Assembly: GCA_031416315.1 (NCBI GenBank)
Contig: JANOTL010000095.1
Span: forward strand, 1-60,166
Length of the DNA: 60,166 nucleotides
From: Pseudomonadota bacterium
GTDB lineage: Bacteria; Bdellovibrionota_B; Oligoflexia; Oligoflexales; CAIYRB01
Reading direction: 5' to 3'
Shown: piece after piece, positions 1-60,166 of the stretch
Layout: each line of letters starts with the position of its first letter
Numbering within the stretch: position 1 is the first letter of the stretch
Notes under the pieces: generated by a model
What the model was told of the DNA's origin: nothing
Database searches by the model: none
Seen by the model: the letters and a program-made list of their open reading frames with translations, nothing else
Made by a program: the position numbers and the translations under genes

Positions 1-117
1 CACCGACTCGGCGGCGCGCACCAGCTGATCCTTGAGACGCCGGCTCGGCAGACGCAGAGCCCGTACCAGGTGATAGAAACGAATCGCTGCCTTCAACGAC
101 CGGAACTCATAAGCCAT
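1..117 (-). CDS. Four-helix bundle protein (23S rRNA IVS/bAvd-like family), 5' part only
   Basis: Manual translation MAYEFRSLKAAIRFYHLVRALRLPSRRLKDQLVRAAESV...; 'LKDQLxRAAxSV' is typical of the family; GGAGGT RBS at 124-129 (minus strand); runs off the window start. Confidence 0.7.
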   Translation of the reverse strand, partial: MAYEFRSLKAAIRFYHLVRALRLPSRRLKDQLVRAAESV

Positions 118-308
118 GTCGATACCTCCGTTGGCTTTCGACCGGACGAAGAAACCAATCGGCGGCGGGCGGCAACAAGAATCCGCCGGACATCAGCCGC
201 CGGGCGGTCGCCAGCGGCCGGCGACCGAAGAACCGGGAGTGGCACCGGTCTTCCCGCCACGGCTTCCGGAGCCCTGGAACGGCGAGCGCTTAAAATGCGC
301 TAGCCGTG

Positions 309-1751
309 TCAAGCAGCAGGGTCGACCTGGGACGATGGCGAAGCTTTCGCTTCCTTGGTGACAATCAACAAGGTGCGGCCGGAGGGACCGGTTCCTCCCG
401 GCGCCTTGTCGAGGATAGCTGTTTGGACGAAGGCGGCGTTGCGCACCACGTCGAGCTCCTCCTCGAAGAAGTCGAGGACGCGCGCTACGGCCGCGCCGCC
501 CGTGAGTCCCGCGTCGCCGAGGAAAAGCAGGTCGCCGTCGTCGAGAAGGACGGGACAGCTCGCCGGCTCGACGCCTAAGCCGGCACCGAGGAAGGCCGAG
601 CCCAACGAGTAGTGGCGGCAACCGTCCCGCGAAAGGACGAAGAATCCGGGTCCACCGCAGTTCAAGAGCTCGACCGTCCCGTCGAGACCGACCGACACGA
701 CCATGAAGCTCGTCGTCACTTGCCGCTCGAACAGGGTTGCGAGGCGCTCGTCGACCGCTGCAAGCGCGACGTCGAGCGCATCGCCGTGGGCCTTGCACTC
801 GTGCAAGGTGCTGATCACGGCCGCGACGCCGAGCGCCGCCTGCGCGCCGCGCCCGTTCACCTCGCCGACGAAGAAGCGGCGTTCCCCCGCGCGCTCCCAG
901 AAGTAGATCCACGCGCCACCGGACGCCTTCGGCTCGAATAGGAGCTGATAGACGAACATGCCGAAGCGGCCGTCACGCTCTTTCGAGAGCAATAACTCTT
1001 GGACCGCGACCCCGAGATCGTGGCTCGCATTGACGCGCTCCTCGCGCGTCGAGGCGACGCGCCGCCTCTTCTCCTCATAGTGCGCGCGGTGAAAGATCAC
1101 GAGATCGGCGAGAACGAGCAAGGCGAACGCTGCCGCGACCGCCTCGTCCAGCACGGTGTGCCAGCCAAGCTTCGCGTGCAACAGGTGCAAGGCTGCAAAG
1201 ACGCCAGCGCAGGCAGCAGCGGCCGCCACGTGACGCCGTCGGCGCGCCGGCAAGGGCCCCAGGCGCAGGACGCCGTGGACTGCCGCATAGCCAAGGGCAA
1301 CGGCGGCAAGGAGATCGGGCAACGCACCCTGAAGCAAGACGATTTCGCGCGCTGGCGACGGCAAGAGCAGCGAGGCGCCGCCGAAAACCAAAGAAAGAGC
1401 CAGGAAGGCCTTCTCGAGCCATCCGGGCGCGAAGGCGACGCGGTGGAAGCTCGCGAGGAAAGCCGCGAGCGCAAAGGCCCCGGAAAGGCGTGCGACCTCG
1501 GCATAAGGCGCAGGCGCTCCGGCGGCGGCAGCGACTATGGCCAAGAGGATCGTCATCCAACCGACGTCCGGATAACGCACGCCGGCCGCCCACATAACGC
1601 CGAACACGGCCGCGAGCGCTGCCGCTAGCCCCAGCGCCAAGGCTTCGAGAGAGATGCTTCCCGATGCAAGCCTGAGGGCGAGCACGCCTACGGCGAGCGC
1701 GAGACCTGCGAGCGGCAGATGGCGCCATGACCGTGAGACTGTTTGTGACAC
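309..1751 (-). CDS. Membrane protein with C-terminal degenerate SpoIIE/PP2C-like domain
   Basis: Multiple hydrophobic segments, then ASGGAW, FFVGEVNGRG, LLNCGGP, GDLLFLGDAGL resembling the SpoIIE fold; GTG start at 1751 after AAGGA is inferred. Confidence 0.6.
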   Translation of the reverse strand: MSQTVSRSWRHLPLAGLALAVGVLALRLASGSISLEALALGLAAALAAVFGVMWAAGVRYPDVGWMTILLAIVAAAAGAPAPYAEVARLSGAFALAAFLASFHRVAFAPGWLEKAFLALSLVFGGASLLLPSPAREIVLLQGALPDLLAAVALGYAAVHGVLRLGPLPARRRRHVAAAAACAGVFAALHLLHAKLGWHTVLDEAVAAAFALLVLADLVIFHRAHYEEKRRRVASTREERVNASHDLGVAVQELLLSKERDGRFGMFVYQLLFEPKASGGAWIYFWERAGERRFFVGEVNGRGAQAALGVAAVISTLHECKAHGDALDVALAAVDERLATLFERQVTTSFMVVSVGLDGTVELLNCGGPGFFVLSRDGCRHYSLGSAFLGAGLGVEPASCPVLLDDGDLLFLGDAGLTGGAAVARVLDFFEEELDVVRNAAFVQTAILDKAPGGTGPSGRTLLIVTKEAKASPSSQVDPAA

Positions 1752-1884
1752 GTCCTTGTCCACGGCGTTAAGATCGGAAGAATCGCCAATGGTTTTAGGA
1801 CTTTCCTTTAAGTTGCGGGAATCGCAAAAGGAAGTGATCCCAGGTCCGCCGCGGGCGCGGCCTTGGCCGTTTCGGGACGGCGCC

Positions 1885-2286
1885 TTACGGCATTTGCCCG
1901 CGTAGGATTTCCACGAGCGCATTCAGCGCATCGGTCGACGTAAAGATCCCGACGATCTCGCCGTTGGCGCTGACGACCGCTGAGCCGATCTTGTGCTTCG
2001 ACATCTGCAGGACCACGTCTTCCAGAGACGTGCCGGACTCGACCGTGTAGGGGTCCTTTACCATGACGTCCTGAGCCGTGATCGCATCCGTGCCTTCGCA
2101 GTGATCGAGGATGCGTAGATCCCGATCGCTGATGATGCCGACTGCCTTGCGATCGTCGACTACAGGAACGTGTCGGACTCCGTACTCTCGCATGATGTCG
2201 CGAATACGCGGGACGGTGGCGCGCGAGTCGACGGTAAGCGGGCTTGGGGTCGTGTACTCATCGACCGGGATCTTGAGTCGGCGCAT
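1885..2286 (-). CDS. CBS-domain pair protein
   Basis: VRHVPVVD..VGIISDRD and IGSAVV...VGIFTSTD motifs; ATG at 2286 with AGGAG RBS. Confidence 0.85.
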   Translation of the reverse strand: MRRLKIPVDEYTTPSPLTVDSRATVPRIRDIMREYGVRHVPVVDDRKAVGIISDRDLRILDHCEGTDAITAQDVMVKDPYTVESGTSLEDVVLQMSKHKIGSAVVSANGEIVGIFTSTDALNALVEILRGQMP

Positions 2287-2301
2287 GAGGATTTCTCCTT
2301 G

Positions 2302-2329
2302 TGGCCCTGAATATGCAGATTCCGAGCCA
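2302..2329. promoter_or_regulatory. Two overlapping opposite-facing putative sigma54 promoters (USP and CBS genes)
   Basis: + strand TGGCCCTGAATATGCA (2302-2317) and - strand TGGCTCGGAATCTGCA (2329-2314), both GG-N10-GC, sharing the TGCA. Confidence 0.5.
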
Positions 2330-2353
2330 ACTCGAACTGTAGGAGATCCCGCC

Positions 2354-3382
2354 ATGCCGAGCTCGCAACCCGCCCTGATGGCTCCCCCTCGCGGCGTCCT
2401 CGTGGCCGCCGTCGCTTTCGACGACCAGACCGAGCACTTGACGCGGACGGTCGTCAGCCTCGCCGAGCGCTTCGACATGGAGGCTCGCTTCGTCAACGTC
2501 ATCGACGCGATGAACGCCGACCCTTGGCTGATGGAGATGCCGACGCACTACATGGCGCTGCCGCTTTACCGAGAGACGCAAGACAAGATGATCTTGGAGA
2601 GGCGGAAGCTATTGAGCGAGGTCGTCAGCAGCACCCGCCTGCACGCGCGCGCCCATGGTGAGGTCATCTCCGGCGACCCGGCAGAGGCCGTCGTCGCTTA
2701 CGCGCGTCTGCATCGCGCGAACATGATCGTCACGGCGTGCAGCTCGAGCTCCTATCGCATGATTCCGAAGGGCTTCTCGACGGCGCTCTCCCTGATGGCG
2801 GACGCGCCGCTGCCCGTCCTAGTGACGAGTCGTGAGCGCCCGCTCGATTTTCGCAGCGCCTCGCTCTCGATCCTTTTCTGCGACGACCTGCAGCCAAGCA
2901 CCCACGAGGCGGCGCTCCGATGCTTTGAGCTCGCATGGCGCCTCGGACGCAGCCGCGTGCGGCAGGTGCACGTGCACGGCGACTTCCGGGAGATGGTCAA
3001 GGATTCCTGGTCCGACATGGCGGCGCACAATCCGGCACTCGCACGTGAGCACGACTCGCCGGAGTCCTTCCTGTCGCGCGAATACGAGGAACGCCTCTCG
3101 ACCCTCAAGGGCCGTGGCATGCCGTACCGCCAACGCGCGGAAGACGCGGGCGTCAAGATCGAGGTCGACGTGCGCACTGGCAAAGTCCACGACGAGATTC
3201 ACGAGGCGACGCTCGCCGCGGACCCGGACCTTCTCGTCTTCGGCCGTCACAAGTTCTTTCGGGCCCGCCCCTTCCTCGTCGGCCGGATGTCCTTTCGCGC
3301 TATGCTGCATGAGCAACGCTCGGTGCTGATGGTGCCACCGAGCGAAGCGCTCTACACGAACCTGCCGTTTCCGGCTCAGTGA
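2354..3382 (+). CDS. Tandem-domain universal stress protein
   Basis: VAAVAFD, GDPAEAVVAYA, ILFCDDL, DLLVFGRH; ATG 2354 after AGGAG. Confidence 0.8.
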   Translation: MPSSQPALMAPPRGVLVAAVAFDDQTEHLTRTVVSLAERFDMEARFVNVIDAMNADPWLMEMPTHYMALPLYRETQDKMILERRKLLSEVVSSTRLHARAHGEVISGDPAEAVVAYARLHRANMIVTACSSSSYRMIPKGFSTALSLMADAPLPVLVTSRERPLDFRSASLSILFCDDLQPSTHEAALRCFELAWRLGRSRVRQVHVHGDFREMVKDSWSDMAAHNPALAREHDSPESFLSREYEERLSTLKGRGMPYRQRAEDAGVKIEVDVRTGKVHDEIHEATLAADPDLLVFGRHKFFRARPFLVGRMSFRAMLHEQRSVLMVPPSEALYTNLPFPAQ

Positions 3383-4371
3383 GGGACGACGACGAGCGGC
3401 TTGTGTAGGGCCATCATCGCGGCAAACGGCAGTCGGCCCAGGAAAAATGGCCGCGTGTGCAGGGTGCGATGCCGACCGAAGATCAAGACATCCGGACGGA
3501 CGGCATCGACGTAGGCCGCTAGCTCCGTCTTGACGTTGCCGGTGAGCACTTCCGGGACGTACAGCCCGCCGGCGGCTTCGAGATATTCACGAAACGGAGC
3601 GGCGCGCGCGGCGAGCTGATCTTGCAGGTGCCGATCGAGCGCGCTGAAGACGTCGCCGAACGACTTGGACGTGTCGATGGGCGTGTGCGAGGCCGCGGCG
3701 GCCGTCTCGAGCCCGGAGCGCAGATTTTCCGGCGTCATACCGTTGACGTGGAGATGGTGCAGCACCGTGCGGCCTGAGAGCGTCCCCAAGTCGAAGGCGA
3801 GCGCGACCGCGGACTCCGCCTCAGGGCTCATGTCGTCGGCGAGGAGAATCGTAAGCTTCTCGTTGGGGAAAATCGAGCCGCCGCTCGCTGCATAGAGCTC
3901 CGTATCGACCGCCATCACTGGCACGTCGGAGCCTGCAAGGAGGGAGAGCGCCGTCGAGATCCCGCGCCATTGAAAGGTCTTCGCTTTCGAGTCGGCGCCG
4001 ATCAGGAGCAGGGCAGAGCCCGCCTCTTCGGCGCCGCGTCCGATCGTCTCCGCCGGCTTACCGAAGAGAATGGTCTTCTCGATCACGACGTGTGGGGGCA
4101 CCGTCGTGATGATCTCGTCGAGATTGCGCTCGGCGAGATCCTTGGCGCGCGTCTCGACCGCCAAGGTCACGTCCCAGAGTGGCGAGCCTTCGTCGGCGAA
4201 AGGATGCGAATGGGCACGGTCCATCCAAGGCTCGACGACATGGAGTAGATTGAGCTTTTTGCCGGTGCGTAGGCAAAGCTCCGCGCCAAGGCGAACGAGC
4301 GGCGTCGAGTGCCGGTCGAAGGCCACGGCGACGGTGATGAACTGGCGTGCGTCGAGAAAGGAATGCTTCAT
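3376..4371 (-). CDS. Tandem-domain universal stress protein
   Basis: ITVAVAFD, LLHVVEP, GKPAETI, ILLADD, DVLIFGRH. Confidence 0.8.
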   Translation of the reverse strand: MKHSFLDARQFITVAVAFDRHSTPLVRLGAELCLRTGKKLNLLHVVEPWMDRAHSHPFADEGSPLWDVTLAVETRAKDLAERNLDEIITTVPPHVVIEKTILFGKPAETIGRGAEEAGSALLLIGADSKAKTFQWRGISTALSLLAGSDVPVMAVDTELYAASGGSIFPNEKLTILLADDMSPEAESAVALAFDLGTLSGRTVLHHLHVNGMTPENLRSGLETAAAASHTPIDTSKSFGDVFSALDRHLQDQLAARAAPFREYLEAAGGLYVPEVLTGNVKTELAAYVDAVRPDVLIFGRHRTLHTRPFFLGRLPFAAMMALHKPLVVVPH

Positions 4372-4380
4372 CGGCTCACC

Positions 4381-5130
4381 TCATTCCGTGGTGACGGTGA
4401 AGAGCTCGACCACCGACTTCCCTTCGGCGGCTTTCACGTGCAGGAGCTTGCGACCCTCGCTCAGGCCATTGGGGAGGTGCGCGAGCCATTGCGTCGGCAG
4501 GCTGGCGGCACGGCATGCGGCGCCATCGTTGTCCGGCAATATCGTGATCGACGGGACGATCTCGACCGTCTTCTCCGTCACGCTCACCGCGACCTCGTCC
4601 CACCGCATGCAAGTGTCGGTGAATCGAGCGGTGAGGACTGCGAAGTAAGTGTCGGTCGCGTCGTCACGCTCGACTTTCGCATGGGTGACGTTGGCGATCT
4701 GCGCCCCGTCGGGTCCGCCGCTTTCAGCCTCGTGCACCGTCAGAGTCGCTTCGGGCGCGCCTTTCGCTTCGACGCCGAAGTCCCCGATCGGCAGCACGCC
4801 AACCGTGGCCGTGCGCCAGAATGGAACCAGCACCTGGGCGCACACGCCGCAGCGATTGACCTCGGCGTACTGCACGACGGTAATTTTTTGCGTGCTTCGA
4901 TCCAAGGTCGCCTCGGTGCGCGCCGCCTTGTAGCACGTGTTGGGAAGATTACCGGCGACCACGACCGTCACGTCGTCGTTATCGTCGAGCGTCTGCGGCA
5001 GGAACAGCTCGTCGATCGCCACGAGCTCGAGACCATCGTCTCGCAGTGGTGTGACCTCGTAGCACAACGGATCGGTAGGCGCAGCCTGCGCGCTGAGAGT
5101 GACCAACGCGGACAACATCATGTTCAACAT
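4381..5130 (-). CDS. Secreted hypothetical protein with Cys-containing repeated domain
   Basis: Signal-like N-terminus MLNMMLSALVTLSAQA; GNLPNTCY / ARFTDTCM internal repeat; GGAGG RBS. Confidence 0.6.
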   Translation of the reverse strand: MLNMMLSALVTLSAQAAPTDPLCYEVTPLRDDGLELVAIDELFLPQTLDDNDDVTVVVAGNLPNTCYKAARTEATLDRSTQKITVVQYAEVNRCGVCAQVLVPFWRTATVGVLPIGDFGVEAKGAPEATLTVHEAESGGPDGAQIANVTHAKVERDDATDTYFAVLTARFTDTCMRWDEVAVSVTEKTVEIVPSITILPDNDGAACRAASLPTQWLAHLPNGLSEGRKLLHVKAAEGKSVVELFTVTTE

Positions 5131-5269
5131 GGGGACCTCCTGAAGACGCCACGATGCTTGCAACAACGAGACCATTGTCTCGTCGTCGCGCCGCGTCGGG
5201 CGAATGCTTCAGCCTGTCGCGTCAACCATACAGTCGCGTCGCCGTTGATGCAGGGGCCTCAGCCGCTTT

Positions 5270-6553
5270 TCAATCGCGCACGCAGATGAGACGCGCAATC
5301 CGCGCGCATGAGCGAACGGTCGCACCGAGCCATCCCGCTTCCTTGCTCAGGAGGTCCGCGGTCTTCGCTTTGCTCGACAGCGTCGTGCTCGCCCATTCAT
5401 CGCAGTTCCCACTAGCACTGCCGTTCCATGCTTGCAGAGCGAACTGTTGAAGCTTGAGGGTCCCGACCGATATCGGAACGGAGATCGGTTGGGCGTTCTC
5501 GTCGAGGTCGAGGGGGGCCTCGAGAGGGCCGTATCTGAGCTGGGTCCCCGTTTTCGCCACGACGGTACCGTTCACGAGTTGAAAGCTCGAGAGCTCGTCG
5601 ATGCCGAGACGTGCCGCGGCCGTTTCTTGCGCAGAGTCGAGGTAGGCGCGCCAAGAGCCGACTAGCTTTGCGGCCTGCGCGAGTCGCAAGCAACGCTCGT
5701 CGGCGAACGCCGCGCCGCCGAAATTCGCCGCGAAGGCCTCCGAGGAGGCGAAGACGACCCGCGTGGTCGGGAGCGCCAAGTCCGGGAAGAGCGGGCCGCC
5801 CATGCCTTCTTTAATCTCGCCGCCATCAGTACCAAAATCTTCCTCGGGCGAAATGATGACGCTAGGATCTTGCTTCAAGGCGCCGCTCGCGATCTGGATC
5901 ACGACCTCCGGAAACACTTCGGCAACGAACGACGAGGCAATGCCCTTAGCGAAATCGGCGATCAACGCCTCGAGGAAAGACGTAAACGCGCCATCGCTCG
6001 TCCAAGGAAAGTCGAAGGCCTCGGCCTTCGCCTGCCCGGCGACGGAGCCGTTGCCGACGACGAACCGCACCTCGGAGACCGTCGAGGTCTCTTCCAACGG
6101 TAGCTTGAAGCCCAAGGTCCAAGGCGCCGTCGTCGTCTTCGCGACGCGGACGGCATCGCGCGCGACGCCCGCTTTGTCCTGGATCTCGATCTTGACGATC
6201 GACTCGGGGGGCACGTCCTTGCCGTTCTGCGTGATACGGCAGGCGGTGACCTCTTCCGAGACGCGTGCGTCGCCGACGAAGGAGACGTTCGTGTCGGCCG
6301 AGCAGGAAGCGAGATAAAGGCCGGAGACGTTTGCCGAGGTTCCGGCGGGTCCGATCGCCTCGTCCGATGTGCCGCTGCCAACCGCGGCGGAATGATCGCC
6401 GCTGCCTTCGTCGGAGCCGGTGCCGACATCCGAAGCGGTGCCGCTGGTTCCGTTCGCCGTCGCTTTCGTGCGCACGTGCGCGTCCGTCCCGGCGCTGCAA
6501 GCAGCCGTCACGAGCGCGAGAAGACCCATCTTTATCAGGGGCGAGTACCGCAT
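5270..6553 (-). CDS. Lipoprotein with C-terminal DUF1554/endostatin-like (C-type-lectin-like) domain
   Basis: Lipobox VTAAC; C-terminus FGGAAFADERC..LA...WRAYL...NCDEW...C....LICV. Confidence 0.65.
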   Translation of the reverse strand: MRYSPLIKMGLLALVTAACSAGTDAHVRTKATANGTSGTASDVGTGSDEGSGDHSAAVGSGTSDEAIGPAGTSANVSGLYLASCSADTNVSFVGDARVSEEVTACRITQNGKDVPPESIVKIEIQDKAGVARDAVRVAKTTTAPWTLGFKLPLEETSTVSEVRFVVGNGSVAGQAKAEAFDFPWTSDGAFTSFLEALIADFAKGIASSFVAEVFPEVVIQIASGALKQDPSVIISPEEDFGTDGGEIKEGMGGPLFPDLALPTTRVVFASSEAFAANFGGAAFADERCLRLAQAAKLVGSWRAYLDSAQETAAARLGIDELSSFQLVNGTVVAKTGTQLRYGPLEAPLDLDENAQPISVPISVGTLKLQQFALQAWNGSASGNCDEWASTTLSSKAKTADLLSKEAGWLGATVRSCARIARLICVRD

Positions 6554-6590
6554 GGACCTTGGTTCGGCAGAAGCCCGCCCCGCCTTGAGA

Positions 6591-7562
6591 CTAACGCGGG
6601 GAGGTACAGATCCCCGAGCCTGATCCGTCTGTTACGTCGATCGCCCAGGTGTATCTTCCGGGCAAAGACTCGTCGTCCCACGCGACCTTGAAGTAGCCTG
6701 CGTCGCCCCAGCCCTCGCCCCAGCTGTTGCGCGCGATCCAGGCGCGCTCGGCGTCGCTCCAGCCGACGAGAACGATCGCGTGGCTACCGATCTTCGCGCC
6801 GGCGACGTGGCGGTACACGCCGGAATCGTAGAGCGCGAGGTCTTCGAAGAGCAACATGTTGGAGACGAGCGGCCCGCGGACGAGCGCCCGCTTGATCGCC
6901 TCGACGTCGACGAATCCCGTGGTCGGCCGCGTGTAGGCGAACCCTTTAATCGAGCGTGACGGCGCGTCGGAGCATGCTTCGGAGCAGGAGACGTCGCGCC
7001 CATTGGTGCTCGCGTACTGTAAACACGAGGTGTCGGGTACCCCCGCGTCGACGAGGTAGTCGACCGCGTCGGAGAGCTTCCAGCCGCTCTTGCAGTTGCC
7101 GCCGCCGCAGGAGAAGAAGTGCTGGCGCGACAGGTCGAACGAGCGCCGCGGCGTCTCGCAGACGATGTTGAGGCGCGCCTCTAACGCCGCCATCGTCGCG
7201 AAAGAGACGCAGCTACCGCAGTCGCCTTGACGCACCGTCGCCGGCGGCATGTAGGATATGCCGCTACGATTGCGCCAATCGAAGCTCGCGGGCATGGGAC
7301 CGGCGCGCTGCGCTTCTGCTTGCTCATCGTCGTCCGACGCCGTCAGCTGCGGACCGCCGATCAGCGTGCGCAGCGGCGCCTCGTCCTCGTCGATCAAGCC
7401 GCCGACGCCGATCAGCCGGGCGTCGAGATCTTTCGGCTCGATGCCGACCGGCTTCCAATCAACATCGGCGTCGCGCATCGCTTGCTGCAACTTATCGAGC
7501 GACAGGGCGCCGGCAAGGGCCGGCGTCGAGGCGAGGAGGATGGTGATGAGCAGGGACCGCAT
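6591..7562 (-). CDS. Papain-family (C1A) cysteine peptidase, secreted
   Basis: FDWR, QGDCGSCVSF (catalytic Cys), HAIVLVGW (His), RNSWGEGWG (Asn). Confidence 0.9.
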   Translation of the reverse strand: MRSLLITILLASTPALAGALSLDKLQQAMRDADVDWKPVGIEPKDLDARLIGVGGLIDEDEAPLRTLIGGPQLTASDDDEQAEAQRAGPMPASFDWRNRSGISYMPPATVRQGDCGSCVSFATMAALEARLNIVCETPRRSFDLSRQHFFSCGGGNCKSGWKLSDAVDYLVDAGVPDTSCLQYASTNGRDVSCSEACSDAPSRSIKGFAYTRPTTGFVDVEAIKRALVRGPLVSNMLLFEDLALYDSGVYRHVAGAKIGSHAIVLVGWSDAERAWIARNSWGEGWGDAGYFKVAWDDESLPGRYTWAIDVTDGSGSGICTSPR

Positions 7563-7589
7563 TCCGTAAAAATATCACGAATCACGTGC

Positions 7590-7605
7590 TGGAATCGATC
7601 TTGCT
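7590..7605 (+). promoter_or_regulatory. Putative sigma54 promoter
   Basis: TGGAATCGATCTTGCT (GG-N10-GC) about 40 nt upstream of the USP-like ATG. Confidence 0.55.
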
Positions 7606-7643
7606 CCATCATTTTCATCCCCGCGTCCCCTACGGAGTCGCTC

Positions 7644-8324
7644 ATGAATGCTCCCGCCGCCGTTCGCCTCCTGCCCATCGTCGCAGCCACCGACGAGCCG
7701 ACCTTTCTCATCGAAGCAATGCGGCGTTTTTGCCCGGGAACCGGCCTGGAGTTTGCGGTGCCCGAGGCCGAGGCCCATCTCATCGTCGCCCTGGCGCCCG
7801 AAGGAAACGGAGCGGACGCAGCTCGGCGTCTCGCGCAAACGCTGCGGGAGCGAATGGCGCGCTACGCACTCCCGGCGTTGGTCATACCGCGCCAAGCGAC
7901 GCCTGGCGCGACCGACGAGGAGCTTTCGATTCTTTTAGCCGACGACCTCGAGCGCAATACGTCGGGAACCGTGCGGGCCACGGAGCAGCTCGTGTCGCTG
8001 CTCGGCGCGCGCGTCGAGCTGATGCATCTGCACGTTCGCAAAGCGGTGCGCGGCGGCGCTCGCGAAGCGAAGGCGATTTTGGAGCGACTGGAGCAGCGCG
8101 GCAAGCGCTTGCGCGCGCTCGTCGAGCAACTCGGCGGCGTCTATTTGCCTGAGCTTTGGGAAGGCCGCGTGCGCGAGGAGCTCACGAGAGCAGCCGACAC
8201 GAGCCGCCGGCAGGTCTGCGTTTTCGGACCGCACCGCGCTGTTCACTTGAAACCGCTTGCGTTGGGTAGCATGCCCTACGAAGCGATGCTCAAGATGAAC
8301 GGAGCCGTCCTGTTTACGATGTAG
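7644..8324 (+). CDS. Universal stress protein-like
   Basis: ILLADDL, LMHLHV, VCVFGPHR...LGSMPYEAM; paralogous to neighbouring USPs. Confidence 0.7.
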   Translation: MNAPAAVRLLPIVAATDEPTFLIEAMRRFCPGTGLEFAVPEAEAHLIVALAPEGNGADAARRLAQTLRERMARYALPALVIPRQATPGATDEELSILLADDLERNTSGTVRATEQLVSLLGARVELMHLHVRKAVRGGAREAKAILERLEQRGKRLRALVEQLGGVYLPELWEGRVREELTRAADTSRRQVCVFGPHRAVHLKPLALGSMPYEAMLKMNGAVLFTM

Positions 8325-8419
8325 GTCTACGGCTACAGGTGATGCGCGGCGACTCCAGGACAGAACGAAGGCCACCAGCGTCAAGCTGATGACCTTCGCA
8401 ATGCAGGCAGCTCACGCCG

Positions 8420-8887
8420 TCATGAATGCAACGGGCGTTCCACCGTGCCGGAACCGCTCCGTCTCGCTAGCATTTTCAACCGAGCTTGCTCGAATCGAAT
8501 GACTGCCGCGGCGTCGACGCTATCACTCATCTCCAGCGCCTCCTGCTCCACGCGCGCTGCACGGTAGAGGTCGAGCTCGGCGATGCGACGGACCTTGTGC
8601 GACCGGAGCTTCTCCTTTTGCCGGCGAAGGCGCCGGTCCAATTTGTCGGCCAGGATGTCGATGCAAGAGTACATGTTCTCCGGATCCGCGTGCTCGACGG
8701 TCACGGAGAACCCCGTTCCGCTCACCTGGCATTGCGCGCGGTGATGGTCACCGTCGACGTCGAAGGTCACGTGTGCCACGAGCGGATCGAGGCTGTATTT
8801 ACCGATACGCTCGCCGAGCTTCTTCTCGGCATAGGCGTACAGCGGCAGGGAGCTGTCCATGTGCTTGAAGTAGGCGCGAAATTCCAT
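8420..8887 (-). CDS. hpf: Ribosome hibernation promoting factor (HPF/RaiA family)
   Basis: KHMDSSLPLYAYAEKKL, NMYSCIDILADKLDRRLRRQKEKLRSH. Confidence 0.85.
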   Translation of the reverse strand: MEFRAYFKHMDSSLPLYAYAEKKLGERIGKYSLDPLVAHVTFDVDGDHHRAQCQVSGTGFSVTVEHADPENMYSCIDILADKLDRRLRRQKEKLRSHKVRRIAELDLYRAARVEQEALEMSDSVDAAAVIRFEQARLKMLARRSGSGTVERPLHS

Positions 8888-8904
8888 GGCCCGAACCTCC
8901 GACC

Positions 8905-9879
8905 TTAGTGACAAGGGACGACGGCGACGCAGCGGGGCTGCGACAACATCGTTTTGAAGGGGACTTGTCCGACGTGCACCGTCTCGCGATGGAAGACCCG
9001 ATGCTGTCCGAAGATGACGACGTCCGCGCGGCTGGCGCAGGCGGTGCGCTCGATCTCGTCTGCGACGCGACCGCACACGGCTTCGGCGTGATAGCGGCCG
9101 CCCTTGCTCAAGAGCTCGCGTCGGCGGGATCCGGCGCGCTCGGCGAGCTGCGCCTCGGCGCTCTCGCCGGCGCGGACGATGTCGTCCGGCGTCAGCGGTC
9201 GGCCGTTTCGCGCGCCGCTGCGGGCTCTGGGACCGGTCTCGCCGAAGCTTTCGACGTGGAGATGCGTCAGCTCCGCCTCCCGTACGGAAAGCGCCAGCGC
9301 AAAGGCGAGGTCGAGGGCGCCCGAGGCGACCTCGGAAAAGTCGTCGGCGACGACGACTCGCAAGCCCTTGGAGCGGTAAGGCAGGCTTGCCGCTTCGTTC
9401 AGGACGAAGACCGGCACGCGCGCCTCCATGATCAGGCTCACGGCCGTCGAGAAGCCCAGGGTCGTCTGGGCGCCTCCGCCCCGCCGGGCGCCGATGAGGA
9501 TGAAGCGCGCGCCGGAGCTCTCCGCGTCCTGGGCGAGGCTCCGGGTCACGTCGCCCTCTAGGACCTCCGTCTCGACCTCCTTCAGCTCGCTTGAGAGAGA
9601 GGCTGAGATGCGCTCGAGGCGGCGGGCGGCCGAACGGACCGCTTCCAGCTTGAGTGCCTCCACGAGATCCATCGGACCCTGCTCGACGGCGGTCGCTAGG
9701 AAGCTCTTCGTCCAAGGGTCGCAGACGTGCACGAGCCGCAACGGCGCGCCGCTCATAAGGGCTAGGGCTTCGGCCGCCTTCAAGATCTCCGCCAGGCGGT
9801 CGTCGAGCTGGATGGCGACCAGAATGGGTCCGCTTAGCTGGGTGCCAGGGGTCGGGCGAGGACCTTCTTTGGCGCGCAT
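8905..9879 (-). CDS. Tandem-domain universal stress protein
   Basis: ILVAIQL, LVHVCDPW, VVVADDFS, DVVIFGQHR. Confidence 0.8.
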   Translation of the reverse strand: MRAKEGPRPTPGTQLSGPILVAIQLDDRLAEILKAAEALALMSGAPLRLVHVCDPWTKSFLATAVEQGPMDLVEALKLEAVRSAARRLERISASLSSELKEVETEVLEGDVTRSLAQDAESSGARFILIGARRGGGAQTTLGFSTAVSLIMEARVPVFVLNEAASLPYRSKGLRVVVADDFSEVASGALDLAFALALSVREAELTHLHVESFGETGPRARSGARNGRPLTPDDIVRAGESAEAQLAERAGSRRRELLSKGGRYHAEAVCGRVADEIERTACASRADVVIFGQHRVFHRETVHVGQVPFKTMLSQPRCVAVVPCH

Positions 9880-9928
9880 GCTTCCTCCAGTCTCACGGAA
9901 AACTTTGCCGGTGGCCTTGGTTCTCCGA

Positions 9929-9944
9929 AGCAAGACCGGTGCCA
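9929..9944 (-). promoter_or_regulatory. Putative sigma54 promoter of the USP-hpf operon
   Basis: Minus strand TGGCACCGGTCTTGCT, close to consensus TGGCACG-N4-TTGCW. Confidence 0.7.
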
Positions 9945-9964
9945 GGTTGCGCTACAATGGTCTC

Positions 9965-12019
9965 ATGTCCATCGCCCAGCATCTCATGCGTCTGAAGCCG
10001 TTCGCGGCGGCCGCCGTCGTCGCGCTCGCGCTCGTCGCTTTGCATTACACGTCGCTCGGCGACGCGCTCGACGTCCATGTCTCACAACGTTTTCTGTTCA
10101 ACGTGCGCGGGCGACTAGGGCTCGGACCGGGTCTAGACCCGCGCATCAAGATCTTCGCCTACGACGACGGCACGGTCGCCTCGTTGAAGGCGCTCGACCT
10201 CGAGCTTGGCGACTGGGCGAAGGTCTTCGCGACCCTCGACCGCCAGAAGCCGAACGGGATCTTTCTCGATAAGCTGTTCGACAAACCGTTCGAGGGCTCC
10301 GAGGCGGAGGCCTTCTCAAAGGAGGTGGAAGAGCTCGGGACCCCGATTACCGTAGCAGCCTTCGTGACCCCGCATGCCATTCAGGGGCGCGCGCCCCTGT
10401 CGCTCGAGCGCCCCCGGTACCGCACCGATGAGATCGGCCGCGGGACACCGGACGCACTCGACTTTCTGCCGATTCAAGGCGGCGTCTTCTACGGCGCGGC
10501 GAGCGGAGTCTCGGCCGCTTTCGAGGGCATCGGCCACGCCGTCTATTGGGGCGACGGTCGCGTCGTCGCGCTCTATCGATTGAACGAAGCGCAGGCAGTT
10601 CCGCATTGGGCTTTCTTCGGCGCCAACGAGCTCCATGCCGAAAGCGACGAGCTTTACGCCGACGGCAGGCGCGTCCCTCTCGACGCCGCCGGCCGCGTCC
10701 TCGTCAACATCGACCGCCCTGAGGTCTATGCGAAGCGTGCCTTTGCGATGCTCCCGGTGGTCACGCGCGCGCGCAAGGGCGACGTCGTCCCCATCGTGAA
10801 CGCAGGAGACTACGTCGTCATCCTGCCTGCCATGTACACGGGCAACACGGACTTCAAAGAGACGCCGCACGGCTCGGTGCCTGGCGGCTACATCATGGCC
10901 GCGATGCTGAGCAGCGTGCTCACCGGGAAATGGATCGACATCGCGCCGCATGTTCCGGTGTGGATCCTTCTGCTATCGCTCCTGGGCGGCGTGATCGCCG
11001 CAAGGTTGTCGCCGACCAGGTTCTGGCTCGCCTTGGCTGGGGGCGCAGTCCTCATCGTCGGTGCCGGCGTGGTCGGTTTCGCTCTCCTCTCCTTCTACAT
11101 TCCGTGGCTCCCTTGCACGCTGGGTTTTGGCAGTGCCGCGCTCCTGGTGTTCGCGGACCGCCAACGCGGGTTTCAGCTGGAGCGCGTCCGGATGGAGAAA
11201 GAGCTGGAGACGGCGCGCCTCGTGCAGGACTCGTTCTTTCCCGCCGGCGCGCAAGGGGACGAAGCCCTCGCCGTCGAGGGCTTCTTCCACCCTGCTTCCG
11301 AGTGCGGAGGCGACTGGTGGGGCCACTTCTCCCCGGCGCCCGGCATCGAGTACGTGATGATCGGCGACGCCACCGGCCACGGCGTCTCGGCGGCTTTGGT
11401 GACGGCGATGGCCTTCTCCACCTGCCAGGCCTGGGCGCACGCCCTGCGGGAAGCCGGCGGCACGGAGCACGCGCCAGGGAAGCTCTTGCGGCGCCTCAAT
11501 CAGGTACTCTGCGACACGCGCACGGGTAACGCCACGATGACCTTCTTCGTCGCCGTAATCGACCGCAGCCGGCACGTGATCACCTTCTCGAACGCCGGGC
11601 ACAACTTTCCCTATTTGATCAAGGCGCCGGACGAGTTCGACCAGGAGATGCAAACCTCGATCGACGCCACGGACACCGTAGCCAACCGCCGGCCGCTCAA
11701 GCCGGGCGAGTCGCGCGTGCGCAAGCTCTCCTCGTCGCCCGGGCCGATCCTCGGACTCGAGAAAGGGGGCGAATATCCCGAGGCCTGTATCGCCTTCAAG
11801 CCCGGCGACAAGGTCTTTTTCTTCACGGACGGCCTGATCGAGAACGCGAATGGCCGCGGCGAAGTCTGGGGCTACAGCCTGCAAAAGCGGCTGAAGCGCA
11901 GCGGGAAGCTCGACGCCAAGGCCCTGCGGGATACGATCGAGAAGGAGACGCGCGCGTTCGTGGGCGACACGCCGCCGCGCGACGATACGACGGTCGTCGT
12001 GATCGAAGCGCGGCTGTAG
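9965..12019 (+). CDS. CHASE2 sensor + SpoIIE (PP2C) Ser/Thr phosphatase
   Basis: N-terminal CHASE2-like region (TPHGSVPG), 3 TM segments, ELETARLVQ, CGGDWW, GDATGHG, FFTDGLIE, RDDTT. Confidence 0.85.
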   Translation: MSIAQHLMRLKPFAAAAVVALALVALHYTSLGDALDVHVSQRFLFNVRGRLGLGPGLDPRIKIFAYDDGTVASLKALDLELGDWAKVFATLDRQKPNGIFLDKLFDKPFEGSEAEAFSKEVEELGTPITVAAFVTPHAIQGRAPLSLERPRYRTDEIGRGTPDALDFLPIQGGVFYGAASGVSAAFEGIGHAVYWGDGRVVALYRLNEAQAVPHWAFFGANELHAESDELYADGRRVPLDAAGRVLVNIDRPEVYAKRAFAMLPVVTRARKGDVVPIVNAGDYVVILPAMYTGNTDFKETPHGSVPGGYIMAAMLSSVLTGKWIDIAPHVPVWILLLSLLGGVIAARLSPTRFWLALAGGAVLIVGAGVVGFALLSFYIPWLPCTLGFGSAALLVFADRQRGFQLERVRMEKELETARLVQDSFFPAGAQGDEALAVEGFFHPASECGGDWWGHFSPAPGIEYVMIGDATGHGVSAALVTAMAFSTCQAWAHALREAGGTEHAPGKLLRRLNQVLCDTRTGNATMTFFVAVIDRSRHVITFSNAGHNFPYLIKAPDEFDQEMQTSIDATDTVANRRPLKPGESRVRKLSSSPGPILGLEKGGEYPEACIAFKPGDKVFFFTDGLIENANGRGEVWGYSLQKRLKRSGKLDAKALRDTIEKETRAFVGDTPPRDDTTVVVIEARL

Positions 12020-12023
12020 CTGT

Positions 12024-13529
12024 TCACTGGGCCGCGCGGCAGCGCTCGGCGAACTGCGGCTCGCCGTAAAACTGCATCGCGTCGTCGCGAATCCAGAGCG
12101 ATCCACAGTCGCAGGAGGAGTGGCCCTCACCGTCGGGACCGCGGAACGTGCCACCCGCGGCGGTACACCAGGCGCCGAGACCGGTCGGCGTCGCGCCGCC
12201 TGCGCCGGTGCCGCCTCCGGGCGCCGGGCCTTCGGCTGCGAGCACCAAGTGCAGTGCCCCGTCCTCCGCTTCGACCGCAGCGAGCTTCAACGCGAGGGCT
12301 CCGATGGTGACCTTGCGACCGGTCAGCTCCAACGTTACCGGCGGGATCACGAGGCGCACGAGCTCTTTGGCCGTCTCGATCTCGGCTGCGGACAGAGTCG
12401 CGGCCGACGTCGAGCGCACTTTCAGATCCTGATCGAGATCGAGCAGGTCGACACCATCCTCGCGGAAGAGCGCGGCCGGCACCGTTACCTCGACCTGGCT
12501 CACGCGCTGCGTCCCCCTACTTAGGGCGTCGAACGCAAAGACGAACTCGGCGGCGTCCGGCGTGAACTCGACGCGCACGGCGTCGCTCGCGGCGAACTGC
12601 CACTTGGTCGCACGAAGTGCTTCCACGTCGACGGCGTCACCCAGCTCTGCCGGATCGATGTCTCCTGCTAGCGCAAAAAAGACTTCTGCACCGGTGTACG
12701 TGCGACCAGCGAGTTTTGCCGCGAGAGCGCGCGACACCAGACCGCCGCCGACGCGAGCCTCGAGTGGCGCGTCGCGAGAGACCAGCGCAAGGGGCGCCGC
12801 ACTGCGCGTGCGGATCGAGAACCCTTCCGCGGTGGTCGCGAACTGCATCTTGCCTTGCATGCCGCCGCCGACGATCACCGGCTGATAGAACGAGTCGCGA
12901 TAAAACGTTTGCAGCGGCGCGAGCAGCTCGCGCGTCTTCTGGTCGACGGTGGCGTTCAGCTGGCCCGCCACTTGCGCCGAGGCTTGCGCTTCCTGCTGCG
13001 CTTTTTGCGCCATGAGCTCGGCCATGGCCTGCTCGTAGGCGATGCGCTCCTTAAGGCGCCAGAAGAGACCCCAGCTCGAGGTCTCGAGGTTGTAGAACGT
13101 GATCACGCTTTGCGCGGCGCTCGCGGCCGGCATGACGGCAAAGCCCGGCTCGGAGAGCAGTACGGCGGTCCAGGTCGTCGCCCAAGTGTCGATCGAGGCG
13201 TTGAACTCGACGAGGATCGAGGGACGCGGCCAGGTGGAGCTGTAGGTCGCCGCATTGGTGTAAGAGCTCATCGTCAGCGCGAGGCTGACGGCATCTTGCC
13301 GCGGGCTCGGACTCAAGGCGACGTTGGCGCTAGTGACGGCGACGCCGTTGGTGTAGACGCCGGCGACGTAGCGCTCGATGGGCGTCGTAATCCGCTGCGG
13401 GGCGATCTCGATCGCTTGCTCGAGGATCGACGCATGGATGCCGATGGCGAGGTCGTCCTTGGCAGCGGCGAGAGCGGACGCCGAAGCGAGGCTCGTGCAG
13501 GCTACGAGGGTGAGAAGTGCGGCTTTCAT
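12024..13529 (-). CDS. Secreted hypothetical protein with C-terminal Cys-rich motif
   Basis: Signal peptide MKAALLTLVAC...; C-terminal WC..AGG...SCDCG...C; start overlaps the stop of the upstream gene. Confidence 0.6.
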   Translation of the reverse strand: MKAALLTLVACTSLASASALAAAKDDLAIGIHASILEQAIEIAPQRITTPIERYVAGVYTNGVAVTSANVALSPSPRQDAVSLALTMSSYTNAATYSSTWPRPSILVEFNASIDTWATTWTAVLLSEPGFAVMPAASAAQSVITFYNLETSSWGLFWRLKERIAYEQAMAELMAQKAQQEAQASAQVAGQLNATVDQKTRELLAPLQTFYRDSFYQPVIVGGGMQGKMQFATTAEGFSIRTRSAAPLALVSRDAPLEARVGGGLVSRALAAKLAGRTYTGAEVFFALAGDIDPAELGDAVDVEALRATKWQFAASDAVRVEFTPDAAEFVFAFDALSRGTQRVSQVEVTVPAALFREDGVDLLDLDQDLKVRSTSAATLSAAEIETAKELVRLVIPPVTLELTGRKVTIGALALKLAAVEAEDGALHLVLAAEGPAPGGGTGAGGATPTGLGAWCTAAGGTFRGPDGEGHSSCDCGSLWIRDDAMQFYGEPQFAERCRAAQ

Positions 13530-14113
13530 CACGGCGTCTCTTCGCACGCAGGGACGTCGGACGCGCCGGCGAGCCAGACCGTGACGGTGCCGCCTTCGGG
13601 CGTGAGCTCGATCTTGAACGCCTTCAAGTTCTTGCGTACGAAAAGCCTCGAGAAATAGACACCCTCGACGTCGCAGACGATCGCGCTCGCGCCCGGGCTC
13701 AAGATGCGCCAGCTCGAAGAGAGGCTCGTGCGCACGCCCATCGAAACGCCGCGCAGGTCCGGCGATTCGGCGACGACGGCCGCTTTCGCCGCCGCGCCAC
13801 GGCCCGTTCCGGTGCAGATCGCGCCGTCGCAGCCGACGGTGAACGCGTCGGGATACGCGGCGGCGAACACGCCGGCGTCGGCGGGGACCACGGCAACGAC
13901 GCGCGCCAAGTCGGTCAGCTGAAGGTTGCCGGTTCCGGCCCTTGCCGCATCGAGCGAGGCGAGCAAGGCGAAGACGTCGGCGCGGCGGTTGTCGACGACG
14001 TCGATCGTGACGACGTCGCCGTCGGCGCGCAGGCTGGAGGATTGGGGCGAGGTGCTGCAGGCGGTGTTTGCAGCAACGAGAAGCATGGCCCCGATTACGG
14101 CTTTTTGGCGCAT
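13529..14113 (-). CDS. Hypothetical lipoprotein
   Basis: Lipobox NTAC; AGGAG RBS. Confidence 0.55.
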   Translation of the reverse strand: MRQKAVIGAMLLVAANTACSTSPQSSSLRADGDVVTIDVVDNRRADVFALLASLDAARAGTGNLQLTDLARVVAVVPADAGVFAAAYPDAFTVGCDGAICTGTGRGAAAKAAVVAESPDLRGVSMGVRTSLSSSWRILSPGASAIVCDVEGVYFSRLFVRKNLKAFKIELTPEGGTVTVWLAGASDVPACEETP

Positions 14114-14207
14114 TTTGATCTCCTCTTGTGTTTGCAGGAGGCAAACCTAGAGGACTTCGCCGTGCGGCGCGAGGAGAAATGCGCCGGACGCACCGACGGT
14201 CATGAGC

Positions 14208-14555
14208 TCAGACCGCGTCGCGCATCTCGATGAGAGACGAGAACAGGCTGGTGAGATCGGCGATGCCGCCTTCGGCGAGCTTCAGGCCGCATTTGAATTT
14301 GCGTGGGCCCATGCCTTCTTGGCGGCACCAGGCGACGTTGAACAAGTAGTTGCCCGCGAGCGTCTCGAAACGGAGCACGGTGCCTTCGCTCAGCTCGCGC
14401 GCGGTGCCGATGCCTAAGCCTTCCGTCGACACGTCCTCCACGCGAGCGTCGATGCCGTGGCCGCTCTCGTGCAATACGATGCGCACCGGCAGGAGTCGCG
14501 CCGTCTCATGACGCGACCGATGCCGCCGTTCCGTCTTGCGAGCCTTACCAGCCAT
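14208..14555 (-). CDS. PilZ-domain protein
   Basis: ERRHRSR (RxxxR) and DVSTEG (D/NxSxxG) c-di-GMP-binding motifs. Confidence 0.8.
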   Translation of the reverse strand: MAGKARKTERRHRSRHETARLLPVRIVLHESGHGIDARVEDVSTEGLGIGTARELSEGTVLRFETLAGNYLFNVAWCRQEGMGPRKFKCGLKLAEGGIADLTSLFSSLIEMRDAV

Positions 14556-14754
14556 CCGTGCCTCCGGCGACCGCCCTCAAAGGAATTAGAGAGATCTGCA
14601 ACCTAAGGTCGGCGCTTAGTCGCCGAACTTTACGGGTTTGCGTAGAGGCGGAGACAGGCTGAGTGGTTATGGTAAGTTACCGCGGCAGTCCCGGCTTGTG
14701 GAACCGGCCCTCCGTCTGCTACCCCATCATGAAACCCGCAGACGGAGACCCGCG

Positions 14755-15363
14755 ATGAATCCCACGGAAACCACGAAGCTGGTGGCTAAAAGCGCGCTCG
14801 TTCTGGCGCTCGGAGGCCTCGGCGCGCAAGCGCAGGCGGAGCCCCTGCTCATGCAGGAGTTCGAGCGCAACGGGCTCGTCCTGTCGGGCGCCGAATACTG
14901 GCCGTTCCACGGCTCGACCGAGCTCAACTATCCGGACGACGTGCTTTGGGGCTTCTACCCGGTGCGCGGCGAGCCGGTGGACGAGCCGAACGTCGACTCC
15001 GCGACGCCCGAGGCGATCGCCTGCGCCGAGCTCGCCTACCGCAAGCTCGAGCGGTTCATCGATTCCGAGGGCTCGGTGAAAGCCAAGTTCCGCCGCGTGC
15101 TGGAGCTCGGCGCCGACCAACTCGTCTCGAACAAGTTCTACCTTTGGACGAACGACTATACGCGTGCCGTCGATCCGTATCCGCACGGCGTGCGCCCCGC
15201 GCGCCTCTGGTATTGGACGCGCAACCCGCAGATTCCAGGCCGCTCGCCGGGCTACTGGAAATGGGAGTCGACGATCACGCAGGACGGCGTCTGTCACCTG
15301 CCGGACGAGGCGCAGATCGAGCAGTACGTCGATCAGAAGTTGAGCGAGCTCGGGGGCTCCTAA
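14755..15363 (+). CDS. Secreted hypothetical protein
   Basis: Signal peptide ending AQAQA; GGAG RBS; Trp/Tyr-rich globular sequence. Confidence 0.6.
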   Translation: MNPTETTKLVAKSALVLALGGLGAQAQAEPLLMQEFERNGLVLSGAEYWPFHGSTELNYPDDVLWGFYPVRGEPVDEPNVDSATPEAIACAELAYRKLERFIDSEGSVKAKFRRVLELGADQLVSNKFYLWTNDYTRAVDPYPHGVRPARLWYWTRNPQIPGRSPGYWKWESTITQDGVCHLPDEAQIEQYVDQKLSELGGS

Positions 15364-16007
15364 CGTTTCGCCGCCGCGCGGCCGTCGACGTACCGAGCCT
15401 GACAATGCCCGCTGATGCAATCGGCGATCGCCGGCGGGTAAGGCGCTTCTGGGCACTGATTCGTCGGCCGCGGCAGCCGGCGCATCTGCCGCATCTCCTT
15501 GCGCGCGACGGCGATCGGCTCGTTGCACTCGCCGCGGATGAGCGAGCATTGTCCGTCGTTCTCGCAGACGTTCGTGACGTTGGCGACGCGCATGTGCGTG
15601 GGCGGGATGTCGGGCCTTTGCGGCGCGCCCTTGGGCTCGGTCTCAAGACCGGCCTTCGCCTTCCTCGCCTCGGCGATCTTCACCGTCTCGAGCACGAAGG
15701 CGGGCGGCGGCGTCTCGCGGATCTGCTTCAGCGCGTTCTGATCCACCGGCGCGAAGGCGCCGTTCTTCGTCTGCACGGTGCCCGGCACGACGGCGGGAGC
15801 CGAAGTCTTCGCCAAGGGGGTCTTAGCGGCCAGCGGCGTATCGGGCGTCGGACCCTTGCCGAAGGTCATGGCAAAGACGAGGCCGGCAACGCAGACGGCG
15901 AGGCCAAAGACGTAGCGGACGCTGCCGCTGCGCGGCGCGTCGTGCGCCGGCGCGGGCGTGGCCTCGACCGTTTTCGGGGCGTCGGGCTTCTTCGGGGTGT
16001 ACTTCAT
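15360..16007 (-). CDS. Membrane-anchored protein with C-terminal Cys-rich domain
   Basis: One TM segment, Pro/Ala linker, C..D..C.....C.....C...C...C motif. Confidence 0.55.
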   Translation of the reverse strand: MKYTPKKPDAPKTVEATPAPAHDAPRSGSVRYVFGLAVCVAGLVFAMTFGKGPTPDTPLAAKTPLAKTSAPAVVPGTVQTKNGAFAPVDQNALKQIRETPPPAFVLETVKIAEARKAKAGLETEPKGAPQRPDIPPTHMRVANVTNVCENDGQCSLIRGECNEPIAVARKEMRQMRRLPRPTNQCPEAPYPPAIADCISGHCQARYVDGRAAAKR

Positions 16008-16205
16008 CGCCACGGGTCGGGCTCCTTTCACCGGGAAACTTCCGATCTTTCGGCGCCCCCGCCGGTCGATCTGAGCCCGAGGGCTTGGCAGATGCATAAG
16101 GCTCGGCGCGAAACGGCGCGAAACCAAAGGGTTCACGACCATGCGCGGAGCTCGCGCCGCCGCTCCTTGGCTACCTCTTGCCGCTGGCCTTGCAGCCCGA
16201 GCGCC

Positions 16206-16865
16206 TCAGAAACTCCAGCCGAGATAGAGGCGCAGGAGGTGGGCATTGCTGCCGCCGAGCAGCTCCGCGACGTTCTCTTCTTGACGCTTGCGGTCGGTCT
16301 CGTCGAGACCCTCGGCCTTGCCGGGCGCGAATGAGCTGGTGACCTGGAAAAAGTAGCCGACCCAGTCGCAGCCGAGGGTGAAGCCGTCCCACTGCCACTG
16401 GTTGCCGACGTGCACTTCGGCGCCGATGTTGGTCACGGTACCGTCGAGGCTGGCTTCGTCGAAAATCGAGCCGCCCTCTTTGACGACGCCGTACGTCACG
16501 TCCCAAAGCTCCATGCCGAGGCCGCCATCGACGTAGAACGAGGTGCCGAAGAAATGCTTGAAACGCGTCTCGATCAGGGTCTTCGAGGCCTTGAAGCCAC
16601 CGAGCTCGACATTGCCCGTGCCGATCACGAGGACCGCGGTGTTGTCGTCGGTGGCGAAATACTCGCCGCGGATCCCGGCGGTCGGCATCATGGTAAAGCC
16701 GAAATCGAGCGCCACCGTCACAGACTTGTCCTTACGCTCGTCGGCGCTGGTGCGACCGCGCGATGCCGCGGCCTCGGCCGGCGCGGCTTTCTTCGCCTTC
16801 TTCTTCGGGGCCGCCAAGGCCGGCGGTGCGAAAGCCAGGGCCAGGAGCGCGAGCAGTAGGCGCAC
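16206..16865 (-). CDS. Outer-membrane beta-barrel protein
   Basis: Signal peptide, alternating beta strands, GNQWQW..FTLGCDW, terminal YLGWSF; GTG start inferred. Confidence 0.7.
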   Translation of the reverse strand: MRLLLALLALAFAPPALAAPKKKAKKAAPAEAAASRGRTSADERKDKSVTVALDFGFTMMPTAGIRGEYFATDDNTAVLVIGTGNVELGGFKASKTLIETRFKHFFGTSFYVDGGLGMELWDVTYGVVKEGGSIFDEASLDGTVTNIGAEVHVGNQWQWDGFTLGCDWVGYFFQVTSSFAPGKAEGLDETDRKRQEENVAELLGGSNAHLLRLYLGWSF

Positions 16866-16934
16866 GTGAACTCCGAAAAAAGGTATTCGAGCCTGTTTGT
16901 TATAGAATACGTGAGCTGACGGCGGGAGGAAAGC

Positions 16935-17870
16935 TTGCGCACTCGAAGACGGCGATTTCGGCTCCTGGCCTGCTGGTGCGCCGCCTTCTTCGCGGCGCCT
17001 GCTTGCAACGGCGTTTTCTATCAGCCGCAGCCCCTGGAATTTCTGAACCCGGCCAAGCTCGAGCTGACTTACGAGTCCTTCTTCGAGACCCCGGCGCCCG
17101 GCGTGCGCCTCCACTTCTGGAAGATCGACGCGGCCGCGCCGAAACTCGGCACGGTGCTGCATTTCCACGGCAACGCGCAGAACATGACGGCGCACTTCCT
17201 CTACGTCGCCTGGCTCGCAGCTTACGGCTTCGACGTCGTCACGTTCGATTACCGGGGCTACGGCGCCTCGACCGGCGAGCCCGAGCGCAATGGCCTGATC
17301 GAGGACGCCCGCTTGGCGCTTAAAGTCGCGCAACGTGGAGGGGGAGACCTTTTCGTGGTGGCGCAATCCCTAGGCGGCGCGGTGGCCGTGCCCGCGCTCG
17401 CGACCGAGCCGCCGAAGGCGCTTCGCGCCTTGGCGCTGGACAGCACCTTTGCCTCCTACCGCAGCATCGCGCGGGAAAAGCTGGGCTCGAGCTGGGTCAC
17501 CTGGCTCCTGCAGTGGCCGGCCTCGTTTCTTGTCACCGACGACTGGAGCCCGATCGACTCGGCGGCGAAGATCACCGTGCCGCTGGTCCTCATGCACGAT
17601 CCCGGCGACCCGGTCGTGCCCTTCGGGCAGGGGCAGAGGCTTTTCGCCGCGCTCGGCTCTTCGGCGAAGGAGCTCTGGGAGGTCCCTGGCGGCGGGCATA
17701 CGGGGGCGCTCGCGGACGACGCGCGCCAGGCCGGAGATTTCCGAGACCGGCTGGCGGCGTTTTTCTGCGGCGAGCTTTCCGACTCGAGTAAAAGGGCGGC
17801 CTGCGATGCGCGGCGCGTTGCGGTGACGCGGGCCTACACTAATAGAGCCGCGCCCGCTCCTCGGCGATAG
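16935..17870 (+). CDS. Alpha/beta hydrolase, probable lipoprotein
   Basis: HFHGNA, FDYRGYG, AQSLGG nucleophile elbow, D..VP, GGH. Confidence 0.9.
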   Translation: MRTRRRRFRLLACWCAAFFAAPACNGVFYQPQPLEFLNPAKLELTYESFFETPAPGVRLHFWKIDAAAPKLGTVLHFHGNAQNMTAHFLYVAWLAAYGFDVVTFDYRGYGASTGEPERNGLIEDARLALKVAQRGGGDLFVVAQSLGGAVAVPALATEPPKALRALALDSTFASYRSIAREKLGSSWVTWLLQWPASFLVTDDWSPIDSAAKITVPLVLMHDPGDPVVPFGQGQRLFAALGSSAKELWEVPGGGHTGALADDARQAGDFRDRLAAFFCGELSDSSKRAACDARRVAVTRAYTNRAAPAPRR

Positions 17871-19458
17871 CCGGACTTTCCAGGTACTCGTCGTAGGTCA
17901 TCGATTTGTCCATCAGCCCCTTCGGCGTGAGCTCGATGATGCGCGTCGCGATGGTGTTGATGAACTCTCGGTCCTGCGACGTGAAGAGGAGCGTGCCCTT
18001 GTACTGGATCAGGCCCTCGTTCAAGGCGGTGATCGACTCTAGGTCCAAGTGGTTCGTCGGCTCGTCCATGATCATGACGTTGGCCTTCGACATCATCATG
18101 CGCGCCAGCATGCAGCGAACTTTCTCGCCGCCGGAAAGGACGCGGGCCCTTTTCGCGGCCTCCTCGCCGCTGAAGAGCATCTTGCCCAAGAAGCCGCGCA
18201 CGTACTCCTCGTCGCGCTCGGCGTCGGTGCGGGCGTAGTTGCGGAGCCAGTCGATCAGGTTCTTGTCGGTGTCGAAGAAGGCCGAGTTCTCTTTCGGGAA
18301 CGAGGCGCGCGAGGTCGTAACGCCCCAGCGGAACGTGCCGGACTTGGGCTCCACTTCCCCCTGAAGGATCTTGAAGAGGAGCGTCGCCGAGAGCCCGTCC
18401 TTGCCGACGAAGGCGACTTTCTCGCCCTTCGTGATCGTCAGGTCCAAGTTCTTGAAGTGGATCTTGCCGTCTTCCTCGCCCGAGAGCTGCTTCGTTTCGA
18501 GCAGGTCCTTCCCCGCCTCGCGCTCCTCCGTGAAAAAGATGTGCGGGTATTTGCGCGACGACGGCTTGATCTGCTCGAAGTCGAGCTTCGCCAGCATCTT
18601 TTTGCGGCCCGTCGCCTGCTTCGACTTCGAGGCGTTGGCGGAGAAGCGCATGATGAAGTCCTTGAGCTCCTTCGCCTTGTCCTCCGCTTTCTTGTTCTTG
18701 TCCTGCCGCTGCTTCAGCGCGAGCTGGCTCGACTGGTACCAGAAGCTATAATTGCCGGTATAGAGCGTGATCTTGCTGAAGTCGATGTCGGCGACGTGCG
18801 TGCAGACCTTATCCAGGAAGTGGCGGTCGTGGCTGACGACAACCACGGTGTTCTTGAACTCGCAAAGGAACTCTTCGAGCCACATGATCGACTGGAGGTC
18901 GAGGTTGTTGGTCGGCTCGTCGAGGAGGAGGATGTCGGGATTGCCGAAGAGCGCCTGGGCAACGAGGACCTTGACCTTCTGGCCGGCCTCGAGCTCCTTC
19001 ATCTTCATCTTGTGGACGTTCTCGCCGACGCCGAGCGCGGAGAGCATGACCGCGGCCTGAGCCTCGGCGTCCCAGCCGTTCAGCTCACCGAAGCGGCTCT
19101 CGAGCTCGGAGGCGCGGATCCCGTCCTCGTCGGAGAAGTCGGGCTTAGCGTAGAGGGCGTCCTTCTCGACCATGATGTCGTAGAGCAGGCGGTTGCCCAT
19201 GATCACGGTGTTGAGGACCTCGACCTCGTCGAACTCGAACTGGTTCTGACGCAGAAAGGCCAGGCGCTGGCCCGGCTGGATGAAGACTTCCCCGTGGTCC
19301 GCCGCGAGCTCGCCGGAGAGGATCTTCAAAAAGGTCGACTTGCCCGTGCCGTTCGCCCCGATGAGACCGTAGCAGTTTCCCGGGAGGAACTTGATGTCGA
19401 CGTCTTGGAAGAGCTTGCGCTGGCCGAAGGCCAGACTAACGCCAGTAGTTGCAATCAT
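17839..19458 (-). CDS. ABC-F family ATPase (YbiT/YkpA-like)
   Basis: Two ABC domains (GANGTGKS, LLDEPTNNLD, LSGGE, MDEPTNHLD), no TM segments. Confidence 0.92.
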   Translation of the reverse strand: MIATTGVSLAFGQRKLFQDVDIKFLPGNCYGLIGANGTGKSTFLKILSGELAADHGEVFIQPGQRLAFLRQNQFEFDEVEVLNTVIMGNRLLYDIMVEKDALYAKPDFSDEDGIRASELESRFGELNGWDAEAQAAVMLSALGVGENVHKMKMKELEAGQKVKVLVAQALFGNPDILLLDEPTNNLDLQSIMWLEEFLCEFKNTVVVVSHDRHFLDKVCTHVADIDFSKITLYTGNYSFWYQSSQLALKQRQDKNKKAEDKAKELKDFIMRFSANASKSKQATGRKKMLAKLDFEQIKPSSRKYPHIFFTEEREAGKDLLETKQLSGEEDGKIHFKNLDLTITKGEKVAFVGKDGLSATLLFKILQGEVEPKSGTFRWGVTTSRASFPKENSAFFDTDKNLIDWLRNYARTDAERDEEYVRGFLGKMLFSGEEAAKRARVLSGGEKVRCMLARMMMSKANVMIMDEPTNHLDLESITALNEGLIQYKGTLLFTSQDREFINTIATRIIELTPKGLMDKSMTYDEYLESPAIAEERARLY

Positions 19459-19474
19459 GTGGGGGTCTTACGGC

Positions 19475-19550
19475 TGGAGCCGACGATCGGATTTGAACCG
19501 ATGACCTGCTGATTACGAATCAGCTGCTCTACCAACTGAGCTACGTCGGC
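19475..19550 (-). tRNA. tRNA-Thr(CGT)
   Basis: GCCGACGTAGCTCAGTTGGTAGAGCAGCTGATTCGTAATCAGCAGGTCATCGGTTCAAATCCGATCGTCGGCTCCA; 76-nt cloverleaf, encoded CCA. Confidence 0.96.
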
Positions 19551-19617
19551 TTATTGGCAATTAGGCAAGAAAACCAAGGCCTTCATCTATGCCACAAGAC
19601 CTGCCGATGCGCAAGAC

Positions 19618-20175
19618 ATGGAGATGCGTCGTTTTACATTGCGGTTCGAAGACCGAGCTCTCGAGCGCGCCTTCCAGCGCTACGACCCGGAAGCGCGGCT
19701 GGCGTCGGCGCGGGCCTTGATCATCTTCGTGACGCTCGTCGGGACCGCCGAGTCGCTCTACCGCCTCATCTTCGAGGAGGGGGGCTCGATGACGCTCTTC
19801 CGCGGCGCCATCCTCCTCGTCTACGGCGTGCTCGCGGCCGCTTACTTTGCCTCGTTCCATATCGCCGTGGTGATGGCATCGGGGCGCGCGTACGCGCTCG
19901 CCATGCCGCTGCTCGCCGGCGGCGCCATCGTACACGTCGCGTTCGCCGGCGCGGCCTTGAGCAAGGTCGTGTTTTGCGTTTTCTTCGTTCTCTTGATCGG
20001 AAATGTCGGCATCCCCTACTCGCACATGTTTCAACACGCGCTCGGCCTGACTTTGCTCCTGGCATTCGTGCTGCTGCCAAAGGCGACGTTAAGCCCCACG
20101 GAGGTCGAGGCAACTTTCGTCTACCTCTTCTTCGCGATCGGAGTCGCCTCGATCGTCGTAAACTGGCCTACGTAA
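19618..20175 (+). pseudogene. Multi-pass membrane protein, probably truncated by the IS
   Basis: About 6 hydrophobic segments; the stop codon falls inside the IS left inverted repeat. Confidence 0.5.
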
Positions 20176-21152
20176 TTGGTGGGCCGGACTTGTGATGTCG
20201 CTTCGATTGCGGTCGCGTTTTCGCGATCTTGCCTTCTTTCCTAGGAGGCAGACATGTGTCCTTTGTGCCAAAATCCGGCCGCCGAAGTCACGAAGTGTGG
20301 CTTTTTTCGCAAGCAGGCGACGCGCGCTGAGAGAATCCAACGCTTCCATTGCCACAACTGCGGCCGACGCTTCTCGACGCAGACAGGCACTCTCACCTAT
20401 CGCGAGCGAAAGCCGCACGTCGACCAGGTGCTCGCGCGCACCCTCAACGAAGGCGTCTCGCAGCGCGGCTGTGCGCGAATCTTGGGAATCCATAGGAAGA
20501 CTGTGGCAAGAAAGCTGCGCCGTCTCGGGTCAAAGGCCGCGCAAAACAACGCCACGGCGTTAGCCCGCGGCGACTGTCTCCCCACCGTCACCTTCGACGA
20601 GATGGAGACCTTCGAGCACTCGAAGTGTAAGCCGCTGGCAATCGTGGTCGCCGTGGAAGAGGGGACGCGCCGCATTATCGCAGCACGGGTTGCCTCGATG
20701 CCGGCCAAGGGGCGCCTCGCCGCAATCGCCGGGAGGCGTTACGGAATCCGCCACGACGGCCGTCGTGCGGCAATCCTCCGAGCACTGGCCGATGTTGCGC
20801 GAGCCGCACCTGGGCTAACGCTCATTCGCAGCGACCGGTGTCCGCGCTATCCAGGGCTCGTGCGACGTGCGCTGCCTGGAGTCTGCCACGACCGCTTCCT
20901 AAGCCGCCGCGGCTGTGTCGTAGGGCAGGGCGAGCTCAAGCGCGGGGGCTTCGACCCGCTCTTCAGCCTAAACCACACATGCGCCATGTTCCGCGACCGC
21001 TTGAAGACGCTGACCCGTCGAACGTGGTGCACGACTAAGCGACCTGACAACCTGCAGCACCTGATTGACCTCTACACGTGGTCGCACAACGAGGTCCTGC
21101 GACTCGGACCCCACCACGTCACGGTCTGACACACAATTAAGTCGGCCAGTTT
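20160..21152 (+). mobile_element. Insertion sequence (IS1/IS1595-like) of about 1 kb with imperfect terminal inverted repeats
   Basis: AAACTGGCCTACGTAATTG (20160-20178) vs reverse complement of 21134-21152 AAACTGGCCGACTTAATTG, 17/19 identical; no clear target duplication. Confidence 0.65.
20254..21129 (+). CDS. Transposase (Zn finger + HTH + DDE-like)
   Basis: CPLC...QRFHCHNCGRRF, GVSQRGCARILGIHRKTV HTH, FDEMET, SD, RLKTLTRRTWCTTK. Confidence 0.8.
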   Translation: MCPLCQNPAAEVTKCGFFRKQATRAERIQRFHCHNCGRRFSTQTGTLTYRERKPHVDQVLARTLNEGVSQRGCARILGIHRKTVARKLRRLGSKAAQNNATALARGDCLPTVTFDEMETFEHSKCKPLAIVVAVEEGTRRIIAARVASMPAKGRLAAIAGRRYGIRHDGRRAAILRALADVARAAPGLTLIRSDRCPRYPGLVRRALPGVCHDRFLSRRGCVVGQGELKRGGFDPLFSLNHTCAMFRDRLKTLTRRTWCTTKRPDNLQHLIDLYTWSHNEVLRLGPHHVTV

Positions 21153-21218
21153 TTACCAGTTTAAAGTTGACGGCAGCCGGGGAGTTTCTCGCTTGGTAGC
21201 CCCGTTCGGTGCCCGTGC

Positions 21219-22280
21219 CTACTCGTAGCCGTTCCAGAAAAACGCGGCGACGCCGTCGCCTGCATTCGCGTCGAGGTCGACCTTGCTGCCTGGCACGAGA
21301 CGCCAGGTCTTGGCGTCGGACGACACCTCGAGATGAATCGCATCCGGAAATCCCGTGACGACGTTTGCGTCTCCGAGCGGGATGCCGCCGTCGTAGCGGA
21401 TGCCGGTGATGGAGATGGGCTTGGTCGCATAGTATTCGAGGTGCAGCGGCTCGCCGACCGCGTCGTGCGGGGGCGTAGCCGCGAATCGCGGAAAGGCGAC
21501 GGGCAAGAGTGGCGGCGTGATGATTCCGAAGATGTTGTCGAACATGTCGAGATCGGCTGCTTGCGCATTTCCCGGCATCCAAATGCCGCTCGTCGCCGCC
21601 GCCGGGGCGTCCGCGGTCGTCGCGTAGGTCAGGGCTTCCCAAGCGCCGTCGACCTTGAACTCGATCTTCTGCATCGTGCGCACGGGCTTCGTCGCGTCGT
21701 GCCCTCGGATCGATCGCACGACCACGCGGAAGTACTTTTGGTCCTCGAGTCCCCGCAGGATCTCGGTGATGCGTCGCGAGATGGAGCGCTGCGAGCTCGT
21801 TGTCGGATCGACGTAGTCGAAGTGTAACTTGACGTCGACGATCTCGGAGACGAGGGCGGGCTGGCCCTTGCCGAAGCGGAAGGTGACGGTGGGTTGCGCC
21901 GGATCGAGCGTGGCGGCGACCTCGACCTCGACCGCGAGGCTTTCGGCGCCGGTCGTGCTCCACCCGTATTCGGCGGCGACGCGCGCCGGGCTGACCTTTC
22001 CCAGATCCTTATCGATTAAATCGCAGCCGATGACATAGAGACCGGAGTCGAAGTCGACCGAACGCGGCGCACACTCGAGGCTCAGATAGGCGCCGTTGAT
22101 GAACACGGGGATGTCCGCCGCCTCGGTTGCGGGGGGCGGCGGCAGGGGCGCCTCCGGCGGCGCGGGCGCGCGCGCGGCGACGGGCGCGGATTCATTTCGA
22201 TTTTTTTCTGAATCCGATGACTTACAACCCGCCACGGCGGCGGCGAGCGTAAGCGCGAGGATGACGGTACCCGAGCTCAT
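21219..22280 (-). CDS. Lipoprotein with C-terminal discoidin/F5-8-like segment
   Basis: Lipobox VAGC, Pro-rich linker, FPDAIHLEVSSDAKTW. Confidence 0.55.
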   Translation of the reverse strand: MSSGTVILALTLAAAVAGCKSSDSEKNRNESAPVAARAPAPPEAPLPPPPATEAADIPVFINGAYLSLECAPRSVDFDSGLYVIGCDLIDKDLGKVSPARVAAEYGWSTTGAESLAVEVEVAATLDPAQPTVTFRFGKGQPALVSEIVDVKLHFDYVDPTTSSQRSISRRITEILRGLEDQKYFRVVVRSIRGHDATKPVRTMQKIEFKVDGAWEALTYATTADAPAAATSGIWMPGNAQAADLDMFDNIFGIITPPLLPVAFPRFAATPPHDAVGEPLHLEYYATKPISITGIRYDGGIPLGDANVVTGFPDAIHLEVSSDAKTWRLVPGSKVDLDANAGDGVAAFFWNGYE

Positions 22281-22388
22281 CGGCGGTTCCCTCCCTGCCT
22301 CTTCGGCAGATTCGGGGAAGGTATTGATGCCGCGAACGTGATAAAAAGCGGTCACTTGCAATTTCGCCAATTCACGTCAGGTTATGCC

Positions 22389-22904
22389 ATGCGCTTTCTT
22401 GCAGCTTTCCTCGTCGCGATCGCGCTGTCTTCACCGTCGCTTGCGCAGATTCAGTCGGAAGTCCCGAACTTCCACCAGGTCGACGGCGCTGTCTACCGTA
22501 GCGGCAAGCCAAGCGCCGGCGACGTGACGGCGCTCGCAGCTTCCGGCATCCGCTCGATTCTGACGCTCGAGACCTACGCCTACGATCCCGACGGGCTGGA
22601 CGCCGAGCGTGCGGCGGCCGAGGCCGCCGGCTTGAAGTTCTTCCGGGTCGCAATGAGTCCCATGCCCTACGACAAGCCGACGCTCGAGCAGGTGCTTGAA
22701 GCGCTCACCGTCACCACGCAGCCGGAGAATTGGCCGATCCTGGTGCACTGCTACCACGGTAGCGATCGCACCGGGCTCGTCATCGGCGCCTATCACATTC
22801 GCGCGCACGGTTGGACGGCCGACGCCGCGATCGCCGACATGCGGAATTTCGGGCACGGCCGCCTTTTCTACTGGTGGGACGATCTTCTCTACTCGGTCGA
22901 GTAG
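22389..22904 (+). CDS. Exported tyrosine/dual-specificity phosphatase-family protein
   Basis: Signal peptide; NFHQV...YRSG; HCYHGSDRTG (CX5R P-loop). Confidence 0.88.
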   Translation: MRFLAAFLVAIALSSPSLAQIQSEVPNFHQVDGAVYRSGKPSAGDVTALAASGIRSILTLETYAYDPDGLDAERAAAEAAGLKFFRVAMSPMPYDKPTLEQVLEALTVTTQPENWPILVHCYHGSDRTGLVIGAYHIRAHGWTADAAIADMRNFGHGRLFYWWDDLLYSVE

Positions 22905-22963
22905 GAGCTAGGTCCCTGCAAACCGCGGCGCCAACCCCGCGCGGGGACGATCACCCCTCGAAA

Positions 22964-23482
22964 TTAAACGCTTTGCTCGCGGCCCGAGAAGCCGGAGAGC
23001 GTCGGCGCCTCGCTGGTCTCGGCGTCGCTGCGGCCGAACTTTTCCCGCAACGCGTGGGAGATGGCCGCGATGTGCCGCTTCTCATCCTCGTAGTGCGCCT
23101 CAACGAGTTGACGCGCAATTTCGGGCATCGTCGTCTCGCACGCGGACTTGTACGCGGAGTTCGTGAGCATCTCGTTCTGCGTCATGGCGACGAGGGCGCT
23201 GCGCGTCCCGACTTTGCTCAGCGCGGCGGTCATGCCTTCGATGACCGCGCCCTTCACGTCACGCTTCAGCTCCGGGAACTCGCCGCCCAAGGCGAGCGCG
23301 ACGTCGCGCAGATCGACGACGTGACGCTCGTGGTCCCTCTGAAAGCGCACCAATGCGTCGACGATTGGGCCTTCATCGGGATCGATGTTTTTGATGGCCT
23401 GCTCGTACGCGAGGATCGCGTCGACATCCAACTGAGCGAGCGCGATGAGGCGTTCGAAAACTCGATCTTGACCCGTCGCCAT
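22964..23482 (-). CDS. Ferritin-like domain protein (DUF2383-like)
   Basis: LDVDAILAYEQAI, DHERHV, NE, DEKRH di-iron-type motifs. Confidence 0.8.
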   Translation of the reverse strand: MATGQDRVFERLIALAQLDVDAILAYEQAIKNIDPDEGPIVDALVRFQRDHERHVVDLRDVALALGGEFPELKRDVKGAVIEGMTAALSKVGTRSALVAMTQNEMLTNSAYKSACETTMPEIARQLVEAHYEDEKRHIAAISHALREKFGRSDAETSEAPTLSGFSGREQSV

Positions 23483-23542
23483 GGAAGTCTCCGATGTTCG
23501 GATAGGATGGATGGGATGAAGGAACTACGTCCCTGATCAGTT

Positions 23543-23558
23543 AGCAATTTGCATACCT
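23543..23558 (-). promoter_or_regulatory. Putative sigma54 promoter
   Basis: Minus strand AGGTATGCAAATTGCT (GG-N10-GC) upstream of the ferritin-like gene. Confidence 0.5.
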
Positions 23559-23707
23559 GCGTCGGTGGCGTTTGGCCTTCGGCAAGACGGGGATCTTCCC
23601 GGCGCCGTCGTGCCCCGGGGTGAGACTCGCTAGGTGTCGTTGCCGCTGCCGAAGCTCTCGACCCAGGGCGATGCGGCTATCCACCTCGCCTATCATGAGC
23701 TTCAGGT

Positions 23708-23932
23708 TTAGGACGCGCGGGCGCCCGTAAGGCGAAATCGTTGCGCCATCTCGTCGACCTCACGGGCGACCCGGTCGTTTAGGTAGCCGTAGCGCGTCCA
23801 CATAATCTCAAACAGAGCGCTCGGATTCCGCCTGATGGAGCGCAGGTCGCGCTCCGTCAGGCGAGTCCAGCGCTGAGAGATGAGGTCGAAAACCTGATCG
23901 ATCGTGGCAGCGTCCAAGCTGGGCATCGTCAA
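23708..23932 (-). CDS. CsbD-like small stress protein
   Basis: QRWTRLTERDL...RYGY..DRVAREVDE resembles CsbD 'WGKLTDDDL...ERYG...A..EV'. Confidence 0.6.
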   Translation of the reverse strand: MTMPSLDAATIDQVFDLISQRWTRLTERDLRSIRRNPSALFEIMWTRYGYLNDRVAREVDEMAQRFRLTGARAS

Positions 23933-25302
23933 CTCCTTCGACTTCGCCAGGGAAGACGTGCCGAAGCTTGCAATTCGTGATCCAAAGCCGAAGCACGTGG
24001 CATGCGCCGTTGGAGTCGTGAATAGATGTTCATGAGCGGCGTGACGGTGATTCCGTGCGCAAAAATCGAGAGCGCCACCGCAAACAAGGTGATGGCGACG
24101 AGCTGCCGTGCCAGAGCGACGTCGAGTCCGTGGTTTACAGCAAAGTATAGGTAATAGATCGAGCCGATCCCCCGGATGCCAAACCAGGACATGTAGTGCC
24201 GCTGCGTCGCGTCACCGCCCGCGCCGATGAGACCGAGCCAGACGGAGAGCGGGCGGATGACGAGAAAGAGCAGGACCATCGAGAAAACGACGGGCCAGCT
24301 CCAGGCCGTCTCGCCGAGCATGGCTCCGACGAGGCTGACGACGACGATCTCGCCCAAGCGCTCGAGCTGCTCGTTGAAGGTCAAGACGGCGCGGGCCATG
24401 AAGCGTGGAGCGACCACCGGATGGACCGCGGCGTCAGGGGTCTTCAGCGCGTCCTCGACGCCGGCCTCGTCGTCGGCCGCGGGCGACTCGAGGGCCTCGA
24501 TCCGGCGGAGGGCCGCGCCGGCCGCGAACACCGCGAGGAAGCCGTAGGCGTGGAGCGTTACCGCCAGGCCATAAGACGCAGCCACGAGACCCATCGCGAG
24601 GAAGTCGTCGAGGCCGACGGCGTGGCGAAAGTGCCGGCGAAGGTAAAGGCAGACCTTGCCGATTGCCATGCCGAGGGCGCCGCCGATCGCCAGCCCGGCG
24701 CAGACAGCCCACACGAGGTCGACCGCCAGCCAGCGCCAGGCGAGCGTGCCGATCTCGTGAACCCCGAGAAGGCCAAGGCCGAGCATGACGAAGGGGAAGG
24801 CCGCGCCGTCGTTGAGTCCCCCCTCACCGCTGAGCGTCATGCGGAGGAGATCTTGATCTTGGGGCTTTTTGACTTGGACATCGGAGGCGAGCACCGGATC
24901 GGTCGGCGCCAGTATGCCGCCGAGGAGGATGGCGGCGCCCCACGAGAGGTCGAGCAAAAGCACCGCGGTCAGGGCCATCCCGAAGACCGTGATCGCCATC
25001 GAGACGGTCGCGGTCCGGATGGGTAGGCGCCAGCGCGTGTCCCCCCACGGGGCGCTCAGCTTCAGGCCGACGGAGAAGATTGAAATGATGACGACGACTT
25101 CGCTGATGATCTCGAGGACGGGAGCGGCCGCCAAGGAGTCGAAGGCGAGCGCTCCCGAGCGGCCCAAGCCGACGCCGACGAGCAAGTAGATCGTCGAGGC
25201 GGTCAGCGGCAGCTGCTTGATGCGCGAAAAAGCGAGCGCCATGACGATAAAGAGCGTGCCGACGATGACGTACCAGGTGGAGGCGTCGAGATTTGTGGTC
25301 AT
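23929..25302 (-). CDS. CPA1/NhaP-type cation:proton antiporter
   Basis: LAPTDPVLA, GEGGLNDG, WFGIRGIGS; many TM segments. Confidence 0.9.
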   Translation of the reverse strand: MTTNLDASTWYVIVGTLFIVMALAFSRIKQLPLTASTIYLLVGVGLGRSGALAFDSLAAAPVLEIISEVVVIISIFSVGLKLSAPWGDTRWRLPIRTATVSMAITVFGMALTAVLLLDLSWGAAILLGGILAPTDPVLASDVQVKKPQDQDLLRMTLSGEGGLNDGAAFPFVMLGLGLLGVHEIGTLAWRWLAVDLVWAVCAGLAIGGALGMAIGKVCLYLRRHFRHAVGLDDFLAMGLVAASYGLAVTLHAYGFLAVFAAGAALRRIEALESPAADDEAGVEDALKTPDAAVHPVVAPRFMARAVLTFNEQLERLGEIVVVSLVGAMLGETAWSWPVVFSMVLLFLVIRPLSVWLGLIGAGGDATQRHYMSWFGIRGIGSIYYLYFAVNHGLDVALARQLVAITLFAVALSIFAHGITVTPLMNIYSRLQRRMPRASALDHELQASARLPWRSRRS

Positions 25303-25453
25303 CTTGGGCTCCGGATCGCGCTGAGGACCCGGAGCTCCCTCCAATTTGCGTGCCAGGTGTGATCTAAGACGCTGGAGCTCAGTTCAATGGTTGCGCGGAA
25401 CACGAAAATTTTAGAGATGTCTTCAAAGCAAAGGGCCGCGTCGCGGCGGCTGA

Positions 25454-26289
25454 CTAGCCGGGGCGCGGAGGAGGCGCTTGCGTCTTTCCGCATTTACTGC
25501 GGACGAGAGTAGGGAGTTCGCGCGGATGCGAGGCGCGCGAATTGTGTTTCGTGACCTCGACGGCCTCGAACTGGGTCCGCTTGCACACGAAACTAGGGTA
25601 AGGGTCACCGTCGATCAAACGGATCGTCACCGCGACGCCGAAGCCCACCGATGCGAGCGCCTCGCGCCATTGCGCTTGCGAGAACACACCGAATGCGTGC
25701 CGATCGTGCACCGCCCGCATCCCGTCGTTCGAGCGCAGCAGGAACATAAACTCTTCGAATGCTGTGGTGTCGCTCGGGTCGGGATCCCATCCCCAGATCA
25801 CGCCACGCAAGGCGCGAGCGCCGTCGTCACCCTCGACGAGCTCGGTCTCCTCGGCGACGAACCTCTCTTCGTGCAGTCGGGCAGGAAGAGTGCCGCGCCG
25901 CCCGGCCGAGTGTGCTCCCACGCAGTACGAGCGGCTGAGCGCAGATCTCCAAGGTCGTCATGTACATGATCGCGTCATGCACGAGCACCGCGTCAAACAA
26001 GCGACCCAGGCGCAGCGTCCGCATATCCCCCAAGACGTGCTCGCAGTCCGGGTTTCGACTTTGGCTGAGCGCGAGCATCGGCTTGGACAAATCTGAGAGC
26101 GTGCACGCGACGTGGCGCTTCAGGTACAGCGCGTTGTTTCCGGCGCCGGCGCCGAGCTCCAAAAGAGCCGTTAGCGGTCCCTGCACCGCAGAGTAGGACG
26201 GCCACGGCGTCGTCCGCCTCTCCCTCGTGATCTTCGGGAGGATCGACGAGGTGGTACCAGTCGGCGAGATCGTCGTAGAGAAGCGTCAT
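25454..26289 (-). pseudogene. Class I SAM methyltransferase, frameshifted twice
   Basis: Pieces in three frames: LYDDLADWYHL; LLELGAGAGN...GDMRTLRLGRLFDAVLVHDAIMY; WGWDPDP...HDRHAFGVF. Confidence 0.75.
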
Positions 26290-26461
26290 TTCCTAAGAAA
26301 CCATGTCCGCATCGCGTTCTCGAGCGCTGGGCCGAAGCTTTCTGCGGGGTGCTTGCAACCGGACAAGTGAGCTATCAGAAGAAAGCTCGCGAATACAGAA
26401 AGGGCACGTGGATGTCGACGCACGGGCAACTCTCATAGATGTTTCGAGATACCGTGAAAAA

Positions 26462-26484
26462 TGGCGGAAGGGGAGGGAATCGAA
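26462..26484 (-). repeat. att-like copy of the tRNA-Sec 3' end (distal boundary)
   Basis: TGGCGGAAGGGGAGGGAATCGAA identical to 44581-44603. Confidence 0.9.
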
Positions 26485-26792
26485 TGCGTCTAAACGCTTT
26501 TCGGTTTTCGTCCCGAAACCGCTGAAACAGTTACTGGTCCTGCCTTCCAGTGTGACGCTCGCGAGTCTACGTCGTCTGCTGAATCCTGTCGTTTCTACCC
26601 AGTGCTTGCCCGCGATTTGCCCTGAGAAGGTTCCAATGCTGCCGCTCGCCGTTCCGCCGTCTCTCGTAACTGTCCGGGCTTGAGCCGGAGCGGGGCAAGA
26701 GGTCGACGAATCGGTTTGCGACCAGATCGACGCGGCGCTATGCTTTTCTGCCGTCAGGGCGGCAGCTTGACCTCGACGAGGTCCGTCAGCCC

Positions 26793-27020
26793 TTAAGCCA
26801 TCGCGCTTTGGGCGAGCCGGCCTCGTTGGCCTTGAGCCGCTCGTGACACGGTGAGCGGCGCATTGGGAAAAACCCAGCGCGCCGCGACGCCCAGCGGGAA
26901 CACTCCGGGCAACGGGACCAGGTCGTGGCAATCGGCGTTGTAGCCGTGGAACAGGACGACCGTCCTGCCGCGGGCCGCGGTGATGGTCTCGACGTAGTCT
27001 AGACCGGAGAGATGATTCAT
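26793..27020 (-). pseudogene. Phospholipase/carboxylesterase N-terminal fragment
   Basis: VVLFHGYNAD..DL......WVFPNAP, truncated before the GxSxG motif. Confidence 0.65.
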
Positions 27021-27303
27021 CTGGGCTCCGAGACCGACGCCAGATGAGCGGCGACGCTGGCGGCGCCACCGATCGCGCCGCGCATGAATTCGTCAAAGTA
27101 ACGCCGCCGCCAGTCGGCATAATGCGCGGAGCCGTCACGCCACTCGGCGCGCAGCAGCTCCCCCCTCGTCATACTGCCAATTATTGGCCGCACGCCTCAG
27201 GCACCCGCCTTGATGGAGAACGGCGTCGGTCCGTGCCGGACATCTGGCCAGGGCGGCTGATGTCACTTCCGTCACTCGGCCTGTTTAGCGCACGAACTCA
27301 TGC

Positions 27304-27954
27304 ATGCAGACGGCATGCACGCAGGCATTCAAGTACCGACGCCACGAGCCCGAGACCACGCTGCTCTACCATGTATTCGCGCGCGAATGGGAGACCTGGA
27401 ACGCCGAGCGCCAAGCTGATACGAGTCGCACCCCGTTACCGGCCTTCGTCGGGCGTGAGATGGACGCCTACTTTCGCTGCGGCATCTTGGACCACGGCTT
27501 CACGATCTTGTCGTGCGACGACTGCGACCAAAAGCTACCGGTCGCCTATTCTTGCAAGCGTCGTGGCGTATGCCCGTCATGCTGTGCCAAGAGAATGTCT
27601 GAGATTGCCGTCCACCTGGTCGACAACGTCCTGCCTCACGGCGCTTACCGGCAGTCAGTCACCGATCACGGGATCGGCATGTCCAGCGAGGATACCGTCG
27701 GCATCTTCGTTCCATTCACGAGATCGAAACGCACTCAAGGCAAAATCCCAGGAGTCGGCCTAGGACTTTTTACCGCCAGACGGATCATCGAGGCTCACTC
27801 CGGAAGGCTGACGGTCGCTGGTGCCTTAGGCAAAGGATCGACATTTTCGATTATCCTGCCCCGCGAGATGGAAGACGCGCTGATCCCGAAAGTATCGAAG
27901 GGTGAGGCTATCAGTGCGCAGAGGAGAGGGCCTTCATTGGGATTGATGCACTGA
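27304..27954 (+). pseudogene. Chimera: IS91-family transposase Zn-binding domain fused in frame to a HATPase_c C-terminal half
   Basis: YRRHEPETTLLY, CGILDHGF, CDDC, SCKRRGVCPSC, YRQ | SVTDHGIG, GVGLGLF, GKGSTFSIILP; junction near 27654. Confidence 0.75.
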
Positions 27955-28069
27955 CTCTGAAAGCTGCCGATTGAAGTTCGTCGAGCGCCGCAAACGTTGC
28001 GCGATCTTACTTCCCACCACCTGACTGCAATCTGAACCGCAATCGGCGAGCCGTCCGTCCGATTACCAC

Positions 28070-30523
28070 CTAGCTGACTGGCGCCGCGCTTCGACCGCGA
28101 TCGATGACGCGCCTCACCAGCTTTCTTATCTCCATCGTCGAGATCGGAATGAGCGCGAAAGGCAGAATGAAAAGGATGTCGCTGCCTGTCAGCGGTCGGA
28201 GGTCGAACATCGCTTGAGTCAAAGGGATGAAGTGGAGGCTTAGCTGCAATGCTGCCGTCACCAGAACCACGGACAGTAGCCAGAGATTGCTGAACACTCC
28301 GACTTCCCAGAATAGAAGCGTCGAAGACCTCGCGCCGAACGATCGCAAGAGCTGACTCAAAACAAAGCCTGTGAACATCAGGTTTCGCGCGTGGTTCGCA
28401 TCATGCGAATTTAGCAAGTACCAGTAGAGGCCCAAAAAGATCGAAGCCTCCAAGAGACCCACCCAAAGTATCTGCTGCCACTCAGGCCATCCAAGGATGG
28501 GCGCGCTCGAAGAACGCGGAGATCTCTTCATGGTACCAGGCGACAATGGCTCGGCGATCAAGGTCAATGCTGGCAGCGCATCGGTCACGAGGTTGATCCA
28601 AAGCAGATGGGCGGCAAGCAATGGCAGAGGTAGACCAAGTGCGATCGCTCCGAGGACGACCGCGATTTCGGCAAGGTTTCCGGTCAAAAGATAGCTAATC
28701 GCCCGCCTGATGTTCTGAAAGATGTTTCGTCCCTCGCGAACGGCCGCAACGATCGTCGAAAAATTGTCGTCCGCCAGGATCAAATCGGCAGCCTGACGCG
28801 TGACCTCCGTTCCGGTCTTTCCCATGGCGATGCCGATATGCGCTTCGCGAAGCGCTGGAGCATCGTTGACACCGTCGCCCGTCATCGCGACGACGTGCCC
28901 CTCGCCCTTCCACTTACGGATAAGACGCAGCTTGTCTTCAGGAGTCGCCCGCGCGTGGACGCGATCTTCAAGTGACTCACCTTCGAGAACGAGCCCAAGC
29001 TCACGGGCAATGGCGCCAGCGGTCTTGGGATGATCCCCAGTGATCATGACTGTAATGATTCCTGCGTCTCGCGCCTCGCGAATGGCCGCCGCAGCTTCCG
29101 CACGCGGCGGATCGGCGATACCTACCAGGCCGAGAAGGTCGAGATTGCTTTCATTGTGACCCTTACCTACTGCGACAGCGAGAACCCTTAGCCCCCGCTC
29201 CGATAGGTCCGCAGCCGCCTTTGTAGCGCCATCAATGGCAGCAGTGCCAGACTGGACGCAGAGAGGAAAGACGCTCTCCACGGCCCCTTTCACGTAGTTG
29301 ACACCATCGCTGCGGAGTATCGACATTCGTCGGCGCTCGGAATCGAACGGCTCCGTAGAGACTCGTGGATAATCCCTTTCGATCGCCTCTTTGCGGATCC
29401 CGCGCTCCAAGGCGTCGATCAAGATCGCGAGCTCAGTCGGATCGCCAGTTCCCAGGGCGCCTTCCGCGCCGACCTCTGCGTCGCAGCAAAACGCTGCGGC
29501 GCGCACGATCTCGCCGTGATCAGCACCCCAAACCTCCCGGACACGCATGTTTCCGGTCGTTAGTGTGCCTGTCTTGTCGGTGCAGATCACGGAGACGCTT
29601 CCCAACGTTTCGACACTCGGCAGTCGTCGAATGAGCGCATTACGCGCCGCCATGCGCTGGACGCCCAAGGCGAGCGCCACAGTCACGATTGCCGGCATTC
29701 CTTCTGGCACCGCGGCGACTGCAAGCGAAACGGCGAAGACGACGAGATCGAGCCAGGGACGACCGCGCAACAGGCCGATAACGACCACGAGTGCGACGAC
29801 GCCGAGGCAAAGCAGAAGAAGTGACTTCCCAACGCGTGCGAGCTGAACCTGCAGCGGGGTTGGCCCGGCTACCGCCGAAGCCATCAAGTGTGCAATCCGA
29901 CCGAGTTCGGTCTTCATCCCCGTCGCGACGACAGTCGCGGTGGCGGTCCCCGTCGCCACCGACGTCCCCATAAAGACGTGCCCCGTGCGCTCGGCCAACG
30001 GCACGGCCGCTGCGTCATTTCTTACCTGCTTCTGGGCCGGGACGCTTTCTCCAGTCAAGACGGACTCGTTCACTTGCAAGCGGGACGACTCGAGCAGGTT
30101 GGCATCCGCAGCGACCACGTCTCCAGCCTCAAGCATGAGGAAGTCGCCAGGGACTACGTCGTGCGCCAGGATCACGGCCTGGCTCCCATTTCTCAAGACG
30201 CGGGCTCGCGGCGCCGTCATCTCCTGCAATGCATTGATCGCGGTCTCTGCTCGATACTCCTGAAAGAACCCTATCAGTGCATTCAACACCAAGATCGCGC
30301 CAATGGCCGCGGCCTCCACGTGCTCACCTAAAACCGCCGAAAGCACGCATGCGAAGATCAAGACGACGACGAGCGGACTCTTGAACTGCTCGACCATCAG
30401 GCGCCATGCCGGGCGAGTTGGTTCGCGCTGAATTTCGTTGAGACCGTGCTCCGCCAACAGCCGTAGCGCAGCGTCGCTGCTTAGACCGGTCAACGCTGCG
30501 CTACCTGAATCAATCACCAGCAC
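28070..30523 (-). CDS. P-type cation (Ca2+-type, IIA-like) transporting ATPase
   Basis: TGES, PEGMP, DKTGTLT, KGA, TGD, TGDGVNDAP. Confidence 0.93.
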   Translation of the reverse strand: MLVIDSGSAALTGLSSDAALRLLAEHGLNEIQREPTRPAWRLMVEQFKSPLVVVLIFACVLSAVLGEHVEAAAIGAILVLNALIGFFQEYRAETAINALQEMTAPRARVLRNGSQAVILAHDVVPGDFLMLEAGDVVAADANLLESSRLQVNESVLTGESVPAQKQVRNDAAAVPLAERTGHVFMGTSVATGTATATVVATGMKTELGRIAHLMASAVAGPTPLQVQLARVGKSLLLLCLGVVALVVVIGLLRGRPWLDLVVFAVSLAVAAVPEGMPAIVTVALALGVQRMAARNALIRRLPSVETLGSVSVICTDKTGTLTTGNMRVREVWGADHGEIVRAAAFCCDAEVGAEGALGTGDPTELAILIDALERGIRKEAIERDYPRVSTEPFDSERRRMSILRSDGVNYVKGAVESVFPLCVQSGTAAIDGATKAAADLSERGLRVLAVAVGKGHNESNLDLLGLVGIADPPRAEAAAAIREARDAGIITVMITGDHPKTAGAIARELGLVLEGESLEDRVHARATPEDKLRLIRKWKGEGHVVAMTGDGVNDAPALREAHIGIAMGKTGTEVTRQAADLILADDNFSTIVAAVREGRNIFQNIRRAISYLLTGNLAEIAVVLGAIALGLPLPLLAAHLLWINLVTDALPALTLIAEPLSPGTMKRSPRSSSAPILGWPEWQQILWVGLLEASIFLGLYWYLLNSHDANHARNLMFTGFVLSQLLRSFGARSSTLLFWEVGVFSNLWLLSVVLVTAALQLSLHFIPLTQAMFDLRPLTGSDILFILPFALIPISTMEIRKLVRRVIDRGRSAAPVS

Positions 30524-31017
30524 TTACTCCTCAATTCAGCGCCAAATCTGGCAGATCGCAAGGATCACCACGCCATCCCATAGGCACGTATTGGCTCCCG
30601 CTATGCCTCCCTCGGATCGAGCCACTGTCGCGAAAGATGACAGCTTTCAGGCTCAACGATGCAACTTCGTAGCCAATGGCGATGCGCCAAGTCGTCTATT
30701 GATCCAGCGGTCATGGACCTCAACGAGCGCTAGAGGGCCGTGCACGCCAAGTTGCTTCAGGAGGACGCCGAGCTTCGCTGCGCAAACCGTCGTCGGAAAA
30801 GTCGAGACCGCCCGCGTCAAGGCACAGGTCGGCAAAGCCGACGCGGCCGACGGGGGGGGGGGCATGAGAGCCGCCAGTTACCCGAACAACTCGTCACGGC
30901 GTCCAGCGCCGATCTCGTCTTTGTAGCGACGAGCAGCCTCATTGCCCTTGGCCTTCGATTCGCTCGCGGTTCCATTGGATCCGGGCGCCCGCCGTCATAG
31001 ACAAGCGCGCCCTGCGA

Positions 31018-31647
31018 TCAGGGAACGCTCGTCGACAACGGCCCAATCAGGGACCCAATGAAGCGGTCGATCCTGGTTCTTTGTGAAGTGCTACCAGGGT
31101 ATAAACTAGCCTTCAGGAGATAGCCGTCCGTGTCGCTAAGCTTGGTCGAGGCGATGATCGTCCCCGCCAACTCGTCGTTCGCCTCAGGGTACTCGGGCAA
31201 TGAGCCGAGGTGAAACACGACTGGTGATTGAGGTTCGATCGAAGTCTTCGAAATCATGACGGCGCGCTTGTCGCTGAGCTCGAGAAGCCGTGCATCCTGC
31301 TCACCGTTGCCTCGGAATTTGAGCGGAAGATAGAGGTGACGCGCACGGTGTCGACCGAAGCGGCGGAAGCTGCCAATGAACGATGATGGCGGCGATGTGA
31401 CGATGGCATTGGCAAAAGCCCAGACGAAAAACAGGTCGACGACTGCTGCGGAAATCTCTTCGATGCTTAACGGCGCGTCGAAACTCTCGACTCGAGCACG
31501 CTCATGCAACACCAAGCCCTCAGCGTTCAACAGCGCGTTCATCGCCACTTGCGGCGCGGGCAGGTCGGACGCCGTCACCGAGCTCGAAAGGAGGGCGAGG
31601 CAACCTCAAAACGCGACACAGGCGAACAGATTCTGGTTCGGCTTCAT
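31018..31647 (-). pseudogene. Hypothetical protein with PilZ-like C-terminus; in-frame TGA at codon 14
   Basis: ATG 31647: MKPNQNLFACVAF*GCLALLSSSVTASD..., continuing into the 186-aa ORF (RRFGR...ELSDK). Confidence 0.4.
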
Positions 31648-31767
31648 GCCGGTCGCCGAAGCAATTAGCGATCCACACTTGATTGTGGCATTTCACGCAG
31701 GTTGGCGCGGATTCTCAAAGTTGTAGGCAAGTCGGTGCTTCAGCTCACCCAATTGACCAGCGGCAGG

Positions 31768-31930
31768 CCGCGCTCGATGCGTCTTTCGATTCAAGGTCAT
31801 CAGGAGCGTCGCGGTATGCTCCGCGACCGCATAAGGTGAGTATTCAGGAACACGCATGACCGCGACTCCTGCTGTGGACGCGGCGGCCAGATCGACGTGG
31901 TCGTAGCCTGCCGATCGCCGCGTGATCAGC
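31768..31930 (-). pseudogene. D-lactate/2-hydroxyacid dehydrogenase internal fragment
   Basis: Manual translation [49 protein letters not shown]. Confidence 0.8.
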
Positions 31931-31971
31931 GGGGTCCTCCACGAAACAGAGCGCGCGGTCTCGAATGGCGA

Positions 31972-32367
31972 TCAGTGCTTGTAGCCGGGCAGATTCTGCG
32001 AAAGCACGTCGGCGGTGACGAGGCCGACCACGTGCTCATCCGCATCGACGACGGCAATCGTATCCGAGCGACCAGCGAGCATCGCCGCAGCAACCTGTCG
32101 CATCGACGCGTTCTCAGAGCAAACGAACACCAAGTTCCGCATGGCATCTTCAGCATTGAGGCCTGAAGGCAGGTCGAAGTCGTCGTCATCGTGATAACGC
32201 GCGAACCTAAGGACGTCGCGATCGGAAACGAGTCCAATCACGCGACCCTCTTCGATTACGGGCAAATTGTGGACGCGACTTCCCGCCAAAAGGCCGAAAA
32301 CATCCATCAGGGAGTCCTGCGCTTGCGCACAATTTGTCGGGCGGGACATGATGTCTTTTGCAAGCAT
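31972..32367 (-). CDS. CBS-domain pair protein
   Basis: MLAKDIMS, HNLPVI..GRVIGLVSDRD, VVGLVTADV. Confidence 0.85.
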   Translation of the reverse strand: MLAKDIMSRPTNCAQAQDSLMDVFGLLAGSRVHNLPVIEEGRVIGLVSDRDVLRFARYHDDDDFDLPSGLNAEDAMRNLVFVCSENASMRQVAAAMLAGRSDTIAVVDADEHVVGLVTADVLSQNLPGYKH

Positions 32368-32402
32368 GGCGGTCTCCCTGGGGCGTAGGTTGGTCGCGAC
32401 TC

Positions 32403-32418
32403 AGCAAGGAGCGTGCCA
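32403..32418 (-). promoter_or_regulatory. Putative sigma54 promoter
   Basis: Minus strand TGGCACGCTCCTTGCT, a perfect TGGCACG-N4-TTGCT match. Confidence 0.75.
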
Positions 32419-32695
32419 AGCTCCAACGATCGGGAGTCGCGTCATCAGGCACGTCCAACGTCGGCCGCTGGACTGACCCGTCGCTCTGTGTCCAATTCCA
32501 CTGCATCTGCGCGATCTCACCCAAGTTGGACTGATTCAGCGTCAGATCGCGCCGACAGAGGCCATTTGTCGTACGTGCAGCAACCGCCGTTGTCGGCATG
32601 CAATCTGCTTAAGGGAGCTTGCATCTACTATGTGAGTCGTCCTCGACGAATGGAGACTGGTGGGGCGCGAAACAAATTTAGCAAAGGAAACACAC

Positions 32696-33577
32696 GTGAA
32701 GATCGTCTTGGGCGTCGATGACGCTGCGCGGGCAAAGGACACAGCAGATCTATTGCAGGCCCTTCGGTTCCAAAGTGCGTCGATCGACGTGGTCCATGTT
32801 CTCGACGGAAGGTCAGAGTCCTACTACCCTGTCGACCGGCATCGGCCCGACCTCATCGCGCGCTACATGAGGATGCAGGAGGACAACGCAAACGAGCTTC
32901 TCGCTGGAACCTGGAAGGAGCTTCAAGGGCGAGACTTCGTGGAAGTCACCTCCAACGTCTTGATGGGCTACCTGAGCAACAAGCTTCTCGACTACTGCGC
33001 GCAGACTTCCGCCGACGTTCTTGCCGTGGCGTCATCTGACAAAGGCCCCGTAGAAGGCATTCTAATCGGTAGTGTGACCCGGAAGGCCGTCATTGCGGCG
33101 CCGTGTAGCGTCTTGGTGTCGAAGCGTCGCGTCGAGCCGCGTCGACCGTTGAAGGTCGTCCTTGCGACCGACCATTCGCCGTATGCCAATAAATGCATCG
33201 ATACTTTCGTGCGTTGGGCCCCCCGCGGAATCGGACGGGTGACCGTAGCGACGGTCTTTCCGGAGCAACTGGTAAAGGCCATGACGTCCGTCGTCGAGAA
33301 TTTCAAGGCTGACGTCAGCGACTGGGTGCGCGCAGAGCTTGAGCGCACAAACCTGGAGGTCATTGAACGCCTCTCAGGGCTAGGCGCCGAATGCAAATCT
33401 AGGGTCGAGTCGGGCTTTGTCGTCGAAACGCTTGAGCGAGTCATGAAGGAGGAGGATGCCGACCTGATGGTCCTAGGCGCTCAGGGCCACGGTTTCGTCG
33501 AGCGCATGACACTTGGCAGTGTCTCGCTCGACCAGGCGGTCAAGAAGCCCTACTCGGTACTCATTGTGCGCGCATGA
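32696..33577 (+). CDS. Tandem-domain universal stress protein
   Basis: KIVLGVD, LIGSVTRK...PCSVLV, VVLATDHS, GAQGHG...LGSVS; GG-N10-GC at 32595-32608 upstream. Confidence 0.88.
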   Translation: MKIVLGVDDAARAKDTADLLQALRFQSASIDVVHVLDGRSESYYPVDRHRPDLIARYMRMQEDNANELLAGTWKELQGRDFVEVTSNVLMGYLSNKLLDYCAQTSADVLAVASSDKGPVEGILIGSVTRKAVIAAPCSVLVSKRRVEPRRPLKVVLATDHSPYANKCIDTFVRWAPRGIGRVTVATVFPEQLVKAMTSVVENFKADVSDWVRAELERTNLEVIERLSGLGAECKSRVESGFVVETLERVMKEEDADLMVLGAQGHGFVERMTLGSVSLDQAVKKPYSVLIVRA

Positions 33578-33593
33578 ATCGAAGGGAAGAGCT

Positions 33594-34655
33594 ATGCGAG
33601 ATAGGTTGATGAAGGCGTTGGTCTTCGTGGCGCCTGGAAGAGTCGAGATTGTGCAAAAGCCCGTCCCCCGACCTGGTCCGACCGACGCTTTGATTCGCAT
33701 CACGACGACCACGATCTGCGGAACCGACGTCCACATCGTCAAGGGCGAATACCCCGTGCGTCCTGGGCTCACGATCGGGCACGAACCGGTCGGAGTCATC
33801 GAAGAGCTTGGTTCGGCCGTTACCGGCTATCAGGTCGGGCAACGCGTCATCGCTGGTGCGATCAATCCGTGCGGCCAATGCGGGCCTTGCCTCGAAGGAA
33901 CTCACTCCCAGTGTGGAGGAAAGCCGCTCGGGGGATGGCGCTTCGGCAACACTATTGACGGTGCGCAAGCGGAGTTCCTGCTTGTCCCCAATGCGACAGC
34001 CAACCTCGCCCCGGTCCCGGACCATTTGACCGATGAGGAAGTGCTGATGTGCCCGGACATCATGAGCACGGGCTTTAGCGGGGCAGAGAGCGGGAAGGTG
34101 AAGATCGGCGATACCGTCGCTATTTTTGCTCAAGGCCCGATCGGCCTATGCGCAACGGCGGGAGCACGTCTAAGCGGCGCGAGTTTCGTCATTACCGTCG
34201 ATAGCCTGGAGAATCGACTAATGATGTCGCGGAAGGTCGGCGCCGACGTCACGATCAACTTCAAGGACAAGGACCCTGTTGCGACCATTCGGGAGCTTAC
34301 TGGAGGGCGCGGGGTCGACGTCGCGATTGAAGCACTTGGTACGGAGGCGACTTTCCAGGCCTGCATGCGCGTACTGAAGCCTGGCGGAACGTTGTCGAGC
34401 CTTGGTGTCTACGCCAAGGACATTCAGCTGCCCCTGGACGCGTTCTACGCCGGCCTTGGTGATCAAAAGCTCATTACGACCCTCTGTCCTGGCGGCAAAG
34501 AGCGGATGCGTCGACTCATGGAAATGATCAGCACACGCCGAGTCGACTTGAAGGCGATGGTGACGCACCGATTCAAGCTCGACCGGATCATCGACGCTTA
34601 CGACCTCTTCTCGAACCAGCGCGACGGCGTCCTCAAGGTGGCGATCACGCCGTGA
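33594..34655 (+). CDS. Zinc-dependent (MDR family) alcohol dehydrogenase
   Basis: ICGTDVH, GHEPVG, CGQCGPC...C, QGPIG. Confidence 0.92.
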   Translation: MRDRLMKALVFVAPGRVEIVQKPVPRPGPTDALIRITTTTICGTDVHIVKGEYPVRPGLTIGHEPVGVIEELGSAVTGYQVGQRVIAGAINPCGQCGPCLEGTHSQCGGKPLGGWRFGNTIDGAQAEFLLVPNATANLAPVPDHLTDEEVLMCPDIMSTGFSGAESGKVKIGDTVAIFAQGPIGLCATAGARLSGASFVITVDSLENRLMMSRKVGADVTINFKDKDPVATIRELTGGRGVDVAIEALGTEATFQACMRVLKPGGTLSSLGVYAKDIQLPLDAFYAGLGDQKLITTLCPGGKERMRRLMEMISTRRVDLKAMVTHRFKLDRIIDAYDLFSNQRDGVLKVAITP

Positions 34656-34950
34656 GCCGGAAGCATTGACCGGCACGCTCCGTGGGGTCTCGTTTTGTCC
34701 TTTCCGCAAACCCCTCCGACACCCGAGCCACGGTCTTCAGACCCCATTCCTTGCCCTCGCGAGTCTTGTGGCCCCCCCCCCCCTCCCGTTGAGCTTCTGG
34801 GCGATCCCTCCCCACGGAAGGTTTTGGCGCTGCCTAAGCTCGACGATCAGTCGAGCGATCCGCATTTCTTGTCGTCTCGAGCAGGTGCCGCTGACTCAAC
34901 GAGTCTTTGCGCACTTTGCGACCTTTGCGGTTCAATGGCTTGGCGACTTT

Positions 34951-35357
34951 GCACCGGGTCCAACCGACGAAGAGGTCGAGGGCATCGTAAGCGCTGTCGC
35001 TCATGCCGTCATGCAAGATCTCACCACGCGTGGTGACCTGACCACTCCGGACGAGGAGTCGGAGGCCAGCTTGGAAACATCGCTGCTCGACCCCATCTTT
35101 GCCGAGTCCGAGCAGTTGGCGGCGGTCTCGGCGAGGTCTGTGATGCGCGTCGCGTTCGGTGATCGTGCGGGGTGCCTGGTGCGCCGTATCGGTCGAGGCT
35201 TCGGGTGGGAAGATGAGGAGGTGGTCGCGAAAGGCCGCCGCTGCTTCAGCGAGAACGGTTTCACTATACACGCCAACCGCTACATCGGCATGAATGTGCG
35301 CGGTGCTCTCGAGAAGCTCTTGGCCTATGGTGCGCGCGGCGCCTTTGCGCACCATCG
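34951..35357 (+). pseudogene. IS91-family transposase middle fragment
   Basis: PGPTDEEV...GFTIHAN...LEKLLAYGARGAFA resembles IS91-like GFSLHA...LERL..Y..RP. Confidence 0.7.
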
Positions 35358-35561
35358 ACGATCCGCTGATCGTGGCGCGGATCCTTCTCGCTCTTGGTCT
35401 GTACGGCCGTGCGCCCGCGCGAGCCCCACCACGATTGCGAGAGCATCTTCGAAGGCATCGACCAGCGGCTACATGACGAAGACTAAGGGCCTCGCGCTGG
35501 GCGGAGCCATGCCGGAAAGCGGCGAAAGCCGGCTAAACCTCGGGTTCTGTGGCTAGGATCG

Positions 35562-36101
35562 TCAATCGACGGCTCGGAAATGCGCGCCTTGCTGGCCTGC
35601 CGCGTCTCCCGGGGGCCCAAAGAATGTCAAAGTGGCAGCCTGATCACGGGCGAAGAGCGAGGGGCCGCGAATCGAGTCGCCTATAAGCAACCCGCCCGGT
35701 CGCACGAAGGTCCAAACGAGTCCAGAAGCCGCGATCGCGCGTTCGCCTTCTGCGTGCCAGCGGCCGATAAGCTGGTTCGGATGATCTTCGACGGTTTCTG
35801 CCGAGAGCTTGACGATGTGCTTGGCGCCGGCAGTCTTGGCGGCGCGCGCGAGCGCGGCAGCATGCTTTCCGAGCTCGGGGCCGGCCGAAAGGGCGAAGAC
35901 CTTGGTCACGCCGGCGAGCGCTGGCGCCAGAGTCTCGGGCCTTTCGAAGTCGCCGGCGACGATCTCCACGCCGTTCGGGAAAACGTCGGGCTTGATCTTG
36001 GTCGGATCGCGCGTCATCGCGCGCACAGGGTGCTTCTGGTCGGCGAGGAGCTGCAGAATTTCCTTGCCGACGGTGCCAGAGGCTCCGGTTACGAGGATCA
36101 T
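35562..36101 (-). pseudogene. NmrA/SDR NAD(P)-binding protein, probably C-terminally truncated
   Basis: MILVTGASGTVG, GDFERP, WTFVRPG, followed by unrelated sequence. Confidence 0.7.
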
Positions 36102-36234
36102 GGGCGTTTCTCCTTGGGAACTGGGCCACCCGCGATCACGGTGACGAGCTGACGCAAGCGCGCGCCGCGGTCGCCCGTCGCCCCTGCAACGACTACCATC
36201 GAAACGTCGCCATGTCGTGAGCGCATCGGATTTC

Positions 36235-36957
36235 TCAGCCGTAGACCCGAAGCCAAGTTTCCAGGTCGATGCCCCGCGCGCGGATTCGCCCATCGGGCAT
36301 CGCGCCGCCGCGCAGGTCGAGCTTCACGCGTCCGACCCCGGCGCCAGGACGGGTCGTGAGGCTCGAGACGACGACGTTGAACAAGAAGGCGGGTCGGGAA
36401 CGCGCCGTGAACCAATGAACGTTGTCCTTGTCGTCGGAAATCGTCGAGATGCTGCCGCGCGTGAAGGTCGTGTCGATCGTCGGGGTCAGAATCTTCTCGT
36501 CGCCGTGGTCTTCGCGCTCGAAGTGGCGCGCACGAAGGTCGCCGCTGAGGACGACGAATGCCGTCATTTGGTTGTTGTGGCCGTGCGGAGGAATCGAACG
36601 ACCGTCGCCCATGGCCGTGATTTCTGCCTTGAAACGTAAGTCCGCGCCGAGATCGACGAGCACGTTGGTTTCGCCGAGCGCCGGTAGTTGAAGGCCGTCG
36701 GTCAGGCGGGAAAAATCGATGTGGGTCATCAAGTCGTCGAGATCGACCCATCGGAGGAGACTCTCGAGCCGATGTTGCGACGCGATCGGCGACCTGTTTC
36801 CGGTGGCGAGATCGCGAGCCATCGTGTCGAGATCCGTGATCCAGGCGTCGAGTTGAGCCTTGACCGGCTCGGCAACGGCTTTGCGTTGCCAAAGAGTCGT
36901 TGCGAGCGCGGTGAACAGGAGCATGCTGAGCTCGCGCCGGGTCGGCGTCATATTCAT
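36235..36957 (-). CDS. Tat-signal cupin / cysteine-dioxygenase-like protein
   Basis: TRRELS twin-arginine motif; PPHGHNNQ...VLSG...DNVHW. Confidence 0.65.
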   Translation of the reverse strand: MNMTPTRRELSMLLFTALATTLWQRKAVAEPVKAQLDAWITDLDTMARDLATGNRSPIASQHRLESLLRWVDLDDLMTHIDFSRLTDGLQLPALGETNVLVDLGADLRFKAEITAMGDGRSIPPHGHNNQMTAFVVLSGDLRARHFEREDHGDEKILTPTIDTTFTRGSISTISDDKDNVHWFTARSRPAFLFNVVVSSLTTRPGAGVGRVKLDLRGGAMPDGRIRARGIDLETWLRVYG

Positions 36958-37003
36958 GATGGATCCTTCGGGAACGTTATCGCCCTGATTCTACTACAAA
37001 ATA

Positions 37004-37255
37004 CTACAGACGCATCCCCATGCAAACATGCTGAACGTCAGGGACGCCCCAAAGAACGTCCGTGCTGACTTTCAAGCGAACGAACCCAATCTTGTCGTAG
37101 AAGTGTACGGCGGAGACGTTTCTCGAGGTCGTCCGTAGATGGACACCCGCGACCAAGCCGCTCTTTAGGTGCTGAATCGCAACAGCGATCAGCTTTTGAC
37201 CGATGCCCTTACGCTGAGATCCCGGCAGAACGTTGATATGCAGATGGGCTGGGTA
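37004..37255 (-). pseudogene. GNAT acetyltransferase C-terminal fragment
   Basis: Manual translation YPAHLHINVLPGSQRKGIGQKLI...N.SAVHFYDKIGF; preceded by an in-frame TAG. Confidence 0.75.
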
Positions 37256-37442
37256 CTACGCCGACTATCAGGGCTTCGTCGAAATCTCGCTTTTGCGCCT
37301 CACGGCAGGGCGCTATCAAGAGACTTGGTCGATGGAGCGCGAGGGCATCGAGATCCAGACGTCGGAAAAGGGCTACGTCGGCGGCGTGAAGGTGCAGTTT
37401 TAATACGGCCGGCTGCCGGCCGTATAAGAGGGGTCCAGCGTC

Positions 37443-38795
37443 TCAGGTTCCCGTGCCGCACAGCGACTCGTCGCGGCGCGCGGCCTCGAGGGCCTTCGTG
37501 AAACTGCCGCCGCGCAAAGCCTTACCGCTGCTGCGCAAGAAGCGCACGTCGATCGAGATGTTGTCGGACGTCGAGACCGCGACGAGCCCCGCGCGGACCC
37601 GTGAGGTCACGTTGAATTCGTTGATCACCGAGGCGTCGAGGAAGGCGTCGTAGTCGCCCGAGCCGGCGGCGACTAGGACCGAGACGTCGTGATGGTTCAC
37701 CACGGCGACGAGCCCGGCTTCGACGTCGTTCTGCACGTTCGTGCGCTTGATGTTGTCTTGGACCATCGCCATGGCGTCGTTCTCGACGTCGGCCATCGCG
37801 TCCGGCGCGTCGAGCAAGCACTTCCAGTTGTCCGCCGCTTTCGCAAGCGTGGCGGGATGGTCCTCGGCGATGCTGGTGGCTTGCGCGGTCAGGTTCGCAC
37901 CCGAAGCGGCCTTCCCACGATTCGGGAACGCGAGGTCGAGGAGGCCTTCGCGTACGGATTCGCTCGCGTTTTCCAGGTTCGGACGCAGGCGAGCCAGCGC
38001 CGGGAGCACGGTGCCACGCTGCTCGTGCAGGAGCTTGCGCAAGCCCTGGCGCGCCGTCGACAGGGGATTGAAGAGCGTCCAAAGCGTCTTCATCGCCACG
38101 CGCGCCTTTTCCTCCGTGTTGAAGAGGGCGCGAATCTTGCCGGTCAGGCCCTTGCCCGCGTCGGCGATCCCGAGCGGGTGGCCGTCGTCCCACAGGCTGC
38201 GCAAGGTCGGCTTGGCCTGTCCGGTGTTGGCGATCGGCCGACAATAGCCCATGGAGTAAGGCACGCCGATGTAGAGCTTGTACCCGTCGAGCAGCATTTT
38301 CGCGCCGATTTCCGCCGCGGGACAGATGATGACCTCGCGGAAGGAGAAAGGGCCACGCGATTTTCCGAGCATGAGGTAGTGGTAGTCGCGGACGAAGAAG
38401 GCGACCTCTTCGATCTGCTTCTTGATCGCATCGCGGTGCGAGTTCCACCAGATCTGATGGTCGCCGCGGTCTTGGCCGAAACATTCGCCGTAGTTGCCGA
38501 GCTGAATCATGTAGCTGGAGAGCGGGTCGTACTTCGTGACGCCGGCACGCTTCAGTGAGGTGTCGAGCTGTAGCGCGGCTTCGTTGTAGGTGGCGCGCTC
38601 GTTGCCGGAGTAGTTGAGCAAGTCCTCCGCGTAACGGTTGAACGAAATGATGCGTGCTTCCGTCCAGGTCTGGCCGTCGGTCGGCTTGGCGTCCACGAAG
38701 TCAGCTTTCACTTCGCTCGTGTTCTTGCGCTGCTTGCAGGCGGAGCTTGCTGCGAGGCCAAGGATCAGAGCCAAGGGGGCGAGACGACGGGACAT
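37443..38795 (-). CDS. Hypothetical lipoprotein
   Basis: MSRRLAPLALILGLAASSAC-KQRKNTSEVK lipobox; high GC3 coding pattern. Confidence 0.7.
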   Translation of the reverse strand: MSRRLAPLALILGLAASSACKQRKNTSEVKADFVDAKPTDGQTWTEARIISFNRYAEDLLNYSGNERATYNEAALQLDTSLKRAGVTKYDPLSSYMIQLGNYGECFGQDRGDHQIWWNSHRDAIKKQIEEVAFFVRDYHYLMLGKSRGPFSFREVIICPAAEIGAKMLLDGYKLYIGVPYSMGYCRPIANTGQAKPTLRSLWDDGHPLGIADAGKGLTGKIRALFNTEEKARVAMKTLWTLFNPLSTARQGLRKLLHEQRGTVLPALARLRPNLENASESVREGLLDLAFPNRGKAASGANLTAQATSIAEDHPATLAKAADNWKCLLDAPDAMADVENDAMAMVQDNIKRTNVQNDVEAGLVAVVNHHDVSVLVAAGSGDYDAFLDASVINEFNVTSRVRAGLVAVSTSDNISIDVRFLRSSGKALRGGSFTKALEAARRDESLCGTGT

Positions 38796-38869
38796 GCGCG
38801 GGCTTTTACGACGATTTTCGGGGCACCTGATTATAGCATGGGCCGGCGAAAGGACGGCCTTTGCCACTA

Positions 38870-39018
38870 GTTCCGTGGATCTGCCGCAGCCCGAACGCGG
38901 CGCCGATCGGATCCGCTAGTACCGCGTGTTGCGCGGCCACCGGTCCGTGCGTCGAGGGCATCATGAGCCGCGCGCCGAGCCGCTCGGCAGTCTCGATGCT
39001 CGCCGCGAGCTTTTGCAC
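38870..39018 (-). pseudogene. VOC/glyoxalase C-terminal fragment
   Basis: AERLGARLMMP.....AVLADPIGAAFGL. Confidence 0.55.
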
Positions 39019-39032
39019 GCTGAAGAACGGCC

Positions 39033-39518
39033 ATCCACTTCCACACCGTCGCCATCGACGACGTCTTCTCGGTGGCTGGGCCCGTGCCTGTGTTTCATCA
39101 GCTGCCTGGCCCGAGCGACGAGGAGGTCGCGGGCATCTTGGAAGCGGTGGCCCAAGCCGTCATCAGTGAGCTCCGCGCTCACAGGTATCTGACGGAGGTG
39201 ATGGACGTGAACTTGATCAACAACGCTTACGACGCCGTCTTCGCCCGGGAGGAGCGGTGGGTCAAGGTCGTGATCGACGACCGCCCTCATGATCTCGAGA
39301 TCCGCGTCGTCGACTCGGGAGTCGGCTTGACGCCGGCCCTATTGGAGCGGGCCTTTCAGCCGTTCTTCACGACGAAAGACGTGGGCAAAGGCACCGGACT
39401 CGGGCTCAGCATCTCGAAGTCGATCATCGAGGCCCATCACGGCGAGATTTCCTTCGACCGAGCCGCCCCGACGACGACCGTCGTCGTGAGGCTGCCGAAG
39501 CGTCAGCCTCGGGAGTAG
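39033..39518 (+). pseudogene. Chimera: IS91-family HUH fragment fused in frame to a HATPase_c domain
   Basis: IHFHTVAIDDVF...PGPSDEEV | NLINNAYDA, DSGVG, FQPFFTTK, GTGLGLSIS. Confidence 0.75.
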
Positions 39519-39925
39519 AAGCGTTCCCGCAGCCCCATCCGCGATCTCCTTCTCGCCGCGTTCGCAGGCGCGTACACGCTCGTCGGTTGCGAGCTCGGCT
39601 GGCTGAAAAAATGGGTCGACACGGCGACACGCCTGACCATGCGTTGCCACGACGACGACCTCGACGTCCTGCCGGCGTGCGCCCGGCGCTGCCGCATGCT
39701 CAACGACGGCACCGGCGGTTACGGTCTTCGACCAGACCGTGCTCTTTTACGCCCGCTTCTGGCCGCTCGGGCTCGTCCTGCGCCTATTCAATCGAGATCC
39801 GCTGGCGCCCGACCCTCTAGATTTTGAGCGATTTTGGTAAGCGATAAGGGTCGGGGTGATGGGGAGACGTTGCGGGCTGATTCTAATGATTTGTCGCTCG
39901 GAACCGTAACAGGCAGGAGGAAGTT

Positions 39926-39946
39926 TGGCGGAAGGGGAGGGAATCG
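39926..39946 (-). repeat. att-like copy of the tRNA-Sec 3' end (boundary between islands)
   Basis: TGGCGGAAGGGGAGGGAATCG identical to 44581-44601. Confidence 0.9.
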
Positions 39947-40057
39947 CCCCGGGCGACTGACAAAGAGCAGTCGATTCGAGGACATTTAGGCCACTTGAGT
40001 ACTTAACACTCGTGTCTCGTCCCGCGGCATTCCGCGGGATCCCTCGATAGGCCATCG

Positions 40058-40078
40058 AATCACGTACAAATCACGTAC
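40058..40078 (+). repeat. Putative integrase arm-type binding sites
   Basis: AATCACGTAC-A-AATCACGTAC; matches GATCACGTAC-AG-AATCACGTTC at 44484-44505. Confidence 0.65.
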
Positions 40079-40301
40079 TGAATTCGGAAATCACCGAGGA
40101 AGGCGTTAAGCGGCTCAGGGCGCTGCGATGCACTCCGCGAACTCGAATTTGGAGCTGCCCCTGTCGATGCGCGGGGCGGAGAGCTTCCCGTAGCGGCGGC
40201 CGCGGCCGTGAAGGGCGTCGGCGCTTGCGAACGAGGCGAGGGTCACGTTATCGCGCATCGGCGCGGACGTCGCAGTCCCTACGTGCTTCACAGGATCGCT
40301 T

Positions 40302-41141
40302 TCAACCCGCGCCTTCTCGCGCCAAGGAATCTTCGATCAATGCGCCTTCTTCGTCCTCATTGCCAACGCGCAGCGCCTTGGCGAGGATTTTCCGCTGCTC
40401 AACGCACGCCGTCTGCTCCCGAATCACCTTCATCGCTTTGGCAGTCAGGAAGGGAAGGCTGGCGTATTGACTCGCATCGACCGACTCAGCCTGAGAATCT
40501 TCGCAGAGACCGACGGCGCGGCGGGCGAGCTCAATGGCTTTCTGAGCGTGACCGCGGCTTAGGTGTTCTTCCGCGAGGAGCTGCGTCTCAATGCCCGTCG
40601 CGCCTGCTTCGATCATGCGGTCTTCAAACGCTTGGTAGTCCGGCCGATCCGGGTAGCCGGCCACCCAAATCCTTCTAGCGACCATAATGAGCGTCACCTG
40701 GGCCCATTGCGACTGCCGCTCCGATCGAAGGGTCAGCAGGAAGTCCAAACAGCGCGCATGAGCGTTCGACTTGATGCAAAGGCTCGCGAGGTCATGCGGA
40801 GACACGTCCGACCGCTGCTCCTGGATGACCTGCGCGAAAGATTCGAGAAGAGCTTCCAAGCATTCGGTCTGGTCTTCGGCGCTCTGACATGCCACTGCAA
40901 GCCGGTCCCAGTCCTCATAAGGATTGCTCGCGGCAGGTTTCTCAGCCGCAGCGCTGGCACTCTGGGCGCGGTCGCGAGGGTGTGACGCATCTTCGTGCGC
41001 GATAGGTGTGGAAGGCACGGATACTTGAAGACGTTTACTGACAGGCGCAGGTCCTAACGAGGACGCTGGTGCTGACCGAGAGACATAGAGCGCTGCCGCT
41101 AAGAAAACGGCGCCGCTGAAGGCTATCAAGCCAGGTTTCAT
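40302..41141 (-). CDS. Hypothetical membrane-anchored helical protein
   Basis: N-terminal hydrophobic anchor; GGAG upstream; TPR-like helical C-terminus. Confidence 0.5.
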   Translation of the reverse strand: MKPGLIAFSGAVFLAAALYVSRSAPASSLGPAPVSKRLQVSVPSTPIAHEDASHPRDRAQSASAAAEKPAASNPYEDWDRLAVACQSAEDQTECLEALLESFAQVIQEQRSDVSPHDLASLCIKSNAHARCLDFLLTLRSERQSQWAQVTLIMVARRIWVAGYPDRPDYQAFEDRMIEAGATGIETQLLAEEHLSRGHAQKAIELARRAVGLCEDSQAESVDASQYASLPFLTAKAMKVIREQTACVEQRKILAKALRVGNEDEEGALIEDSLAREGAG

Positions 41142-41417
41142 TGGGAGCTCCCGAAAGGGGTCGAAGCGCGGCGGAGAGTGCACCAAAATGGCACGAGCGG
41201 GAAGGCTTTGAACCGCAAAGCTCTTAATGTATGGAAGAAAATGCGTGCGTCGCGCTGCCAGGGCTCGTCTGGTTCCGGGACTGTCTTCCAGGACCGGAAT
41301 GGGGAGCTACTTCGTCGGCGCCCAACCGGGACCGATCTGCTCGCTCCTGGTTCACTAACATCGCCCCCCCCCCCCAATACAACAATAAATATAATAAGTT
41401 GCGACAGTATGCTGGAT

Positions 41418-41457
41418 TCGATTTACTAAAGTAAATTGATGTACTAAAGTAAATCGA
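41418..41457. promoter_or_regulatory. Tandem palindromic operator upstream of the TA operon
   Basis: ATTTACTAAAGTAAAT (41421-41436) and ATGTACTAAAGTAAAT (41439-41454). Confidence 0.7.
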
Positions 41458-41481
41458 TGGTTGACCGATAAGGGAGCGGAT

Positions 41482-41820
41482 GTGGCCGAAGACTCCAAAT
41501 TCAGAGTCGTCTGCTGGAGCAGCGCGCGGGGTCAGAAGCCGGTTCGAGATTGGATCGCGGAACTCGACGACGTGTCCTTTCGGAAAGTCGACAAGCTGAT
41601 CGGCCTTCTCCGTTCGCTTGGCAGGGACCTTCGCTTGCCCCATTGCCGCTTCCTTGGGGAAGGGCTCTTCGAGCTGAGAGACGTGTCCACCGGACCAGGT
41701 TTTCGCATCTACTACACCTGGCAAGGCGACACGCTTGTTGTTCTCCTAGCAGCCGGCGACAAGGGAACCCAAGACAAGGACATCGAGACGGCACGCCGTC
41801 GGATGCAGGACGAGGATTGA
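41482..41820 (+). CDS. RelE/ParE-superfamily (HigB/Gp49-like) toxin
   Basis: GQKPVRDWI, LGEGLFELR..GPGFRIYY...VVLLAAGDKGTQDKDI. Confidence 0.85.
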   Translation: MAEDSKFRVVCWSSARGQKPVRDWIAELDDVSFRKVDKLIGLLRSLGRDLRLPHCRFLGEGLFELRDVSTGPGFRIYYTWQGDTLVVLLAAGDKGTQDKDIETARRRMQDED

Positions 41821-41821
41821 C

Positions 41822-42148
41822 ATGGCCTTCAGCAAGAAACGTTTGAAGCAGTTCGACGACTATGACGACGTCCGGCGGACGCGCTTGTCCGCTAAGGAGA
41901 TCGCAGCTCGCGATGCTGAGGTCGAGCGCGAAGTCGAAGCTCTCAAGTCCATGCAGGAGACAATTTCGGCCGCGCTTGCGCGGTACATGTCCGACGAGGA
42001 GATTGGAATCAACGAGTTGACGCGGCGGCTCCAGACTAGCTCGCGTCAGACTTCGCGGATTATGAAGGGTGAAGCTAACATCACGCTTGCGACTCTTGCG
42101 GAGGTCGCGGCTTTGATCGGCGTGAAGCCAAAGATCGTTTTCGAGTGA
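41822..42148 (+). CDS. HigA-like XRE HTH antitoxin
   Basis: ELTRRLQTSSRQTSRIMKGEANITLATL; lies directly after the toxin. Confidence 0.8.
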   Translation: MAFSKKRLKQFDDYDDVRRTRLSAKEIAARDAEVEREVEALKSMQETISAALARYMSDEEIGINELTRRLQTSSRQTSRIMKGEANITLATLAEVAALIGVKPKIVFE

Positions 42149-42448
42149 CGGAACGCACGATTCCGGGCCTGTGCTGCGCGCACGTCCGATAATATTTTTC
42201 CGGAAATGATGTCGGCGGTTTAACTGCGCCAAGAACATTGATCGTGTAGCCCACTCGATCCCTATATAGGTAGGAGGCCGGATTTCTGTCCTCGCGCCGA
42301 AGATTGTGGCGCGTCGCGTGCATTCACTCCGATGATTCCCTGCGCCGATGCCGTTTCGTTGCAACTTTGACACGTTTCTAGTGCTCAAGTCTCCACACCT
42401 GTCGTCGTGCGACGACAAGAAAACGTCGGAGGTATCGATAAATCGAAA

Positions 42449-43020
42449 ATGACCACTCGCTGTCTCGTACTGACCGCTCGTGACCGTCAAGTCCTGCTGC
42501 ACATCGCTTCGCTACGTTCGACGAAATCGGCCGTCAGTTCTGGCCGTCTCTTACGAGTCATCTGCATTACCAAAGACTCCGACGCCTAGAGAACGACGGC
42601 CTCCTCAGACCCTTGCTGGGGGACCGCGGACGCAAGCTCGGATACGTCCTATCGCGCAAGGGACGGAGTACCGTCGGCGGCAGCGACTTCCGCGCTGGTT
42701 TCCTTGGCGGCAAGCGCGCTCGCTACCGGACGACCTGCGACCATGACCTCATCGTCCGTGAGGTTCGCGGCATCCTGGAGACCTCGCCGCTAGTGTCCGG
42801 GTTCAAGTCTGAGGACCAGATCCGGTCCGCGCTCGGCCTTCGGGGACGCGCCGCCGCCAAGGCCAAGGTACCGGACGGGTGGTTCGTCCTGAGCGGTCCG
42901 GAGGGCGAACTGAAGGTTGCCCTCCAAGTCGAGATCGCTCAAAAGAGTCGCACCAGGTACGAGGACCTCGTCAGCCGATTGCGCTTCCAGGCAAGCGCCG
43001 ACGCGACCCTGATCCTCTAT
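42449..43020 (+). pseudogene. Replication-relaxation (Replic_Relax)-like protein, frameshifted and truncated
   Basis: LTARDRQVL (frame 1); Y.LSRKG, HDLIV, VPDG, KVALQVEIAQKSRTRY (frame 2). Confidence 0.6.
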
Positions 43021-43290
43021 TCGCAACCCCATCCTGGGGCTCTGCCGAGACTTCTCCAGCAGCCCTTCGACACCCTCTTCTTCGACCGCCTTCTTGATGT
43101 CGTAGAAGTGCTGCCGGCTAACACCAAGTCTGCGACATGCGTCGCTGATATTGCCGAGTGTTGCACCGAGCTCAACGATATTGAGCTTGCGACGAATGAT
43201 ATACTGATCTCGGGTCATGGTTTCCTCGTTTGGTAGATTGGCTTGCCTGGTAACAACCACTCTACCGAGGGAACCTGACCCTTCCTTACA
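43021..43290 (-). mobile_element. IS481-family transposase 5' remnant
   Basis: MTRDQYIIRRKLNIVELGATLGNISDACRRLGVSRQHFY...GVEGLLEKSR from 43218; possible 5'-TGT end at 43290. Confidence 0.75.
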
Positions 43291-43337
43291 CTAGGCAATT
43301 ACTGCTTCGTGTAAACACGACTCGTGACTAGAGCACG

Positions 43338-44552
43338 ATGGCAGTAACGAAGCGAACCCGAAAAACCAAGGGCCGCACGAAGACCATTTTTCATGCAGAG
43401 ATTTACGTACGCGGCGTCCGCATCGCGGACAAGACATTCGAGACGGCAGCATCGGCCCATACGTGGCATGATCAGGAAAAGCGGCGGTGGGAGTCCGGCC
43501 AAATTTCAGTTGGCCCGGACGCCGAGGACATGACCTTTCGCGATTGTCTCAATGGGTATCTTGAAGAGGCGTTCACCCGGCTCAAGAAGTCGTCCCAGCA
43601 GTCGAAGGCGACGCGGCTCGTCTCTCTGAACGAGTCGCCCGTGATGAACGTCAGGATGCGAGATCTCGGCCCGATGGTGATCGACCAGTGGCTCAGTTGG
43701 CTTCATAGGCATCCGACGAAGACGAACCCCGGCCGGAAGACTTTTCTTCTTGAGCTGGAGCTTCTGACGACGATCTTGACCTGGTACCGGAACGAGCGCG
43801 ACCCGATGTTCGTCGTGCCGATCGTCAAACGGCACCGGGAGCGGTGTCACTACAAGCAGGTCCAGGCGCGACGACCGGACTACTTCATCAAGGCCTCGGA
43901 CGTGCAGCGGTGGATCAACTGGCTCCGCCGGCAGCGGCGAAACCCGGTCTACTATCGACTCGCGACGTTCATGGTCTTGACGGGTGCCAGGGTCAGTGAA
44001 GCCTGCGGGCTCTGCTGGGACTCCGTGGAACTTGAAAGCGCGATGGCTCGGATCGTCCGGAGCGTTAGTTGGGACCACTGGACCAGAGAGCCCACGCTGG
44101 AATTCAGCACGAAGACCGAGGAGTCTGTTCGGATCGTGCCGCTCTCGACTGATATCGTCGATCAACTTGCGCTGATGCGGCAGGGTTCGGCTGGCTCCGG
44201 TCCTGTCTTTCAGGACCGAAATGGCGAGCTGCTTCGGTACAACGCGATCCAGTCGGCCTTCAACGCCGGCTTCAAGGCTCTTGGGCTGCCGTGGCGGTCG
44301 ACGCACATTTGTCGGCACACGTTCGGGACCCTGGCTCTCGTCGCGACGCGGGATCTGGGGGCGGTGCAGGCAAGCTTGGGGCACAGAAGTCGGGCGATGA
44401 CGGAACGGTATGCGAAGACTGTCGCGCTGCTGTCGACTGATACGGCTGAGAAGACGGCGCAGCTCATTCGGCTCTCGGCACCGGATCACGTACAGAATCA
44501 CGTTCTGGAGGTTGAGGCTGAAAGCAGGTCGAGAGTAGAGAGTCGAAATTAG
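43338..44552 (+). CDS. Tyrosine recombinase/integrase
   Basis: TGARVSE (R), K, HICRH (HxxR), LGH, ERY (Y); adjacent to the tRNA 3' end. Confidence 0.92.
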   Translation: MAVTKRTRKTKGRTKTIFHAEIYVRGVRIADKTFETAASAHTWHDQEKRRWESGQISVGPDAEDMTFRDCLNGYLEEAFTRLKKSSQQSKATRLVSLNESPVMNVRMRDLGPMVIDQWLSWLHRHPTKTNPGRKTFLLELELLTTILTWYRNERDPMFVVPIVKRHRERCHYKQVQARRPDYFIKASDVQRWINWLRRQRRNPVYYRLATFMVLTGARVSEACGLCWDSVELESAMARIVRSVSWDHWTREPTLEFSTKTEESVRIVPLSTDIVDQLALMRQGSAGSGPVFQDRNGELLRYNAIQSAFNAGFKALGLPWRSTHICRHTFGTLALVATRDLGAVQASLGHRSRAMTERYAKTVALLSTDTAEKTAQLIRLSAPDHVQNHVLEVEAESRSRVESRN

Positions 44553-44580
44553 AGGACTTTTTCCGCTGGCGCGGAAAAAG

Positions 44581-44677
44581 TGGCGGAAGGGGAGGGAATC
44601 GAACCCACCTCAGACGGCATAACCGCCCGACAACGGCTTTGAAGGCCGTGGAGGCCACCAGTGCCCCATCCTCTTCC
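44581..44677 (-). tRNA. selC: tRNA-Sec (anticodon UCA)
   Basis: GGAAGAGGATGGGGCACTGGTGGCCTCCACGGCCTTCAAAGCCGTTGTCGGGCGGTTATGCCGTCTGAGGTGGGTTCGATTCCCTCCCCTTCCGCCA: 97 nt, CTTCAAA loop, long variable arm, G discriminator, next to selB. Confidence 0.93.
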
Positions 44678-44744
44678 TTGCGGCTGCGGATCTCTTGGGC
44701 TTCAGTCTACCTCAGACCAAAAAATGCATCTAGACTCGTAATCT

Positions 44745-46940
44745 ATGCACGTCATCGGTACCGCTGGGCACGTCGACCACGGCAAGACGAGTCTGCTCCG
44801 CGCCCTCACGGGCATGGAGCCGAGCCGGCTGGCGGAGGAGCGGTCGCGTGGGATGACGATGCAGTTGGGGTTCGTCTGGATGACGGGGCCCGAAGGCCGG
44901 CCGATCGGCATCGTCGACGTCCCGGGGCACGCCGACTACCGCCTGCATACGATCACGGGCGCCAGCACGATCGACGCGTTCGTCTTCATCTGCGCGTGCG
45001 ACGACGGGTGGATGCCGCAGAGCGAGGAGCACCTTTGGGCGCTGGCCGCCTACGGCATCACGCACGGCGTCGTCGTTCTCACGAAGACCGACCTCGTCGA
45101 CGCGAAGCGCTTCGCCGAGGTGAAGGCGGAGCTCGAAGTCCGATTCTACGAGGCCCTAGGCCGCGAGGTGCCGATCGTCGGCTTCTCCGCGAAGACCAAC
45201 GCGGGCCTCGAGGATCTGAAACGCGAGCTCTTCCGCGAGCTGGGCGAGCTGCCGGCGGAGAAGGACGTCGGATGCCCGCAGATGTTCGTGGACCGCGTGT
45301 TCACCGTCGCGGGCCAGGGCACGGTCGTAACCGGCACCTTGCGCGACGGGAAGCTGCACGAGCGTCAGATGATCGAGGTCCTGCCCTCTGGGAAAAAGGC
45401 CGAGATCCGCTCGATCCAGTCTTACGGCAAGCAGGTGAAGACGGCGCACCCGAGCGCGCGCGTCGCCCTCCAGCTGGCGAACCTCAGCCTCGCCGACGTC
45501 CCGAAGGACTCCCAGATCGTCGATCCGGCGCAGCTCTTCCTGACGCAGGCCGTCGACCTCCGCCTGCGGCTCTACTTAGACTACGCGATCAACCCCAAGA
45601 AAAATCCGGAAGTGATCCTCGTCCACGGCGGCGTGAAGACCAAGGGCAAGCTGATCGCCATCGCGCCGCTGGAGAACGTCGCCGCGCCCGCGTGGCACGT
45701 GCGTTTGAAGCTCGACGTCTCTCGCTTGATTCGCTTCGACGAGCATTGCCTGGTCGTCAGCTCCGGCGGCGACAAGGTGCTGGGCGCCGGGCGCGTCATC
45801 GACGAGCTGCCGACGACGAGCGTCACCGTCGCCGCGAGTCTCCTGGCGCTGGTGGACCACTTCACCGTCCACGAGTACTTGATGCTGAACCTCTTGAAGG
45901 ACGGGGCCTTCCGCAGCCGCGACCTGATGCGGCGGACGCGCTTCGCCAAGCTGGAGGTGATGCCGGACGGCGTCGAGGTCCTCGACAAATGGATCGTCGA
46001 TCGCCGTCGCGTCGACGAGTGGCTCGACGCGATCCTGGCCCTCGTCGCGAAACATCACACCGTCGTGCCGACGGACGAGGGCATCGCCGAGACCGCCTTA
46101 CAAAAGGCGATGCGCCTCGACGTCGACCTTCTCCGCACCTTGCTGCGCGAGCTGAAGCGGGAGGGCCGGCTGCAGCAGGTCGGCCCTTACCTCAAAATCT
46201 TCGGCTACGTGCCGAAGGCCGACCGAACGATGGAGCTGACGGCGACTTTGGAGACCTTGGCAGCGTCGACGGAGACGGTCGCACCCTCGCTCCTCGACCT
46301 CGAGGTGAACTCCGACGACAAGCGCCGGATCGTGGCGCGCTTCGTCGCCGACGCCAAGCTCGTCCGCCTGGGCCAGGACCACCTCGTCAGCACCCTGGTG
46401 TTCCAGGCGATGACGCGTCGCGTCGTCGAGTACCTCGGCAGCCACGCCGAGGCGACCGCAGCCGACCTCCGCGACGCGCTGAAGCTCGGCCGCAAGCTCG
46501 TGGTCCTCGTCCTGGAGGCGATGGATCACGCGAAGATCACGGAGCGAAAGGGCGAGGGCAGAGTTCTCACCGCCGCGCACCGGGCGGCGCCGGCGCAAGC
46601 CTTCGAGAGCCGAATCCGCGAGATCGCCAATAGCGACGTCCCCGAGCTCCTTTCGCATGCCGACCTGAGCGTCGACACGCCGGAAAAGGCGCAGGTCCTG
46701 ACGAAGCTCGTCGAGGACGGGATCATGGTCCAGCTCGACGAGAAGATGCTGATGACGGCGCCGGCGTTCGCCGCGGTGAGCCAGCGCATCCTCGACGTTT
46801 TCGAGCGCCGCGGACCCCTGGCAGCCGGCGAGGTGCGCGACGAGCTCCAGATCGGGCGCAAGATCGTCGTCTTCGTCATGGAGGCGATGGACCGCCAGGG
46901 CATCACCGTCCGCGACGGCGAGCGGCGCGGCGTCAAATAA
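44745..46940 (+). CDS. selB: Selenocysteine-specific elongation factor with duplicated C-terminal winged-helix module
   Basis: TAGHVDHGKT, EERSRGMT, DVPGH, TKTD, VDRVFTVAGQGTVVTGT; two copies of RD.L..GRK.V...EAMD...IT.R.G..R. Confidence 0.9.
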   Translation: MHVIGTAGHVDHGKTSLLRALTGMEPSRLAEERSRGMTMQLGFVWMTGPEGRPIGIVDVPGHADYRLHTITGASTIDAFVFICACDDGWMPQSEEHLWALAAYGITHGVVVLTKTDLVDAKRFAEVKAELEVRFYEALGREVPIVGFSAKTNAGLEDLKRELFRELGELPAEKDVGCPQMFVDRVFTVAGQGTVVTGTLRDGKLHERQMIEVLPSGKKAEIRSIQSYGKQVKTAHPSARVALQLANLSLADVPKDSQIVDPAQLFLTQAVDLRLRLYLDYAINPKKNPEVILVHGGVKTKGKLIAIAPLENVAAPAWHVRLKLDVSRLIRFDEHCLVVSSGGDKVLGAGRVIDELPTTSVTVAASLLALVDHFTVHEYLMLNLLKDGAFRSRDLMRRTRFAKLEVMPDGVEVLDKWIVDRRRVDEWLDAILALVAKHHTVVPTDEGIAETALQKAMRLDVDLLRTLLRELKREGRLQQVGPYLKIFGYVPKADRTMELTATLETLAASTETVAPSLLDLEVNSDDKRRIVARFVADAKLVRLGQDHLVSTLVFQAMTRRVVEYLGSHAEATAADLRDALKLGRKLVVLVLEAMDHAKITERKGEGRVLTAAHRAAPAQAFESRIREIANSDVPELLSHADLSVDTPEKAQVLTKLVEDGIMVQLDEKMLMTAPAFAAVSQRILDVFERRGPLAAGEVRDELQIGRKIVVFVMEAMDRQGITVRDGERRGVK

Positions 46941-46960
46941 AGACGTCGAGACGTGGAATA

Positions 46961-46998
46961 GAAAAAGGGTGGTCCATTAGACCACCCTTTTCTTTTTG
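46961..46998. terminator. Bidirectional intrinsic terminator
   Basis: AAAAGGGTGGTC-CATTA-GACCACCCTTTT hairpin with A/T tracts on both sides, between convergent genes. Confidence 0.85.
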
Positions 46999-47087
46999 CC
47001 CTGCGCGACGCGCAAGGTACGGCACAGTCGGTTTGCGAGTTCGGAAGCTAAGTCACGCTTCGTCTATCCGTCTCGTTTGAGTGGCGC

Positions 47088-48755
47088 TTAACCTCAATAA
47101 CTTCCGGCTCAAGCGCTTCCAGGTCCTCAAACACCGCCTGCGAATCAGGATCCCTGATTAGGGGATCACATGCTGTTGCCAGGGCCTCAAACACCGTTAC
47201 TGTTGATGGTGCCCTGCTCTGCCGCCTGCTGCTGCTGTTGTTGCTTCTGCTGCTGCTGCGAAGGTTGCACCTTCTGCGGAGCTTTAGGAGCGTTCTTGAT
47301 CATGTTGGCGAGCATGGCAAAGATACTGCCACCCGCTGCTGCCATTGCCGGAGCCGCCGCGACCGAGCCGGCTGCGCGCGTCGCCGGCGCCTGGGCTTGC
47401 GACTGTGCTGCTGTGCTCAAGAAATCCCCGAACAAGTTGTCTTCGGCCAGGCCGAGACCTTCCTTGCTCTTGAGATACTTCTTCAGCGGGCTCTGCTGCG
47501 CGATCGTCGTTGTGAGCGCGCGAATCTCTTGCTCGGTCGCTGCCACCATGCCGTACGTCCGCGGAAAGAAATCCTGGACGATCGCCAGAGTGTTCTGCGC
47601 CGAACGCAAGAACTCGTCACGATCTGCTTCGCCTGCCTTGACGCGGGCTACGACGTCTTTCGACGGATAGTCGCCCCAAGGATGGCACTTCATGCTGTCG
47701 AAGAACTCCGCGAAGACGTAGTCGTTGAACCGAACCCTACGCACGATCTTTTGCTCGAGCGTCGGGGGTTGCGTCTCGCCTTTCTGCATGTAGGACACGC
47801 CTGCGAGCAGGTCCTCGTCCCTGAACTTCGGGTCCCCCGGCGGGACGCCTTCGAAGTTCTCTGCGATCGCCTTGGAGACGTCGCCGCGCTTCTTCAGCTT
47901 CTCGTAGTTCTTGCGGATCTGATCGGCGGCACCCGCGCCCAGCCAGGTCTCCATGGTCTTGAGATCGAAGATTTTACTCTCGATCATGTCGACCAGGAAG
48001 TTCTGCGCGACTTGGATCTTCAAGTTGGCGATCTTGAAGTTCTCGTCGTCGCCGAGCGTGAGGACGTGACCCTTGGCCTTCTCTGCTTCCGGAGCTTCGT
48101 TCATGCGAGCGAAGAGCTGGGCGAACAGGAAGCCGAACGAGCGCACCATGGCATGCCGAATCTCGATTGCGTCCGGTACGACGTTGATTCGCATGATCGA
48201 GCCGCCCTTCGGGGAGCCGTCCTCGTTGACGGTGTCCTTGCGGGTGAGCTTCAGATCGGCCAGCTCGGCATCCGTCAGCTTGTCCAAGCGGAGGAATTGG
48301 AAGCACGCCGTGATGTACTGAATCTCTTGCTCGGTCGATTTCTGCTTGTCGTCCTCGCGGAATTTCCGCGCGCAACGATCTTTGGTCTTGGGAGTCACGT
48401 CGATGAACCCGCCCAAGGACATGTATGCGACCTGCATCTCCGGCGATATCGCCGTGAGCGCTTCGCGCACCTCCGCTTTCAACTTATCCCTCGTCTCCGA
48501 CCCTTCGATGCTCGGATCGATCTTGATGCGATCGTCCGTTGCCGAGAACATCGGCTCGCTAAATTCGGGGCTCTGCTTGACCTCGGGGCTCGCCGAACAG
48601 CTGTTCGTGCGCACCTTGGTTCCAGCAGCGAAGTTATCGAGCGTCTTGACCTCGCTTTTTTGCGCCCCTGCGGGCGGCTTGCATCCAAAGATCGTGGCGA
48701 GCGGCATACATAACAACAAAGCAGTCATGCTTCGTTGTCGCCACGTCCACGACAT
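47088..48755 (-). CDS. Lipoprotein with putative six-selenocysteine C-terminal tail (ends at 47187 if TGA is read as stop)
   Basis: Lipobox IFGC-KPPAGAQKSEVK; Ala/Gln-rich linker; in-frame TGA at 47189, 47168, 47147, 47129, 47111, 47096, then TAA at 47090-47088. Confidence 0.75.
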
Positions 48756-49068
48756 ACGTTTCGTCCTCCTCTCGCTGAATGTTGGGGATATCAGGGATCT
48801 ATAACGATTCTGACATATCCGTATCGGCGTAGGCGGTCGAAACCTTAAGTCGGAAAATTGTCGCAATCCTCGCGATATCAAGGGTGATTTCGTGGTGTTT
48901 GGCCAAAAACTCAAGAAGGCCGCCACGGCGGCCGGGCGCGGCTGCGCTCACTCCGTCGCGTTTGCCGCGACCTTTTCCGTGGATTTCAACATGGCCCGGA
49001 TCCGCTCGATGTGGACCTCGGCCTCCTCCGCACGTGCCCCCGCGCTCGGCGAAAAGCCTCTGGAGTTC

Positions 49069-50226
49069 TTATCGACGAACCGGTCGATCCGAAGAGCTCG
49101 CGCGCGACGCGGGCGCCGCCTGCGAGCGCCGCGGCAATCGCACGGTGAACGTCGTGCCCTTCTCCGCGGTCGAGCTGACCTCGATCGAGCCGCCGTGCGC
49201 ACAGGCCACCTGGCTCGCGATGTAAAGGCCAAGGCCGAGCCCCGTCGGATTCGTGCTGCTGCTCGCCCCCGACGCAAGGCGCGTCATCGGCTCGAAAAGC
49301 GTCTTGAGCGCCGCTTTCGCAATGGGCGTACCGCCGTTGTGGACCTCGAGGCAAATGCCATCGTCTTCGCCGCGCGCCTTGATCGTGACCGGCATGGCGG
49401 CGCCCCCATGTTGGATCGCGTTGGCGGCGAGGTTCGAGATCATCTGCATGACGCGGTCGCCGTCCCATTCGCCCCGGAGATCGCCTTTCGCGTCGAAACG
49501 CAAGACCGCTTCGGGATGGCTGGACCCGAGCTCTGAGATGATCTGGCGGCAGACTTCCTCAAGGTCCAGGGGATGCGTTTGGATCGGGATGCCGGCGCCG
49601 AGTCGCGACCGCGTCAAGTCGAGGAGGTCGTTGATCATCCGGCTCATGCGCTCGCCGCTGGTTTGGATCAGCCTCGCGGTCTTTACCTGTTCCTCGTCCT
49701 CGGAATCCAACAGGAGCGTCGCGCCCATGAGGACGGCCCCCAAAGGATTGCGCAAGTCGTGGCCCAAGATCCCGAGGAATTGGTCGCGCGTCTTGCTCAG
49801 GATCTCGGTATAGCGCATCGCGGACTCCGCGAGCGTTTCGTCGATGGCCTCGTTGAAGCGCGTCACCTCGGATTCGCGCTCGGTGCTGTTCGCCTCCCAC
49901 AGGCGCAGCACGCTGGCCCGCAGCGCGCGATACTCGGAGAGCATCTGATCCATGTTCAGCCCCGACGCCAGGCGATCGGCCGCGTGCCGATGGCCGACGA
50001 GCGCCAGAGCGCTGTTCTTGGCGTTGCCTTTTGATTTCTCTTCTTGCTGCTCGTTCGTCTGCGCGGAATTCATGTCGCGGACGATGACCGTAAGGAGTTC
50101 GTCGGCGTGATCGCGCAGCTCCGTCTCACTCGAGTCTTTCGCCCACGGCATCAAGGTCTTCGCGAAGGCGACCCATTCGATCAGGATCTCTTCGTGATGC
50201 TGGGCGATGAACTCGGTCAGACGCAT
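49069..50226 (-). CDS. Cytoplasmic sensor histidine kinase (RsbRD_N-like + HisKA + HATPase_c)
   Basis: LGHDLRNPL, NLAANAIQHG, FEPM, GLGLGLYI. Confidence 0.9.
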   Translation of the reverse strand: MRLTEFIAQHHEEILIEWVAFAKTLMPWAKDSSETELRDHADELLTVIVRDMNSAQTNEQQEEKSKGNAKNSALALVGHRHAADRLASGLNMDQMLSEYRALRASVLRLWEANSTERESEVTRFNEAIDETLAESAMRYTEILSKTRDQFLGILGHDLRNPLGAVLMGATLLLDSEDEEQVKTARLIQTSGERMSRMINDLLDLTRSRLGAGIPIQTHPLDLEEVCRQIISELGSSHPEAVLRFDAKGDLRGEWDGDRVMQMISNLAANAIQHGGAAMPVTIKARGEDDGICLEVHNGGTPIAKAALKTLFEPMTRLASGASSSTNPTGLGLGLYIASQVACAHGGSIEVSSTAEKGTTFTVRLPRRSQAAPASRASSSDRPVRR

Positions 50227-50239
50227 GGGCGTGGTCCCT

Positions 50240-51184
50240 TTAGTCGTATTCGTCGCAGGACCAGTCGCCCGAGACGCCGATGGTTTCGCCGAAAGGCGTC
50301 GGCTCTTCCCCGCTGCGTCTGGGCAAGGCGTCGCAGCGCAGACTGCCGCGCGTGACGCCGTTGAGCGCTACGCTCGCGATCGTGACGACGCAGCTGCCGA
50401 CGGACGCCGAGAGCGCGAGATCCTTGGTCGAATAGCTCGGCCCCCGCGTCTCGGCCGCCGCGGCCTGCGCTTCGATCGTCATCGCGTGCCGGCTCGGGTC
50501 GGCCGCCGCGTCGAGGACGTAGGTCTCGCCGGCGACCGCGCCGTCGATGTCGACGGCGATCGTCGTGGTCGGCCACTCCGTCAGCGTCGGCGGGCTTTCG
50601 GTCGTCATGCGTAGCTGGAGCCGCGCGCTGCCTTTGCCGTCGTCGCGCAAGTAGCAACGCGTCTCGCGCTCGTTCAGCTGGAACTCGTCGCCGAGGAGGG
50701 GCAGGGCGCCTTCGCTCACCGCCGCGAGCGCAAAAGACTCGAGGGCGATCTCGTAGTGCTCGCTGCGTACGCGGCCGGCGCGTTGCCCGAAGTTGAAGCC
50801 GGGACCGAGCCGGTAGTAGAGCTCGCCCGTCTGCGTCATCCGGACGCAAGCGAACTTACGCCGCTGGTCCTCGGGCTTGTCGAGATCCGGAGGCGTGCAG
50901 CCGCCTGCCGGCGCGCCGAAGAGGTGCCAAACTTCTTTGAAGCGCTCCATCTCCGGAAGCTGGACCTGGAGGATGCCCGTCGCCTTTTCCGTCGTGTCTT
51001 TGACGAGGGTGACCATCGGCCGAAAGCTGAAGGCTCCGCCTTCCGGCGAAATCCGGACCGGGACGCGATCGAGATCGGGCTCGTCTTCGCCGACGTCGAT
51101 CTTCGTGGGGCCGCACGCGGCGGTGAGGAGGCAGAGAGCGAGCATTTGGGGCGGCAGACGCATCGGACTGAGGCTATAGCGCAT
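50240..51184 (-). CDS. Hypothetical lipoprotein
   Basis: Lipobox LTAAC-G; ISPEGGAF chitobiase/Fn3-associated-like start. Confidence 0.6.
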   Translation of the reverse strand: MRYSLSPMRLPPQMLALCLLTAACGPTKIDVGEDEPDLDRVPVRISPEGGAFSFRPMVTLVKDTTEKATGILQVQLPEMERFKEVWHLFGAPAGGCTPPDLDKPEDQRRKFACVRMTQTGELYYRLGPGFNFGQRAGRVRSEHYEIALESFALAAVSEGALPLLGDEFQLNERETRCYLRDDGKGSARLQLRMTTESPPTLTEWPTTTIAVDIDGAVAGETYVLDAAADPSRHAMTIEAQAAAAETRGPSYSTKDLALSASVGSCVVTIASVALNGVTRGSLRCDALPRRSGEEPTPFGETIGVSGDWSCDEYD

Positions 51185-51301
51185 GGGGATGCGGGGTCAA
51201 CCGGGGACGCCTACGGTGGACACGGTCGGCGCCCTTACCGGCAAGCAGCACCGGGAAATCGCCCTTTCATTGGTGCAATCAGGCGATCCTGGACGGCTGG
51301 C

Positions 51302-51877
51302 CTACGGCTGAAAGTCGGAGACGGCGATTGTTTTCCCGCCGATCACGAGCGCCGTACCCCCGGCCTCGGCGAGACGCACACCGGGGACGCCGAGGGCTTC
51401 GAGGAGGCGCCGATGCTCGCGGTCGCCCTCGATGAGCACCTCGGTGATGAAGCGACCGCCTCCGGGCGACGCGCCCCTGCTCGCTTGCTGCACCTCGATC
51501 AAAGCGTGAAGGCCGGGCCGCGCAAGGAAGACCGTCTTACGGTGCGCCAGCATTTGCAGGCTCGCAGGGTGGAGGAGCCAGCCGGAGCCGGCGAGGCCGG
51601 CCACGTACTCTTCAACCGAGCCGACGTGCACGGCGATGTGGTGAAGCCCCGGTCCTCGCTTCTTCAACGCGCTCTGATACGGCCCTGGCCCGATTGCTTC
51701 CATCAACAGTAAGAGGCCCTCGCTCGCCGGCGCGCCGACGTAGATCTCGCGGGTCCCTTCGGAGGGGAAGTCCTCGACGGGTCCGAGCTCATAGCCGGAC
51801 GAGGCGCAAGTGGCCCCGGCGCGTTCGGCCGAGCTGACTAGGACAGCGACGTGATTCAGGAAGGGAAGCATGGACAT
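51302..51877 (-). CDS. VOC family (methylmalonyl-CoA epimerase-like) protein
   Basis: LNHVAVLV, LLLMEA, KRGPGLHHIAVHV, LIEV. Confidence 0.8.
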   Translation of the reverse strand: MSMLPFLNHVAVLVSSAERAGATCASSGYELGPVEDFPSEGTREIYVGAPASEGLLLLMEAIGPGPYQSALKKRGPGLHHIAVHVGSVEEYVAGLAGSGWLLHPASLQMLAHRKTVFLARPGLHALIEVQQASRGASPGGGRFITEVLIEGDREHRRLLEALGVPGVRLAEAGGTALVIGGKTIAVSDFQP

Positions 51878-52041
51878 CCACTTTCATAGAGGTTGTGTGC
51901 GGCGGATTATGCGGCCTTGGCTCGATAAAATGAATCGAATGTTGTTCTGCATGATGCGCAGCGACGTTCGCAGCAAAGTTGACCCTCGAGCGTTCCGGTC
52001 CTATGAAGAGGGAGCCAACCACTCTCTCGGGAGGAACGCTC

Positions 52042-52506
52042 ATGAAAACGCTCACCTACTTCGGTTTCGCTGCCGCTCTGCTTCTTTCGACGCCCATCCA
52101 CGCCGCCACCTGCGCCGACCTATTCGGGCGGATCGACGCCGCTATGGAATCGGGGAACACTCTCGTACGCGTGGTGACGACTTTCACGAAGGACGCGAAC
52201 AGCGTGGCGTACACGCGCGGCTATCTCGATCTGGACGACGTACTTCCGGGTTACTACGTCGCGACGAGCAGGCGGTATTTCAACGACGGAACGCCGGAGT
52301 CGCCGTTCGACGCCGCGACCGCTGACCGCGTCACGATCCGTCTGCGCAAGACGGGCGACGATTCGGTGCAGGTTGACTACCTGGTGGATGCTCCAGGCAC
52401 CTCGGTGGGCTACGCTGCCACTTGCACGTCGTCGAATCTCCTCCTCGCCTTGCCGACGACAGGCGACGTTCTCGCGGTCAGCTTCCGCTTTTCGACGACG
52501 AACTGA
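52042..52506 (+). CDS. Secreted hypothetical protein
   Basis: GGAGG RBS; signal peptide MKTLTYFGFAAALLLSTPIHA. Confidence 0.6.
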   Translation: MKTLTYFGFAAALLLSTPIHAATCADLFGRIDAAMESGNTLVRVVTTFTKDANSVAYTRGYLDLDDVLPGYYVATSRRYFNDGTPESPFDAATADRVTIRLRKTGDDSVQVDYLVDAPGTSVGYAATCTSSNLLLALPTTGDVLAVSFRFSTTN

Positions 52507-52510
52507 CGGG

Positions 52511-52750
52511 ATGCTCTCGCTCGCCAAGCTCTCGCGCTATTTCAAGGTCGGCGACCTCGTTCTGATGGGCAAGTACAAGAGCAGCCGCGGCCGCATCGTC
52601 GGCTTCGGTGAAGACAAATGGGGCAATCCTACGGTCGAGATCGAGCCGATCCCCAAGGGTCGTAAGCAGAACAAAGTCATCGGCCTGTTCAAAATCTGGC
52701 GCGCCGACGTCAAGGAGGCGGCTATGAAAAAGGCGAAGGTCCCACGCTAG
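52511..52750 (+). CDS. Small basic KOW/SH3-like protein
   Basis: FKVGDLVLMGKYKSSRGRIV. Confidence 0.55.
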   Translation: MLSLAKLSRYFKVGDLVLMGKYKSSRGRIVGFGEDKWGNPTVEIEPIPKGRKQNKVIGLFKIWRADVKEAAMKKAKVPR

Positions 52751-52772
52751 CTCGCTCGCCGCTTCATTCAGT

Positions 52773-53639
52773 TTACGAATTTCGCCGGCGCACGTGGTCT
52801 CGAAGGCGCGACAGCTCGCCCGCGATGCGCGCCAACTCGTGCTCGAGCACGACTTCCTGCGCTTCACCCCTGGCGATCCGCAGCTCGTCGACTTCTTCCT
52901 GCATTTCCTCGATGCCCTTCATGATCACGCCGATGAAGAGGTTCAGGATGATCATCGTGCCGAGGACGATGAAGACGATGAAGAAGAGTGGCGCGCCAAG
53001 CGGCATCGCGCTCGGCTGCGTGCAAAGAGCCTTGATCCCTTCGTCGTAGCCGAAACGGTCGCAGCCGTACATTTGCGTGTGCATCACCTCGACCCAGTTC
53101 TCCATCGTGACGACCTGGAAGAGGGTCAGAAGAGCGGTCTGGAGGTTGCCGAACCGGAACGGATCGTTGCCGCCGAAGAGGAAGACGGCGAGGACGGCGA
53201 AGACGTAGAACAAGAGCGCGAGCAGCACGCCGACGTAACCGATCGACGGGATGCTCTTGAGCAGCGCGCCGACGATCAGCTGCAGCCGCGGCAGCGCGGT
53301 GACCAAGCGCAAGACCCGCAGGATCCGGACGAGGCGGAAGACCGCGACGAACTCGGCGTTGATCGGGATGAAGCAGACGACGACGACGATCAAATCGAAG
53401 ACGTTCCATCCGTCCTTGAAGAAGGCCGGCCAATGCCGCCCCTGCGCCGCGAGCTTGAGGCCGAGCTCGAAGACGAAGATCCAAAGGATCACTTTGTCGA
53501 TGGCGTGGAGGAGTCGGCCATGCTGCGCGACGATGGAAGGATAGGTCTCCAGTCCGACGACGGCGGCCGCGAGCAAGATCACGAAGACGATGAGCCTGTG
53601 GAACGCGGGAGTGGCCACGATCTTCTTAAGAGTATTCAT
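52773..53639 (-). CDS. Bacterial voltage-gated cation (Nav-like) channel
   Basis: WNVFD, S4 RLVRILRVLRL, filter TMENW, S6 LNLFIGVI, coiled-coil tail. Confidence 0.9.
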   Translation of the reverse strand: MNTLKKIVATPAFHRLIVFVILLAAAVVGLETYPSIVAQHGRLLHAIDKVILWIFVFELGLKLAAQGRHWPAFFKDGWNVFDLIVVVVCFIPINAEFVAVFRLVRILRVLRLVTALPRLQLIVGALLKSIPSIGYVGVLLALLFYVFAVLAVFLFGGNDPFRFGNLQTALLTLFQVVTMENWVEVMHTQMYGCDRFGYDEGIKALCTQPSAMPLGAPLFFIVFIVLGTMIILNLFIGVIMKGIEEMQEEVDELRIARGEAQEVVLEHELARIAGELSRLRDHVRRRNS

Positions 53640-53670
53640 AACGCTACCTTACCGCCGGACGCCGGGGCCG

Positions 53671-54324
53671 TCAAACGAGCGTGACCGCGCGGCCCGCAAA
53701 GCTCTCCGCGTCCCGCTCGTCGTGGGAAACGAAGACGACGGTCGTCCCGCGCGCTTTCGTAGCGCGGAACGTCGCCTCTCGGACCTCGTCGCGCAGCCCC
53801 GGATCAAGGCTCGAGAAGGGCTCGTCGAGCAAAAGAACCCTCGGCTTTGGCGCTAGCGCCCGGGCAAGGGCAACGCGCTGCTGCTGACCGCCGGAAAGCT
53901 CGGCGGGGAAGCGCCCACCCAAAGTGTCGATTGCCAGCGCGTGCAGGAGCTCCGCCACGGTTCGGCGCCGTTCGATCGGTTTCTGGCGAAAGAGGCCGAA
54001 GGCGATGTTGTCCGCGACGGTCATGTGCGGGAAGAGGGCGTAGTCCTGGAAAACCAGGCCGACGCGACGCGCCTCCGGCGGTACGAGCCGGTCGGGAGAG
54101 GACACCGCGACCCCGTCGAGGCGGATCTCGCCCGCGCGCGGGCGCTCCAGGCCGGCGATCAACCGCAGGAGCGAGGATTTGCCGACGCCGGAAGGCCCTC
54201 GGACCAGCACGTGCTCACCCGCCTCGACCCGCAAAGAGAGCCCGTCGATGACGAGCGCCTTCCCGTATCCGAACGCCAGATCGCGGATCTCGAGGATCGC
54301 GGCTTTCGCCTCGAGCGCGCTCAC
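53671..54324 (-). CDS. Fe3+ ABC transporter ATP-binding subunit (FbpC-like)
   Basis: GPSGVGKS, VFQDYALFPH, LSGGQQQR, LLDEP. Confidence 0.88.
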   Translation of the reverse strand: MSALEAKAAILEIRDLAFGYGKALVIDGLSLRVEAGEHVLVRGPSGVGKSSLLRLIAGLERPRAGEIRLDGVAVSSPDRLVPPEARRVGLVFQDYALFPHMTVADNIAFGLFRQKPIERRRTVAELLHALAIDTLGGRFPAELSGGQQQRVALARALAPKPRVLLLDEPFSSLDPGLRDEVREATFRATKARGTTVVFVSHDERDAESFAGRAVTLV

Positions 54325-55853
54325 GCCGGCTCCTTCAACATGCGGCCGTGGAGCCAGACGACCGGCGGGACGCCGACGAGGATCAGGAGGATCGCGCCGA
54401 CGGCCGCGGCCCCGAGGCGCTCGTCGGACGCGAGGTTATAGACCCGGATGGGGAGGAGCTCGAAGTCGAAAGGGCGCAGAATCATCGCGACCGGGAGCTC
54501 CTTCACCGTATCGATGAAGACTAAGAGGCCTGCGCCCATGGCGGCGGAGCCCACGAGGCTCAGCTGGATCTTGCGGAAGCTCCGCCAGGGCCCGGCGCCG
54601 AGGGTTCTCGCCGCCTGCAGCATGCTCGGCGTGATCTGCGCCTGCGCGGCGTCGAGCGACTGCGTGGGAATGGCGACGAAACGGATCAGCAGCGCATACG
54701 CCAAAAGCGGCAACATTCCGATCGTCAGCGGCATCGCGGTGAGCACGCCGACCGCGACCAGGCCCCCGGGGATGGCGTAGCCGAGCGTCGCCACCGCGCG
54801 CGGCAAGCGAGAGCGCGTCGTCGTGAGGATCAAAGCGACGACGACGGTCGACACGCTGACGACGAGTCCCAAGAGCACAGAGCGGCCGATGATCGGGACC
54901 GAGAGGGCCAGCTCGCGAGTGATCTCGGTGGACAGCGCGTGCGATGCCAGGATCAGCGTCGGCCCGACGAAGCCGACGATGGCGGGGCTCGCGCAGAAAA
55001 GCGCCGCGAGGACTCCACCGACGCGTCCCAGCGGCAGGCGGCGTTGCGGTCGAGTGGCTCCCTTCGTCGCCCAGTAACGCGCGCGGCCGCGGAGAAGCCG
55101 CTCGACGGCGATGATCGCGACGACGACGACCAAGAAAATGGCGGCGAACTGGCTCGCAAGATCCCGCTCACCGTAGCCGTACCAAACGCGATAGAGCCCG
55201 GTCGCCATCGTATCGAGCGCGAAGTGGTCGACGGTGCCGAAGTCGTTCAAGACCTCGAGCGCCACGAGCAAACCGCCGGCCGCGATCGCCGGCCGTAGCA
55301 GCGGCAGGCCCAGATGCAGGAAGGTGCCGAGCGCGGAGCGCCCCAAGGTGCGGGCGGCGTCGGCGAGATTCGGCGCTTGGCGCTTCAGATACGCCAGGCA
55401 CGAGAGATAGACGTAGGGGCAAAGCGCCGCAGCCATGACGACGACGGCGGTCGGGAAGCTGCGGACGTTGACGCTCCGCGCCAGTCCGGAGACGTCGCCA
55501 AAGACGCGACCCAACCATCCGAAAGCCGGGCCCGTCGCTTGGAAGAAGTCCACGTAGGCGTAGGCGGCGATGTAGGAGGGCACCGTGAAAGGCAGGACCG
55601 CGCCCCATGCCAAGGCCCGTCGCCCTGGAAATTCGTAGACGGAGACGAGCCAGGCGCAGCCGACGCCCCAGACGATGGTCGCCGCCGTGACGGCGACGAG
55701 GAGCGCAATGGTCGTCGAGCCATAGCGCGGCAAAAGGTGCGCCGCCAGGTGACGCCAGACTTCCAGGTCGACGGCGCGCAAGCCCGCGCCGACGACGGCC
55801 AGCGTCGGCAGCGCGAGGACGAGTGCGAGCAGTGGGACGAGGCGGCGAATCAG
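54321..55853 (-). CDS. Fe3+ ABC transporter permease (FbpB-like); start approximate
   Basis: YEFPGRR, PSYIAAYAY, AARTLG x2, KELP. Confidence 0.88.
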   Translation of the reverse strand: MIRRLVPLLALVLALPTLAVVGAGLRAVDLEVWRHLAAHLLPRYGSTTIALLVAVTAATIVWGVGCAWLVSVYEFPGRRALAWGAVLPFTVPSYIAAYAYVDFFQATGPAFGWLGRVFGDVSGLARSVNVRSFPTAVVVMAAALCPYVYLSCLAYLKRQAPNLADAARTLGRSALGTFLHLGLPLLRPAIAAGGLLVALEVLNDFGTVDHFALDTMATGLYRVWYGYGERDLASQFAAIFLVVVVAIIAVERLLRGRARYWATKGATRPQRRLPLGRVGGVLAALFCASPAIVGFVGPTLILASHALSTEITRELALSVPIIGRSVLLGLVVSVSTVVVALILTTTRSRLPRAVATLGYAIPGGLVAVGVLTAMPLTIGMLPLLAYALLIRFVAIPTQSLDAAQAQITPSMLQAARTLGAGPWRSFRKIQLSLVGSAAMGAGLLVFIDTVKELPVAMILRPFDFELLPIRVYNLASDERLGAAAVGAILLILVGVPPVVWLHGRMLKEPA

Positions 55854-56866
55854 CGCCAGCTCGACTGATCCATGATCTTCACCGCGTCGGGCGTCTTCTT
55901 GCCGATCGTGGCCAAGCTCACGGTGTCGGAGCGGAACGTGCCGAGGGCCTTTAGATGCGCTGGCAGCTCGACTTTCGTGACGGGGTACTCGCCGTTCTCC
56001 AGCGCGTAGAGCCCTTGGACCTCGTCGCTCAGCAGGAACTCCACGAATTTGACGGCGTGGGCCTTGTTCGGGGCGTGCTTGGCGATCGCCGCGCCGCTGA
56101 CGTTGACGTGGGTGCCGCGATCCGCCTGGTTCGGGAAGATCACGCCGATCTTGGCCGCGACCTGTTGATCCTCCGGCTTCGTCGACTTGAGGATGCGCGC
56201 GACGTAGTAGCTGTTGACGAGGGCCAGGTCGCCGATCCCGGCGGCCACGGCCTTGATCTGGTCGGTGTCGCCGCCTTCCGGCTTGCGCGCAAGGTTGTCG
56301 GCGATCTTGGTCACCCAACGTGTGGTCTTTTCCGCGCCTTCGTGGTGAAGAAAGGAGGCGACGAGCGACTGATTGTAGACGTGGTTCGACGAGCGCACCA
56401 GGACGCGGCCCTTCCACTTCGGATCGGCCAGGTCTTCGTAGTTTTTCAGATCCGTCGGCTTCACCTTGTCTTTGTTGAAGACGATGACGCGGGCGCGCGT
56501 GGAAACCGCGTACCATTTGCCTTCGGGATGGCGGAGCTCGCTCGACACCTGCTTGTCGGCGCCCGGCACCTTCTCGGCGGCGAGGATGCCGGCCTCGTCC
56601 GCGCGCCAGAGGTTGCCGATGTCGACGGTCAGGATGACGTCGGCCTCGCTCTTCGCGCCCTCGGCTTTGACGCGCTCGACGAGCTGCGCGGCTTCCTTGA
56701 CCTGGACCTGTTGCACCTTGATGCCGGTCTTGGCGGTAAACGCTTTGATGACGGTCTCGTCGACGTCGTAATGACGGGACGAGTAGACGTTGACGACGGG
56801 GTCGGCCGCGACGGCAGTGGTCGACATCGCAGTGAGGCAGAAGATGGAGAGGAATAGGTTTTTCAT
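55850..56866 (-). CDS. Fe3+ ABC transporter substrate-binding protein (FbpA/FutA-like)
   Basis: YSSRHY, YNQSL, GGDTDQI, NSYY, GTHVNVSG. Confidence 0.92.
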   Translation of the reverse strand: MKNLFLSIFCLTAMSTTAVAADPVVNVYSSRHYDVDETVIKAFTAKTGIKVQQVQVKEAAQLVERVKAEGAKSEADVILTVDIGNLWRADEAGILAAEKVPGADKQVSSELRHPEGKWYAVSTRARVIVFNKDKVKPTDLKNYEDLADPKWKGRVLVRSSNHVYNQSLVASFLHHEGAEKTTRWVTKIADNLARKPEGGDTDQIKAVAAGIGDLALVNSYYVARILKSTKPEDQQVAAKIGVIFPNQADRGTHVNVSGAAIAKHAPNKAHAVKFVEFLLSDEVQGLYALENGEYPVTKVELPAHLKALGTFRSDTVSLATIGKKTPDAVKIMDQSSWR

Positions 56867-56913
56867 GGCGCGCAGCTCCCTAGCGTGACGTAGGCGGCCG
56901 ACCTTATCTGATT

Positions 56914-56930
56914 TTGAGAATCAGTTTCAA
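56914..56930. promoter_or_regulatory. Fur-box-like operator
   Basis: TGAGAAT-C-AGTTTCA vs 7-1-7 consensus TGATAAT-N-ATTATCA, about 50 nt upstream of the iron ABC operon. Confidence 0.7.
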
Positions 56931-57002
56931 TCGCGGAATGGATTTGGACTGATTTTGCCTTGGAATAGGAACGCTTTGGGGCGCGGATTGCTGCCGCGCC
57001 GC

Positions 57003-57899
57003 TCAGGCCAAGGTTTTCTTGAAGAATTCCAAGGTCCGCGACCACGCCAGCTTCGCCGCCTTATCGTCGTAGCGCGGCGTCGTATCGTTGTGGAACCCGT
57101 GCTGCGCGCCTTCGTACATGTGGTGCGTGTAGGCGACCTTGCTCGCCTTCAGCGCGGCCTCGTAGGCGGGCCATCCCTTGACGATGCGCTCGTCGAGCGA
57201 GGCGTCGTGAATCAGTAGCTCGGCTTTGATCTTCGCGACGTCAGCCGTTTCCGGCTGCGAGCCGTAGAAGGGCACCGCGGCTTGCAGGTCTTTCCCCATC
57301 CGCACGGCGAGCACGTTGGCGATCTTGCCGCCGAAGCAGAAGCCGACGACTCCGAGCTTGCCGTTCGCGTCGGAGCGCGCCTTCAGCCAGCGCGCGGCCG
57401 CCTCGAAGTCCTTGGTCATCTTCTCTTCGTCGACTTTCTTGTGCAGCTCGCGGCCCTTATCCTCGTCGCCGGGGTAGCCGCCGACGCTCGTCAGGCCGTC
57501 CGGAGCCAGGGCGACGTAGCCCTCGACCGCGAGGCGGCGCGCCACGTCCTCGACGTAGGGGTTGAGGCCGCGGTTCTCGTGGACGACGAGGACGACCGGT
57601 TGCTTGGGTCCGTTCGGCTTCGCCGGGCGCGCCAGGTGGCCGCTGATCTTGCCGTTGCCGGCCGGCGATTCGACCGTGACGGTCTCGGTCACGATGCGCT
57701 TGTCGGTTTTTTCGACTTGGATCGCCCAGGCGAATTCCGGCTTCAAGGCCTCGTAGATGGCGGCGGCCGAGAGGCCGCCGACGGCGAACTTCTGGAGCGC
57801 GTCGAGGAAGCTCCTTCGGTCCATTTCGCCGTGGACGTAGCGGTCGAAGGTTTGCCAGAGCGCCTGCGGGAAATCTTGGGATGCGTTTCGATTTTTCAT
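57003..57899 (-). CDS. Dienelactone hydrolase family (YghX-like) with Tat-like RRSFL motif
   Basis: HENRGLNP, GFCFGG, HGFHNDTTPRY. Confidence 0.9.
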   Translation of the reverse strand: MKNRNASQDFPQALWQTFDRYVHGEMDRRSFLDALQKFAVGGLSAAAIYEALKPEFAWAIQVEKTDKRIVTETVTVESPAGNGKISGHLARPAKPNGPKQPVVLVVHENRGLNPYVEDVARRLAVEGYVALAPDGLTSVGGYPGDEDKGRELHKKVDEEKMTKDFEAAARWLKARSDANGKLGVVGFCFGGKIANVLAVRMGKDLQAAVPFYGSQPETADVAKIKAELLIHDASLDERIVKGWPAYEAALKASKVAYTHHMYEGAQHGFHNDTTPRYDDKAAKLAWSRTLEFFKKTLA

Positions 57900-57942
57900 G
57901 GCCGGATGATACGTTCGGTTCCTCTGAAACGTCGACTAGGAA

Positions 57943-59325
57943 TTGCGCGTGAGACTGAGCCTCCATTCCCGCCGTAAGCTCAAGCCGGCCGACGCGGCGC
58001 GCTTCGTCGGGCTCGAGCCGGATCTTTTCGTGGAGCTCGCGACCGTCGTCTGCTCGACGGGAGCGCTGCCGCAAAAAGAGCTGCACGAGTGCTGGCAAAT
58101 GGCGAGCTGCGTGCATCGGGAGTTTCCCGATTGCCTGCGCGTCGCGGACATTGCGGCGGGTCATGGGCTTTTGACCTGGATTCTCGTGCTTCTGGCGAGA
58201 ACGTCCGCGGTCCCGGTCTTGCGCACGGCGGTCGCCCTGGACGTCGAGCGCCCGCGGTCGGCACCCATTTTGGCCGCCGCCATCACGGCGCGTTGGCCGG
58301 AGCTCGCCGGGAGCGTCCACTACGTAGAAAGCAGCGTCGATGCCGTGATCTCAGGGGAGGGGCCGCGGCCCTTGCTCGTGGCAGCGCACGCTTGCGGCAG
58401 CCTCTCGGACCGCGTTCTTCTCGCGGCCGTCGCGAATCGCTGCCCGGTCGCGATCATGCCGTGCTGTCACTCTTTGCGAAAACAGGGGAAGTCGCTGGCG
58501 TCCTTGGCGCTCGTCTCCGGGGTGCCCTCCGAGGGACTCCAGGGCGTCGCCGGGATCGATTCCTTTCGCATCGCGGCGCTGGCGGCCCTTGGCTACGACA
58601 TCCGTGAAGCCTCGATTCAAGCGGAGATCACCCCGTTCAACCGGATCATCATGGCACGGCCGCACATGGCGCTCGAAGCCTCGACTCTCGCTTCGGCTCG
58701 TCCGAACGCGATGCCCGAAGTGAGCGTCGAGCGCCTCGGGGAACGTCGTGCCTATCAAAGCATTCGGTCGCTCGACATTGGCAATGCATGCGATGCGGAA
58801 ACCTTAGCGCGGCGACCGTCCCGCACCTGGCGGCGCTCCTTCGATCTGAGTTTTTGGGTCGCGGACGATGCGACGGGACGGCGGCTGCGCTCGACGCTGG
58901 AAAGCTTGACCGGCCGCTTTCTGCCGTCGGATGGCGCCGTCGCCTCGTCCGTCGCTATCCGCGACCGCTACGTCGATCCCCTGTCGCAGCGCCTCGCCTT
59001 CACGTATCGGATTGATATCGAGAGTACGGAAATCGCGATCACAAAGGCGGACGCTGGGGCGCTGCGACGGAAGCTGTGCCGTGGCAGCCAATGTTTGGCG
59101 CATCTCCGGCAAGACTGGATCGTACTCCGCTTCGACGCCTCGGTCGCTTGCCTCTCCGAGACCCTTGCCGGCGGGCCGCCACCGAACTGCGCGACGCAGA
59201 ATCCGAAGCTTCGCATTAGCCGATTCGAAAGCATCGACGCGGCGAAGGCAGTCCCCTTCAGCTCGTGGGGACACAACAACTTCACGTTCCTCGACAAGCT
59301 CGGGATGATGATCTCGGTCAACTGA
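57943..59325 (+). CDS. SAM methyltransferase with C-terminal FDX-ACB-like domain
   Basis: KELHE, VADIAAGHGLL, AAHACGSLSD, MPCCH; then FDLSFWV...DRYVDP..QRLAFTYRI. Confidence 0.7.
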   Translation: MRVRLSLHSRRKLKPADAARFVGLEPDLFVELATVVCSTGALPQKELHECWQMASCVHREFPDCLRVADIAAGHGLLTWILVLLARTSAVPVLRTAVALDVERPRSAPILAAAITARWPELAGSVHYVESSVDAVISGEGPRPLLVAAHACGSLSDRVLLAAVANRCPVAIMPCCHSLRKQGKSLASLALVSGVPSEGLQGVAGIDSFRIAALAALGYDIREASIQAEITPFNRIIMARPHMALEASTLASARPNAMPEVSVERLGERRAYQSIRSLDIGNACDAETLARRPSRTWRRSFDLSFWVADDATGRRLRSTLESLTGRFLPSDGAVASSVAIRDRYVDPLSQRLAFTYRIDIESTEIAITKADAGALRRKLCRGSQCLAHLRQDWIVLRFDASVACLSETLAGGPPPNCATQNPKLRISRFESIDAAKAVPFSSWGHNNFTFLDKLGMMISVN

Positions 59326-59575
59326 GCCGAAAGATCTTTTGACGTCTTTGCAGCTCCGTCGCCAGCTTCAAGGCGATGTTGCCGGCATCGGAGCGGACGA
59401 GATAAGCAGGTTTTTCCGGCGAGCCGTTGCGGCGGATGTTCTTGCCCTTGATCGTGCGCGTCACGGGGGCGAAAAAGACTTCCTCGACGACTCCTTCGAT
59501 CAGGTAGCTCATCCAGCGCCACTCGACGGGGTCTCCGACGGCGAAGGTCTCGAAGATCTGCGGTTGAGGCTTCAC
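59318..59575 (-). CDS. DUF2945/HVA1 (Tudor-like) small protein
   Basis: GDPVEWRW...G...V...IKG..IRRNGS.EKPAYLV.SD.G...LK. Confidence 0.75.
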   Translation of the reverse strand: MKPQPQIFETFAVGDPVEWRWMSYLIEGVVEEVFFAPVTRTIKGKNIRRNGSPEKPAYLVRSDAGNIALKLATELQRRQKIFRLS

Positions 59576-59785
59576 GTGCTTGATCCGCGTTTGGATGTTT
59601 CGCGCCTGAGAGTCTAGGCAGCAGACACCAAAGTGTGACCGCTGCGCCGAATTTATCGTATTTCATTGTAAATATTAATGAAATCGGATCCCGGCAGCGC
59701 CGCGCCGGCATCGCGGCCCATTCGCCTCAATTGGCAGCGTCGGTTAGACTGCGAACAACGATTCCAAACATTGGAGGTGCATTGC

Positions 59786-60166
59786 ATGAGTCAGAAGCTT
59801 TTCCGAGTCCTGTCGGCGCTCGTGTTCTTGTTCAACGTCAACTTCGCGGCTAGCGCGTATGGCGCATCGACGAAACACGCGCATCACGATCATGCCCAGG
59901 CCGATGCCGCGCACGCGGATTCCGACGCCACGAACGCGCAAGCCGATGCGGCGCACGCGCATGGCGACGACGGCACGTGTCCCGAAGATGGCTGTTGTTG
60001 TTGTTGTGAAGACGGCACCTGTCCGGCGGACGGCTGCTGCGGTGAAGGCGGCTGCTGCGGTGAAGGCGGCTGCTGCGGTGAAGGCGGCTGCTGCGGTGAA
60101 GGCGGCTGCTGCGGTGAAGGCGGCTGCTGCGGTGAAGGCGGCTGCTGCGGTGAAGGCGGCTGCTGC
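59786..60166 (+). CDS. Secreted His-rich/Cys-rich metallothionein-like protein (3' end outside the window)
   Basis: GGAGG RBS; MSQKLFRVLSALVFLFNVNFAASAYGASTKHAHHDHAQADAAHADSDATNAQADAAHAHGDDGTCPEDGCCCCCEDGTCPAD(GCCGEG)n. Confidence 0.75.
   Translation, partial: MSQKLFRVLSALVFLFNVNFAASAYGASTKHAHHDHAQADAAHADSDATNAQADAAHAHGDDGTCPEDGCCCCCEDGTCPADGCCGEGGCCGEGGCCGEGGCCGEGGCCGEGGCCGEGGCCGEGGCC
60032..60166 (+). repeat. 18-bp perfect tandem repeat encoding GCCGEG
   Basis: GGCTGCTGCGGTGAAGGC x7.5, continuing to the window end. Confidence 0.95.

Follow-up and report, generated by a model that had tools for sequence, protein, structure and literature searches.

A SelB with a duplicated SECIS-binding head beside a putative six-selenocysteine tail gene and a distal hairpin in the order Oligoflexales

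The stretch of DNA analysed here (the window; 60,166 nucleotides) is contig C95 of a genome of the order Oligoflexales, G000, which measures 6.36 Mb, has 65% GC and is 93% complete. By its lipoproteins the lineage resembles Oligoflexia. The window contains selB, a tRNA-Sec gene (selC) and, on the minus strand at 48755-47088 and convergent with selB, a neighbour gene whose reading frame ends in a tail with six in-frame TGA codons. Two hairpins lie between the convergent genes. Coordinates are collected in Table 1, together with those of related genes outside the window.

Table 1. Features of the selB locus, with the paralog in the same genome and the candidate selenoprotein genes of genome G017
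Feature	Location	Strand or contig	Description
selC, tRNA-Sec	44581..44676	-	anticodon UCA; divergent from selB; sole UCA tRNA that ARAGORN finds in the genome
selB	44745..46940	+	731 aa; two WH3-WH4 units after EF-Tu-like domains 1-3 and WH1-WH2
First WH3-WH4 unit	46227..46568	+	ancestral position; GRKL at 46488; about residues 495-608
Second (duplicated) WH3-WH4 unit	46587..46937	+	GRKI at 46854; about residues 615-731
Terminator-like hairpin	46963..46991	.	lies between the two genes; conserved downstream of the G001 ortholog
Putative SECIS	46999..47017	-	in the 3' UTR; stem of 7 bp, 5-nt CGU-NN loop; the six UGAs lie 83-176 nt upstream
Tail with six in-frame UGA (putative Sec)	47088..47189	-	33 codons, G/S/P/N-rich, TAA end; full product 555 aa
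Neighbour gene to first UGA	47190..48755	-	putative lipoprotein, 522 aa; folded core at about residues 35-430 plus disordered linker
Paralog (L190)	G000:C121, ~16493-18005		two probable Sec and a TGA stop
G017 clients	L138:2696-3715, L226, L236, L304	contigs C101, C351, C863, C154	U-G-[G/R]-stop end; CGU-loop hairpin at 19-21 nt

The tRNA-Sec scored 63 bits against a gathering threshold of 47. With selC, both selA and selD were found in G000, the latter two away from the selB locus. SelD (L019; contig C79, approximately 8224-10578) forms the C-terminal part of a 784-aa fusion and has Cys, not Sec, at its active motif; its fusion partner looks like an FAD-dependent oxidoreductase. No classical selenoprotein was recognised in G000 at its 93% completeness, as the matches to molybdopterin (3) and AhpC-TSA (21) families and SelD were without internal stops and Rdx was unmatched. 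Two read-through scans of the genome, in which 120 of 122 and 90 of 94 candidates were inspected by eye, likewise gave no convincing Sec client. A tyrosine integrase (43338-44552) ends beside the 3' end of tRNA-Sec, and 14-mers of this end recur at two upstream sites (about 39942-39946 and 26478-26482), suggesting that elements may have inserted at selC. An 18-bp tandem repeat occupies 60043-60153 at the contig end and is also present on contig C76.

An earlier note on this DNA, made from the letters alone, had proposed that SelB carries a tandemly duplicated SECIS-binding module, with an HMM scan and structure prediction as checks. The window SelB is a full-length match to TIGR00475 (269.9 bits, cut-off 242.25), its EF-Tu-like G domain and domain 2 were matched by PF00009 and PF03144, and its best matches by fold comparison were 4zu9 and 5lzb. 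PF09107, the WH4 family, matched twice in the same frame: 46428-46568 scored 50.2 bits and 46800-46928 scored 47.6 bits, both above the cut-off of 23.2 bits. Identity between the two modules is 36% over 96 aa (E 3e-20), and AlphaFold folded both WH3-WH4 units (block pLDDT 72-89), with their relative placement undefined (pTM 0.32). The head duplication is real. The unit is larger than the note had drawn it, however, since the repeat is the entire WH3+WH4 pair of about 115 residues; each unit aligns to the Moorella WH3-WH4 chains 1lva/1wsu and to the SECIS-binding fragment of E. coli SelB. GRKL and GRKI were located as the note had said, at the SRKY position of the solved structure. With six winged helices, rather than the four with one WH3-WH4 unit expected of a bacterial SelB, the protein is a variant. 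An assembly artefact or repeat as the source of the duplication was rejected: it is unlikely because blastn of the module DNA gave, among the matches listed, 7-mers only, a Logan contig from run X1 (possibly the source sample) covers 44871-48900 with 0 differences, and the same architecture occurs in a second genome, G001.

Of 95 genomes from the order, four contained SelB, and a clade profile run over 131 genomes of the phylum recovered the same four; a fifth genome with SelB (G095) was placed outside the clade. Two of the four clade SelBs in these 131 genomes had the double head, namely those of G000 and G001, which belong to the same genus and whose SelBs are about 65% identical. The SelB of G017 has one WH3-WH4 unit. 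That of G016 (L139, G016:C272:2465-3931) is only 488 aa long and joins domains 1-3 directly to WH3-WH4, without WH1-WH2; the SelB arm in the clade has 2, 4 or 6 winged helices. The database relatives P0002, P0005 and P0006 are single-head SelBs, and the first of these, known as a protein only, is 62% identical to the window SelB.

The sequence GR[KR][LIVF] was found in all clade SelBs, including the single-head proteins P0002, P0005, P0006 and those of G016 and G017, whereas outside SelBs mostly have SRKY. As the motif occurs in single-head SelBs, the change predates the duplication, and it fails as the sign of altered specificity in the duplicated heads that the earlier note had seen in it. 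Both heads of G000 and G001 retain it, together with the terminal Arg. In a tree built from 18 modules, both copies fell within the GRK clade (support 100/99), and their order was left open.

A genome scan with the SelB alignment gave outside SelBs only, and these were used as controls. After removal of 7 truncated or broken loci from 79, none of the 72 intact outside SelBs had two units. In a control phylum, 171 of 186 SelB-positive genomes gave a single WH4 match. One of the other 15 had WH4 matches on different contigs; 12 had extra matches, but an additional unit would not fit into their best-match frames of 637-679 aa; and the remaining two, also with extra matches, were assigned to neither group. 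A metagenome scan with SelB returned no relative. The duplication is apparently a rare variant among the SelB sequences compared.

The core of the neighbour protein gave a confident predicted fold (pTM 0.77) and no family match in Pfam or NCBIfam. From the N-terminal hydrophobic stretch and Cys we infer a lipoprotein. Weak, non-significant fold likeness was seen to zincin-type domains, for example anthrax lethal factor and PPEP-2 (best E 1.6e-3, TM 0.24); the HExxH motif is absent from the protein and is seen in some distant paralogs. The in-frame TGAs begin at 47187, 47166, 47145, 47127, 47109 and 47094 (minus strand), with the TAA at 47088, and are spaced by 21, 21, 18, 18 and 15 nt, so that the multi-TGA gene described earlier, with codons 15-21 nt apart, is genuine. 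The G001 ortholog is 39% identical, and its tail also has six in-frame TGAs, among them two adjacent pairs, and one Cys. UGA positions match only partly between the two tails, and the G001 tail gene is on a different contig from selB. The double head was found only in these two genomes with six-UGA tails, the co-occurrence for which the earlier note had proposed a phylogenetic profile. Both genomes being of one genus, duplication and tails probably count as one event.

Several observations around the tail were set aside. A plus-strand poly-Cys ORF at 47170-47670 was dismissed as the antisense shadow of a poly-Q linker, and the spaced-TGA pattern proved uninformative. RNA contigs of run X2 matched parts of the neighbour gene with about 92% similarity, a small share that is not evidence of expression, and none lay over the tail. 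The window at 47100-47189 and the L009 tail fold local hairpins that bury some UGAs in stems; these could slow access of the release factor, or be due to chance.

TGA is the commonest stop codon in G000 (2759 of 4589), and the +1 frame is open in both tails. Both facts suit a reading in which translation really ends at the first UGA, what follows is either a non-coding or decayed relic of a Cys tail, with TGY turned to TGA, or a small overlapping ORF in +1, and the duplication in SelB is unrelated. We consider this decidedly improbable. TGA counts per frame were 6/0/0 in the window tail and 6/0/1 in that of G001, with no TAA or TAG in frame in either, though the proteins are only about 39% identical; the peptides of the two +1 frames have no clear likeness to each other. 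The conserved hairpin described below acts like a SECIS in G017, and the machinery in G000 would be without use, as the limited scans of this genome gave no other Sec client. At least five further in-frame TGAs within 45 codons followed 3 of the 2759 TGA-ended genes, with the neighbour just below this filter. Genome-wide reassignment of TGA was rejected by the stop usage and by comparison of read-through segments.

Relatives of the neighbour protein were found in 29 of 95 genomes of the order; 26 homolog loci could be read to their ends and 3 further ones ran off their contigs. Tails of 7-14 Cys were present in 8 of the 26, all in genomes without a SelB match, and 21 of 119 database homologs had at least five Cys in their last 60 residues. 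When TGA read-through segments were scored for Cys-tail-like composition, the window tail ranked first of 3467 (18.5, next 6.3), and the G001 tail scored 11.1; the tail of the paralog on contig C121 ranked only 76th of 3467. Exchange of Cys and Sec was seen at the level of whole tails, which are of low complexity, and at one matched site, between the C121 paralog and the G017 gene on contig C101. G016 (67% complete) has SelB, yet a Cys tail. These comparisons are consistent with read-through of the tail as Sec, which we regard as very probable. Its UGAs might instead be read as Cys, Ser or Trp through an altered tRNA or a relaxed SelB, and the divergent SelB and the Cys of homolog tails would fit such decoding; however, the sole UCA tRNA is the well-scoring tRNA-Sec, SelA and SelD are present, and homolog tails are not Trp-rich (at most two Trp in the last 80 residues at all 26 loci), which makes this hardly credible.

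Scanned against Pfam and NCBIfam, the Cys-tailed homologs gave no match to metallothionein or any other family. We nevertheless take their tails to resemble metallothionein, being G/S/N-rich with closely spaced Cys. Unlike metallothionein, the tail is fused to a folded lipoprotein core, and in the window the Cys are replaced by UGA. A metagenome scan with the neighbour family gave 7 loci, among them a single likely UGA-tailed member, L130, which is cut off at the contig end, and a search of the ESM Atlas gave no match at 0.9 or above. L130 and the database proteins P0013 and P0018 end in a Gly-rich linker where the window UGA tail begins, and all three are likely to be further UGA-tailed members.

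A hairpin with a 7-bp stem and a CGU-NN loop was found downstream of all three UGA-tailed genes: the window neighbour, its G001 ortholog and the C121 paralog. Stem and loop agree with the bacterial SECIS consensus in PMC13188914. The distance from the UGA does not, as the loop lies 176, 155, 134, 116, 98 and 83 nt from the window UGAs and 201 to 126 nt from those of G001, outside the bacterial range of 16-37 nt; the G017 genes (19-21 nt) and the second UGA of the C121 paralog fall within it. The hairpin reaches just outside 47000-47190, the stretch proposed earlier for a binding test. In G000 the strict hairpin core followed 2 of 3485 TGA-ended ORFs, the window neighbour and the C121 paralog, a count that is circular in that the motif was drawn from G000 and G001 genes, and the loose form followed 73 of 4284. 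Among six hairpins, 4 of 7 pairs had changed on both sides and 0 of 500 shuffles reached the covariation score; with six related sequences and a structure read off them, this covariation is suggestive only. The 3' regions folded no better than shuffles (z -0.1 to -1.2).

The core was found behind none of 12 Cys-tail homologs, and a looser GU-loop hairpin behind 3 of the 12. An RNA model (R1) trained on the six hairpins was run on 8 genomes, with up to 150 candidates scored per genome; beyond the training hairpins, 16 matches were inspected, none of them behind a convincing UGA tail. In G021, a genome without a SelB match, a Cys-tailed homolog (L029) has a 6-bp CGU-loop hairpin about 115 nt past its stop, a possible relic.

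The earlier note had supposed that the two heads could bind two hairpins, or a non-canonical or distal SECIS. Its second option fared well, as one SECIS-like hairpin is kept distal to the UGAs in the orthologs. Binding of two 3'-UTR hairpins, comparable to the two SECIS of selenoprotein P, would draw on another hairpin that G001 has immediately behind the stop codon, with 8 bp and an A-GU-UU loop, and on a CGU-GA sequence 36 nt beyond the last UGA in G000. This proximal element is strong in G001, but the predicted fold in G000 lacks the loop, the two elements are not conserved in sequence, and the C121 paralog has one such hairpin only. The orthologs thus have a single hairpin in common, and we think the two-hairpin arrangement improbable. 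Probably one distal hairpin serves the tail. The note had also described the system as dedicated to the neighbouring gene. That gene is indeed multi-UGA, but the C121 paralog has the same hairpin and a two-UGA tail, and in G001 the genes are on different contigs.

G017 belongs to another family and has a single-head SelB. The hairpin core defined from G000 and G001 matched this genome 20 times, and in 3 of the 20 the stem was longer by at least three pairs; all three were located 21, 21 and 19 nt after a UGA that is followed by two codons and a stop. A fourth gene, retrieved with another search pattern, carries this loop at 21 nt on a different stem. As the hairpin stands 19-21 nt after the lone C-terminal UGA of four genes, it behaves as the SECIS of this lineage. 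The four genes, of which that on C863 is the weakest case, encode at least three unrelated protein types, and may share a portable C-terminal Sec tag that matches no known family. Three have a Cys at an upstream site. One encodes a redoxin-like domain and, like the window neighbour, lies convergent with selB. Over 95 genomes, the G017-end pattern matched three G017 sites and one G094 site, and the reversed control also gave 1 match. No client was found among 22 pattern matches in G016 (67% complete).

The three UGAs of the C121 paralog are 48, 21 and 12 nt from the loop. This gene ends in U-GPPSGGGG-U-FP-TGA, with the third TGA in the stop position, and the G017 gene on C101 ends in C-GPSSGGG-U-GG-stop; in both, the loop follows the second of these sites by 21 nt, and this site and the stop position coincide exactly in the two genes. 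The first TGA of the paralog, at 48 nt, stands at the Cys of the G017 gene, and read-through there must precede the well-spaced UGA. From this comparison, the double-head genus has UGAs beyond 16-37 nt, whereas the four single-head clients stay inside. On these sequence comparisons we strongly infer that the hairpin would be a SECIS and the UGAs Sec codons, and that the window gene would encode a 555-aa lipoprotein with a Sec6 tail.

We assign a probability of roughly 0.58 to a lineage-specific selenocysteine system in which clients would carry Sec in C-terminal tails and the extended SelB would aid one distal SECIS. A Sec near the C-terminus would first have placed the SECIS outside the reading frame, and upstream Cys codons would then have converted to UGA. 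A hairpin past the stop codon would never be unwound by the ribosome, so that SelB could remain on it, or rebind, while the mRNA loops, and UGAs 83-176 nt away could be served. The extra WH3-WH4 unit would most likely make the arm longer and more flexible beyond a hinge, or add avidity: one head may hold the hairpin during reloading of the factor, and the extended tether may let one hairpin serve each UGA in turn. As may hold for the Cys tails of homologs, the tail would probably bind metal or act as a store of redox equivalents or selenium; this is the weakest step.

Alternatively, a genuine poly-Sec tail is decoded from a distal SECIS, but the long range is a trait of the whole GRK-type clade of SelB, or comes from the hairpin escaping unwinding, with the duplication incidental or a matter of efficiency only. 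Such a role would agree with the occurrence of both the GRK motif and the CGU-loop hairpin throughout the clade, with an arm whose length varies readily there, as the G016 SelB without WH1-WH2 illustrates, and with the confinement of the duplication to one genus. P0013 and P0018, from organisms with no assigned SelB type, may carry UGA tails; if a multi-UGA tail were present beside a single-head SelB of the P0002 type, for which these two are candidates, the duplication would not be needed. Against this, all four G017 clients, served by a single-head SelB, have a lone UGA at 19-21 nt, three of them with the Cys upstream, and both heads have kept their GRK motif and terminal Arg in two species whose SelBs have diverged to about 65% identity. 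We therefore consider an incidental duplication unlikely, and prefer a SelB whose extended arm would contribute to reading from the distal hairpin.

[quoted passage not shown] Selenoprotein P and archaeal 3'-UTR decoding resemble the putative system in that several UGAs are served from the 3' UTR, for selenoprotein P with a Sec-rich C-terminal tail; they differ from its bacterial-type short hairpin and direct-binding SelB, and no sequence relation is expected. PMC10778597 gives selenoprotein P two SECIS and 10 Sec. In a 2026 review (PMC13188914), bacterial SECIS lie 16-37 nt after the UGA, with some predicted elements outside the model, and 119 prokaryotic selenoprotein families are counted, a few with 2-3 Sec at most. 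PMC4605307 describes SelB as having four winged helices, with WH3-WH4 binding the SECIS and a hinge between WH2 and WH3. PMC10778597, PMC8659212, PMC13326102, PMC13640652 and bioRxiv 10.1101/2025.02.04.636165 restate the bacterial rule or describe engineering, and in the last of these SECIS-independent SelB variants are the engineers' present route towards multi-Sec proteins. Our literature search found no duplicated-head SelB, six-Sec bacterial protein or long-range bacterial SECIS; supplements and tables such as BSepDB could hold entries.

Like canonical SelB from E. coli, Moorella and Aquifex (TIGR00475, PF09107), the window protein combines EF-Tu-like domains with winged helices, but it has six of these instead of four and GRK[LI] instead of SRKY. 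The hairpin resembles a canonical bacterial SECIS, being short, with a G near the start of the loop, of the kind bound by WH3-WH4, and with a spacing of about 20 nt in G017 and at the second C121 UGA; unlike that element, it would act 48-201 nt from the UGA, compared with 16-37 nt in PMC13188914 and PMC4605307. The nearest bacterial parallel is SaoC, for which bioRxiv 10.1101/2022.07.06.499078 reports a SECIS past the stop at normal spacing. Its C-terminal Sec likewise puts the SECIS in the 3' UTR, and the G017 clients are of that type. As far as described there, however, SaoC has one Sec at normal spacing, whereas the window gene has six UGAs and a distal hairpin.

Such tails would escape screens that demand a local SECIS or rely on alignment to known selenoproteins. 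The SelB-hairpin pair, if it acts as proposed, would make Sec insertion independent of constraints on the coding sequence and would be a natural tool for multi-Sec proteins. Six Sec in one tail, with adjacent pairs in G001, would be twice the highest prokaryotic count listed. The lineage offers a graded natural series, of SelBs with 2, 4 or 6 winged helices and clients with 1, 2 or 6 UGAs, in which the distance rule is directly testable. If true, six UGAs with one distal hairpin would break the bacterial 16-37 nt rule, and there would be a simple route between the two modes of decoding: a C-terminal Sec moves the hairpin out of frame, and the SelB arm then lengthens. Our judgement is evenly balanced as to whether eukaryote-like Sec decoding evolved independently in this bacterial lineage through duplication of the SelB head, by which a local hairpin would have become a long-range 3'-UTR element and each tail would have come to hold six Sec.

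Follow-up and report, generated by a model that had tools for sequence, protein, structure and literature searches.

Selenoprotein P (SELENOP) of animals ends in a clustered tail rich in selenocysteine (Sec), preceded by a thioredoxin-like N-terminal domain. The protein is exported, its message has many in-frame UGA codons and 3' UTR elements, and it occurs in full-length and truncated forms (PMC5727441). In bacteria, decoding of the E. coli fdhF type relies on selA, selB, selC and selD and on a short stem-loop, the SECIS element, with a G in its loop. Bacterial SECIS elements have a stem of 6-8 bp and a loop G about 20 nt after the UGA (PMC4605307), the range of loop positions being 16-37 nt (PMC10778597), and they are stated to lie within coding regions (PMC13188914); a SECIS past the stop codon is known for C-terminal Sec, in SaoC and in engineered TrxR (10.1101/2022.07.06.499078, PMC10778597). 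A 2026 inventory counts 119 prokaryotic selenoprotein families, which according to its available text mostly hold one Sec and in a few cases two or three, three being the maximum; its multi-Sec families include the selenobacteriocin TIGR04081 with 2 Sec and the arsenite methyltransferase/AhpD family NF041537 with 3 Sec (PMC13188914). The UXX-star and MbdU double selenoproteins likewise carry more than one Sec in a bacterial protein.

Here we describe a locus of a Pseudomonadota bacterium, located in a stretch of 60,166 nucleotides (GCA_031416315.1 JANOTL010000095.1:1-60166, hereafter the window), in which a lipoprotein gene convergent with selB contains six in-frame TGA codons. It resembles the fdhF type in its sel genes and in its short stem-loop with a loop G, and a spacing of 19-21 nt is found in genes of a further genome (G017) and at the second TGA of a paralog on contig C121. 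It differs from that type by six UGA per hairpin, by a hairpin placed after the stop codon and 83-201 nt away, and by a SelB with a doubled winged-helix module and a GRK signature. SaoC and engineered TrxR share the downstream position of the hairpin, and the G017 genes are of the same kind; however, the hairpin lies there within about 37 nt of one UGA, whereas it is here far from six. Compared with SELENOP, the bacterial machinery, the lipid anchor, a 19-nt hairpin in place of a eukaryotic SECIS and a putatively zincin-like N-terminal domain set the locus apart, and we claim a functional analogy only, not homology. Selenobacteriocins also have a Gly/Ser/Sec peptide, with the motif SGUG (PMC13188914, Table 1), but here the peptide forms the end of a lipoprotein of 555 aa, and the neighbours scanned include no radical SAM gene. 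NCBIfam, including TIGR04081, gave no match at E ≤ 0.1 for the window protein or its ortholog in genome G001. The idea of a RiPP-like core, raised in an earlier note on this window, found no backing, as the scan of 7 flanking ORFs in the window, besides selB and the lipoprotein gene, returned no modifying enzyme; the G001 contig is only 2.9 kb long. We read the gene, with a probability of roughly 0.7, as encoding a lipid-anchored exported protein whose poly-Sec tail would be decoded from one distal SECIS.

The lipoprotein and its six-TGA tail

The gene occupies positions 47088..48755 of the minus strand. Its likely start is the ATG at 48755, with a Shine-Dalgarno-like AGGAGGA upstream (48764..48770, minus), and the product has 555 aa if all six TGA are read or 522 aa if the first one is a stop. 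The N-terminus (48681..48755, minus) is a predicted signal peptide with the lipobox-like motif IFG-C (Cys25), whose C-K pair is invariant in 7 aligned members and from which we infer that the product is a lipoprotein. In an AlphaFold model with a mean pLDDT of 69.6, roughly residues 26-420 are folded (47469..48653, minus), and an Ala/Gln/Pro-rich linker of low confidence follows (47190..47468, minus; pLDDT < 50, model residues 421-513), which is probably disordered. The best structural match of the core, 6fpc_A (Z 8.5, rmsd 3.7, 169 residues aligned), is near the level of unrelated matches. The top 8 matches (Z 8.5-6.4, next unrelated row 4.9) all belong to one group, made of Pro-Pro endopeptidases, an MtfA-like protein and related domains of anthrax-type factors, and Foldseek pointed weakly to the same group (best E 0.002). 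The core may be zincin-like, of the Pro-Pro endopeptidase/MtfA type. In contrast to that group, to which it is 8-14% identical, it sits in a lipoprotein with a Cys/Sec tail and bears no sign of a toxin or an active protease. The HExxH motif is absent from the window translation and from a 7-sequence alignment, and the modelled core is therefore probably a non-catalytic binding domain. Pfam and NCBIfam gave zero significant matches for the window protein.

The tail (47088..47189, minus) reads U-GPGNSM-U-SPNQGS-U-FAGGV-U-GPGSA-U-AGSY-U-G-stop, with TGA codons at 47189, 47168, 47147, 47129, 47111 and 47096, then Gly and a TAA at 47090-47088. Translation of TGA as U reproduced exactly the peptide given in the earlier note, together with its internal repeat, GV-U-GPG occurring twice with synonymous GGC and GGA. 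The same note had put the chance expectation at about 0.5 TGA; the mean number of extra TGA is 0.43 over the 2633 coding-like TGA-ending ORFs of the genome, and only 2 of these 2633 have at least six TGA in their first 33 read-through codons. When TGA and Cys were left out, the composition of the tail ranked 1/2633 in likeness to the Cys tails of the family described below (22.0 bits, runner-up 7.7). The six in-frame TGA codons are real and beyond chance. They have a coding-like continuation and are conserved in another genome, as selenoprotein genes are recognised. GC at third codon positions is 0.44 in the tail vs 0.79 in the gene body, a drop mostly absent in the 10 Cys-tail homologs checked. 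Genome-wide reassignment of UGA was considered and excluded: TGA is the main stop, ending 2633 of 4539 coding-like ORFs, and prfB (RF2) is retained.

A contig of the probable source run spans 44871-49100 with zero letter differences and is not independent of the window. Related-strain contigs from an RNA library differ from the gene body at third codon positions in 20 of the 32 differences listed. Contigs of RNA run X2 (share 0.05) are about 92% alike on the gene body and provide no evidence on the tail, since none of the pieces listed covers the tail or the hairpin. Atlas matches were below 0.9 or absent.

TGA and cysteine tails in the family

A search with the single protein returned only the window protein itself, and a metagenome scan yielded 590 pattern matches with zero relatives among them. 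By profile search, the family is present in 30 of 131 genomes of the class. The closest ortholog among 41 genomes is that of G001, from the same genus and 34% identical, whose tail has six in-frame TGA, with two UU pairs among them, preserves one Cys codon and ends at TAA. The genome of the window (G000) also encodes a paralog on C121 (16496-18001; L014, L104), with the tail U-GPPSGGGG-U-FP followed by a TGA taken as stop; a hairpin loop lies 48 and 21 nt from its two TGA, and a redoxin lipoprotein gene is found downstream. A redoxin was examined as a partner of the family gene and rejected as too rare, being adjacent at C121 and at 1/19 other loci.

The three TGA-tailed proteins have no Cys in the last 60 residues before the first TGA. 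Among the 15 full-length members with loci listed outside G000 and G001, the Cys count of the last 60 residues is 7-14 in 13 members and 4 and 1 in the other two; the genomes of these 15 gave no match for SelA or SelB. In a 50%-identity library, 6 or more Cys occur within the last 60 residues of 23 of the best 35 representatives. Those with fewer include the three TGA-tailed proteins, shortened by gene callers as the earlier note had anticipated: P0007, P0011 and P0012 are stored as truncated database proteins, and P0016 and P0029 look like further truncated members. In a profile of 32 Cys tails, Cys was the residue preferred among the 20 at the TGA positions of all three tails, scoring 24.4 bits vs 7.7 for the next residue in the window, 22.3 vs 13.4 in G001 and 10.2 vs 4.1 in C121. 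Cys for UGA in homologs is thus seen at the level of the region and of the profile; the six-TGA tails of the window and G001 do not align residue by residue, so that the pairing of Cys with TGA is one of composition and profile, not of columns. The Cys tails of the family contain 28.5% Cys and 27.5% Gly at spacings of 2-5 residues. Bacterial metallothioneins and Cys-rich metal-binding tails form a known comparison class. The Cys/Gly richness of the family tails recalls it and may by analogy suggest metal binding; the absence of a Pfam match and the wider spacing in the TGA tails are points of difference.

The earlier note, which proposed an exported, membrane-anchored poly-Sec protein, had named three places to look, and each yielded the expected pattern: G001 carries its own six-TGA tail, relatives carry Cys-rich tails, and TGA tails occur only in genomes with SelB and tRNA-Sec. 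These results support the proposal, whose Sec insertion and function we infer.

Three further observations concern single members of the family. G016 has SelA, SelB, SelC and SelD, yet its member is Cys-tailed and the hairpin core motif is absent. In G091 (C70; L082), a reduced Cys tail is followed by four TGA after the stop, with no SelA/SelB match and no hairpin in that case; these TGA are probably due to chance. P0016 is a Cys-less, truncated-looking ortholog, 38% identical, and P0162 a single-module SelB of the same clade as the SelB of the window; both are on record from a 15,777-nt contig and the same source type. They probably come from one contig, which would make this a third selB-linked gene.

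The Sec machinery and a hairpin in the 3' UTR

The selB gene (44745..46940, plus) encodes 731 aa with a Pfam GTP_EFTU match and two SelB-wing_3 stretches. Its C-terminal winged-helix module is present a second time (46578..46937, plus), the WH4 copies lying at residues 551-611 and 672-731. On the other side, selC (44581..44676, minus; RF01852, 63 bits, gathering 47) encodes tRNA-Sec with anticodon UCA, which no other tRNA of the genome has, tRNA-Cys having GCA and both tRNA-Trp CCA. The end of selB at 46940 is 147 nt from the TAA of the lipoprotein gene, in agreement with the gap of about 150 bp given in the earlier note. This adjacency holds in the window; it does not in G001, where selB and the lipoprotein gene occupy separate contigs and the latter is followed by another gene. 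SelA, SelB, tRNA-Sec and SelD are all present in G000, and SelB, tRNA-Sec and SelD in G001, where SelA was not found (82% complete). Among the 131 genomes of the class, SelB occurs in 5 and SelA in 4, and TGA tails in two of the SelB genomes.

Of 144 complete SelB from the loci listed and 120 database proteins, those of G000 and G001 were the sole ones with two WH4 copies; the SelB-based scans brought in at least 79 and at least 80 loci of other SelB types, which are a control for domain number only. The SelB of G017 has the winged-helix module once, and one copy is found in 7/9 SelB of the clade. The SelB tree is poorly resolved, and a single-copy SelB is sister to that of the window (86/96 support). 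With seven of nine single-module proteins, a single-module sister and a weak tree, only two genomes speak for a connection of the doubling with poly-Sec, and the sequences do not show the doubling to be one event tied to poly-Sec. All nine SelB of the clade have GRK where 102/104 others have S/T-RK, a signature consistent with a distinct SECIS partner, the SECIS-binding part of SelB being WHD3-4 (PMC4605307).

On inspection of the candidates listed from two codon-model scans, which gave 43 and 91, no conventional internal-Sec gene was seen in G000, and the internal-TGA candidates looked like gene junctions or non-coding frames. SelD of G000 has Cys, and its 3 molybdopterin-family matches have no stop inside the match. 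Because no conventional internal-Sec gene was seen there, the TGA tails may be the main clients of the Sec machinery; this is suggestive only, in a genome that is 93% complete and where short genes could be missed.

Several side observations were made on the Sec genes. SelD lies with its Cys in an open frame of 827 codons, probably a fusion, and selenouridine synthase is present in 4/4 genomes tested (L038, L127; G000:C79, C137). G016 (C272; L035/L388) has a short SelB of 488 aa adjoining tRNA-Sec, for which neither client genes nor a hairpin were found in that genome. In the window, the terminal 20 nt of tRNA-Sec recur at two places upstream (26462, 39926, 44581), and a tyrosine integrase gene (43338-44552) abuts selC. 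Probably two elements have integrated in tandem at selC.

Between the convergent genes, alignment of the 3' regions of the window and G001 revealed a conserved terminator and, ahead of it, a stem-loop with a CGUNN loop. In the window the latter is a candidate SECIS at 46999..47017 (minus), with a 7-bp stem and a CGUCG pentaloop in the 3' UTR. The terminator-like hairpin (46963..46991; scored on the plus strand in the scan, with a T-run on the minus strand), kept behind the G001 ortholog, lies beyond it, and the candidate SECIS is therefore inside the transcript. A core GCG-CGUNN-CGC is found downstream of all three TGA-tailed family genes, that of C121 included, and the hairpin is absent at E ≤ 1 from 17 non-TGA full-length or Cys-tailed family loci. 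The RNA model was built from six hairpins, the same six that it scores best. Over these sequences 4/7 pairs change on both sides (covariation score 0.486, 0/500 shuffles as high), in a test with few sequences and a structure derived from the same sequences. A covarying stem of 6-8 bp with a conserved loop G, tied to an in-frame UGA, was thus found, in six sequences only. No Rfam family matched the 46999-47017 hairpin at gathering score.

The motif alone is not specific: the GC-rich G000 contains 32 matches with 3 extra pairs and 13 with 4. No TGA-tail context was seen among the best candidates per genome, either for 21 weaker RNA-model matches in G000, G001, G016 and G017 or for 8 matches in genomes without Sec genes. 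The pattern TGAGGNRGNTAR did not outperform its control, and no new gene emerged from the loci read. Folding of the whole 3' region had a z of -2.16, single hairpins ranging from -0.6 to -1.3.

The third SelB genome, G017, belongs to another taxonomic family and has a related SelB. The core has 20 matches there, of which 3 extend by at least three pairs, and all three extended hairpins follow an in-frame TGA, two codons and a TAA, with loops 21, 21 and 19 nt away; the motif by itself led to two of the three genes. Convergent with selB of G017 is a gene for a redoxin-like lipoprotein, unrelated to the family, which ends in U-GG-stop and is followed by the motif. The spacing in G017 and C121 fits the described bacterial SECIS.

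These G017 genes deserve a description of their own. L034:421-1463 (C101), the one convergent with selB, and L135 (C351) encode redoxin-like lipoproteins with C-x(3-7)-U-GG-stop and the hairpin at 21 nt, and are candidate new single-Sec selenoproteins. The product of L144:954-1525 (C863) is membrane-anchored and combines CPSGGCPQ repeats with a zinc-ribbon-like part; its gene has two in-frame TGA, at distances of 301 and 19 nt from the one hairpin detected there. This gene sits between an HtrA/MamE-like protease gene and a NapH-like gene, surroundings which we take to be possibly a magnetosome-type region. The G041 homolog of the L144 protein lacks the tail and so gave no Cys/TGA pair.

The distance between the loop and the six TGA is 83-176 nt in the window gene and 126-201 nt in its G001 ortholog, and the loop of either gene lies between the stop codon and the terminator. 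A spacing of 16-37 nt is observed in G017 and for one C121 TGA, and not for the UGA of the window and G001. Hairpins of at least 5 pairs at proximal spacing exist for 3/6 TGA in each of these two genes, probably by chance, and none has the GCG-CGUNN-CGC motif. Compared with shuffles, the spacer RNA from TGA to hairpin folds better in G001 and no better in the window gene; a short effective end-to-end length is no evidence, because shuffles show the same. Two genes, from two genomes of a single genus, carry the long-range case.

Decoding of the tail and its possible role

Very probably at least some of the TGA are read as Sec, judging from the tails, their relatives and the Sec genes; service of all six by the distal hairpin is somewhat favoured. 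Sec could also be inserted by a proximal route, each UGA having its own local and divergent hairpin and the 3' hairpin being a relic or serving for stability. TGA 1, 2 and 6 of the window and 2, 3 and 4 of G001 are indeed followed by hairpins of 5-7 pairs whose loops lie 16-37 nt away, the low GC of the tail at third positions could reflect a constraint at the RNA level, and bacterial SECIS elements are highly variable (PMC12013277). However, half of the TGA of each gene lack such a hairpin, the local hairpins differ between the two genes and none has the loop motif that G017 and C121 show at the canonical distance, and in one G017 gene 301 nt separate a second in-frame TGA from the single hairpin detected after it; we consider this route unlikely. 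A true stop at the first TGA, with the tail as untranslated 3' sequence or as the dead remnant of a Cys tail, would agree with the use of TGA as main stop (2633/4539) alongside RF2, with a codon usage that is not gene-like in the tail and with a hairpin outside the 16-37 nt range (PMC10778597). It demands, in two genes 34% identical, that six Cys codons changed to TGA while the frame and a hard stop were kept, and the composition rank of 1/2633 and the maintenance of the hairpin through compensatory changes speak against it as well, which makes it quite improbable.

The TGA might instead be read as Cys or another residue, through sulfur mis-incorporation via tRNA-Sec or near-cognate read-through, and the product would then not be selenium-rich. 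Selenium is often scarce in fresh water, and the probable source run is from freshwater sediment; Cys is the norm of the family, and the profile test cannot separate Cys from Sec. With tRNA-Sec as the sole UCA tRNA and with SelA, SelB and SelD all present, we give this reading very little weight. Least credible of all is that selection acts on an acidic +1-frame ORF of about 48 aa over the end of the gene, the TGA being by-products of T-ending codons before Asp or Glu. That frame is indeed open across the tail in both genomes, starting at GTG in the window and ATG in G001, and its codon score is slightly less negative than that of the tail (-0.26 vs -0.34). But an open frame would be expected from a Gly/Ser/Pro-rich frame 0, since a stop in the +1 frame requires a T in second codon position; the peptides of the window and G001 look unalike past the start, in C121 that frame is interrupted by a stop inside the tail, and neither the loss of Cys tails nor the G017 and C121 genes are explained.

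For the poly-Sec lipoprotein decoded from a distal hairpin we propose the following scheme. A signal peptide, a zincin-like core without the canonical zinc motif and a flexible linker would lead to a Gly/Ser/Pro-rich tail that is the selenium version of the usual Cys-rich tail of the family. SelB with Sec-tRNA would dock on the single GCG-CGUNN-CGC hairpin of the 3' UTR and supply UGA codons 83-176 nt away, the intervening RNA being looped out, and the extra winged-helix module may lengthen the reach or raise avidity. Since RF2 would compete at every UGA, a selenium-dependent ladder of forms with 0 to 6 Sec is probable. Sec insertion in E. coli reaches 30-40% per UGA (PMC4513850), and six independent events at this rate give about 0.2% of full-length product by our computation; either insertion is therefore more processive here, or a selenium-dependent ladder is produced. 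Outside the cytoplasm, the tail could form a soft-metal-binding or diselenide-cross-linked cluster, like the Cys tails of the relatives. By this analogy we put a metal-binding or cross-linking role at even odds, and selenium storage is possible.

None of the literature covered reports more than three Sec in a bacterial protein, a distal bacterial SECIS or a doubled SelB module; BSepDB entries or supplements could list these genes, and most subscription journals lay outside its scope. Nothing comparable appears in the available parts of PMC13326102, PMC9312934, PMC12013277, PMC1976440 and 10.1101/2025.02.04.636165. A multi-selenium, long-range arrangement is known from animals and apparently not described in bacteria. 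If our reading is true, it doubles the highest Sec count of the prokaryotic inventory, from 3 to 6 as far as the available text of the latter goes (PMC13188914), and breaks the rule that a bacterial SECIS lies 16-37 nt after its one UGA. A SelB/hairpin pair that inserts several Sec and leaves the coding sequence untouched would ease a known limit in bacterial selenoprotein production, and Sec in low-complexity C-terminal tails would be a class missed by pipelines. We lean slightly towards a eukaryote-like decoding built from bacterial parts, where one 3' UTR SECIS and a doubled SelB would serve six UGA up to 200 nt upstream in an analogue of selenoprotein P, the Sec machinery being kept mainly for the poly-Sec protein. 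The same hairpin, canonical with a single-module SelB and long-range with a doubled one, would then represent a natural transition, open to testing, between proximal decoding and decoding from the 3' UTR.
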